Assembly (NCBI RefSeq): GCF_009914755.1 | Contig: NC_060927.1 | Direction: 5' to 3' (one strand) | Source of the DNA: the human T2T-CHM13v2.0 reference genome, Homo sapiens | Length of the DNA: 64,000 nucleotides | Shown: positions 1 to 64,000 of the stretch, in pieces | How the letters are laid out: the number at the start of each line of letters is the position of its first letter | How positions within the stretch are numbered: position 1 is the first letter of the stretch | Program-made: the position numbers and the translations under genes | The notes under the pieces: generated by a model | Database searches by the model: none | Told to the model about the DNA's origin: nothing | What the model saw: only the letters and a program-made list of their open reading frames with translations

Positions 1-968
1 TTCTTATCCATGAGCATGGATGTGTTTCCATTTGTTTCTGTCCTCTCTGATTTCTTTGAGCAGTGGTTTGTCGTTCTCCTTGAAGAAGTCCTTCACTTCC
101 CTTGTTAGCTGTATTCCTAGGTATTTTATTCTTTTTATGGCAATTGTGAATGGGAATTCATTTGCGATTTTGCTCTTGGTTTGCCTGTTGTTGGTGAATG
201 CTAGCAATTTTTGCATATTGACTTTGTGTCCTGATACTGTGTTGAAGTTGCTTATCAGCTTAAGAAGCTTCTGGGCTGAGATGATGGGGTTTTCTAGATA
301 TAGGATTATGTCATTTGCAAACAAAGATAATTTGACTTTCTCCTTTCCTATTTGAATACTATTTCTTTCTCTTGCTTGATTTCCCTGGCCATAATTTCGA
401 ATATTGTGTTGAATAGGAGAGATGAGAGAGGCAATCCTTATCTTGTTCCAGTTTTCAAGGGAATGCTTCCAGCTTTTGCATTCAGTATGATATTGGCTGT
501 GGGTTTGTCTTTTATGGCTCTTATTATTTTGAGGTATGTTCCTTCAATACCTAGTTTATTGAGAGTTTTTTACATGAAAGGATGTTGAATTTTATCAAAG
601 GTCTTGTCTGCATCTATTCAGATAATCATGTGTTTTTTGTCTTTAGTTCTGTTTATGTGATTCATCACATTTATTGATTTGCATATGTTGAACCAACGTT
701 GCATCCTGGGGATGAAGCCAACTTGATCATGGTGGATAAGCTTTTTGATGTGCTGCTGGCTTTGGTTTGCCAGTATTTTGACGAGGATTTTTGCACTGAT
801 GTTCATCAAGGATATTGGCCTGAAGTTTTCTTTTTTTGTTGTATCTATACCAGGTTTTGGTATCAGGATGATACTGGCCTCATAGAATGAGTTAGGGAGG
901 AGTCCCTCCTTCTCTATTTTTTGGAATAGTGTCAGTAGGAATGGCATCATCTCTTCTTTATACCTCTG
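1..968 (-). mobile_element. LINE-1 ORF2 fragment (older primate L1PA/L1PB), 5'-truncated, runs off the window start
   Basis: ORFs 4..324 and 618..950 on - give degenerate ORF2p RT-region peptides ([29 protein letters not shown]). Confidence 0.9.
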
Positions 969-2059
969 CCCTCTATCTTTCCTTTAAAGTATCTTCTAGT
1001 AAAGGATCAGGTCCGGTCCATGAATTAGGTGAAATCCAGTATCCCCAAATCCTAAACAGTGCTGACTAAACTAGTTTTGAAAATAAATTTAGAATTATCA
1101 CTTCTTTACCATTTGTTTAGCTCACAGAATATGTACTGATTCTGCATCACATATTTAACCATCTTCTTTACCTAGATTTCCCACCTGCCCTTATGATTCT
1201 ATCATTAAACATAGAATCTGAGCACCTGTTTGTAATAAACACAACTAGAGTTTCACCTTAAACACATATTCTATAAAAAATAAGCAAATATGGAGTAGAA
1301 AATAGCATCCAAGTATACTAACATTTTTTTAGGTTCAGGTCTTGATATCCATTAATATTGTGGCTTAAAATTTTTTAGGCTAATCCTGAGTTTTTAAAGG
1401 CTTAGTGCAAATGAGTGCATGCTTATTCCATGGCTGATTTAAACCTGTACACTTCTTGCAGTTCTATTTAATGTCTCTACCTGCAGCAGTCTGCCTGGCT
1501 AGAGCAGTGGAAGATAGCAGCACTTTAGATAAGCACTGGCCTTAAAAACTATCTATTGACACTATGCTCATTTGCTTCTTGTGCGGTATTCATCAATATA
1601 TTACTAATACTTCACTATCATTTTACATAGCAGAGTTTACAACTTTTTTTTGCTACAGACCTGATGAATTTCAGTTTTGTTAAAAATAAAAATTCTACAC
1701 CTTGAAAGCAGAATATATAAAATACTTTAAACTGTACACAGTGTTTTTATTCTTTTTAAAAATTGTATTAAAATAGATATAAGATAAAATTTACCATCTT
1801 AATCATTTTTAAATGTACAGTTCATTGGTGATTTAAGTTTTTAACTATGATTAATTGTCCTAAAATTTTTTTCCTAAGCAATATAAAAGTGACCTGATAC
1901 AGAAAATGCCAAATGGCAGTTTCTCATCATTTTCAACACCACTTATTTTTTTATGATATGGGCTAAGGAACTCTTTATAACACCATCTTTGATAGTTAGG
2001 CATTAGAATTACCTTGTAGTGAAACAATATCGTTTTGTAGCAGCTTAACACACAAACTC

Positions 2060-2250
2060 TCTAGGTTGTCTGTTATGAATTACAGCTCTGTCTTACTCTC
2101 TATGTAAACTTATGCAAGTTCTAAACTCAGTGCCTCTACTTTCTCATCTGTAAAATGAGGATTCTAGTGCCTACTTTATAAGCTTGTTAAAAAGCTAAAT
2201 GAGTTATTTGTGAAGCGCTTAGGATGGTGCCTGTCAGTACTATATGAGCA
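2060..2250. mobile_element. MIR SINE remnant
   Basis: CTCAGTGCCTCTACTTTCTCATCTGTAAAATGAGG core followed by GTGAAGCGCTTAGGATGGTGCCTG. Confidence 0.65.
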
Positions 2251-2986
2251 TTGAAGAACTTAGTAAGTTTAAAATATTAGGTTCATTAAATTGTAGAACT
2301 CCTATAGAAATTAAATATATACACAGCCAACTTCTCTCTATTGTGAATAGAGTGCCTATCTCATTTTTTGGACTGTAGACATCAAATGATAATCTCACAT
2401 AGTCTTCATTTGTTGTTAAAAATGCTGAGGTTCAGGTTAAGTGACTTGCCTGAGGTTACACAGCAGCAGAACCAGGACTCAAGCCCAGATCTTATGATTA
2501 CAAACTCCAGATTTTTATACTGTATGTCAACCTGCTTGAAATTTACATCGGGGCATCTGCTTCTCATCTTCATAAGCATACCAAATTCATAATAAGCTAT
2601 CATTTGTAAACTGGAAAGCCGCACAGGCCTTCTTATTGATCAACTGTTGTTAATTCAGCCAACCTGATTAATTAGCTTAACCTTTAACCAGGGTCTTTCA
2701 AAGTTGGAATAAAGATGTGAAAGGTCTTTTCGTCATGCTTAGCGCATTGATTTCTTGCCATGGATTTGAAGGCTCTTCATGTTGTCATTAAAACCTAGGA
2801 TTTATTTCATTCCCTTTTAACATAGCAGTAACTGGTTATTATTAATACAAATGTTGTTATCCTGTTGCCATTGTTCGTTTTGTGTTTTTTTGTTTGTTTA
2901 TATTTGTTTGTTTTGATCTACTCTTGGTTCCCAGGCTTGCTGGTCGTCACATTCTGCTGTAGAGCTCCTTAAAAATACCTATTCTT

Positions 2987-3297
2987 GGCCAGGCACGGTG
3001 GCTCATGCCTGTAATCCCAGCACTTTGGGAGGCCATGGCGGGTGGATCATGAGGTCAGGAGATTGAGACCATCCTGGCTAACACGGTGAAACCCTGTCTC
3101 CACTAAAAATACAAAAAATTAGCCAGGCATGCTGGCAGGCGCCTCTAGTCCCAGCTACTCAGGAGGCTGAGGCAGGAAAATGGCGTGAACCCGGGAGGCG
3201 GAGGTGGCAGTGAGCCAAGATTGCACCACTGCACTCCAGCCTGGGTGACAGAGCGAGACTCTGTCTCCAAAGAAAAAAAAAAACAAAAAACAAAAAA
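2987..3297 (+). mobile_element. Alu (AluY-like), full length
   Basis: Dimer with GAGACCATCCTGGCTAACACGG and AATGGCGTGAACCC diagnostics, A tail, degenerate TSD ending TATTCTT on both sides. Confidence 0.92.
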
Positions 3298-6200
3298 CGT
3301 ATTCTTGAAATCACTCTCCTTGGTAAATCTCAAGAACCACTGTATAGCAGATTATTTTCCCAAAATATCTTCTGTGTGGTACTGGAATTAACTAAAGAAG
3401 ATATTTATGTGAAAGTGTATTGTTTGTATTGTGTTTATTGTGTTTACTCTATGGAATGTATGAAAGTATTTATGAAGCTGTGGTACTGAAGAAGCCAGGA
3501 AAATCTTGGGCAGGATTGTGACATTAAACTCCCTTGTCCTTTTAAATATGTTTCTTCTTTTGGTGGTGCCTGATTTTCTCTCTGCTGTGACATCCAGAGC
3601 CCTCTCATTTTCTCTTCTCAAAATCTGATTTCAGGTCTATCACACTGTATGACTGGCATATTGGTGATATAAAAATTGTTTTCCAAAAGGATGTCACTCC
3701 AGATAGTGGACAAACCTAAAATGTCAGATTGGGGCTTCTTTAAAAAAAATTGCCACATGTAGCAGTTGTTTATTCCTTCTAGATAGGAAAAGAGCTTAGA
3801 TATTCAAAACTTTTAGTAAATATATGTTAAAGTCTAGGTGAATACAAAGCTTAATCTAGTACCTTGTGATTTTTCTGATTGGTTCATTGGAGCCATTTTA
3901 TCATAAACTGCTTCATTTCCTACCTCCCCAGCCCTACCTGCAATGTTGCAGGGAGTACCCAGTTAGGAATTTGGTCTTCTGTCTTGATATTTTCCAATAT
4001 TTCAAGCCAAGTAATGGAATTACACTATAAAGATTTGACTCCCAAATTTTCTAATTATTTTTCTCTGGCTAATTTCTTCTCTAGTGCCCATTGCATTCTT
4101 GGCATTATCTGTCAATCTGATGTAAGGGGTCACACTAAACAGAGCTAGACTTTTTTTTTTTTTTTTTTAGCTTTAATAGTTTACACTTTCCAGTGGCATG
4201 AAGAGTGGGGTACATAAGTTGTTTTGATCTTAAAATTCTGCTGGGTTAAGGAAGCAAAATTACTATTTGTGTCTGTAGGAAACTTAAGCAGAGTAAGCAA
4301 CAAGTCAGTAATAGTTTTTAAGCAATATTTGCTTCAAGTATTCAATAATTTGAATAAGCTGTCTAAATAAACCATATTTGATTATTTGAAGATTGTATGA
4401 ACCTATGTTAAAGTGACAGGTGAGTGGGAAGGCAGATATTATTAGAAAGCCAAGGAGGCTAACTAAATCTATGGATTCTCTGATGCACATGGGTATAATG
4501 TGGCAATCTTCCAGTTTGTATCAAAGGAACAGGAATGTTCTTACTGTCTGGATTACTGGTTGCTGTTGCAGAAATCCAATTTAAAGAAGACAAGATATCC
4601 TAGTGATTAAGTTTCTACTGAACTGCTTTAAGTGAAAACGATCTGCCCAACAGAGGAAAAGAGCGATAGCTTTGGTACAATAGTAAATAGAATGATGCGT
4701 CAGTGCAATACATGGTTAGAGTCAGCTACACTGCAACTTTGAATGTATAAATAGCAGTAATTGACATAAATCTCTAGGCAGATACTTTATAATAGGTGGT
4801 AGTGTTGGTTTTTAAACATTTAGTGGTGATGCAGTCCAAAGGATAATAATTTTTTATTTCTTTAGATTATGAGATCTATGACTTATATCCACATGTTGCT
4901 ACAGACATATAAGAAATAATTTAAAGTAATGATCAATATTTGAAATCATACCAATGAATTTTTGAAGCTCTATAAAGAAGATTGTAAGTATGTGTGATTC
5001 CAGTTTTCCAGATTTTAAATATATAAACATTGTGTCTAAAAGATAAATTTTCTAAATTGAAGGTGCTTATATTTGCAGTTAGCTTTAATATTGATATTTG
5101 AATTGATAATTTTAGATTATAGATGTTGTCATTGTACCTAGAGTGTTGTTATGAGGTTCTTCCACCCCCCAGATTGGTCATACTAAGAACATTTGATTGA
5201 ATTACTTTAGTTTTAAAGTTAGGTACCATTTTTTGTATAATATTATACTTGACATTAGACACACATTTTTTTCAAGAAAAAAGTGCTACCAATACTAGAG
5301 GATAAATCAGTGACCTATGAAATACTTTACAGACCTAAATTGTTTACCCAAAATGAAGTTTTATATTATTTTAGTATCACTGTAATACCAGGTGATCATT
5401 ATGTTTATAAATTTTTCTTTTTCCTTTGTAGAGGCTAATCACATAATTCAGGATTAAAAAATGTAGCAGCCTTTCATTTTCATCTCCAGTTTCCTGACTG
5501 GGTTGTTTTTCATGCCACCTTGAACGAAATATATCTATTTATACTACTCAATAAATATTTACTCAACTCCTATTATTTGAAATTCTTCTAGGTTCCAAAG
5601 TGAACAAAATAGACCAAATTGAATGCCCTCATAAAATTTAAATTAGTGGAATAAGACATGTAATAAATAAATAAATAAGAAAAACAGTATAGTATGTTAG
5701 TTATTTTTGAGTGCTATGTAGAAAAATTAGGGGAAAACAATAGGCAGAGTTAAGAAGTAGAATACCAAGGGGTGGGAAGGAAAGACTGTCACCTCCCTAT
5801 CTATTCTAATATTCAAAGCCACATAGCTAGGACATTCTTCCCTACAATTAACCAGACACCAGTGGTTGGTTGTTAATAATTTTTTCTTGATTGTATTTTT
5901 CTCTTTCTTTTACTGCGAAAAGTAGTCAGGCCCCTTACATTCTCATATGTCAGGGGAGTTTTCTGTTGTGGTGGTCAAAAGCAGGGTTTCCTTGTTTTCC
6001 GGATCTGAGTTCCTTGAGGGTGGGCAGGGCAGACTGGGAACACAAAGGCCAGGGCCACTGCGAGGGAGACACAGGAATAGCAAGACAGAGAAGATAGTCT
6101 CTCACACTTGGAAGAGAACAGAAGTCTGTCAGTGCCCTGGGCATGTGGCAGTACCCTGAAGAAGAATAGCACCATGGTATACCCAGGGAGGTTGAACCCA

Positions 6201-7589
6201 TGCTATCAAGGCTCCTAGACTCTGAAAAGATTATTTTGTGAAGGTGTGGCAAAGAAGGTGTTGGGCTGCCTAACTTCGAGGGACTTGAACAAAAATAATA
6301 TTCATGTAACCATGATGGGCTGAAGAGCAGTGATCTGCCCTCATTTTTCAAGCACCTTTTAGGCACAATGACTTTCTGATTTATGTGAACCTAGGGAATG
6401 TAAAAGGTGGCCCCAAAATGACAGAGATCAAATTTCTTATTATCCTGGTTGGATGAGCACTGTCACATTCAATTTGATTTTGCAAATATGAGGTAATATG
6501 ACATTGCTTATACATTCAAGTTTGAAAATTAAGATTTATCCTGCTACAACCCCAGGTTATTATTTATTACATCTTGATTATTTCTCTTGTAGAGGAAAAA
6601 AGTCTTAAAATAGGAAACAACAGAAGACATGAATTTCTGCCAGATTGCAAATTTCTCTCCACGGGCCTCACTGGTGGACAAACCCTTATGTATTTTTTTC
6701 CTTGATTTTGTTACTCCACATTAGTATGCAGAAATAGCACAAACCTTGTTCAGCGAGTCCAAAGTTATTGAAAAGAGACATTCAACTTCTTCCTTAAGGA
6801 AATGGGAAAGGAAAAATGAGGTTAAGGCTTTCAGTTGGTCAATAATACCTGATTAAAACAAGATCACATAGAACAGTGGTTTACAAACTTTTCACTTTTG
6901 GACACAGCTAGGGATTTTCTCAGACATAGAGCATTATCTTCTCTGTCTAGCCATATGTTTAGTCTCAAACCTCACTCTTGCTCCAAACATTTCCATGCTT
7001 ATTCATTTATCAAAAATAATCTTATTTATATTCATAAGTTTACATAAATTTTTAGTCTAAGTGTCTTTCTTCTCTTTCTATAATTATTACTTCCTTTATC
7101 CTCCACTGAAAATTTAATAAAACTGATTGAGAAAACTCAAGTTGCCAAAGTAATATAAACATATTAAGGATATAATATCCTTTCTTGGAATCATAGGATT
7201 TACTGGAATGTGATGATCATGATACCCACTCCTTCCTATGGTCTCATCTGGAGTTACTGGTATTAACCCTTGACTTTATAAGCTAGGTTCTTGGAAGTTT
7301 TTACTACAGAGCTGCCTTGAAAATGTTTAAATTTAAATTTTAAATTAAAAAAATTAAAATTTGTCTGTTTTGCTGTTGGGAGAGAAGCTTATTTGAAAAT
7401 TCTAAAATTAATAGATATACTCAGATTTTAGTGAAAGTCTTTAGAACCTCAAGCTAAGTACAAAAATAATTATTTTTGCATTGCAAAGTGAGGTACAAGA
7501 GTATGTATGCAGGATTTACAAGGAGGTGCCAAACTTGCTTGGCATACCTTAACCCAATTTTATAAAAGGGTGGAGGTTGAACATACAGA

Positions 7590-7735
7590 AATTTTTTGGT
7601 GGTGGTACATGCTTGTAGTCCTAGTTACTTGGAAGGCTGAGGTGGGAGGATCCCTTGAGCTCAGGGGTTCAAGGGTCCAGTGAGCTATGATCATGCCACT
7701 GCAGTCCAGACTGTTCAACAGAGCAAGACCCTCTG
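7590..7735 (+). mobile_element. Old Alu right-arm monomer (AluJ/FRAM-like)
   Basis: GGCTGAGGTGGGAGGATCCCTTGAGC...CCACTGCAGTCCAG. Confidence 0.75.
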
Positions 7736-7895
7736 AAAGAAAGAAGGAGGGAGGGAAGGACAGAGGAAAGGAGGGAAGGAAGGAAGGAAGGAGAGAAGAA
7801 AAGAAGAAAGGGAAGGGAGAGAGAAAAGAAGGGAAAGAGAAGTAAAGGGAAGGGAAGGAAAAGAGAAGGAAAGGGAATGAAAAGAAATCAAAAGG
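7736..7895 (+). repeat. Purine-rich (GAAG/GGAA)n low-complexity tract at the Alu tail
   Basis: Nearly pure G/A run seen directly. Confidence 0.9.
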
Positions 7896-9759
7896 AAAAT
7901 TTTGGGGGAGGAAATTTTGGTATATTGTGGCATTTTCTCTATACCTCCTTCATCCCTATCTTGGGGAAAAGAAGATGGCCATTTTTCTTTACCTCATGTG
8001 TAGTACAAGGGTGTTTTTTTGTTTATTTTATTATTTTTTATTTTTTTGAATGCCTGATGAATGTGTCTTGGAGCTTGAGCAATACAGTATATTGATATAA
8101 AACTTCTCCCTGAGAAATCTACACACTGAAAACTGAAGACAGATGGTAGCACTGGAATGGCCAGCATTATTCCAGTTTTCAGGAGCAATGATGCAGACAA
8201 CATGGGAAGAGCCAGGGGTCAGTTTAAAAGGGTCTTCACCCAAAAGGGCTTCCTGCCTTCATGCAACCTAAGCAGAAAGAGGCAGAATATGATAATGAGA
8301 TATAGGTTGAAAGCAACCAACTAAAAAAAAGACATTGTTCCTCTCGAGGAAGTTGGCAATCAGATGTTCCTAGTTGGGAGAGAAGACCCTCTAACAACCC
8401 GCAAAGCACACTGTAGTAAAAAAAAAATACTTCAAGCCCAGAGAGCACCAATCCTAGATTGCCATAATAGAAGACAAATAAATATATTTTCTGCAATTTC
8501 TTTTGTATTCTCCATATCTAACTCTTTCAGCCACAGAGGACTCAGAACATAGTGGGGGAGAAGAAGAAGCATAGATGGACAAGGAGAACCACTGGCAGCC
8601 TGAAGTGTACCCCTAGCTTGTAGGGCACAGGAGCTTTAACTTGAAGTGAAGCTTAGAATTTTGTTTCTTACATGCTAGAGGACACTTTGGATTTTTAATA
8701 TTGGGGGGAGTAAAACTAATTTCAGGACATTTTATTATTTTAGTGTTATCAGAAACATCACAGGAACTGCTGTAGATTTTAGCCATGGCTTAAGAAACAT
8801 CTGGATTACAGTTGAAAAAGTTTGAATGGCAGTTGCTTTCTGCTTAAGCTTGAATCCTATTTTGAATAGTATTTGTCTTTGAGAATAATTATTTGTTAAA
8901 TATGAACTTAATTATCTATTTGATTGCTGGTTAGAAAGGTAAATGTAAATGTTTCCATGCTTTCAAAAGATAATTTTTCTAAATGTAGTTTTTACCTTAG
9001 TTTTACCTTATTTATAAAACAGCTTTGTTTCCTTTGCTAATTTGTTTCTAAAATATAATATAAATGTGTTCCAAACCAAATATTTATCTCTTTAAATGCT
9101 ATTGTATTTTAAGATGGAACTTAACCATAATGGTATTACTGTAGTTCATTCAAGCATGATGTTCATTCATCTTTCACAAACTTTATCCAGTAATTAGTAT
9201 ATGGAATGAATCTATTATATTTAGTGAGATGCTGAGTCTTTGCTTCTTTCTTGTCAATCCAGAAGCCTTTCAGTGAAAGATTCAAATTGAAAGATTATGA
9301 TAATGTCTAAAAGAGCTAAGTTTATGAGAATGATTTCAAACAAACTTGTTTGTTAACTTCTCAAAATAATGGAGTTAAATAAATGCGAATTACTTCAACA
9401 TCTCACGAAAAGAACATGAACTCATTTTACATTTTTATTTTAATTAGAGAAAAAACTGGTTGTTCAGGTGGGAAATTTGAATTTTTAAAAGTAGGTAGGA
9501 TTGCTACTATTATGTAATATTATTCTGGTCTAATTGGCTAATATAATTAACCAAAGAAAGAATCAAAAGTGCCCACACAAGAAAGGAAGAAGAAAAATTA
9601 CATTATTGTAGACAATTATATACCTGTAAAACCCAAGGAACTCAAACAATCAAACAAAAAAAAACTATGGTAAACAAAACTATTATAAACAATAGGAAAA
9701 AACGATTAAAAGCATAAGAAAATTCAGTAGTGTGTCAGGTCATAGTCTTTCTGCCTTAA

Positions 9760-10255
9760 AGACACAAGCCCATGAATGTTCATCACAGCATCATTCACAA
9801 TAGCAAATACATGGAATCAACCTAGATGCCCATCATTGGTAGGCTGGATAAAGAAAATGTAGTACATAGACACTATGGAATACTACGTAGCCATAAAAAG
9901 AACAAAATCATGTCATTTGTAGCAATATAGATGGAGTCAGAGGTCATTATCCTAAGAGAATCAGTGCAGGAACAGAAAGCCAAATACTGCATGTTCTCAC
10001 TTCTAAGTGGAAGCTGAACATTGAGTACACATGGACACAAAGATAGGAACAGTAGACACCAGGGCCTACTTGAGGCAATCTTCTAGTAGGGTGGGAGGAC
10101 AATGAAGATAGAAAAACTACCTATTGGGTACCGTGCTCATTGCCTGGGTGATGAAATAATCTGTACACCAAACCCACATAACACACAATTTACCCATGTA
10201 ATGGACCTGAACATGTGCCCCCTGAACCCAAAATAAAAGTTGGAAGGAAAAAATA
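9760..10255 (+). mobile_element. L1 3' end (L1PA15/16-like)
   Basis: GAATGTTCATCACAGCATCATTCACAATAGC...GAACCCAAAATAAAAGTTGG 3' UTR. Confidence 0.85.
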
Positions 10256-10391
10256 AAGAAGTAACCATTTTGAAAATATGAAGAGACTAAAATTCTCATT
10301 TATAATAGCAACAAAACATAAATAATACACTGGTGTAAGCCTAAGAAGCAATGTGCAAGATCTGTGTGAATTAAACTTCAAAATGCTGCTA

Positions 10392-10721
<330 letters not shown>

Positions 10722-13700
10722 CATGAGTAAATGGAAAGATATAATCCTCTTCTCTTCTTGATGTGGAAGATTTAATATGGAAGATGTCAGTTCTCCTTAA
10801 ATTAATTTAAATGCCATCTCAATTAAAAAAAACAATTGAGACTTTTGACAAACTAATTATAAATTTGTTGGAAGGTTGAACAAAAGAGAGAGTTAGGCCT
10901 ATAAAATATGATAGATATAACAAGATGTCACTAGTTAAGGCAATATGGTACTAATAGTGATTTGACAGATTAATAGAAATATATAGAAATTCCACAAATA
11001 AACTCAAAAGTACTTGAAAGTATAGTTAATGGTTCAGGTTGTATTCAAATAAGAAAAGTTGTATTGTTTAATAAATGGGATGGGTACAAATAGTAACCTG
11101 CGGAAAAAAATGTCCAAACTAGTTCTACAAGGAAGAAAGACTTAAATGAACAAAAAAGAAAACACAAAAGTACTAAAATACAAACTACAAACAGAGGAGA
11201 ATATTTGTAGTACATAGAGGAAAGGGATATTTAAAAAATATATAAAAATATTATTTTACAGTCAGTAAGAAAAAGACCATTATACGTACTAACACAGGAC
11301 TTGAATCATCATTCCATATAAAAGAAAATATAAATGGCTTTTAAAAAACAATCACAACCTACTGATTGTAGATCTCTATGGCATTGAGAGAACATAGGCA
11401 GTAGCCAGGTAGTGGTTACAGTGGGCCTTGGGTGAGACCCAGTACTGTGCTGGCTTCAGATCTGACTCAGTGCATTCCCAGTGGTGGTGGCCACAAGGGT
11501 GCTTGTGTCACCTCACCCCCAGCCCCAGGTGACTCACAGAGAGCAAGACTCTGTTTGTTTGTAAGTAAGTCAAGGAACATGAGTCTCTGCCTGATATTCT
11601 AGAGAATTCTTCTAGATCTTATCCAACACTCTATGAGTCTGCAAGAGCCATAGCATTACTAGGCTTACGGGGCTCACTAATGCAGATACAGCTTAGATCA
11701 CAACACTCAAGCTCTTTTAAATACCTGGAAAGCTTTCCCAAAAACAGCAGGTGCAAACAAACCCATATCGTGAAGACTACAATAAATACCTAACTCTTTA
11801 ATGCCCAGACACTGATGAACATGCACAAGCATCAAGACCATCCAGGAAAACATGACCTCACCAAACAAAGTAAATAAAGCAACAGGGACTAATCCTGAAG
11901 AGATACGTGACCTTTCAGACAGAATTCAAAATAGCTGTTTTGAGGAACTCAAAGAAATTCAAGATAACACAGAGAAGGAATTTCAAATTCTATCAGATTA
12001 ATTGAAGAAAGAGATTGAAATAATTGAAAAGAATTAAGCAGAAGTTCTGGGTTGAAAAAATGCAATTGACATAGTGAAGAAAGCATCAGAGTCTCAATAG
12101 CAGAATTGATCAAGCAGAAGAAAGAATTAATGAGCTTGAAGACAGGCTATTTGAAAATACAAAGAAGAGACAAAAGAGAAAAAAAAAGAACGAAGCACAC
12201 CTACGATATCTAGAAAATAGCCTCAAGAGGGCAAATCTAACAGTTATTGGCCTTAAAGAGGAAGTAAAGAAAGAGATAGTGGTAGAAAATTTATTTAAAG
12301 GGATAATAACAGAGAATTTCCCAAACATAGAGAAAGATATCAGTATCCAAGTATGAGAATATTATAGGATATCAAGCAGAATTAACACAAAGAAGACTAC
12401 TTCAGGGCATTTAATAATCAAACTTCCAAAGGTCAAGGATAAAGAAAGGATCCTAAAAGCAGCAAGAAAAAAGAAACAAATAACAAACAATGGTACTCCG
12501 ATATACCTGTCAGCAAACTGTTCAGTGGAAACCTTACAGGCCAGGAGAGAGTGGCATGACATATTTGAAGTGCTGAAGTAGAAAAACTTTTACCCTAGAA
12601 TAGCATATCTAGCAAAAATATCCTTCAAACATGCAGGAGAAATAAAGATTTTCCCAGACAAACAAAAGCTGAGAGATTTCCTCAACACCAGACCTGTCCT
12701 ACAAGAAATGATAAAAAGAGTACTTCAATCAGAAAGAAAAGGATCTTCCTGAGCAATACAACATCATCTGAAGATCCAAAACTCACTGGCAATAGAAAGT
12801 ACACAGAAAAACACAGAATGTTATAACACTGTTAACTGTGTTGTGTAAACTGCTCTTCGGTGGAAAGACTAAAAGATGAACCAATCAAAAATAGTAACTG
12901 CAACAACTTTTCAAGACATAGAGAGTAAAATAAGATATAAATAGAAACAATAAAAAGTTAAAAAGAGGGAGGAAGGAGTTAAAGTTCAGAGGTGTTTTCT
13001 TTTTGCTTATTAGTTTGTTACATGTAAGAACATGTAAGCAGTGTTGTTATCAGCTTAAAATAATGGGTTATAATATTTACAAGCCTCATGGTAATCACAA
13101 ATCAAAAAACATACAACAGGTACACAAATTAAAAAGCAATAAATTTAAGTTTGCTACCAGGAAAAATAACCTTCATTAAAAGGAAGAGAAGAAGGAAGGA
13201 AAGAAGGAAGACTGTAAAACAACCAGAAAACAAATAACAAAATGGCAGGAGTAAGTCCTTTCTTATCGATAATAACATTGAATGTAAATGGACTGAACTC
13301 TCCAATCAAAAGACATAGAGTGGCTGAATGGATATAAAAATAAGGTCCAATGATCCATTGCTTACAAGAAACATACTTCACTTATAAAGACACAGGTAGA
13401 CTGAAAATAAAAGATGGAAAAAGATATTCCATGCCAGTGGAAACCACAAAAGAGCATGAGTAGATATACTTAATACCAGACAATATAGGTTTCAAGACAA
13501 AAACTGTAAGAAGAGACAAAGAAGATTATTATATAATGATAAAGGAGTTCATTCATCAAGAGGATATAACAGTTGTAAATATGTATATATATATGCATGT
13601 ATATGTGTGTATATATATATGATATATATATGTATATATATATGCACCCAACACTGGAGCACCCAGATATATAAAGCAAATATTATTAAAGCTAAAGAGA

Positions 13701-14109
13701 TAGATAGGTCCCAATACAGTAATAGCTGGAGAATTCAACATCCCACTTTCAGCATTGGATAGATCTTCCAGACAGAAAATCAACAAGGAAACATCAGACT
13801 TAGTCTGCACTTTGGAACATATAGACCTAATAGACATTTACAGAACATTTCATCCTATGGCTGCAGAATGCACATTCTTTTCCTCAGCACATGGATGATT
13901 CTAAAGATAGACCATATGTTAGGTCACAAAACAAGTCTTAAAACATTCAAAAAAATTGAACGTATGTCAGGTATCTTCTCTTACTACAATGCAATAAAAC
14001 TAGAAATAAATAACAAGAAGAGTTTTGGAAACTATATAAACACATGGAAATTAAACAGTATGCTCCTGAATAACCAGTGGTTCAATGCAGAAATTAAAAA
14101 GGAAATTTA

Positions 14110-14407
14110 GGCCGGGTGCAGTGGCTCGCGCCTGTAATCCCAGCACTTCGGAAGGCCGAGGCTGGCAGATCATGAAGTCAGGAGACCGAGACCATCCTGG
14201 CCAACATGGTAAATAAAACCCCATCTCTATGAAAAATACAAAAATTAGCTGGGTGTGGTGGCGCATGCCGGTAATCCCAGCTATTCGGGAGGCTAAGGCA
14301 GAATTGCTTGAACCACTGAGTCAGAGGTTGCAGTGAGCCGAGATCGCGTCACAGCACTCTAGCCTGGTGACAGAGCGAGACTCCGTCTTAAAAAAAAAAA
14401 AAAAAAA
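14110..14407 (+). mobile_element. Alu (AluSc-like) inserted in L1
   Basis: Full dimer, poly(A), TSD AAGGAAATTTA at 14099-14109 and 14413-14423. Confidence 0.92.
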
Positions 14408-17078
14408 GAAGGAAGGAAATTTAAAAATTCATTGAAACAAATGATAATGGAAACATGACATACCAAAACCTATGAGATACAGTAAACACAGTACTAAAAG
14501 GGAAGTTTATAGCCATGAGTGCCTAAATTAAAAAAGAAGAAAAGTTTCAAATAAACAACCTAATGATACATTGTAAAGTACTAAAAAAGCAAGAGCAAAC
14601 AAAACTCAAACTCAACTGATTTTCTTTTACTCAAATTAGTAGAAAAAAATAAATATTGAAGATGTAGAGATGAGATAAATGAAATAGAAACATAAAATAC
14701 AAAATATCAACAAAACAATTTTTTTTGAAAAGCTAAAGAAAATTGACAAACCTTTAGCCAGATTAACTAAGAAAAAAAGAGATAAGACCCAATAAATAAA
14801 ATCAGAGATGAAAAAGGAGACATTACAATCAATACTACAGAAATTCAAAGGCTCATTAGTGGCTACCATGAGCAACTATATGCCAATAAATTGGAAAATC
14901 TAGAAGAAATGGATAAATTTCTAGACCGTACAACCTACCAAGATTGCACCACAAAGAAATCCACAACTTGAGCAGACCAATAACAAGTAACAAGATAAAA
15001 ACTATAATAAAAAGTCTCCCAGCAAAGAAAAACCAAGAACCTGATGGCTTCACTGCTGAATTCTATGAAACGTTTAAAGAATAGCTAATACCAGTTCTAC
15101 TGAAACTATTCCAAAAAATAGAAGTGGAGGGAATACTTTCAAACTCATTCTATGAGGCCAGTATTACTCTGGTACCAAAACCAGACAAACACACATCAAA
15201 AAAGGAAACTACAGGCCAGTATCTCTGATGAATACTGATGCAAAAATCCTCAACAAAATACTAGCAAATATAATTAAACAACACATTAACACGATGATTC
15301 ATTATGATCAAGTGGGTTTTATCCCAGGGATGCAGGATTGGTTCAGCATACACAAATCAATCAGTGTGGCATATCAAAAGAATGAAGGACAAAAACCATA
15401 TCATCATCTCAATTGATGCTAAAAATGAATTTGATAAAATTCAGCATCCCTTTATGATAAAAACCTCACAAAACTGGGTATAGAAGGAACATACCTCAAT
15501 ATAATAAAAACCACAGACACACAGCTGGTATGTATCATACTGAATGGGGAAAAACTGAAAGCCGTTTCTTTAAAATACGGAACATGACAAGGATGCCCAT
15601 TGTTATTCAACATAGTGCCAGCTAGCACAATTAGAGAAGAGAAGGAAATAAAGGGCATCCAAATTGGAAAGGAAGAAGTCAAATTATCCTTGTTTGCAGG
15701 TGGTATCATCTTATATTTAGAGAAACCTAAAGACTTCACCAAAAAGCTGTTAGAACTAATAATCAAATGCAGGAAAGTTGTAGGATACTAATCAACATAC
15801 AAACATCAGTGGGATATTTATATGCCAATAGTGGACAATGTGAAAAATAAATAAAACAGTAATACCATTTATATTAGCTGCATATAAAATAAAATACCTA
15901 GGAATTATCTCAACCAAAAAAGTGAAAATTTTTTACAATGAAAACTGTAAAACATTGATGCAAGAAATTGGAGGACAGAAAAAAATGGAGACATATTTCA
16001 TGTTTATGGATTGTAAGAATCAATATTGTTAAAATGTCCATACTACCCAAAGCAATCTACAGATTCAATGCAATCCCTATGAAAATACCAATGACATCCT
16101 TCACAGAAATAGAAAAAAAGAGTCCCAATATTTATATGTAACCACAAAAGGCTCAGAATAGCCAAAGCTATCCTAAGCAAAAGGAACAAAACTGAAGAAA
16201 TCACATTACCTGACTTCAAATTATACTATAGAGCTATAGTAACCAAAATGGTATGGTATTGGCATGAAAGCAGGCACACAGACCAGTGGAACAAATGGAG
16301 AATGCAGAAATAAATCCATACATCTACAATGAGCTCATTTTTAACAAAGGTGCCAACAACATACATTAGGAAAAGGACAGTCTACAATAAATGTTGCTGA
16401 GAAAACTGGATATCCATATGCAGAAGAAAAACTAGAACCCTATCTCTCGCCATAAATGAAAATCAAATAAAAATGGATTAAAGACTAAAATCTAAGACCT
16501 CAAACTATGAAACTACTACAAGAAAACTTTGGGGAAACTCACCAGGACATCAGTCTTGGCAAAAATTCCTTGAGTAATATACCCCACAAGCACAGGCAAC
16601 CAAAGCAAAAGTGGACAAATTGGATAACATCAAGTTAAAAAACTTCTGCACAACAAAGGAAACAATCAACAAAGTGAAGAGACAACCCACAGAATGGCAG
16701 TAAATATTTGCAAACTACCCATTTGACAAGGGACTAATAACCAGAATATATAAGAAGCTCAAACAGTTCTATAGGAAAAAAAAAACAAACTAATAATCTA
16801 ATAAAAAAATGGGCAAACGATTTGAATAGACATTTCTCAAAAGAAGACATACAAATGACAAACAGGCATATGAAAAGGTGCTCAACATCATTGATCACCA
16901 GAGAGGCAAATTAAAACTACAATGAGATATTATTTTACCCCAGTTAAAGTGGCTTATATCCAAAAGACAGGCGATAACAAATGCTGGTGAGGATGTAGAG
17001 AAAAGGGGATCCTTGTACAGCGTTGGTGGGAATATAAATTAGTACAACTACTATGGAGAACAGTTTGGAAGTTCATCA

Positions 17079-17477
<399 letters not shown>

Positions 17478-18480
17478 CTAATGTTTATTGTAGCACTGTT
17501 CACAGTGGCCAAGATTTGGAAGCAACCTAAGTATCTATCAGTATATGAATGGTTAAACAAAATGTGGAACACACCGTGGAATACTATTCAGCTATGAAGA
17601 AGAAGGAGATCCATTCATTTGCAACAACATGGATGGAACTGGAGGTCATTACGTTAAGTGAAATAAGCACAGAAAGATAAACTTTGCATTTTCTCACTTA
17701 TTTGTGGGAGCTAAAAATTAAAAGAGTTGAACTCATGGATATCAAGAGTACAAGGTTGGTTAACGGGCTGGGAAGGTTAATGGAGTGTCAGGGGGATGTG
17801 GAGATGTTTAATGAGTACAAAAAATAGAAAGAATGAATAAGACCTAGTATTTTCTAGCACAAAAGGGTGACTATAGTTAAAAATGATTTAATTTTACATT
17901 TAAAAATAACTAAAGAGTATAATTGGATTGTTTGTAACACAAAAGATAAATGCTAGAGGCGTTAGCTACCCCATTTACCCTGATCTAATTATTACACATT
18001 ACATGCCTGTATCAAGATACCTTATGTAACCCATAAGTATATACACCTACTATGTACCTACAAAAATTAAAAATTAATAAAAGAAAGATTGGCAAAGATG
18101 TCAAAACTCGGAACAGAAGTGTTCTGCAAGGTGTGGGGAAATATATTAAATATATTGCTTGTGGCATTGTAAACTTTGACCTCCTCATTCAAAAGTGATT
18201 TCACAATAACCTCCAAAATTTAAAATATACATACATTAAACCTGTAATTTTATGTCTTGGAACTTATCTTTCAGTATACTTTCAAGTGGGCAAAATGACA
18301 TATGGACAAAATGTTTTTATTTCAGCATTGCTTCCAACAGCGTATTAGGAACAACCTAAGTGTCCATCAGTTGAGCATTGTCAAATAAATAGGGGTACAT
18401 ATATGCCACATATGTGGATATACATACATCTGTTTTCTCATTCTTTCAGTTCTCTCATCCATATTTCTTGCCTTTAAATA

Positions 18481-18482
<2 letters not shown>

Positions 18483-18535
<53 letters not shown>

Positions 18536-18552
18536 CGCGCGCGCACATGCGC
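18483..18552. repeat. Compound (GT)~21(GC)~9 microsatellite
   Basis: Seen directly. Confidence 0.95.
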
Positions 18553-18705
18553 ATTTGTGTATGTGTATATGTAATTCCTAAAGTTTATCTGCAGGTAAGT
18601 TTTCTGTCCTGAATTTTCATATCCAACTGCTACTTGACATCTCCACCTCGATGTCATAATTATCTTCCTCTTGGGTATTGAGAAGTCTCATGTCAGTATG
18701 TCTGA

Positions 18706-19039
<334 letters not shown>

Positions 19040-19925
19040 CCCAAACTCTTGATCTTCCAACAAATCTTTCTTTCTTGACAGACTCTTCATCTCAGTAGAG
19101 AGCAAATTCCATCCTTTTGCCCGCTGAGTTTGAAAGTCCTAGAGTAATCCTCCATTTCTCCCAAAACCAGTTTTCAAGTGGTCAGGACGTGCTTTTTGCT
19201 CTATCATCAAATTATGTCCAGAATCCTAACACTTTTTACTACAGTAACTGTTACTGCCCTGGTCCACACTGCCATCATTTCTTGCATAAATTATTGCAAT
19301 AGCCTCCTAATTGTCCTACTTCTATACTTGCCTCTGTATAGCCTTTCCTCATCAAAGCAATGAGAATGATTTCTTTAAAAACAGGAATTCAAATCAAATA
19401 TTACTTTTATGCTCAGAACTCTGCCATGGTGCCATTTTCACTCAAAGTAGTAGCCAAAGACCCTACAATGGCTTGCAAAGGCCTTGATGATGTGGCCCTT
19501 GTTAATTTTCTGAAATCATTTCCTATTACTCTCTCTCTTCATCGTTTAGACTCAGCTACACTGGATTCTTTGATGCTTCTTTAATATACATGTACTCTCC
19601 CACATTAGAGGATTTTTTTCTCTGCCTGGAGTATGCTTTCCATGGATTTATATATGGCTAACTTCCTGCCCTCCTTCAGGGAGATCATGGCCTAAATTCA
19701 CCTTTTTGATGAGAGTTACCTTGACCACTCATTACCCACCCCTCAGCACTCATGATCACCCTGACTTTGCCTTACATTTTATTACAGAGCACTTATCACC
19801 TCTTACACTATAGCCTTATGTTTTATGCTTGTTATATATTGTCTCTTCTCATAGGCTACAATGTAAGCTTTGTCTGTTTTCTTCAATGATAGATCCTGAG
19901 AGTCTGGAATATGTTGAATCAATAA
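19040..19925. mobile_element. L2 LINE remnant
   Basis: Typical L2 motifs (ATTATTGCAATAGCCTCCTAATTG, AGCACTTATCACC, terminal TGTTGAATCAATAAAT). Confidence 0.65.
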
Positions 19926-20282
19926 ATTCAATCTGCAAGAAAATTTAAAAAATCAATTATATATAACTATTCATAACATTCATTATATATTTATATGTTG
20001 TAGAAATATATAATATTATATAAATTGTATAGTTCTATAAATATATAATATCTCTGGAAGACTGTAAAAGAAACTAGTAATAGTAATTTTGGGAGAAGTA
20101 GTACCTGGGATGGGAAAGAAGGCACATTCTATATTGTGAGAATTTGCACCTTATCCCTTCTTCAATTAAAAAAAAGTAATTTAAAAATGCAAAGCACAGT
20201 TGAGCCTAATTTGGAAATTAAAATTCCTCTTAAAATAGATCCTTAGTTTTTTGAGTTCCTTAGGAGGTTTTAATTTGTAGTA

Positions 20283-20296
20283 CCACTAGGTGGCAC
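20283..20296 (+). promoter_or_regulatory. Candidate CTCF core motif CCACTAGGTGGCAC
   Basis: Close match to CCAC(C/T)AG(A/G)(G/T)GGC(A/G)C in non-repeat sequence; motif only, binding not shown. Confidence 0.5.
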
Positions 20297-20447
20297 ATGC
20301 CTACTGATAAGTTCAAAGACTCCCAGACACAAGTGTTAAAACAAACCTTTTCAGTTCCCCTAAGTCATCAAAGTTTATTTTAGCTATATGGCACTGATTT
20401 TTCTCAAGAATTTTCTTTAATTATTTTCTTATACTATTTCTGTAGGG

Positions 20448-20923
20448 CAGCAGTCTCCAACCTTTTTGGTACCAGGGACCAGTTTCATGGAAGACAATTT
20501 TTCCATGGACTGGGGGAAGGAAAGGGGATGGTTTTGGGATGATTCAAGCACATTACATTTATTGTGCACTTTATTTCTATTATTATTACATTGTAATATA
20601 TAATGAAATAGTTATATAACTCACCATAATGTAGAATCGGTGAAAGCACTGAGCTTGTTTTCCCGCAACTAGAGGGTCCCATCTGGGGGTGATGGGAGAC
20701 AGTGACAGATCATCAGGCATTAGATTCTTATAAGGAGCACACAACCTAGATCTCTCCCACGTGCAGTTCACAATAGGGTTCATGTTCCTATGAGAGTCTA
20801 ATGCCACAGCTGACGTGACAGGAGGTGGAGCTCAGGCAGTAATGCTTGTTCATCCCCCACTCACCTCTTGCTGTGCCGCCCAGTTCCTAACCGGTCATGG
20901 ACTAGTACTGGTCTGACCCTCTG
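20448..20923 (+). mobile_element. MER1A-like hAT-Charlie non-autonomous DNA transposon
   Basis: Starts CAGCAGTCTCCAACCTTTTTGG, ends GACCCTCTG; 8-bp TSD CTGTAGGG/CTTTAGGG. Confidence 0.85.
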
Positions 20924-22073
20924 CTTTAGGGAATATTATAGCAACTGTTCCTACACTATTCCTATATACAGAATAGTGTAGGAACTGTTTAGTGCTATAA
21001 GCTTTAAAGTGATTTTTCACCATAATTTCTAATTTAATATTATAACATTTGACTTGCAGAAATGTCTAAAATCTGTGAAGGCTAGCTTAGACATCCTTAA
21101 AATAATTTAAAATTTCCAATATTTAGTGAATTGTATCTGCCTCTTTTCATCTGTTTCCTATGAAATAACTTACTTAATGAATGAAATTCATAGATTATGT
21201 GTCCAAAAGTAGAGTTTTGTTTGATCCTATTGTTTCACTGCTTTTATGTCAAGTTAATCAGTGCCCAGGACCAAATGCAATTTATCAGCCTCTTTCTGAA
21301 TACTTTGTATAATATACCATGAGGTATAGGCAAATGGGTACTGTGGAGGATGCAAAGATAAAATATTATGTATTGCCTCCATCTTCATGGACCTTTCATT
21401 TTATGGGTAGTGATGTCATGAACACAAATAACTGTAATAGAAGTCAGAAAGTGGTAAATCAATAAATGAAAGTATTTATGTGTAGTGGGAGCACAGAGTT
21501 GATATTAATTTGGGGACTCTAAGAATATGGTGACATTTGAGAAGAGCTTTAAATATATAGTTTCATTCTCTGAATTAATTCAATATGGGTCTTATATAGA
21601 TTTACACTTCTGTGTAAAGGGTGAATTATCTTATACATCTGAGAGAAAAATATAATCTTTATAGATAGGTGTTAATTATAGGTTAATAAAATAAATAGCC
21701 ATATTCCTTTTGCTGGTATTCAAAATGAAAATGATGGCATGCATTTTATAAATATAACATTTAAAAACATTATAAAAATCCTTTTTGCTGAGTTTTAAAA
21801 TAACACTGAAAACATTATTGGACTAGGTCAATTTAACATTTATTTTTGACCCAGATATTTTTTCATTTTGTTTTTCTTCTTAAAATATATTTTTTGAAAA
21901 TTAAATATGCATTTAGAAAATGTGCTGTATCCAAGTAAAATAACTTACTGAGTTCTTATTATGCCATGAAACTATAATCTATTATTTTATTTCATACTCA
22001 TGAAACCTTATGATGTATGTAGTGTTATCATTCACAGTTTTTAGATAAAGAAACTAGGGCACAGAAGGTTTAA

Positions 22074-22322
<249 letters not shown>

Positions 22323-22711
22323 TAATAAGAAACTTGATTTTCAATTTGTACCACTTTAGTATAATTGCTATGTTTTTTAAAAGGAAATCAACATTATTCT
22401 TATTAAATCTATTAATATTAACTACTTTGTGACGCTGAGGGCCTTTTTGTAAGTTCCTAAGTGTGAGATGAATAACATTATCATGATTATCTTAGTGAAC
22501 CAAACATCTGACCCTTTGACTATTAACTTGCAAAATTTTCACAATTTTGCCGAATTCTAAAATAATATTAAAATAATAATTAGATACGAAAGTCTAAGAA
22601 ATATGTTATACAATGCTCCAAATTAGATTTTGTTCCAGCTTAATAAGTGGATTTTAAAACAAAGTTATATATTTAAAAATGAATTTTTTTCTTTTTTCTG
22701 TATTTATATAG

Positions 22712-22829
22712 CCAGAAAAGTGTAAGAATAAAAAGAAGTGGTATAAAAGTGCACTACAAGAAGCATGTCTACTCTATGGATATTCTCATGAGCAAAGACT
22801 GGAAATGTGCTGCCTATCAAAACAACAAG
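22712..22829 (+). CDS. ZCWPW2: ZCWPW2 internal coding exon (118 nt, phase 0->1), PEKCKNKKKWYKSALQEACLLYGYSHEQRLEMCCLSKQQ
   Basis: Pyrimidine tract + TAG acceptor ending 22711; AAG|GTGTAT donor; open frame; peptide matches my recollection of ZCWPW2 just after the PWWP core; joins in frame with the next exon (G|AT = Asp). Confidence 0.93.
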
Positions 22830-23415
22830 GTGTATAAATATTTTTTCTTTATTACTCTGAAATAAGGATTTATTCAAATGCATGTTTTCCAAAATATGTT
22901 TGCTCATTCAAAAATCTCTATCTCTTTCTCTTCATAGGGAAATAGTATATCATTGTTTATTTGAAAATTATTTTTATATCAACGAATAGCATATATTTTG
23001 TCCCCTAAAACAATTTTCAATGACTAAACATACACTCTTTTTAAATGCAGGAGTTCTTGTTAGCACTTTTGTTATCTATCTTCTTTACCGTTAGACTGTC
23101 TACATAGATGCCCTTGTGTATTTCAAAGGCATATATTTCACAATGGGAACCATAGCTTTAAATATATTCCTGGCATTAAAATTTCACTTGGATATGCTGT
23201 ATTATTACAGAACAAAGTATTTTCAAAATATTGCATTTTGAAATAAGTTCAGGGCAGGAATAGAAGAAAAACTTCAACTTTAAAAAAAAACTAGGTGAAA
23301 AATTGTGATAATATTTTAGGTTATTTTCAAAGAAAGTTCTATTGAATTCTCAATACTATGGTATATAGTTAGCTTTTTAAGTGAAACCATTTGAAAGATT
23401 ATAGTAGGTTTGACA

Positions 23416-25083
<1,668 letters not shown>

Positions 25084-25137
25084 ATATGACACATTTTTAA
25101 CTCTAAAAAGGAAATGATTGCCACATAAAATGATAAC

Positions 25138-25422
25138 TTTTATTTATTTATTTTTTTAGATGGAGTCTCGCTCTGTTGCCCAGGCTGGAGTGCAGTGGCG
25201 CGATCTTGGCTCACCGCAACCTCCGCCTCCTGGGTTCTAGTAATTCTCCTGCCTCAGCCTTCTGAGTAGCTGGGATTACAGGTGCCCGCCACCACGCCCA
25301 GCTAATTTTTGTATTTTAGTAGAGACGAGGTTTCACCATATTGGCCAGACTGGTCTCCAACTCCTGACCTCAGGTGATCCACCCACCTCAGCCTCCCAAA
25401 GTGCTGGGATCACAGGTGTGAG
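25138..25422 (-). mobile_element. Alu (AluSx-like)
   Basis: Reverse-complement dimer. Confidence 0.9.
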
Positions 25423-28400
25423 ATAGTTTTTATTAAACTTAAATATGTTTAAATTGTTTTCTGCTTAGTGATTATAATCATTTTATATTTTACAAGCCCC
25501 TTTTTGTCTTTATTACTTTAAGTTCTAAACAGATTACTCTATGGATAGAAGGATCCGGACTTTGATGCTGACTGAATTTTCAAGTAGCAATGATTTTTTT
25601 TTTCTCCTTTGGAAAACTTTATATTTACAAAAAATGTATATGTGAAAAGATTTTATTTGAGAAAAAATTTAAATTTCAACCCAACCACCTAAGTTTAGGA
25701 TTTAAAGCAAATAAGTAGGTTTGAAAAGAGTGGAAAATGAATGACAAGTTCACAGAAGATTGAGTGGAAAGTACAGAGAGTTCCCATATATCTCCTCCTC
25801 ACAATCCCTAAACACACAACCTCCCCGACTGTCAACATCCCATACCATGACATCTATTTGTTACAATTCATGAACCTACACTGACACGTCATTGTCACCC
25901 AAAGTCCTTAGTTTACATTAGGGTTTACTCTTGCTGTTATGCATTCTGTGTGTCTGGAGAAATGTATAATGACCTGTATCCACCATTATAGTATCATATA
26001 GAGTAGTTTCACTGCTCTAAAAATCCTTTGTGTTCCAGCTGTTTGTTTCTACCTCCCCCTTATTCCCTGGCAACTACTGATTTTTGTTATCTGTCTCCAT
26101 AGTTTTGGCTTTTCCAGAATGTCATATGGTTAGAATCATATGATATGTCACCCTTTCAGATTGGTTTCTTTCTCTTAGTAATATGCATTTAAGTTTCTTC
26201 CGTGTATTTGCATGGCTTGATAGATCTTTTTTAAATTAGTGCTGAATAATACCCATTGTCTGTATGTGCCGTGATTTTTTAAAATCATTCACCTATGAAA
26301 GGACATCTTGGTTGCTTTTAAATTTTGGCAACTATGAATAAAGCTGCTGTAAACATATATGTGCAGGTTTTTGTCTGGACAGATGTTTTCAACTTCTTTT
26401 GATAAATACCAAGGAACACAATTGCTGATCATATGGTGAGATATGTTCAAATTTTAAAGAAACTACCAAACTGTCTTCCAAAATGACTGCACCATTTTGC
26501 ATTCCCACCAGCAATGAATGAGAGTTCCTGTTGCTCCACATCCTCATCAATATTTGGTGGTGTCAGTGTTTTGGGTTTTGGCCACTCTAGTAGGTGTGTA
26601 GTGGCACCTCATAAGTGTTTTAATTTACAATTTCCTAATGACATATGATGTTGAACATCCTTTCATATACTTATTTGCCACCTTTCTATCTTCTTTGGTG
26701 AGTTGTTTTCTGAGATATTTTGCTCATTTTTCAATCGGATTGTTCATTTTTTTGCTGCAGAGGTTTTAAGAGTTCTTTGTATATTTTAGATGTCGCTCTT
26801 TTATAGGTCTTCTGCAAATACTTGCTCCCAATATGTGGCTTATCTTTTCTATTCTCTTGACAGAATCTTTGGCAGAGCAGACATTTTAAATTTTAATGAA
26901 GTCTAGTTTATCAATTATTTCTTTCATGGACCTTGCCTTTGGTGTTGTATCTAAATGTTATTGCCATACATGAGGTCATCTAGGTTTTCTCTTTTATCTT
27001 CTAGGAGTTTTATAATTTTGCATTTCGCCCTATGATTCATTGTGAGTTCCTTTTTGTGAAAGGTGTAAGATCAGTGTCTAAATTTACTTTTTGTGTGTGT
27101 GGATGTCCAGTTGTTCCTGCACCACTGGTTGAAAAGACTGTCTACTCCATTGTATCACCTTTGCTCCTTTATCAATTATCTATTGACTATATTTATGTGG
27201 GTCTATTTCTGGGTTCTTTATTCTGTTCTGTTGATCTATTTGTCTGTTCTTTTGCCAATACCACACTGTATTGATTACTGCAGTTTCATAGTAAGTCTTC
27301 AAGTTGGGTAGTGTCAGTTCTCCAGCATTGTTCTTCTCCTTCCATATTGGGTTGGCTATTCTGGGTCTTTGCCTTTCCATAAAAATTTTAGAATCAGTTT
27401 GTTGATTTCACAAAATAACTTGCTAGCATTTTTATTGGGATTATATTGAATTTATATATCAAGTTGGGAAGAACTGACATCTTGACCATATTGAGTCTTC
27501 TTATCCATGAATGTGGAATATCTTCAAGTTTATTTAGTTCTTTTTTGATTTATTTTATCAGAGTTTGGTAGTTTTTCTCATTTAGATCTTGTATTTCTTT
27601 TTAGATTTATGCTTGACTAATTCACTTTGAGGTTTGCCAATGTAAATTCTAATGTGTTTTCATTTCAAATTCTACTTGTTTGGTACTAGTATGTCAGAAA
27701 TCTATTTATTTTTGGATATTAACCTTGTATCCTGCAACCTTGCTATAATCTATTATTAATTACAGGGTTTTTTTGGTCTATTCTTTTGGATTTACTACAT
27801 AGACAATCATATCATGTGCAGCGAGAGTTTTATTTCTTCTTTCCAAATGTGTATATCTTTTATTTTCATTTATTGTCTTACTGCGTTATCTAGGCATTCC
27901 AGTACAATATTGAGAAGAGTGGTGAGGGAGAAAACCCTTGACTTGTTCTTCATCTTAGCATGACAGCTTCTAGTTTGTTACCATTAAATATGATACTAGC
28001 TTTAGATATTTTGTAAATGCTCTTTATGAAGCTGAGGAAGTTCCCGTCCTCCTTGTTTCCTGAGGTTTTTTTTTTTCATACGCTTTTCTGTGATCTGCTT
28101 ACATGGTCATGTGATTTTTCTTCTTTATGCTGTTGATGTGATTGATTGATTACATTAATTGGTTTCCAATTTTTGAACTACCTTGCATTGAATGAGTTAG
28201 GAAGTACTTTCTCTGCTTATATCTTCTGGAAAAGGTTACGGAGAATTGGCATAATTTCTTCCTATATGTTTGATAGCATTCACCAGTGAACCCATCTGGG
28301 CTTGCTGCTTTTTGTTTGGGAAGGTTATTATATTGATTCAATTTCTTTAATAATTGTAGGCCTATTCAGATTGCCTGTTTCTTTTTGCGAAAATTTTAGC

Positions 28401-28549
28401 AGAGTGTCTCTTTCAAGAAATTGATCCATTTCATCTAGGTTATAAAATTTGTGGGCATAGAGTTGTTCATAATGTTCCTTTATTTTCTTTTAATGTCCAT
28501 GGGATTTGTTATAATGTCTACCTCTTTCATTTCTAATATTAGTAATTTG

Positions 28550-28718
28550 TGCCTGCCTGCCTCTCTCCCTTTCCTCCTTCCTTCCTGTCTCCCTCCCTCC
28601 CTTCTTCCCTTCCTTTCTTCCTTCTTTCCTTCCTTCCTGCCTGCCTTCCTGCCTGCCTTCCTGTCTTCCTTCTGTCCTGTCTTCCTTCCTTCTTGCCTGC
28701 CTGCCTGCCTTCCTCTCT
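28550..28718 (+). repeat. Pyrimidine-rich (CCTT/CCTG)n tract
   Basis: Seen directly. Confidence 0.9.
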
Positions 28719-29736
28719 AGAGTCTCAATTTTACTGATCTTTCAAAGAGCTAGCTTATGGTTGTATTGATTTTTCTCTGTCTACTGTCTTCAATTTCATT
28801 GATTTCTGCTCTTTTATTTTTTTTCTTCTGCTTACTTTGGATTTAGCCTGTTCTTTTTCTTCTAGTTTCCAAAGTAAAAGCTTAGATTATTGATTTTAGA
28901 GCTTTTTTCTTTTCTAATAGATGAATTCAATGCTATAAATTTTCCTCTGAACATTGCTTTTGCTGCATCCCATGATTGATAAGTTGCACTTTCATTTTCA
29001 TTGAGTTCAAAATATTTTAAAATTTTTCTTGAGTTTTTTTTTTTTCTTTGATCTATGTGTTACTTAGAAGTGTGTTCCTTAATCTCCAAGTATTTTGGAT
29101 TTCCACCTATCTCTCTGTTACCAGTTTCTGGCTTAATTCCATTTTGGTCTGTGAGAGGACATTGTATTATATCTATTCTTTTAAATGTGTTAAGGTATTT
29201 TTTATGGCCCAGGATGTGGTCTTTTTTTCTGAGTGTTTCATGTGGGCATAAGAAGGATGTGTATTCTGCTGTTGTTGGATGAAGTAGATTACAGATGTCA
29301 AATATATCCAGTTGATTGATGGTGCTTTTGAGTGCAACTGTGTCTTTTTGCTGGATTTGTTCATTTCTGATAGAGGGCTGTTGAAGCCTCTAGCTATAAT
29401 AGTAGATTTATTTATTTCTCTCTGCAGTTCCATCAGTTTTTGCCTCTCATATTTTGATGCTCTGTTGTTAGGTGCATGTACATTAAAGGTTGCAAGTCTT
29501 CTTGGAGTATTGACCTCTTTATTATTATGTATGACCCTCTTTATTCTTGATAACTAAACTTGCTCTGAAGTCTGCTCTGTTTCAAATTAATATAACTCCT
29601 CCTACTTCCTTTTCATTAGGGTTAGCATGATATATTTTTTCTTTTAATTCATCCATCTAGGCCATTAATGTTTAAAATGATTATTTTTAATATCATGGAT
29701 TAATAGTTGTCATATTTGTTATTATTTTCTATTTAT

Positions 29737-30010
29737 TGCCCTTTTTCTTTGTTACTGTTTTTGTCTTTCACTCTTTTTCTGTCTTTGTGATTTTTAGATT
29801 TTATATAATTCCATTTTCTTCCCTCTTGACATATCAATTATCAATTATACTTTTTTAAAACTTTTTAAAGTGGTGCCCTTTTTCTTTGTTACTGTTTTTG
29901 TCTTTCACTCTTTTTCTGTCTTTGTGATTTTGAGATTTTAAATAATTCCATTTTCTTCCCTCTTAGCATACCAATTATCAGTTATACTTTTTTAAAAACT
30001 TTTTGGTGGT
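29737..30010 (+). repeat. 137-bp tandem duplication (2 copies)
   Basis: Copies start at 29737 and 29874; TGCCCT at 29737, 29874 and 30011. Confidence 0.9.
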
Positions 30011-30488
30011 TGCCCTAGAGTTTGCAATATACATTTACAACTAATTCAAATCCCACTTACAAATAATTATCCTGTTTCAGGAATAGTACAAATATCTTAT
30101 AATGACAGACTATGCCTTCTCATCCCTGGTATCATTGCTATCATTCATTTTACTTATATATAAGCATATATGCACACACACACATAAGATGTATGCATAA
30201 GTATACATAATTAAGTGTATCATGATTATTTTAAACAAACATCTATTAGATCAATTAAGAATAAGAAAAGTAAAAAGTTTTTACTTTACCTTTACTTATT
30301 CAGTTTTCAGTGCTCTTGTTGTCTTTGTGTAGATCTGAATTTCTAACCTATATTATTTTTCTTCTCTTGGAAGAACTTCTTTTAGTGTTTCTTGGAAGGT
30401 AGTTCTATTGGCAACAAATGCCTCCATTTCTTTTTCTTTGCCTGGGAAAGTCTTTATTTCTCCTTCACTTTTGAAAAATAGTTTCACA

Positions 30489-30776
30489 GGCCATGCACTG
30501 TGGCTCAGGCCTGCAATCCCAGCACTTTGGGAGGCTGAGACAAGAGGATCACTTGAGCCCAGAGTTGGAGACCAGCCTGGGCAACACGGTGAGATTCCGT
30601 CTCTATAAAAAATTCAAAAATTAGCCAGGTATTCATCTGTAGTCCCAGCTATGCAGGAGACTGAGTGGGAGGATCGCTTGAGCCTGGGAGGTCGAGGCTG
30701 CAGTGAGCCATGATTGTGCTACTGCACTCTGACCTGAGTACAGAGTGAGACCCTATTTCAAAAGAAAAAAAAAAAA
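30489..30776 (+). mobile_element. Alu (AluJ-like)
   Basis: GGATCACTTGAGCCC and GAGGTCGAGGCTGCAGTGAGCC AluJ diagnostics. Confidence 0.88.
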
Positions 30777-33521
30777 GGTAATTTCAGAGTGTAGATTTCT
30801 AGGTGGCTGTGTTATTTTGTCAACACTTTATTTTGTTCAACTCTTTTATCGATTGCATGGTTTTTGAGGAAAAGTTGGATGTAATTTTTATCTTTTCTAT
30901 TGGTAAGTTTTTTTTTCTCTGACTTCTTTCAAGATTTTATTTTTAATCTTTTATTTTCTGAAGTTTGAATATGATATGTAGATTTTTGGCATTTATATTA
31001 CTTAGTGTTTCCTGAGCTTCTGGATATATGGTTTGGCATCTGATATTAATTTGGGGGAAATTATCAGTTATTATTGTGTCAAATTTTTTTTTGTTCCTGC
31101 ATCTCTTTTCATTCTGGTATGCCTATTACATGTATGTCACACTTTTCTAGTTGTCCCACAGTTCTTGTATATTCTGTTATATTATTTTTTTCAGTCTTTT
31201 CTCTTTTTCAGTTTTTTAGTTTTGGTGGTTTTTATTGATATATCCTGAAGCTCAAAGATTGTTTTCTCAGCCATGTCGAGTCTACTGATGAGCGCATAAA
31301 ACACATTCTTCATTTATGTTGCATTACTTTTGCTCTCAACCATTTCTTGTGAATCTTTCTTAGAATTTTCATTTCTTTGCTTACGTTACCTATCTGTTAT
31401 TGCATATTGTCTACTTTTAACACTGTAGCTTTTAGCATATTAGTCATAGTTGTTTTAAATTCATGAGCTGATAATCCCATCATCTCTGCCATATCTTGAT
31501 CTGGTCCTGCTGCTTGCTCTGTCTCTTCAAATTTTCTTTTTTGCCTTTTAGTATGCTTATAAATTTTTATTGAAAGGTGGGCATGATGTTCTGGGTAAAA
31601 TAACTGCAATCATGATAGTTTAGCAGTGCAGTGGTAAGACATGAGGGGGAGGGAAAGCATTCTATGTTCCTATGATAAAGTCTCAGTCCTAGGCTGTAAA
31701 CTTCATAAGGGCTTTCCTCCAACCCCCCTTTTTTTTCTTCACCTACATAGATAGTAAAGGATGGCTAGACGGGGCTGGAGTTGAGTATTTTGCTTCCCCC
31801 AGGTCAGGCTGGGGTTAGGCTTTGAAAATCCCTCAATAGGTTAGGCTCTGGTAAAATAGTTTCTCCTCAGGGCAGGCCTTGCTAAGAAGTACAGAATGGT
31901 CTGACATATTATTTCAAAATGGTTACTTTTCTCCTCCCCCTGATGGAAGCCAGGAGATATTTCCCTAATCTTCTCTGTGAGAACCTGGTAGAGCTCCTAC
32001 ACGTAAAACTCAATAAAAGGGTGTCCCTCCCACCATGACTAGGTCCCCCTGGAGTTTTTGTCTCAGGCTTGTTCCCACAGAGCTTCTAGCAATTTGTCAA
32101 TTAAAGTTCAGGTTTTCCTACCCCTATACTAGTTTCCACCCTGCTCAGGTTGGTTGTGATTCTCTGTATTTACCTGTCTTTTTCTCCAAATTTGGGGACA
32201 TCAGTTTGCCCTGTGACCCCACTTCTCCAAAGGATCTAAGAAGAGTTGTTCATTTTTCGTTTTGCTCACCTTTGTACATGTTGTTGGACTCTAGTGGGGA
32301 CTTCTAATTTCCTTACATGCCAGACCAGAAACTGGACTGTCCTCTATGTTTTTACGAAAATGCTCTCAGCTATCACATTTAAACAAACAAAAACTGACAA
32401 TTTTTTGAGTCCATGAATACACAAGGTTTAAAAAAATTATTGAAATAAGATAAATCATTGAATTATGTTAATATTTGTATTTCTCCCTAATATGGTTGTA
32501 AGTAAAAAATCAATAACATCTGTTCTGGGTCATGAGTCAAAACCACCTCTACTCATTTAGAACATTTTCATTTACTACCTGCAGCTCCTCTTTTGCACTT
32601 TAAAAATATGACTTGGATATAGCTCAAAGGAGGAGTGAAGGCCCTTTTCATTATCCACATCTACATTTCCTGTTAACTGCTTTTCACTCTTTATGATGAG
32701 AGTCCCTACATGCAGAGATTTCTGAAGGAAGGAAATTAAATCTTTCTCACAAGAGAAAATTTAGCTTTTAGAAAGTTGTTAATTTTTGCTAAAGTTGAAC
32801 ATAGACCTACTGTTATTATTAGTAAAGAAATTACTACTGATCATAATGTTTTAAGTATTACATAAGAATTTTCCTTTGGCATTTGAAAATCAACGTGGTT
32901 GTTGATATTCCCCAAGATACTCTACTTTTATTGGAAGATGGTTTTTATAGCTTTTGAACACAAAAAGCTCCTTGAACAACAGTTCACATATTTCTGTTCC
33001 CAATTTATTGCCTTGTTAGAAAATTTACATAAGAATGAGGTATATTTTGACAGGAAACATAGCAAACATCCATTTTGGTTAACTCTCTCTATACCATCCA
33101 GATACATAGACTCCAATTTTAGTTTTTGAGTTTCTTTTTGTTTAATTTTAACTATTTTTAATGATTGATATTTCATTATGACTTTTATCCTTATTAGAGG
33201 TTTTCAAAAGAACAAAGAGTAAATTTACTTTTTTTTAAAGATACAACAAAACTTATTCCATCTTGTAATTACCATAAGGTTCTACTGGGCCCTTTACACA
33301 TGATTAATCCCAAAATATACTATGAGATTTTAGTGATCTTATTTTTTCCCATTTCTTGAAACACGCTGATATTTTATTATTACTCATCAATTATTTCCAA
33401 CTATGTTAAAAAGATGAAAATAATTATTTAGATAGAAGAATGGTGGAGTCACCTAAAAAGATGATACAATAGTGAAATATATAATCACTAAAGTGTTTTT
33501 CCTAGTATTCCAAAGATCAAG

Positions 33522-33557
33522 ATCTCTCTCTTTCTTTCTCTCTCTTTCACACACACA

Positions 33558-33588
<31 letters not shown>
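33522..33588. repeat. (TC)n(CA)n microsatellite
   Basis: Seen directly. Confidence 0.9.
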
Positions 33589-33726
33589 CCCATGTCTACT
33601 AGCTAAAATGGAAGTGAATATTTGTTGATTATCTGTTATCTTCAGACATTGTTTTAGGAGTTTTAATTAAGTAGATTATATTATTTAAATCTCACAATAT
33701 TCTAGTGAGGTAATCATTTTTACTCC

Positions 33727-34657
33727 TGGACCTAATTAAATGAAAGAGCTTTTGTACAACAAAGGAAACTATCAACAGAGTAAATAGCCTACAGAATGGG
33801 AGAAAATATTCGCAAACTCTGCATCTGAAAAAGGTCTGATGTCCAGCATTTATAATAAGCAAAAAATAACCCCATTAAAAAGTGGGAAAAGGACATGAAC
33901 AGACACTTTTCAAAAGAAAACATATATGTGGCTAATGAGCATATGAAAAAATGCTCAACATCACTGGCCATTAGAGAAATGCAAATCAAAACCATAATGA
34001 GATACTATCTCACACCAGTCAGAATGGTTATTAATAAAAAGTCAAAAAATAACAAATACTGGCGAGGTTGCAGAGAAAAGGGAATGCTATATACTACTTG
34101 TGGTAGTGTAATTTAGTTCAGTGACTGTGTAAAGCAGTTTGGCAATTTTTCAAAGAACTTAAAACAGAACCATCATTTGACCCAGCAATCCCATTTTTGG
34201 GATCTATACCCAAAGAAATATAAATCATTCTACCATGAAGATACATGCACACATATGTTCATTGCAGCACTATTTTCAATAGCAAAGACATGGAATTAAC
34301 TTAGATGCCCATCAATTGTAGACTGGATAAAGAAAATATGGTACATATTCACTATGGAATACTATGTAGTCATGTAAAAGAACAAAATAATGTCCTTTCA
34401 GCAACATGTTTGGGACTGGAGGCCATTATCCTAAGCAAGATAATGTAGGAACAGACAATCAAGTGCTGCATGTTGTCACTTATAAGTGAGAACTAAACAT
34501 TGAGTACATGTGGTCACAAAGAAGGAAACAATAGGCACTGGGGCCTACGTGAGGGTGGAGGGTGGAAAGAGGGTGAGGATTGAAAAACTACCTATCGGGT
34601 ACTATGCTATATAGCAAACCTGTACATGTACCCCTGAAACTAAAAGTTTAAGAAAAA
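33727..34657 (+). mobile_element. 5'-truncated L1 3' portion (L1PA15/16-like)
   Basis: ORF 33895..34116 [24 protein letters not shown]; L1 3' UTR. Confidence 0.87.
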
Positions 34658-36009
34658 TAATTATTACCCCTGGTTTATCAATAAAGAGAGTCTAAGAGCA
34701 TATACATTGTTTTATATCTTATACTGTCTAATATAGTAGCCGATACCAAGTAAATGATCAGTTTATTTTAATTAATAAATTACATTAATTTTTTAAGGTA
34801 AAATGTATATTTCAGATTCATATGAGATTTTGGATGAAATACATATACATTTTTAATTATAAGTATTATTGAACACTTACTGCATATAAAATGTGGTCCC
34901 TGCTTTTGAGGAATATTTTAGTTTCACAGAATACTTAGACATGTTCATAACTAACCATAATACAAGGAAGAAAGTTTCATGGCTTTATATGACTATGATT
35001 TTGCAAAAGAGGTGGAGTTTTATCCTAATCAGAGGAATATCTGTAGTAGCACCTAACCTTATACATTCATTAGTGGAGAGAAAGGGTGTTCCAGAAAGAG
35101 GGATCATCTTAAATATACAGCTGGATATAGGAAAGAGGATAGTTTACATGTAACCACCAGGTTGTAGGCATGAATATAGTAACCTGTTCCTCTGAGTTTC
35201 TATATTTTATGACAACAGTTGTAACCAATAGATACATATACACACATACATACTTTAGCACATCTCAAAATAATATCCTGGGATAGTTTTTTATGAACTA
35301 TTTCATTACTAATTATTCTGTTTTTAGGAGTGGTATAATGAGAAAATGTACTAAATTTAGGAGTGGCATAATGAGAAAATGTACTAGTAGTTTCCATTCT
35401 TGCTGAATCTTTCTCTGAGGCACTGTTGGCAGCTCAGTGGTCCCAAATGGAGACGGCAGACATTCTGGAAAAATTAGAGGCTTGCGATCAGATGGTTCTG
35501 GCCAAGCTGCATGACCTCAGGCAGGGTACATTATTTATCTCAGCTGTGAAGTGAGGAGGGACTGCGTACTTTACAAGGTTATAATGAGAATTAAATAAGA
35601 TATCTATATAAAGTCCTTGTCCCATGTCCAGCATATAATAGATAGATATGAAAATGGAGGCAGCTGGGATTCAGTTCTAGATCCTATATACTCCAGAGCA
35701 CACAAGCTCCCCAGAACCTAGAAATAAGATATACTAGACACCAACTTGAGGACATCCAACTAGCCAACTTTAAGAGAGGAGATCTGCCAAATAAGTATAA
35801 AAATGTTCATATTATTACTTTTGGATTGCATTGCTCTACTAAACAATGGGCAGCTCAGTTTACTAGCATATTAATTAAAGGGACAACGGGAACAAAATAC
35901 TGTTACAATAGTAATGAGAAAGTAGAAAATTCTAATTGTGTAATTCAGTATTTATTTGAACAGGAACATAGGCACTTTTTTGAAGCAGCCATGTTTCATT
36001 GTCTTACAG

Positions 36010-36056
36010 ATAAATCCGAAACACATGACAAAGTTGCTGCACTGGTCAAGAAAAGG
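36010..36056 (+). CDS. ZCWPW2: ZCWPW2 internal coding exon (47 nt, phase 1->0), DKSETHDKVAALVKKR
   Basis: TTACAG| acceptor, AGG|GTAAGA donor; the peptide appears inside ORF 35826..36080; phases fit both neighbours. Confidence 0.93.
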
Positions 36057-36978
36057 GTAAGATTGTGTTTTATTATATAAAATATACAAACTTCAAATTT
36101 CATTTAACACTATTCTTTAAAGAAAATTATATTATTTAAAAACAAACAATGACATACAATCCATTTTTTCTTCTGAATGTTACTTTAGTATATGTTTCCT
36201 TTCTTAGGTTAATACTAGGAAATTAATATTTATGGTTACTTATATTAATGTTATCGGACTGTCAGAAATTAGAACAATAGAGAACTATAAGTAAACAAGT
36301 AAATGAGTGTTTTTACTTAAATTATATTTCATATACATACTCATATACTAAAATATTTTCATATACTATATTACTCTAATGTTTATACACAATCTCATAG
36401 AAAATTTAAGTAGAATTTACAGCTCAACATGGTGTCTACCTTAAACTTAAGTAGAGAACAATATCAGCCATCTTAATGAATTTTCTGAACCTGGAATTTT
36501 GTAAATGAAAATTGTCAACAGCATTTTTAAAGAATTATTACAATTTAATACATTATTTTGAATATTGCATTCAGAGAGTTGTTTAACTCTACTTACTGGC
36601 AAAAACTTGGTTGGGATAGGATGAACCTTGACATTCTCCTCAAGAGATGATGTTCTTACCACTAAACAAAGAGAAAGAGTTGGTGCCTAAAACAAATACT
36701 TGTGGACATATACTAGTGCCACAATAAAAGGAATTATGATAGAATGAAAAGCCTATGGTGAGATTTCCCGTGTTGAGTGGTGAGGCAGAGCAGATCAAGG
36801 GAAGGTCAAGTGTAACCTCAAGGAACAGAAAAGGGTGTTGGGCATGTATCTATAGATGATTAGGCAAAGGATGAGCATCATGTTTGTATTCTTTGTACAT
36901 TTTATGAGTCCTTCTAAAATCAGGTTTTGTTTTATCTTTTTGCTTTTTGGCTTATAAATATAGGAATCTTGGCTTTTC

Positions 36979-39233
<2,255 letters not shown>

Positions 39234-40705
39234 TGAAGTAGTGCAGTATTGTTAATGTGGATAGGTTTATTTCAATCTTTGCTAAATGATATTTAGAATC
39301 AAAGACTATAAAGATAGTAACTAGTGTTTCTATATATTGCTTTTATTTGTACCAGTTGTTCTTAACAAAGGCAATACTATTCTCAGGCTCAGTGCCATGG
39401 GCCAGATCTGACCTTTAAACTATTTGTTGGTCTGCAATGAGATATGTACAGAAAGTAAGAGTAATCATTTATGAACTTGTATGGTAATTTGATAGAATTT
39501 TTTTTTGTCTGTTGAATCTGATAGCATAAAATGGAGCTTGTATTTTTTAATATGTCTTTGTTTTTTATTTAATTTTTTCTCTAGTAACTCATTTTTATTT
39601 TATTTAATAAAAGTATGTATCTCAGATAGACTGGGGAAAAAACTGATCCTTTACCACAGATAGTTTGAGAGATACTGTCTTAGGGGACATTTAAGAAATT
39701 TTTGGAGATGCTGTGGGTTATAGTAATTTTGGAGAATACAAGGTGTTTTACTAGGCAAGGATTAGAGACACTAGATATTCTGAGATGCATGGAACAGGGC
39801 TGTGTAAAACAACTGTCCAACATTTGGGATGATTTTGGATGTTCTGCTGGACTCGACAAACTACAAATATAATTTTATATTGAGTTAATACAAAATAATA
39901 CTGAAACACAGCATGTTAGGCTAAAAGCCAAGGAATGAGAAGGCTTGTTATAGAGAGGCAAACTGACATAGAATAGACAAATTAAATGGTTCTCGAAATT
40001 ATCAACTATTTTACTGAACACTTGGTAACATTTTCAACTACATATTTAGCCATAAAAGGTAAAAGTGTAGTTACCGAGAAACCGTGGAAGGAATTTACAG
40101 ATATGTAACAGGAAATTTGAGATGGCTTTTGTCTTAAAACTAAATATTACTTACTAAATTAATAGAGATACATGAAATGCATTGATTTCACTGAATTTTT
40201 AAAAATAAACATTTAGAAATATTTTTAGTGTTGCTAGCAAGATTATAAAACATTTCCACAAACATTGTCTTTCACTTCAGACCCCGAGGGGAAAACAAGG
40301 CAGACATTATTATCATTGTTTTATAAAGAAGGTCATTTGTGGTTAGAGAAGTTAAGGAACTTACTCTAGCCACATGGAACTTTTAGATATTTTTATTTAA
40401 TCTTAATTAGTTTTTCTTAGTTCCTATTAAAATATTGACAAGGTAGCCTCATTAAGATTTGAATGTTAATTTCACTTAGTAAGGTAGCTTTTATTTTTCT
40501 TTACAGTTTGGTTTTATAGATATTGAACATAATATTTTTAAAGACAGCCTGTTTTATATAAAATATTATAGATGTATAAAAGAAAGCTGTTGGTATGAAA
40601 GCAAAAGATAATGGCAAAATATATTAGGTAATTACTAAGTGCCAGGCACTACATACATGTTGTTTCATTTTATTCCAACAGCAATTATGGGGCATATTCA
40701 ATACG

Positions 40706-41116
40706 ATCTCTGGTTCACAAGTGAAGAAAACAGGCATAGGGATGTTGACCACTGCCAAAAACACAATGCAAAGATGGATGATAAAAAGTAAGTAACTGCT
40801 TCTAGAGCCCCTCTTCCTGGGTTGAAAATCTTAGTAGTTTGTATTTTGTTTATTTATATAAATACGTAAGTACTTATATACATTATATAATACATTATTT
40901 ATGTAATACAGGGTATTTATATACATTATATAATACATTATTTATATAATACATAAGTATTTATAGAAATAAACAAAATACAAACTGTTAAGATTTTCAA
41001 CCCAGGGTGAGAGGCTCTAGAATCAATTATTTACTTTTTTATCATCCATCTTTGCATTGTGTTTTTGGCAGTGGTCAACATCCCTATGCCTGTTTTCTTA
41101 CTTGTGAACCAGAGAT
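40706..41116. repeat. Inverted repeat, ~167-bp arms (40706-40872 / 40950-41116), AT-rich spacer with ~43-bp tandem unit
   Basis: Manual reverse-complement alignment: 11 substitutions + 2 indels. Confidence 0.93.
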
Positions 41117-42084
41117 AATATTTATATATTTATATAAACAAATGTGTATATACGTGTAAATGTTTTGTGATTTTTTTTTTACAATGAGATCTTATTATAT
41201 ATGTTACTCTATAGATTTAAATACTTTAGATTAACAAATATAGACCTGTTTTTAACATTCTGCATAGCATACCATAGTAGATGTATCAAAGTTTTATTGA
41301 CCAGTCATATATTGATGAATATGTAGATGTTTTCAAATTCCCGGTGTGGTGTGGTGCTTCTATAAGAAATGACTTAGTAAACATCCTTGGATATATATCC
41401 TTAAATGCTGGTACTATTATTTCTATAGGATAGATCCCAAAGAAGAATTGATGGATCAAAGCTACTCACAGTGTTTCCCTGCTTCCCTTGAATCAGGAGT
41501 GGACCTTGAGGAATAAGTTGTTAAAGTTATGCGTTGGCCTGTGCTGAGTTGTAGTATCAGTTGTTGCCACCTCTTTGAACCAAGATTTAAGAGTGTTGCC
41601 ATCTTCAATACTATTCCTAAGTGCCTATTTTGATTGGCATTCCTGGGGTCAAGTATGAGACTTCTATCTACAAGCTTCTGCCCTTCACTTAACTCCCTTT
41701 TTTAGCTCTTCAGCCATGTGTGATAGAGGTGTGTAGTACACGTGCACCTGCCTGATCACCTCTGCCCCACTGGCAGCAGTCTGAATGAAAGAGACTCTGA
41801 GTAAGTCACACTAATCTCTCTGAGTTCCACTTGATAAAAAGGAGTGGGTCTAGATTCTGTAAGTCCCTTCCTACTCTAATATCCCGTGAACTATAAGATA
41901 TTTACAACAGCTCATTAAGTATCTGTAGAATATCATAATACTTGTGCAGGCCAGAATTAATAGATATAATAAATATCTGAGTCAAGTGGGCCTAAGATAA
42001 ATAATAAAATAAGGACTAAAAAACAATAGTGTACCCAGCTGATGGTGTTACCTGTAATAGATTTTGAAAGATGTTTGAATAGAT

Positions 42085-42120
42085 ATGTACATGTATGTAT
42101 ATATATTTATATACATATAT

Positions 42121-42152
<32 letters not shown>
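42085..42152. repeat. (TA)-rich + (GT)~15 microsatellite
   Basis: Seen directly. Confidence 0.9.
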
Positions 42153-42154
<2 letters not shown>

Positions 42155-42531
42155 TCAGGAAACAGTGTACTGTGGTGGAAGAATACAAACTTATAATTGA
42201 GACAACTCTGTCTGCAAGAGCTAGTTCTGCTACTTCGTTGTTGTGTCACCTTAGGAAAGTTAACCTAAACATCTTTTAGCCTCATTTAATCAGATCTCTC
42301 TAAATTGGCAGTGATAATAATTACCCTGTATGATTTTTATAGACATTAATATACAAAGCAATTATAATAACATATAGTTACTATATTATAATAGGTGGTT
42401 AATAAATGCTAGTACTTTTCTTCCAAATTTCTCCTTAGAATGACATAGGAAGTCAGGACTTAAGAAAATTTTAAATTCTCAGACTTACAATAGTATCATA
42501 GTTCTATTAGACAGTTAGGATTAGCTATGCC

Positions 42532-43643
42532 TTTTTTTTTTTATTATACTTTAAGTTCTATGATACATGTGCAGAACGTGCAGGTTTGTTACATAGGTAT
42601 ACACGTGCCATGGTGGTTTGCTGCACCCATCAACCCGTCATCTACATTAGGTATTTCTCCTAATGCTATCCCTCCCCTAGCCAGCCACCCCTCAACAGGC
42701 CTCAGTGTGTGATGTTCCCCTCCCTGTGTCCATGTGTTCATTGTTCAACTCCCATTTATGAGTGAGAACATGTGGTGTTTGGTTTTCTGTTCCTGTGTTA
42801 GTTTGCTGAGAATGATGGTTTCCAGCTTCATCCATGTCCCTGCAAAGGACGTGAACTCATCCTTTTTTATGGCTGCATAGTATTCCATGGTGTATATGTG
42901 CCACATTTTCTTTATCCATTCTATCATTGATGGGCATTTGGATTGGTTGCAAGTCTTTGCTATTGTGAACAGTGCTGCAATAAACATACGTGTGCATGTG
43001 TCTTTATAGTAGCATGATTTATAATCCTTTGGGTATATACCCAGTACTGGGATTGCTGGACCAAATGTTATTTCTGGTTCTAAATCCTTGCGGAATCACC
43101 ACACTGTCTTCCACAGTGGTTGAACTAATTTATACTCCCACCAACAGTGTAAAAGCGTTCCTATTTCTCCATATCCTCTCCAGCATCTGTTGTTTCCTGA
43201 ATTTTTAATGATCACCATTCTAACTGGTGTGAGATGGTATCTCATTGTGGTTTTGATTTGCATTTCTCTAATGACCAGTGATGATGAGCTTTTTTTCATA
43301 TGTTTGTTGGCCACATAAATGTCTTCTTTTGAGAAGTGTCTGTTCATATCCTTCCACCACTTTTTGATGTGGTTGTTTGGTTTTTTTCTTGTAAATTTGT
43401 TTAAGTTCCTTGTAGATTCTGGATATTAGCCCTTTGTCAGATGGATGGATTGCAAGAAATTTCTCCCATTCTGTAGGTTGCCCGTTCACTCTAATGATAG
43501 TTTCTTTTGCTGTGCAGAAGCTCTTTAGTTTAATTAGATCCCATTTGTCAATTTTGGCTTTTATTGCCATTGCTTTTGGTGTTTTAGTCATGAAGTCTTT
43601 GCCCATGCCTATTTCCTAAATGGTATTGCCTGGGTTTTCTTCT
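42532..43643 (-). mobile_element. 5'-truncated L1PA (about L1PA5-7) 3' end
   Basis: ORFs 42745..42987, 43096..43347, 43268..43606 are frameshifted ORF2p C-terminus; 3' UTR with GACGGGTTGATGGG on -. Confidence 0.9.
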
Positions 43644-44944
43644 GAAAATTGCCTAATTATACCCTTACCCATTTTTTCTTAGGCTTATATTTTTTCTGAT
43701 TGATTTGTAGGCATAGACACTTACTAGTTATTAATAATTTGTTGATATGTTACAAACATTTTCTGATATTCCTTTTAAATGTTTTGTAGTTCCTTTTCTG
43801 TATTTATATAGTAAAATTGTCTCTTTTGGGGATTTCAGTGTTTTTTTGACATGCTTTAAAAGACTGCTCTTTTATTAATATAAAATATGTTTCACAATTC
43901 ACTTAACCTTTCTTCTATTGTTATTGGTAACACTGATGAAAAGCTTTATCAGTATAGCTTCCTCTCCTACCCTATTCATGGAATTGTTTTTTTAAGGACA
44001 ATTCCCAGTAGAAGGATTATGCTGAAGTGCTCTCACCATCAGTGCTTGCAAATGCCGTAATTGTCATTGACAGGTATTAGTATAATAAAGATGTTGTTGC
44101 CAGTTTACATCATAATTTGTTGTTGTTTCTATGATGTGAAGTAAAAGAAATCTATATACTAATTTAGGGAAAAATTTCATGTTTATAATACTACATGCAT
44201 CCATGTAGAAACATAGTTTGGTTCTCTATCCATTTTTATTTAGTTTTTTCAATAGAGAATTTTACATATTTCTAATTAACTCTATCCCAGATATTATTAC
44301 CAACTGGAAAAGGATCTGTTTTTTAATTTTTTGTTTACCTACAGAAATTATGTGTATCTTTTTCCCTAACACTTATTAATGCCAATAATTTAACTTACTA
44401 TTTGAACAACAAAATTAAGGACCATTTTCTTGATTTATACATTTCGATATGAGGAATTTCAGCTATTATGTTTTCTGATAAAAAGTATTTCTCTCCAAAG
44501 TTATTACAAAAAAATTTCATAACAAGCAGAAAATTTTCATTAGCCCAATTAACAGGATAAGTTGCTTACATTTTATGACTAGATGTCTGGATATTTGTGG
44601 TAATTGCTAAGCTTGCTATTAATATGGAATTCATGTACTGCAACTCACTTAATTTATTTGGCTTTATATGCATCCTTCCCAGAAGATAAATATATTATAG
44701 CAGATTCCTACTGCTGGGTTCTAGCCCTAGGCAGAGAGAAATCTCAGAAAAGAATAGCAAGGAGCAGAACCCCTTGGGAAGAGTTGCAGTCAGGCTTCAA
44801 AACCCATTTAATTTCCTTTTGTATTCTACTTTGTGGGCATCATTCACCTTTCCATAGGCCAGTGTTCCCCAGACTTGAATCATTCAGGTATTCCATCACC
44901 ATTTTGCCATTTTCAGTACTATTACTATAGTTTTCTTTCAGTTT

Positions 44945-45396
44945 TCAGAGAAGAAATTTTCAACAAGTTGAGTTTAAAGATCTAATTGACTTTTATTAGC
45001 GATTCATGAATCTGGCAGCATCTTATCTATGAAATAGAAGGGTGCTCTGCTGGGATTAGCAGAATGATCAGCTTTTGTAAGGCAGCTCCAGCAGGAAGAA
45101 GGAAACAGCATTGTGCAAAAAATGAGATTGGTTAACATCAGGTTACTTCAAGTTACTCTCCTTGTGTGGCTTAAAGCAGAAGAGACTTTCTTATTATGCC
45201 AGCTCAGATTGACTGGGACCCTTGTTATTGGTTGCTGTGAAATCTCCTGGTTTTTGGAAGACAGGCTTATGTCTCAGTTCAGTTTGATTACATGACACCT
45301 AGTGCGAGTGACTCCATTCTAGTTTGGTTTGGATTATTGGAGCCTAGTGCAGGGGCACAGTCCACAACGACGACCTCCTATAAATTTTATTTAGCC
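44945..45396 (-). mobile_element. ERV1-class solo LTR (MER31/MER67-like)
   Basis: Reverse complement begins ...TAAATAAAATTTATAGGAGG...TGCACTAGGC...CCAAACTAGAATGGAGTCACTC, typical of this LTR group. Confidence 0.65.
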
Positions 45397-45640
45397 AACT
45401 TGACTCAACTTTTTCATAATTTATTTTTTTATTGAAGTAAAATTTAAACACAGTGAAATGCAGAGATCTTAAGTGTATAGTTTGATAAATTTTTCTTAAA
45501 TATATTTACTCATAAAACTATCATCCCCAATCAAAATAAAGAATTTTCCTTACCCAGAAAGTTTACTCATGTAAATTTTTATCCATTTTATCCATTTATT
45601 ACTTTAAATCATCAGTGTAAATCTTAACATACAAAGTTCA

Positions 45641-45903
45641 TTTTTCTTTTTTTGAGACAAGGCTGTCGCCCAGGCTGGCATACACTGGCGTGAACACGGA
45701 TCACTGAAGCCTTCACCTCCTGGGCTCAAATGATCCTTCTGCCTCAGCCTCCCAAGTAGCTGGGACCACAAGTGTGCACCACCATGCCTGGCTAATATTT
45801 GTATTTTTTTTGTAGAGACAAGGTACTCCTGGGCTCAAATAATCCTCCCACCTTGGCCTCCCGTAGTGCTGGGATTACAGGCATGAGCCACCCACATCCC
45901 ACC
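45641..45903 (-). mobile_element. Alu (AluJ-like, internally deleted)
   Basis: Reverse dimer with CCTGGGCTCAA in both arms. Confidence 0.85.
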
Positions 45904-47793
45904 AGAAAGTTCTTTTCATACTAATTTCATTTGCCCTATGCTCAAAATCTGTAGAGGGAAACTGCCTCCTTACAGAGCAGTATTAAAACGCCCTTCCAGA
46001 GGGTGATTTTAACAAGATACTCTTTAGTAACTTCATAACTAACCCTGCTTGATTAAATTGCAAGATTTACCTCTTTTATCTTGAATTAAAGTCTATAGGA
46101 GTTCTATAGGATAACAATTAGTAGTAAAATATTACAATTAGAGAAAATAGATAAATCTCTGATTCCAAATCCTTTCATACACCATTTATGAAGGCAAGCA
46201 AAGAATCCCTTGCTTCAGAATACCAATTTTCCGGTGCAGATTATTGTATTTGCTCCTTAAGTTAAAAAAGAAAAAGTCTATGTTGAGACTTATATATTTG
46301 CTTAACCCTTTTTTATATTTGATTTTTGCTTCATGGATCTGTCTTCAGCCAAACTGCCTACTTGTGGTTTTCACAAAATGGCCAGTGGGAGTGGGAGGAG
46401 CTGAGAAGTACAGGGTAAATGCGTGTCAAGGGTGAGTATAGCAGAGTTGAAAACTCATTTGTTTTTCTCCCCTGGAGAGAAAACAATAGTATGTTGTAGT
46501 GCGAAGACCACATTATTCCCCGAGTTCATAGGGCAAGTAGTGTAAGAAATGTTGGCTAGCAACTAGCTATAAGGGGAAGTTTTTCCATCCACAGGGCTGC
46601 TGGGCTGCTTATTGTCGCTAGGGTTGCAGTTGTAAGGGGCTGTTCTAAGAAAGTAGAAGTGGAGAGGGGTATAGTGATGCCTTCCTAAACCAGTGTTTCT
46701 TTCCCAGTGCAGTGAGCGGTTTGTCTGAGAAAATTCAGAGTTTAATTATGCAAATCTGGTTTTTGGTAAACAAAAATTGAGGTTTATCTATCTGTGATTT
46801 TCTCTAGTCGTTTAAAACTTGTTTTCATCCTTATTACTAAAAAGCAAACCCAAAAGTATCCTTTTTGAATGTCACTGTTTATAATGACTAGTTTTGTATT
46901 AATTTTTCTCCGTACATAATGCCCATTTAAAAATTCAGTTGAGATTAATTTACTTGGAATTTGAATTTGATGATACTTAAAATCTGGTGCTGCAGATTCT
47001 AAAAATTTGAAACTTTTCAACCATAAGTCTCCCTGTTTTCTATTCTATATTTTAACTTTGAGCCAGAAAGCAAGAAATATGATTCCACAAAATGTGGCTG
47101 CCGTTTTTTAAGAAACAAAATCTTCCTCAAGTACCAGTTATCAAATGGTGAACAGCTGCCAGATGTTGTCCTTTGTTATTTGGACCTAAGGTTGTGGTAT
47201 GCAGTTTTCTTCAATGCATTTTGCTGATTATATTTATTGAAAATGTAATCCTTTCTCTCTGATTCAGAGACACATAAGTCCTGTTTCCAACTTCAGACTC
47301 CACACAAAATGAATCTGAGTTTCCTCTGAAGTCTGGAATATTTCTTGCTCACCATCATCATCTTCACTCCATTCCATCAAAACCAAAACCAGTATTACCA
47401 ATCAATAGGTTATTGATATAATATAGAATAGGAATTTGAATAATGAGTTTGTATTTTATAGATTGTAGCAATTACACTAGTTATATTAAGTGATTTTTCT
47501 ATGCCTAATAGTTACACTACTATTCTGCTTGCAAAGGGGAGAGATATCACTGGAAAAAATACAATGTCAGTGAAAAGAAAATTGGCTTATAGCAGAATTC
47601 AAGCCTACGGTTTCAAATTTATAAGCATTTGGCTTTTGTCCACAAGTCTTTTGACTTTTCATTTATGTTAAATGACACAGACCTATTTTCTTTCTTTAAA
47701 AACCTATAAATTACTACTTCTAAAATTATTTAAAATTATAATGATTTTGAGATGCTATTTGTCTTTTTGTTTATGTAGTTAATACCTTTACTT

Positions 47794-48100
47794 TGCCAAG
47801 CAGGGTGGCTCATGCCCATAATCCTTGCACTTTGGAAGGCTGAGGCAGGTGGATCGCTTGAGCCCCGGAGTTCAAGACAAGCCTGGGTAACATCGTGAAA
47901 CTTTTTCTCTACTAAAAATTCAAAAATTATGCCAGGTGTGGTGGCGTGCATCTGTGGTCCCAGCTACTCAAGAGGCTGAGGTGGGAGGATCCCCTGAGCC
48001 TAGGAAGTTCAGGCTACAGTGAGCCAAGATTGCGCCACTGCACTCCAGCCTGGGTGACGGGAGTGAGTCCCTATCTCAAATAATGATAATAATAACAATA
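47794..48100 (+). mobile_element. Alu (AluJ-like)
   Basis: Full dimer with (AAT)n tail. Confidence 0.88.
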
Positions 48101-50148
48101 ATTCTTTCACTTTGTTCCAGAAATAATTTGCCGTATCATGAAATATTTATATTAGAGATACATCTTAAACTTATACTCTACTATACTAGACAACATTTTA
48201 AAAATAATTTTTAAATGTTTTAGTTGTGCTATTGTGGAGAGTCTGTCTATTCCTATGTATGAGAGAGATCTTCTTATGCATCACACTGAAGGTAAATGCT
48301 TAAAGCATTTGACAATGATCCATGGGTTGAATAATCAGGCTGGTTATCCTTACTATTCTAGCTGATATAGAGAAAAATTATAAAACAAATAATGAAACAT
48401 TTGACATTCATTCTTTTGTCCAGAAAAATAGCATAATGTGGATACTATAACCACTGAATATTCTCTGCATCAGCTTTTTAGAATTTAATTGAAACACATA
48501 GATTCTAGAAAGTCTTCCCTAAAAACAGTATGTTCTCCCAGCATTCCCCTTGCTAAGATATCTGTTGTTTTTAGGAAAAATCTGTACCCAAGTAGGAATT
48601 GTTTAAACTGATTTGGATTTTCAAAAAGTCTACAATTAGAGGTCAAATAATCTAATTTACTGGTTTTATTCAATCAGCTAAGCAACTGTGTCACAAATTC
48701 TGCTTTCCATGGGGTTCGTCCCTCCCCGGACACCCTGTCTGGATTAGTCCTTAGTATTCTTAAACTCTTTATAATTATAAGTGAAATCTGTTCTATTACA
48801 AAAAGAAATACCTGGATTTTCATGGTCTATCTCTGGTATATATAGTCAAAGACCGCTAAAAAATAAATTAAATGTAAGGCTTTAAAAATTATTAGTGAAG
48901 CACCAAGTCATAGAGCTCCTTGAAGTTTCCTGGTACTCCTATCCTCAGCCAGGATTGTAAGTGTTAATCAAAGCCCTTTTATGCCTTTTGTTTAGGGTGG
49001 GCTGGTGATCAACTGCTATTTTTAGGGAAAGTGCTCTCATGTCTCAGCTCACTGCTTGAATACACACTCCAGTGTTCTCTTTGATAAGCCCCTCAAAGCA
49101 GAGAAATCCACAGTGCTTTATTGTAAACTTACACATGGCTGAAGAAGAGAGTGCAGGGAACAGCAAGATATTTATAAGTCTTATTGCCAGGGACTGGTCT
49201 CTCACATTGTTCAAATCTCATAGGAATGCAGAACTCTATTAAAGGTTGACTAGACTGGAGCATGTAGCAATTGATGATTGACATTTATATAAGAAACACT
49301 AGATTTGTGTTCTTTCTATTGAAATAGTGTCTAAAATAGGGCCACCAAATGATCATTTTAATCCTCCCCTCTTTTTCAAAGGAAAGTTGAAAGCAATCAT
49401 TGTCTAGGCCCAAAGACTTAACTATATTATCTCTACTGTCTGGATACTCAGATTAAGTAATAACCATCATTTGCAGTGCTACATGTAACTAGTTTTCATC
49501 CTTATTCTAAGCAGATTTTTCAAAGGGAAATGAGGATATTGGCTTTTTCTTTTATATGACTTTTAACAAGGAGTTTGTGTACATTATTCAAAGCACACAG
49601 ATTCACTTTTAGAAATTCTGTCAAAGCAAGCAGCTCTTTAGTGATTATTGACTGACAATTACTCTCAAAAGAAGATTACAAAACATATTTATGTCTTCCC
49701 TGAGCATAAAATACTGAATCAAAATTTCACACCCTCGCATTTAAAAGAACTAACAGACTCATTCTTTTTGTTTAAAAATTAAAAAAGAAAACTTCATTTA
49801 GCTGAATAGTGACTTAAGGAAATGGGCAATGTCAAGTCAGTTTATGCAGATTATATAAATCTAATGTAAACACAGTTCTATGGATTTTCTGTCCTTTGCA
49901 ATTAAAGGCAATTCTGTCATTTGCCATTCCAGTCAGCAATCCTAATTATCATTAAATATATATATTATATATATAATATATAATATATATATTTAACAAA
50001 TATATATTTTTAATATATATATATAGTCTTTCCATGTAACCACATTGTTTTTTACACTCAACAAGGAAAGCATTAATACTTATTTGGTTTATTTAAAATC
50101 AGTGACACCTAGTGTTATATTTGTGTGGATAGGTGGAAAGCATTAAAT

Positions 50149-50312
50149 TAGTGCCTCAAAAACTTTAATTTGCTTGAGAGTCATCTAAGGAGCTTATTTA
50201 AACACAGATTCCTGGGCCCAGTCCCAGAGTATCTGATTCAGTAGGCCTAGGGTGGGCATAAAAATTTGCATTTCTATCAAGCTAATTCTGGCCGTTACTC
50301 TGAATAGTACTA
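50149..50312. mobile_element. MER5A-like hAT MITE remnant
   Basis: CAGATTCCTGGGCCC...CTGATTCAGTAGGCCTAGGGTGGG...ATTTGCATTTCTA. Confidence 0.7.
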
Positions 50313-50397
50313 GGCTAGACAACATAGGAGAATCAGCTATGCAACAGTAGTGAGAGAGGTGGAAGGGATGGGATAGGTAAATATTACAGTATCTACC

Positions 50398-50648
50398 TGT
50401 AGTGGGTTGAATAGTGGCCCCAAAAAGATGTATCCATCTGGAACCTTAGAATATGACCTTGTTTGGAATAATGGTCTTTGCAGATGTAATCAAGGTAAGG
50501 ATAGTAAGATGAGATCATCTTGGAGATGGTCCCTAATTTTAATGTGTCACCAGATACAGATTTCTATCCTATATTACTATAAGATAATACATTTCTCTTG
50601 TTTTTCCATTTGTGATAATTTGTTACAGCAGTCCTAGGAAACTAGTGT
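50398..50648 (+). mobile_element. MLT1-type MaLR LTR (internally deleted)
   Basis: TGTAGTGGGTTGAATAGTGGCCCCAAAA...TTTGTTACAGCAGTCCTAGGAAACTA. Confidence 0.75.
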
Positions 50649-51826
50649 ACTACCCAAGCTCCTACTATACCAGAATGCTAAGTTCCCTCGGTCATATGCT
50701 ATAAACAAAAAGGGTAGAATCTGGACACTGGTCCATAGGTAAACAATGATTGAACAACTAATTGGCAAGCAGAGTTGGATATTTTCTGAAATGTTATTTA
50801 ATCTTCCCTCAAATACTTTGAGGTAGATATTTTTTGGCATCATTTAACAAAAGAAGACCTTGAAATGCCAAATAGTTATTTAGGCCACAAATATTTATTG
50901 TTTACACCAGACTTGCTGGCTATTGGAGTGGTCAGGTGACTTACAAAAATGACATAGCCAGTAAGTGCCAGAATAAGCACTTAACTCTAGATCCTGTTAT
51001 ACCAAATGCTGTGCTCTTCTCCATCACATTTTATCAAAGGCTCATACTAGGAAGGCAGAGAGCATTTTGGTAAATACTGACTTGTTCATTTCAGTCATTG
51101 TGGAATATTTAACAAAGTAGAAAAAGAATTAATTTTTTTCAGCAGGAATCTCTGTGATTTATGGTAACTGTTTAATGGTATTTCCATTAGTACCGATAAA
51201 GTGCTTTTCACTTGTTGTTATCTTTTAATCTTATTTCCTCCTGTAGTAAACCTTTTTACTTTATATTCAAACATGCAGATAATTTAAGATGATACTTAAT
51301 AACAATATAGAAATAATAGCTCTACATTGTCTTTGGAGATGGTGGTCAGTGATTTAGACTTATCAATATTCTTTTTTTTTTTTTGAGATGGGGTCTCCCT
51401 TTGTGGAGTACAGTGGTGCAATCTTGGCTTCTATGAATTTATTACAAATTTTAGTTAGCTACCTTTTGGGTTTTGATTTCACATGTTATTGCATTTTTGT
51501 CAGTGAATGTGGTCTATAAAATAGCGATTACTTTAATATTTTTGAGACTTCCTCTGTGAACCAGTAGGTGGTCAAATTTATAAATGTTTCAGGCTTGGAA
51601 ACAATATTTATTCTTTAATTATTCAATGCTAGGTTTAATATATGTTCATTATATTAGGCCTATTATTTTTGTGGTTGAATTATCCTATTCACTATATTTT
51701 TTCTGCTTTATTATTTTTTGAGAGGTAAATTGTGTAAGAAATTTTAAGAGAGGTAAAAAAACCCTGTAGATTCAGCATTTTCTATTTGTAATTCTGTGTT
51801 TTCACTTTGTACATTTTAAAGCTACG

Positions 51827-52187
51827 TGTCTTAGTTCATTTAGTGTTGCTATAAAGGAATACTGGGTAATTAATAAAGATTTATTTGGCTCAGGGTTCTA
51901 CAGGCTGTACAAGAAGAATGGTACTGGTATCTGCTCAGCTTCTGGTGAGGGGCCCAGGATGCTTCCACTCATGATAGAAGGCAAAGGGGAGTCAGCAGGG
52001 CTCTTTTTAACAACCAACCGTAGTGAGAATTAATAGACTGAGAACTCACCCACAAAGGAGGGCATTGATCCATTTGTGAAGGATTTACCCCTATAACCCA
52101 AACACCTCCCATTAGGCCCCACATCCAACACTGGGGCTCAAATTTCAACAAGAAGTTTGGAGGGAACAAACATCAAAATTATTGCAC
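51827..52187 (-). mobile_element. MST-type MaLR solo LTR
   Basis: TGTCTTAGTTCATTTAGTGTTGCTATAAAGGAATAC...CCAACACTGGGG...TTTCAACA. Confidence 0.8.
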
Positions 52188-52381
52188 CAATATTTTAGAT
52201 AATAGACAGGTCAAGACAATTATATTTTCTGAGTTAATTTTTTTTTAGCATTTGGTAATAACCCTTTTTATCTCTGATTGTGCTTTTTGACTTAATGTCT
52301 GCTTTTTTCTACATGAAAATAGCTACATGAGGTTTCTTTTGTTAATAATTATGAATATGTTCCAGCTCCTCACTTTCAACC

Positions 52382-52707
52382 TTTTTGTTTTGTTTTGTTT
52401 TGTTTTTGTTTTTTTGAGACAGAGTCGCACTCCATCACCCAGGCTGTAGTGCAGTGATGCAATATTGGCTCACTGTAACCTACACCTCCCGGGTTCAAGC
52501 AATTCTCGTGCTTCAGCCTCCTGAGTAGCTTCAGCCTCCTGAGTATTACTGTTGTATACCATCACACCAGCTAATTTTTGTACTTTTAGTAGAGACGGGG
52601 TTTCACCTTGTTGGCCAGGCTTGTCTTGAACTCCTGACCTCAAGTGATCTGCCCACCTTGGCCTCCCAAAGTGTTGGGATTACAGGCGTGAGCCACTACT
52701 CCTGTCC
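52382..52707 (-). mobile_element. Alu (AluS-like) with internal 18-bp duplication at 52511-52545
   Basis: Reverse dimer; TSD-like TTTCAACCTTT on both sides. Confidence 0.9.
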
Positions 52708-52729
52708 CTTTCAACCTTTCTATGTCATT

Positions 52730-54122
52730 CCGTTTTTTAAATTACAGATTTATTGAGATTTAATTTGTATATCATACAGTTCATTTTTTTTTAAATGTAC
52801 AATTCAGTTTTTTCAAAGCTTTGCAACCAACATCACTAGCTAATTTTAGAACAGTTTTTCATCACCCTGAAAGGAAACTTTATATCCATTAGCCATCACT
52901 GCCCATTTCCCACCTTGCCCTTTTCCGTGGTAACCACGGAATCTATTTTCTGCTTCTATAGATTTGCCTTTTTTAGACATTTTAGATCATATAATACTTT
53001 TATGCCTGGCTGTTCACTTTTCATCTATATTGTGGCATGTGTCAGTACTTCATCATTTTTAATGGCTGAATAATATTTCATTATATGGATATACGACACT
53101 TTATCCATTGGTGGACATTTGGGTTGTTTCTACTCTTTGGCTATTATAAATAATGCCATTATGAACAATCATGTACTGGTTCTTGTATGGGAATATGCTT
53201 CTATTTTTCTTGGGTATATACCTAGGATTGGAATTATGAGATCATAGGGTAACTCTAAATTTGAGGTTTTGAGGAACTACTAAACTATATTCCAAAGTAG
53301 CTGTACCATTTTATATTCCCACCAGCAATAAATAAAGATTTCCATTTCTTCACATCCCTGTGAACACTTGTCATTGTCTATTTTTTAAAAAAATATTAGC
53401 TATCCTAGTGGGTTGAAGTGGTATGTCATTGTGGTCTTGATTTTCATTTCTCTAATGACTAATGATATTAAGCATCTTTTTGTGTGCTTATTGGCTGTTT
53501 ATACATCTTCTTTGGAGAAATGTCCATTCAAATTCATTGTGCCTATTTTAATTGGCTTATTGTATTTTTATTGTTGTGAGTTCTTTACATATTCTAGATA
53601 CAATTTCTTATCAAATATATGATTTGAAAATATTTTTTTCTCATTATGTAGATTTTTTCACTTTCTTGATTGTGTCCGTTAAAATCACAGAAGTTTTAAA
53701 ATGTTGATGACATCCAATTTATTCTTTTGTTGTTTGTGTTTCTGGTGTCATAGCTAAGAAACCATTAACTAATCCAAGATTATAAAGATTTGCTCCTGTG
53801 TTTTCTTCTGAGAGTTGTAAGTTTTATCTCTAACGTTTACATTTTTGGTCCATTTTAACTTTTATGTATGATGTGAGGTACAGGTTGAACTTCATTTTGC
53901 ATGTGGATATCCAGTTGTCTGAGTACTATTTGTTGAAAAGACTATTCTTTTCTTACTGAATTGTCATGGCACCTTTGCTAAAAATCAGTTGACCATATAC
54001 ATGAGAGTTTTTTTCTGGACTCCCAATTCTATTCTATTGATTTATTCTTCTGTTCTTATTCCAGTACCATACTATCTTGATTACTGTAGCTTTATCATAA
54101 CTTTTGAAATCAGGAGATGTGA
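52730..54122 (-). mobile_element. L1MB-like 3' fragment
   Basis: L1M 3' UTR/ORF2-end motifs in reverse (GTGGTATGTCATTGTGGTCTTGATTTTCATTTC). Confidence 0.75.
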
Positions 54123-54129
54123 CCACCTT

Positions 54130-54600
54130 CTTTTAGCTACACCCTTTGCAATTGCTCCTTCTAAAGAAGAGTATATTGCCCCACTGCATGCCTTTGGCTG
54201 AACTTTGTGACTTACTTTGGCCCATGGAATAACGTCGCAGTGACAGTGCGATAATTCCAACGTAGTCCTTAAGAGGCTTGTGTATTTTTGCTTTTCTTTT
54301 GACTTTTGTAAATCCTCTTTTTCTTTACTCCATTACCAATTTGTCTTTTTTTAGGTCAGTGTTTATTTAGATTTACATAATGTTGAGCACTTAATTTACT
54401 TATCTTCACTTCTTTTTCATTTTTCTAGATTAATCTTCTTCCTCCAAAGTACATTCTGTAGTAGCTCTTTCAGCAAAGTTCTATCTTTTTAGCTCTACAC
54501 TAACCCAAGTTTACCCAGTGGTCTTAGGAAAATGCAAGTCATGTAGGGCAGAGCTACCTACCTCAGCCAACCCTAGACCTACAGGAGAGCATTCCTAGCT
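54130..54600 (+). mobile_element. Degenerate MLT1-like LTR interrupted by a 191-bp templated copy (54302-54492)
   Basis: TTGTGACTTACTTTGGCCCATGGAAT...CCTTAAGAGGCTTG before the insert, LTR-like sequence after it. Confidence 0.5.
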
Positions 54601-55772
54601 GTTTCACTGTGCATCAGAGATGCCCCACCAAACCAAGAGGAACCTCAACCAACCTGAGGACATAAGAAAAGAAGCCACCAGTTTCTGTAAGGAAAGTCTA
54701 GGATCTTCCATGAGAAGATGATGATGTACAAATGTCTTAACTGTATTAGTCATTTACAAACACTGTGCATGTCCACTGAGGATTAGTAGGGAATGAAACA
54801 ATTAGAACAGAATCTCTACTCCATGGTCACTAAGGGAACCAGATTGAGTCTCTACCACCTGGTAGCTACATTCTGGAACTTGTAGCCTTTTCAGCTATCA
54901 AGATGAGAGTCAACGCTAAGAATCTACCCCAGATGTCAAGAAAGACCCTGGGCATAATCAATGCTGAAGTGAAAAGGATCAACACTGGAGAGAGAAGAGG
55001 GGAAGAGGTAAATGTATGACAATCTGGAAGATGAATTGAATTTCACGGCAGTAAGGGAACTCAGGAAGTCATTCAACTATCCAGATGTTAACCAACTAGG
55101 AGCAAATGTCTATTCTTTATATGGGTCATATTGTTGGATCCTAACTCATGGGAACTAATAGCTTAAAGTGAGTTTCGAACAAAATTATGAAACTTGAAAA
55201 TACAGCAAATGAATGTACATAATGTAAACAAGATTTTAAATGGAAAGTACTTAATTTGAAAAATTTTTTCAAAAATGTTAGCAGCAAATTCTAATAATAA
55301 ATGTGCTGAATAGACAGGCATTATCTGTCTATCCAAGTGTTAAATCTATGAATTTTTCTATCCATTGAAGTACATATTTTTAGACATAATAGAAATGAAT
55401 TTTCTTTAAAAAAATACAAATTATATTTCTCTTCTTTTGGTGATTATCCTTAAATATGAACATGCTTAATGGGTTTAACAATGTAAACCTAATCACCATC
55501 ACTCTTCTTCTGAATAATTCAAGGTTCTTAAGATGCTTTCACCTTTGTCTAACCCCTTTTCCTCTTCCATTCAGTTGTCTACTTTTGTAAATCCTCTTTG
55601 TTCTTTACTCCATTACCAATTTGTCTTTTTTTAGGTCAGTGTTTATTTAGATTTACATAATGTTCAGCACTTAATTTACTTATCTTCACTTCTTTTTGAT
55701 TTTTCTAGATTAATCTTCTTCCTCCAAAGTACATTCTGTAGTAGCTCTTTCAGCAAAGTTCTATCTTTTTAG
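54302..55772 (+). repeat. Dispersed direct repeat, 191/192 bp (54302-54492 and 55581-55772)
   Basis: Manual alignment: 2 substitutions + 1 indel. Confidence 0.93.
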
Positions 55773-56043
55773 TTCTCACTCTTGAAAAATATTATTTTAA
55801 AAATTGTAATTTTTTTCATAATCATGGAAATCAACAATCACAAAAAGCAGAGAAAATAGTATTAAACCTTTTTATACTCCTCAGTATCAACAAACACACA
55901 CATATGGCTACCTTCTTGAATTTTAGTTTTATTGGATATTGTTTAATTGAAGATATGTTCCTGGATATTGTTTTGATATGGTGTCTATTACAGCCTAATT
56001 GTCTTACCTTTATAGCTTGGCACCATGGGCTTTTACAAATTGA

Positions 56044-56364
<321 letters not shown>

Positions 56365-57489
56365 TAATTCTGGAATATTCTTAGTCATTATCACTGCAAA
56401 TATTTTATCTTCCATTTTGTTTCTATATTATTCTTATGCAACTCCTTTCAGAAATATTCTTGACCTTATCATTCTATTCTCCATGATTCTTAGCTACTTT
56501 TCCAAAAGTATTTTTGTCTCTCACTGCTATAGATTTGGCGATCTCATCAAATCTACCTTCCAGAATAGTTATTCTTTCTTCAGTGTATCTAATCAGCTCT
56601 TTAATTCATCCATTGAATTTTAAATTCAATGACTTGACTTTTTTTTTTGATTCTAGAAGTGCTATTTGGCTCTTCTTAAAAATTCTTTCATGGCTCATAG
56701 ATATCATAGAAACCTGAAGTTGTTCATTATAGTTTCTAATCCATTTTAACCCTTTAATAACTTAAATACTTATTTTTAATTTAGGTTTATTGCTGTAATA
56801 CAAACTTACAAAATGAAAATCATAAATGTAGATAAAATTAGATGAATTTTTATAAAATGAGCATTCCCCTCTAACCAGCACCAGATCAAGAAGCAAAACA
56901 TTTCCAGAACTCCAGAAGTGTTCTCATGCCCTCTTCTAGTCACACTTCCTACCTCCAAGGTAACTGCTATCCTGACTTGTAGTGCCACAGTTTAGCTTTG
57001 CCTGTTTATAGTTTTATGTCAACTGAACTATACAGTGCAAATATAATTATTTTATGGGCTTTTTCTTCTCCAAATGATCTATATGCTCTTAATACTTGTG
57101 AATTACAAAGACCCTGTATACATTTTTACATTAATTTCTTGGCTCTTTTGCTTACTTTTGTCTTGGTGATTTTAGAAGTCCTAGCTAAGTCTTCGTGTTA
57201 ATTATTCGATTGGGAAATCTCAGGAGACATGAAATTGGATTTCTCACTTTAATGGTGTAGACCTAGTGTTTTCATTCTTTTAGGATTATTGCTTTTTGTC
57301 ATCTAATTCCCCATGTCAGACTGCGTACTACCTTATTGCTTTTGTGTCCCGGTGAGTGAAGTTTTTCCTATTTTCTTGTTATGGACAGAAAAAATCCTTG
57401 GAGTCCCTAGGCTTTATGGAACATTATTAGCACAGCTCTCTAACCAGTGTCACCCTCAAAACATGTCACTTATCTTTGCCTAGACATGA

Positions 57490-58418
57490 AAAGCCCAGCT
57501 CAAACTCCTTTGGCCCCTTATCCTGGTACAAATTTCTTTTGGGCCCTCACTATGTCAGTTTCCACCTATATATTAATAGCTTTGCATTTCATGTGCTTCT
57601 GGCATTTGATTTTTTTTTCTTTATCTAAAGGTTATATATGTGTGTACAACTTTAACGTGTTTTTATTACTATTTTTATGTGTTTGTGAAGTTATGTAAGG
57701 GAGAGTGGATAATATGGGAGGTAGGCATCCAAATCAAATCAGTTTAGCACTCCTGAAAGATGAGCTGATCCATGCAATTGCCGTGACTATGCAGTGGTTG
57801 ACTAGACGTAAAGATGTTGTTTAGGGTTATCAGCCGGGGTGTTTCTTCTGACCAAATTACTTGAACTGCATGGGACCCATTATTTTACTGAGCTGATTTA
57901 GTCCTATATGAACTAACTCATATTTTTGTTTTTGTGTTATAGAAGCAGACTTCTAAAAATAATATTGAAAAGAAGAAGCCCAAATTTAGAAAAAGGAAAA
58001 GGTATGCTTTTTGAAATTAAATAGTATTATGATAAAATTGAAATATATATTGGATTTAGTTTAGAAACACCCCGGCTAATAACCCTAAACAACATCTTTA
58101 CGTCTAGTCAACCACTGCATAGTCAGGGCAATTGCATGGATCTGCTCATCTTTCAGGAGTGCTAAACTGATTTGATTTGGATGCCTACCTCCTATATTAT
58201 CCACTCCCCCTTACATAACTTCATAAACACATAAAAATAGTAATAAAAACACGTTAAAGTTGTACACACATATATAACCTTTAGATAAAGAAAAAATATC
58301 AAATGCCAGAAGCACATGAAATGCAAAGCTATTAGTATATAGGTGGAAACTGACATAGTGAGGGCCCAAAAGAAATTTGTACCAGGATAAGGGGCCAAAG
58401 GAGTTTGAGCTGGGCTTT
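57490..58418. repeat. Inverted repeat, 357/356-bp arms (57490-57846 / 58063-58418), 216-bp spacer containing a ZCWPW2 exon
   Basis: Manual alignment: 8 substitutions + 1 indel; ORFs 57447..57698(+) and 58192..58398(-) share APYPGTNFFWALTMSVSTYILIALHFMCFWHLIFF. Confidence 0.97.
57943..58001 (+). CDS. ZCWPW2: ZCWPW2 internal coding exon (59 nt, phase 0->2), KQTSKNNIEKKKPKFRKRK (basic, NLS-like)
   Basis: ACTAAC branch point at 57912-57917, T-rich tract, TAG| acceptor, AAG|GTATGC donor; in frame with flanking exons. Confidence 0.93.
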
Positions 58419-59432
58419 ATTGGAAACAGAATCTCACAATCCTTGATTCTGTTTCACTTGGAAAATACTGTGTTTACAGTTTTCTAAAAGAATTAATAGA
58501 ATTATAAGTAGTAGTCTTAGAAGTACGGAAAAAGCTTTATATTCATGAAATATTTTGAAACAGAACTTTTAAAGATTAATATCTTATGAGCAATCAGAAG
58601 AGAATGAGGTTTTTAGTTTAAAAATAGTTAATGTAAACCAGAAACAGGTTTTCATAGTGAACAAATAAGCCACAGATGACAAGTTTTAGTGTTTATCGTT
58701 GAACCAGTCATTTTTTAAAGAATGGTAATCAGTGCTGTGTTAGGAGGGGTCCTACTCAAAAACAAGGACTGACACCAATAGGTAGCCCTTCTTTGTACTT
58801 TTTCAGAAGATGAATAACTAAATTTTAAAAATGGACTTCCACTGCCTTATTTCATTACACTTCACAGTAACCCTATCAAATTGTTAGGAAGTATATTATA
58901 ATCTCCATTTTAAAAAATGAAGAATCCCTAGCTTGGAGAAGTTAGTGACTTTCTCAAGACCTTATGGTTAGAGAAAGTACATTTGAGCAAACTTTTTTCT
59001 GACTCTGTGTCAGCAACATAGAATTGTGGAAACAGTATGGATTTTGCAGTCTGAGAGAGTTTAGTTCTACCATGTTCCACCATTTACCTAAGTTGTCAAA
59101 TTTCTTGTTTTTCTCTGATACCTCAAATTCTCAGTTTCTTTATATAATGACAGTAACAATTAGTAGGTGTTTTGGAGGAGGATTATGAAAAAGCCAGTGT
59201 AAGGTGCTTGGTAAATTGTTAATGCTTTGCACCTAGTGAGAGCTCAAATCAGTATTAGTCTTTTTTGTTTTTCACTGCAACATACTTTGTTACTACATAA
59301 AACAACCAAGAGAATTACCTTTAGAAAATATATGCATTTATAATCTACAGTTACCAATGAATAGGCACAAATGGTCATTTAAATATTCATGATTGATCTT
59401 TTGAAACTAAATCTGTCAAATTCTTTTTCTAG

Positions 59433-59500
59433 GAAAGCAATTTTAAAATGCTCTTTTGAAAATGTTTATTCTGATGATGCCTTATCAAAGGAGAACAGGG
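59433..59500 (+). CDS. ZCWPW2: ZCWPW2 internal coding exon (68 nt, phase 2->1), (R)KAILKCSFENVYSDDALSKENR
   Basis: TTCTTTTTCTAG| acceptor, GGG|GTATGT donor; completes the Arg codon from the previous exon; matches recalled ZCWPW2 sequence. Confidence 0.92.
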
Positions 59501-59594
59501 GTATGTGAAAGCCTGTCCTGCTTTTAGTTCTTTAACCTATATATAATTCCACAGAATGTAGTTGTAGTCCTTTGAAGGAAAAAAAAAGATTTCC

Positions 59595-59626
<32 letters not shown>

Positions 59627-59703
59627 CACATATATACATGTGCGTACATATGTATACATTTTTACACATATATATGTGTGTGTGTATATATACACATATA
59701 TAT
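59595..59703. repeat. (TG)n/(TA)n compound microsatellite
   Basis: Seen directly. Confidence 0.9.
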
Positions 59704-59835
59704 GAGAAATATTAATGAATCATTTTTGTTACTGATTTACATACCAGGGCTTTTAAATTTTCTTTAGGTTTCTATTTCCTTGAATTGAATTTTCTCTGTC
59801 TCAGTCATGTATTTAATTTTTTAAAATAACACACC

Positions 59836-60173
<338 letters not shown>

Positions 60174-60594
60174 AGCACCAGCAGCTGTGGGAAGAAATAC
60201 CAACAACTATACATTTCAATCCAGACTTCTTCATTCCAAACTTACTGGGATCCTAGGAGTGCCAAAGGGAGAGAAGAAAGAAAAGCAGAAGACTGGGGCT
60301 TCCAACTAAATTGTCGTTGGTTAGAACACAGTAGAGTGAATGTGGAATGCAGGGAGAAAGTTTTAGTTTTCAAAGGCAATTTCCTCCTTCTACATTTTCT
60401 TTAGTCTTGAAAAGCAGTGAAATGCTTATTTGCAATGTGGAACTTTGGCAGTCATGTTCAAAGCCCATTAAACCCTGAGGAGTTATCAGTGATATATTCC
60501 CTTTTCCTTGAAGCCACTCCCAGGGGATCCTATGGCATTGCATTTCAATTGGCTAAATAAGTCAGTCGTTGTAGTCTTATTAAAAGAAAGGAAA

Positions 60595-60867
60595 GCCAGG
60601 TGCAGTGGCTCATGCCTGTAATCCTAGCACCTTGGGAGGCTGAGGTGGGAGGATCCCTTGAGCCCAGGAGTTAAAGACCAGCCTGGGCAACACAGTGAGA
60701 CCTCATCTCTACTAAAATTAAAAAAAAAAAAATAACTGGGCATGGTGGCACATGCCTGTAGTCCTAGCTACTGGGAAAGCTGAGGTGGGAGGATCACCTG
60801 AGCCCAGGAGTTTGAGCTTGCAGTGATCTATGATCACGCCACTGCACTCCACTCTGGGTTACAGAAA
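60595..60867 (+). mobile_element. Alu (AluJ-like), lacking tail
   Basis: Dimer with GAGCCCAGGAG in both arms. Confidence 0.85.
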
Positions 60868-61121
60868 GGATGAAGTAGTTATTTTTAAAAAATAACTTCT
60901 TTTTTTACATCCAGAATGTAAAGTAGGAAAAGTTTTAGACTCTAACACCTTTCTTTTAGAAAATAAAAGAAAACTAAGTACTTTTTCCTCCTCATCACCC
61001 TTCTCTTTTATTAAAACACTTTCAGAATTTCAACATTGACATAGCCGTGCAAATTTATTTAGGATTTTTTTTTCAGTGCCAGCTTTGGGGTAACCCAACC
61101 AGTAGCTACTATATAAGGGAA

Positions 61122-61533
61122 TGTGTTAGTCTGTTCTTGCATTGCTATAAAGAAATACCAAAGACTGGGTAATTTATAAGAAAAGAGGTTTTAATTGGCT
61201 CACAGTTTTGCAAGCTTTCTAGGAAGCATGGTGCTTGGCTCCTGGGAGCCTTCCCAGAAGGCTTATAATCATGGCAGAAGGTAAAGGGGGAACAGGCATG
61301 TCATATGGCAAAAGCAGGAACAAAAGAGGGGAGAGTTGCCACACACTTTTAAATGACCAGATTTCATGAGAACTCACTCACTATCACCAGGACAGTACCA
61401 AGGGGATAGTACTCAATCATTTGTGAGAAATCTGCTCCCGTGATGCACTTACCTCCTACCAGGCCCCACTTCCAACACTGTAGATTACAATTCAACATGA
61501 GATTTGGGCAGAGACACATATCCAAACTCTATC
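61122..61533 (-). mobile_element. MSTA/B-type MaLR solo LTR
   Basis: TGTGTTAGTCTGTTCTTGCATTGCTATAAAGAAATACC...ATATCCAAACTCTATCA. Confidence 0.85.
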
Positions 61534-61715
61534 AGGAGGAAACAGCTTCTTAAACATTTAATAGATAAGTCGAGGTGAAAGAAAACTCCATAAATTTTGT
61601 ATTTGAAAGTTTTTAAAATAGTGACTGAGTTATTGAGACAAACTGTGAGTTATTTCTTATCAGGAATGGAAAAACAACACTGATTTATTTTCTACACATT
61701 AATTTTTAAAAACTA

Positions 61716-62043
<328 letters not shown>

Positions 62044-63859
62044 CTACTACAGATACATATTTTTTCTTTCATTTCTTTTTTTTTTTTTTAACTTTCTCTG
62101 AGTAATGGAGTGGCCGTAATGCTACCACTTCACTCTCAACAATAAATTGAAACAAGTCAGAGAAACTACAAGATAATCAGTGTTGACAGAAGATGATTGG
62201 TCATGCAATCAGCAAAGGCATTCATTTTGTCCGTATCTTTGGAGGATATCACTGACCAATTTTGATAACATAGTTTGTAGATTAAGGTAACTGCTATTTT
62301 TTGAGAATTATTTTTTAACTTCATTTACAATATAGGAATACTTATTTAGAAAAGCAAACTTCCCACTGCTCTGGAAGCAGAAGCTGACAGCAGTCAGGTT
62401 GGTGTTGTAAACCCTAGTTGACTTATGAAGTCATCCATTACTTTGTCTAATTTTGATCAAAAGGCAGTGTACATATTTCTTCAGATCACTTGAAAACAGA
62501 GAGCCTACAATGCCATTTCGCAATGATATTTATTATCATAAACTGATTGTATTTTAGCCTGACATTAGAAATATAAAGATGTTTGTTTGCCGTTTTTTCT
62601 TTTACAGCATAGCTTCAAATCTATCTTCTCAACAGTGTATTAAATGTCATTGTCAATTTCCATAGACTCAGAATGTAAAGTAGGAAAATGTAACATTTGT
62701 GAGTGGAACTGGGGAATTGGTGTGAAAATAACCATGAGCAGTCATCTATTAACAGGTTACTAAATAAGAAATCTGTCTTAAAGAGGGCGTTAGTTTTATT
62801 AACAAAAGTGCTTCAATAAAAAACTTACATTCCTCTAGAAAATCCTGATTTGATAGACATGACATTGTTATATTTTTAAATAAACTCCCCAGGTGATTAT
62901 TATGCCCACACAATTTTGAATGCCACTGTTTTAGAATCTAGCATTCTATACTTTGTGTTCTTAGGCCTTAGCAGTAACCCTAGAACACAGATCTATGTGG
63001 ATGCAACTAACATGTTAATTACAGGCTTTGCTTGTTTGTTTGTTTTTAAACATGAGAACATTTTATAAGATGTGGAGTTGCTTATCAGAAAGCTTGTTTC
63101 AAACTATTTTGAAAGAGGTTTTCCATAGAGAAAACCTGAAATTGACTAGAAGGAGGTGATAGCTAGGAAGGCTTATTAGTCTATGCCTATTTTCTTGTGT
63201 TCCTGCCCCTTAGTAGGTAAACAGTAAATATTTGTTGATTGAGTATGAAAGTGCTTGGGGAAAGCAGTAAATATTGACAGAAAAATTATTTTCAAGATGA
63301 ACTTGTGTTATGAAAAATATAAACTTAAAGTAGTTTTCCAGTACTGTAATGACAACCAAGAAAGGGAAACCTATCATAACCTGCTATGATTTTATTTAAC
63401 ATTATTTAATAAGTACTTTAGCAGAATTTAAAATTTTCCTACTTATGTCCTGTTTGGGTATTTTCATTTTCCATGACCTTTCAGCTGCTCTACTAGGTGT
63501 GATTTTTGCTGACTTGCCCATGAACTGCAGATAATAGAAGGTGGTATATTAGATTTTACTAAAAAGTGGAAGATGAAGGGATGTGTACTCACAGCCTTTC
63601 TCTCTGAATTACGTTGTTTTTGGAAGAGCTTCTTAGATGCTCCATCTGCCTCTGGTGCAAGACAGCAGGCCACATGTGGCCTCCTTTCTTTGAAGCAAAG
63701 GCTTCACTAGGCCCTATATCAAATGAAAATGTTTGTTTTATTTAAGTCAAGAACTCAAATGCATATTTTTAATCAGTAGTTAAGTCTAGAGTTATAGTAG
63801 GCTTTTATTTCTTTGGTGGGGATATTGTTTTATCTCAGCAAGGTCAATGAATTACCAGA

Positions 63860-64000
63860 TTTTTTTTTTTTTGCCTATTTTTTTTTTTTTTGAAATGGAG
63901 TCTTCCTCTGTCGCCCAAGCTGGAGTGCAGTGGTGTGATCTCAGCTCACTGCAAGCTACGCCTCCCGGATTCACGCCATTCTCCTGCCCCAGCCTCCGGA
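63860..64000 (-). mobile_element. Alu (AluY-like) 3' part, runs off the window end
   Basis: T tail then ...CACTGCAAGCT...TTCACGCCATTCTCCTGCC. Confidence 0.85.

What the first reader, a model, noticed from the sequence alone, without database searches (positions are those of the whole stretch)
57490..58418. A ~357-bp near-perfect inverted duplication cages one frame-shifting ZCWPW2 exon: candidate RNA-hairpin splicing switch
Seen: arms 57490-57846 and 58063-58418 are reverse complements with 8 substitutions + 1 indel (~97.5%); 3 of the mismatches would still pair as G-U in RNA. The arms are not a pair of Alus or other recognisable inserted TEs. The 216-nt loop holds the ACTAAC branch point, acceptor, 59-nt exon and donor, with the stem closing 96 nt upstream and 61 nt downstream. 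Established: long intronic inverted repeats around an exon can promote skipping or back-splicing and are ADAR substrates. Inference: stem formation favours skipping, giving ...VKKR-ESNFKMLF-stop (TGA at 59457-59459). That predicts NMD, or a zf-CW/PWWP-only protein lacking the basic KKKPKFRKRKR patch. ZCWPW2 is a germline-enriched reader linked to the PRDM9 recombination pathway, so a lineage-specific structural dimmer would matter. Arm divergence suggests a recent origin or ongoing arm-to-arm conversion.
Basis: partly seen in the sequence, partly recalled or inferred. Interest (0 to 1): 0.85.

Follow-up and report, generated by a model that had tools for sequence, protein, structure and literature searches.

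The report
Unique inverted duplication around ZCWPW2 exon
A 357-base stretch of intron next to an ancient ZCWPW2 coding exon was copied backwards to the exon's other side, so the pre-mRNA should fold into a very long hairpin with the exon in its loop; the structure is real and rare, but nothing yet shows that it controls splicing.

Summary
Arms 57490-57846 and 58063-58418 are reverse complements with 8 substitutions and 1 indel. The 216-nt loop holds the 59-nt exon and all its splice signals.

The arms are single-copy. Each hits only itself and its partner in the 3.1-Gb assembly, and the flanks and loop are unique. This is a local inverted duplication, not a transposon pair.

The predicted RNA hairpin is extreme: -671 kcal/mol, z = -54. 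The exon peptide is present in 53 of 59 placental ZCWPW2 protein clusters, so the exon predates the repeat.

The repeat is already catalogued, without comment, as one of 197 long tight inverted duplications in human pre-mRNAs (Barak 2020, Table S8). It has under 1x RNA coverage there and a weak editing signal on one arm.

A second unique inverted duplication with no exon lies 17 kb upstream in the same intron, which points to a recurrent neutral mutation class.

My reading: a template-switch duplication, probably ape-age, that folds co-transcriptionally and is an ADAR substrate. The "splicing switch" is plausible but untested. Skipping would give the stated frameshift and NMD.

The parts
57490..57846 (+). 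Left arm (357 nt) of the inverted duplication; probably the original intron sequence that served as template.
   Evidence: alignment; only two copies in the genome; 0 nt of junction microhomology if this arm were the insert.
57847..58062 (+). 216-nt loop/spacer holding the branch site, polypyrimidine tract, exon and donor.
   Evidence: unique in the genome; folds only weakly on its own, -27.9 kcal/mol.
57912..57917 (+). ACTAAC branch-point-like motif; its branch A is 27 nt upstream of the acceptor.
   Evidence: predicted unpaired probability 0.92-0.96.
57943..58001 (+). ZCWPW2 coding exon, 59 nt, phase 0, encoding the basic patch. Skipping it shifts the frame.
   Evidence: Hub annotation; splice sites and translation; peptide present in 21 of 21 aligned orthologues and 53 of 59 clusters.
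58063..58418 (+). Right arm (356 nt), reverse complement of the left arm; probably the derived copy, inserted 61 nt downstream of the donor.
   Evidence: 4 nt (TTT + A) of junction microhomology if this arm is the insert, P about 0.025 in a window-wide null.
36010..36056 (+). Upstream coding exon, whose donor would join 59433 if the caged exon were skipped.
   Evidence: Hub annotation.
59433..59500 (+). Downstream coding exon. After skipping it is read out of frame and ends at TGA 59457-59459.
   Evidence: Two more coding exons follow at about 64857-64988 and 68393-68554.

Best explanation
This is a genuine, single-copy, local inverted duplication of ZCWPW2 intron DNA.

Origin (inferred). A roughly 357-bp segment lying 96 nt upstream of an ancient 59-nt coding exon was copied in reverse-complement orientation to a site 61 nt downstream of the exon's donor. 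The most likely direction is left arm as source and right arm as copy. The likely mechanism is one replication template-switch or fold-back event, the '3-2-1-4' type of the four-point model. The arms differ by 2.3%, which suggests an age of about 10-25 million years if they have not converted each other.

Behaviour in RNA (predicted). In the sense pre-mRNA the right arm can start pairing with the left arm from the loop side as soon as it is transcribed. It has no competing partner in the genome. A duplex of about 357 bp should therefore form, leaving the exon and all its splice signals in a 216-nt loop.

Consequences (inferred). The duplex is a nuclear ADAR hyper-editing substrate. It perturbs exon inclusion at most partially. 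It is tolerated as a neutral or slightly deleterious passenger because it is intronic and the gene is weakly and narrowly expressed. It is not an evolved switch.

Status of each step. The anatomy, uniqueness, thermodynamics and the age of the exon are shown. The direction and date of the duplication, folding in vivo, editing and the small effect on splicing are inferred.
For: - Arms: 348 of 357 columns identical, with sharp ends.
- Only two copies of the arm exist in 3.1 Gb. The left flank, right flank and loop each hit only themselves. There is no target-site duplication (flanks).
- Hairpin energy is -671.4 kcal/mol, z = -54.4, and 0 of 20 shuffles fold as well. The arm-arm duplex alone is -642.6 kcal/mol.
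- The exon peptide is conserved across placental mammals: 21 of 21 aligned orthologues and 53 of 59 clusters. The exon is therefore older than a 2.3%-diverged repeat.
- Junction microhomology is 4 nt for the right arm as insert and 0 nt for the left arm. The null gives P(>=4) = 0.025.
- The event type matches one that creates inverted repeats in the human-chimp comparison (PMC5453318, passages).
- A second unique inverted duplication (about 180-bp arms, 91% identical) sits in the same intron with no exon inside.
- The repeat is one of 197 long tight inverted duplications in human RefSeq pre-mRNAs. Its coverage is FPKM 0.0073 and its editing index is 5.4% on one arm (PMC7006430 Table S8).
- Splice-signal accessibility is similar with or without the stem.
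- The RefSeq selected transcript includes the exon (hub annotation).
Against: - No outgroup genome could be searched, so the direction, date and absence of arm-to-arm conversion are unverified.
- The microhomology evidence is weak, about P 0.05 after testing both arms.
- The geometry is more extreme than that of inverted Alu pairs, which do shift exons from constitutive to alternative (PMC2533698, abstract). Repeats of 30-40 nt suffice for back-splicing (PMC4201285, passages). A real effect on splicing is therefore quite possible.
- Barak et al. report depletion of long tight duplexes even in pre-mRNAs, so such a structure may not be strictly neutral.
- The editing signal rests on less than 1x coverage, appears on one arm only, and is 0 on the other arm.
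Confidence: 0.6

Rival explanations
1. The hairpin loops out the exon and causes substantial skipping, possibly regulated. That lowers productive ZCWPW2 mRNA through NMD, or yields a zf-CW/PWWP protein without the basic patch. It would be a lineage-specific dimmer of a PRDM9-pathway reader.
For: - The stem closes 96 and 61 nt from the splice sites, has no competing partner, and is extremely stable.
- Skipping gives a frameshift and a stop with two exon junctions downstream.
- The truncated product keeps both reader domains.
- Base-paired intronic Alus shifted an exon from constitutive to alternative in experiments (PMC2533698, abstract).
- Liang and Wilusz suggest that repeat pairing may interfere with exon definition (PMC4201285, passage).
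Against: - No skipping isoform or junction data were available.
- The RefSeq selected transcript includes the exon.
- Splice signals are not sequestered.
- The exon has a consensus branch site and purine-rich sequence.
- A sister inverted duplication in the same intron encloses nothing.
- No paper links ZCWPW2 to exon skipping. Two ZCWPW2 function papers contain no 'isoform' or 'splic'.
Confidence: 0.15
2. The flanking complementarity drives back-splicing. The result would be a circular RNA of the 59-nt exon, or of this exon plus its neighbour, at the expense of linear mRNA.
For: - Flanking inverted repeats of 30-40 nt are sufficient for circularisation in plasmid assays (PMC4201285). This pair is 357 bp and immediately adjacent to the exon.
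- Weaker inverted Alu-like pairs also bracket this exon together with the next one.
Against: - The exon is only 59 nt, and longer exons circularise more efficiently than shorter ones (PMC4201285, passage).
- The two papers that hold both ZCWPW2 and circRNA are, judging by title and abstract, about atrial fibrillation and newt regeneration rather than this locus.
- No back-splice data were available here.
Confidence: 0.07
3. The repeat is old, predating apes, and its arms stay similar through arm-to-arm gene conversion or selection on pairing. On this view 2.3% divergence understates its age.
For: Inverted repeats can convert each other (established for sex-chromosome palindromes; recalled). 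The exon itself is ancient.
Against: - The 9 differences are spread along the arms. The longest identical tract is 83 bp, so there is no sign of a recent conversion tract.
- The older sister repeat in the same intron has drifted to 91%, which shows that local arms do diverge here.
Confidence: 0.1
4. The hairpin is a source of small RNAs, either as an hpRNA/endo-siRNA locus or as a precursor of a structured RNA family.
For: It is a long, near-perfect intramolecular duplex. Such hairpins give endo-siRNAs in fly testis and mouse oocytes (recalled).
Against: - There are 0 Rfam matches at E <= 1 in 56500-59600.
- The arms are unique intron sequence, so any siRNA would target only this intron.
- The duplex is nuclear and intronic.
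- No small-RNA data were available.
Confidence: 0.03
5. The arms are the terminal inverted repeats of a fold-back or MITE-like transposon, or two inserted copies of one repeat family.
For: The architecture (long inverted arms with a short spacer) resembles fold-back elements.
Against: - Only two copies exist in the genome, and they are the two arms.
- The flanks and loop are unique.
- No target-site duplication is present.
- The spacer holds an exon conserved across placental mammals.
- Caveat: the search can miss very old, diverged repeat relics.
Confidence: 0.02

Closest known systems
[quoted passage not shown] 2020, Genome Biol 21:26, PMC7006430)
   Same: This repeat is literally one of the 197 rows of their Table S8: chr3, 357 nt, 97.479% identity, 216-nt spacer. 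Like most of the set it is intronic and very weakly expressed.
   Different: The paper treats the set statistically, in terms of innate immunity and purifying selection. It does not name ZCWPW2 (0 occurrences in the supplements). It does not note that an exon lies in the loop or that the arms are non-repetitive. The spacer is among the shortest: by my hand count, 7 of the 63 rows I read have a spacer of 320 nt or less.
Inverted Alu pairs flanking exons: alternative splicing (Lev-Maor et al. 2008, PMC2533698) and circRNA biogenesis (Liang and Wilusz 2014, PMC4201285)
   Same: Both involve intronic complementary sequences on either side of an exon that pair in the pre-mRNA, are edited, and can change the splicing outcome.
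   Different: Here the arms are unique sequence, not Alu. They are 97.5% rather than roughly 70-88% complementary (compare the other pairs). They have a single possible partner and lie only 96 and 61 nt from the splice sites. No splicing effect has been measured here.
Template-switch mutations that create inverted repeats and hairpins (Loytynoja and Goldman 2017, PMC5453318; Monttinen et al. 2023, PMC10710096, listing only)
   Same: In both, a reverse-complement copy of nearby sequence is placed a short distance away in one event. The order of switch points matches type 3-2-1-4. There is short microhomology at the junction.
   Different: The described events are short, and their filter mentions 14 bp for the copied fragment. 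Here the copied fragment is 357 bp with a 216-bp gap. The ancestral state could not be checked.
Hairpin RNA (hpRNA) / endo-siRNA loci and sex-chromosome palindromes with arm-to-arm conversion (recalled, not from a call)
   Same: Both are long, near-identical inverted arms with a short spacer in germline-expressed DNA.
   Different: The arms here are intron sequence with no other target. No small RNAs or conversion tracts are shown. The arms are 100 to 1000 times shorter than sex-chromosome palindromes.

Membership tests
Long tight inverted duplicated sequence (IDS) in a pre-mRNA (Barak 2020 definition) | Both arms lie inside one RefSeq pre-mRNA on the same transcript strand | tested here: met
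   Both arms lie in ZCWPW2 introns flanking exon 57943-58001 (hub annotation).
Long tight inverted duplicated sequence (IDS) in a pre-mRNA (Barak 2020 definition) | Length >300 bp and identity >96% | tested here: met
   357 nt, 348 of 357 identical = 97.48%. The same values appear in Table S8.
Template-switch / fold-back inverted duplication | Reverse-complement copy of adjacent single-copy sequence, with no other copies in the genome | tested here: met
Template-switch / fold-back inverted duplication | Microhomology at the switch junctions | tested here: inconclusive
   4 nt for the right arm as insert and 0 nt for the left arm; null P(>=4) = 0.025 per arm.
Template-switch / fold-back inverted duplication | An outgroup shows the empty site, i.e. 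one arm absent | not testable with these tools
   No primate or other mammalian genome is held. states that G000 has no relatives here.
Transposon with terminal inverted repeats / fold-back element | Multiple copies in the genome | tested here: not met
   2 matches, namely the two arms, in 3.1 Gb.
Transposon with terminal inverted repeats / fold-back element | Target-site duplication flanking the element | tested here: not met
   The outer flanks are unrelated to each other (flanks).
Exon regulated by RNA looping (cassette exon between complementary intronic sequences) | Complementary sequences in both flanking introns are predicted to pair | tested here: met
Exon regulated by RNA looping (cassette exon between complementary intronic sequences) | A skipped isoform is observed and depends on the pairing | not testable with these tools
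   No RNA-seq is available and only one of four RefSeq transcripts is shown. No paper was found.
circRNA-producing exon | Back-splice junction observed | not testable with these tools
   No junction data. Literature search negative.
circRNA-producing exon | Exon length in the range that circularises efficiently | tested here: not met
   The exon is 59 nt, and longer exons circularise better than shorter ones (PMC4201285).
ADAR-edited long dsRNA (editing-enriched region) | A-to-G clusters on both arms | tested here: inconclusive
   In Table S8 the editing index is 5.36% on arm 1 and 0 on arm 2 at FPKM 0.0073 (about 0.6x coverage). In the muscle pool the values are 0 and 0.72%.
Known structured RNA family (Rfam) | Covariance-model match | tested here: not met
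   0 matches at E <= 1 in 56500-59600.

The most novel reading that the evidence does not exclude
An ape-specific template-switch event placed a 357-bp perfect partner next to a conserved, frame-shifting ZCWPW2 exon. The resulting co-transcriptional hairpin diverts a meaningful fraction of human germ-cell transcripts into skipping plus NMD, or into back-splicing. ADAR or helicase activity sets that fraction. Humans and other apes would then carry a structural dimmer on a dual histone-mark reader that recent mouse work ties to meiotic break formation and male fertility.
Probability: 0.1. Interest if true: 0.75.

Novelty: new member of a known kind. Interest (0 to 1): 0.4.

Why it matters
Two 2026 papers report that ZCWPW2 reads both PRDM9-deposited histone marks and is needed for normal meiotic recombination and male fertility in mice (abstracts; passages).

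A duplex this long, this perfect and this close to a frame-shifting exon is about the strongest natural test case one could ask for. It tests whether pre-mRNA looping alone can alter exon choice, with no Alu background and a single possible pairing partner. If it had an effect, that would be a lineage-specific change in the dosage of a recombination-pathway gene.

If it has no effect, that is also informative. It would show that even a 357-bp stem closing about 60-100 nt from the splice sites is tolerated by co-transcriptional exon definition.

The question can be settled with public testis RNA-seq and ape genome assemblies.

Tried and rejected
- **Transposon origin:** rejected. The arm, both flanks and the loop are single-copy, and there is no target-site duplication.
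- **Known RNA family:** none found.
- **Exon born from the repeat:** rejected, because the peptide is conserved across placental mammals.
- **NMD escape:** I checked whether the stop created by skipping would escape NMD by lying close to the last junction. It does not, because two coding exons follow.
- **Stem sequestering the splice signals:** it does not. Unpaired probabilities are similar in the loop closed by the stem and in the nascent RNA before the right arm exists.
- **Literature:** ZCWPW2 with circRNA gave 2 papers on other subjects, judged from their abstracts. ZCWPW2 with ADAR gave 4 papers whose titles and abstracts concern other subjects, and none was opened. ZCWPW2 with 'exon skipping' gave 2 papers. 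I opened one, which names ZCWPW2 only as a low-speckle-proximity control gene. The other is on oyster gonads by its title. Two ZCWPW2 function papers contain no 'isoform' or 'splic'.
- **Supplements of the dsRNAscan preprint (PMC11838218):** They may list this duplex with an editing or confidence score.
- **Dating with outgroups:** not possible, since no primate genome is held.
- **2.6-kb inverted repeat in the same gene:** I asked whether it is of the same kind. It is not. Its arms belong to a multi-copy repeat family, and no ZCWPW2 coding match falls in its spacer.

Full report

Yes. The repeat finder reports two abutting inverted segments, 57613-57846/58063-58296 and 57490-57617/58291-58418. 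A global alignment of 57490-57846 with the reverse complement of 58063-58418 gives 357 against 356 nt. There are 8 substitutions and one 1-nt indel in a T-run. Three of the substitutions pair as G-U in the sense RNA.

Complementarity ends abruptly at all four arm ends. The 216-nt spacer holds ACTAAC at 57912, a pyrimidine tract, the 59-nt phase-0 exon 57943-58001 and its donor. The stem closes 96 nt upstream and 61 nt downstream.

As RNA, 57490-58418 folds into one hairpin of -671.4 kcal/mol. Twenty shuffles average -210.9 +/- 8.5, giving z = -54.4. With flanks the value is -697.5. Among the 25 inverted pairs within 5 kb in the window, this is the only long pair above 88% complementarity.

**2. 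What is it?**

It is not a transposon pair.
- The left arm hits only itself and the right arm in the 3.1-Gb assembly.
- The left flank (57000-57489), the right flank (58419-58900) and the loop each hit only themselves.
- There is no target-site duplication.
- No Rfam family matches at E <= 1.

One caveat applies. The genome search can miss very old, diverged repeat relics, and I had no repeat library.

The exon is old. I used the neighbouring exon as a query (a first try was one residue too short) and recovered 59 ZCWPW2 protein clusters from placental mammals. All 21 that I aligned carry the basic segment encoded by 57943-58001, including aardvark, elephant and tamandua. Across all 59, 53 carry it. 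The 6 without it are 3 predicted cetacean isoforms, 1 yak entry, 1 184-aa entry and 1 cluster with an unrelated Pfam domain.

The exon therefore predates a repeat whose arms differ by only 2.3%. The repeat is a local inverted duplication of intron sequence built around a pre-existing exon.

**3. Which arm is the copy, and how old is it?**

If the right arm is treated as an insertion, its junctions share 4 nt (TTT before the insert and at its end, plus one A). If the left arm is the insertion, they share 0 nt. A null from 20,000 random 356-nt 'inserts' in this window gives P(>=4 nt) = 0.025. This is weak evidence that the right arm is the derived copy.

It fits a microhomology-guided template switch. 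In the four-point model of Loytynoja and Goldman the order of switch points would be 3-2-1-4, a type that creates an inverted repeat (PMC5453318, passages). The copied piece here (357 bp) is much longer than the short events they describe.

With 8 substitutions in 356 sites, the Jukes-Cantor distance is about 0.023. Using recalled human mutation rates of 0.5-1.0 x 10^-9 per site per year, the arms separated roughly 11-23 million years ago, provided they never converted each other. The differences are spread out and the longest identical tract is 83 bp, so there is no sign of a recent conversion tract. No primate genome was available, so this date is an inference.

**4. It is already in a catalogue.**

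Barak et al. 2020 (PMC7006430; passages of the main text, Table S8) list 197 inverted duplicated sequences longer than 300 bp and above 96% identity inside human RefSeq pre-mRNAs. One row is chr3, arms of 357 nt, 97.479% identity, spacer 216 nt. That is exactly this repeat, in the coordinates of an older assembly.

| Pool | Editing index, arm 1 | Editing index, arm 2 | FPKM |
|---|---|---|---|
| 15 tissues | 5.36% | 0 | 0.0073 |
| Muscle | 0 | 0.72% | 0.0006 |

The FPKM is the minimum of the two arms. The paper's conversion is 1 FPKM = 88.64x, so the 15-tissue value is about 0.6x coverage. The sample sheet in the supplement, shown, includes testis rows. The repeat falls below the paper's 'expressed' threshold of FPKM 0.01.

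The paper does not name the gene (0 occurrences of ZCWPW2 in its supplements) and says nothing about an exon in the loop. By my hand count of the 63 rows I read, 7 have a spacer of 320 nt or less, so this is one of the tighter members. I did not read the other rows for this count.

**5. Context that lowers the case for design.**

The same 21.9-kb intron holds a second unique inverted duplication at about 40694-40872 / 40950-41127. It is about 91% identical, has an AT-rich spacer of about 77 nt, and exists only here in the genome. It encloses no exon.

Table S8 also lists a second ZCWPW2 entry 99 kb upstream, with 2602-nt arms at 99.6% identity. I confirmed it in this assembly, with arms of 2606 nt and a 413-nt spacer. 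Its arms belong to a multi-copy repeat family, and no ZCWPW2 coding match lies in its spacer.

Inverted duplications thus arise repeatedly in this gene without any exon involved.

**6. How it most likely works.**

Shown:
- The duplex is thermodynamically overwhelming, at -642.6 kcal/mol for the arms alone.
- It has no competing partner.
- The splice signals lie in the loop, 61 nt or more from the stem. Their predicted accessibility is about the same in the closed loop as in the nascent RNA before the right arm exists. For the branch site the unpaired probabilities are 0.92 and 0.96. For the 5' splice site they are 0.45 and 0.20.

Inferred:
- The loop-proximal ends of the arms are the first to meet, so the stem can nucleate about 61 nt after the donor is made and zip up as transcription proceeds.
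- The product is a nuclear duplex of about 357 bp with 87 and 131 adenosines on its arms. That makes it an obvious ADAR substrate.
- The exon has a consensus branch site and purine-rich sequence and is included in the RefSeq selected transcript. I therefore expect inclusion to remain the main outcome.

If the exon were skipped, the frame shifts to ...VKKR-ESNFKMLF-stop at 59457-59459. Two coding exons follow, so NMD is expected (rule recalled). Any protein made would keep zf-CW and PWWP.

**7. Precedents.**
- Base-paired intronic Alus shifted an exon from constitutive to alternative (PMC2533698, abstract).
- Repeats of 30-40 nt are enough to drive back-splicing, although longer exons circularise better than shorter ones (PMC4201285, passages). 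That counts against a 59-nt circle.
- Long tight duplexes are depleted even from pre-mRNAs (PMC7006430), so the repeat may be mildly deleterious rather than neutral.

**8. Verdict.**

The feature is rare: 1 of 197 in human genes by one definition. Its geometry around a conserved frame-shifting exon of a meiotic gene is striking.

The 'splicing switch' rests on no data. The simplest reading is a fairly recent template-switch duplication carried as a passenger. I found no paper that discusses it. Public testis RNA-seq and ape assemblies would decide the matter quickly.

Noticed in passing
window 40694-41127: A second unique-sequence inverted duplication lies in the same ZCWPW2 intron. Its arms are about 40694-40872 and 40950-41127, about 91% identical with three 1-nt indels. 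The AT-rich spacer of about 77 nt carries short ATACATTAT-like units. The arm hits only itself and its partner in the whole genome. No exon lies inside.
   Followed up: partly
L008:1877-4482 and 4896-7501 (about window -41624 to -36000, outside the window): A 2.6-kb inverted repeat, 99% complementary with a 413-nt spacer, lies in an upstream ZCWPW2 intron. It is also listed in Barak 2020 Table S8. Its arms belong to a multi-copy repeat family (4330 first-look candidates), so it is repeat-derived, unlike the finding. The zf-CW coding exon lies about 1 kb upstream of it (L008:486-815). ZCWPW2 thus holds 2 of the 197 catalogued long tight inverted duplications.
   Followed up: partly
window 56087-56379 versus 59837-60105 and 60594-60732: Inverted repeat pairs of 70-81% complementarity lie within stretches the hub lists as masked repeats. 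They are probably Alu-type, but the family was not checked. They bracket both exon 57943-58001 and exon 59433-59500, so a weaker outer pairing could compete with or add to the unique hairpin.
   Followed up: no
window 22712-22829 (exon): In the conserved motif ALQEA-x-LLYGY, the human window encodes C. Macaque and most placental orthologues have Y, and the orangutan entry has R. The position is also variable in a few other mammals (N, H, T).
   Followed up: no
P0001 (orangutan ZCWPW2 isoform 3, partial), alignment A1 columns about 226-275: This predicted isoform carries an extra 30-residue-scale insert between the PWWP region and the exon equivalent to 22712-22829. The insert is absent from 19 of the other 20 aligned orthologues; beaver P0005 carries a different insert at the same place. 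It looks like an exonised repeat, but this was not checked.
   Followed up: no
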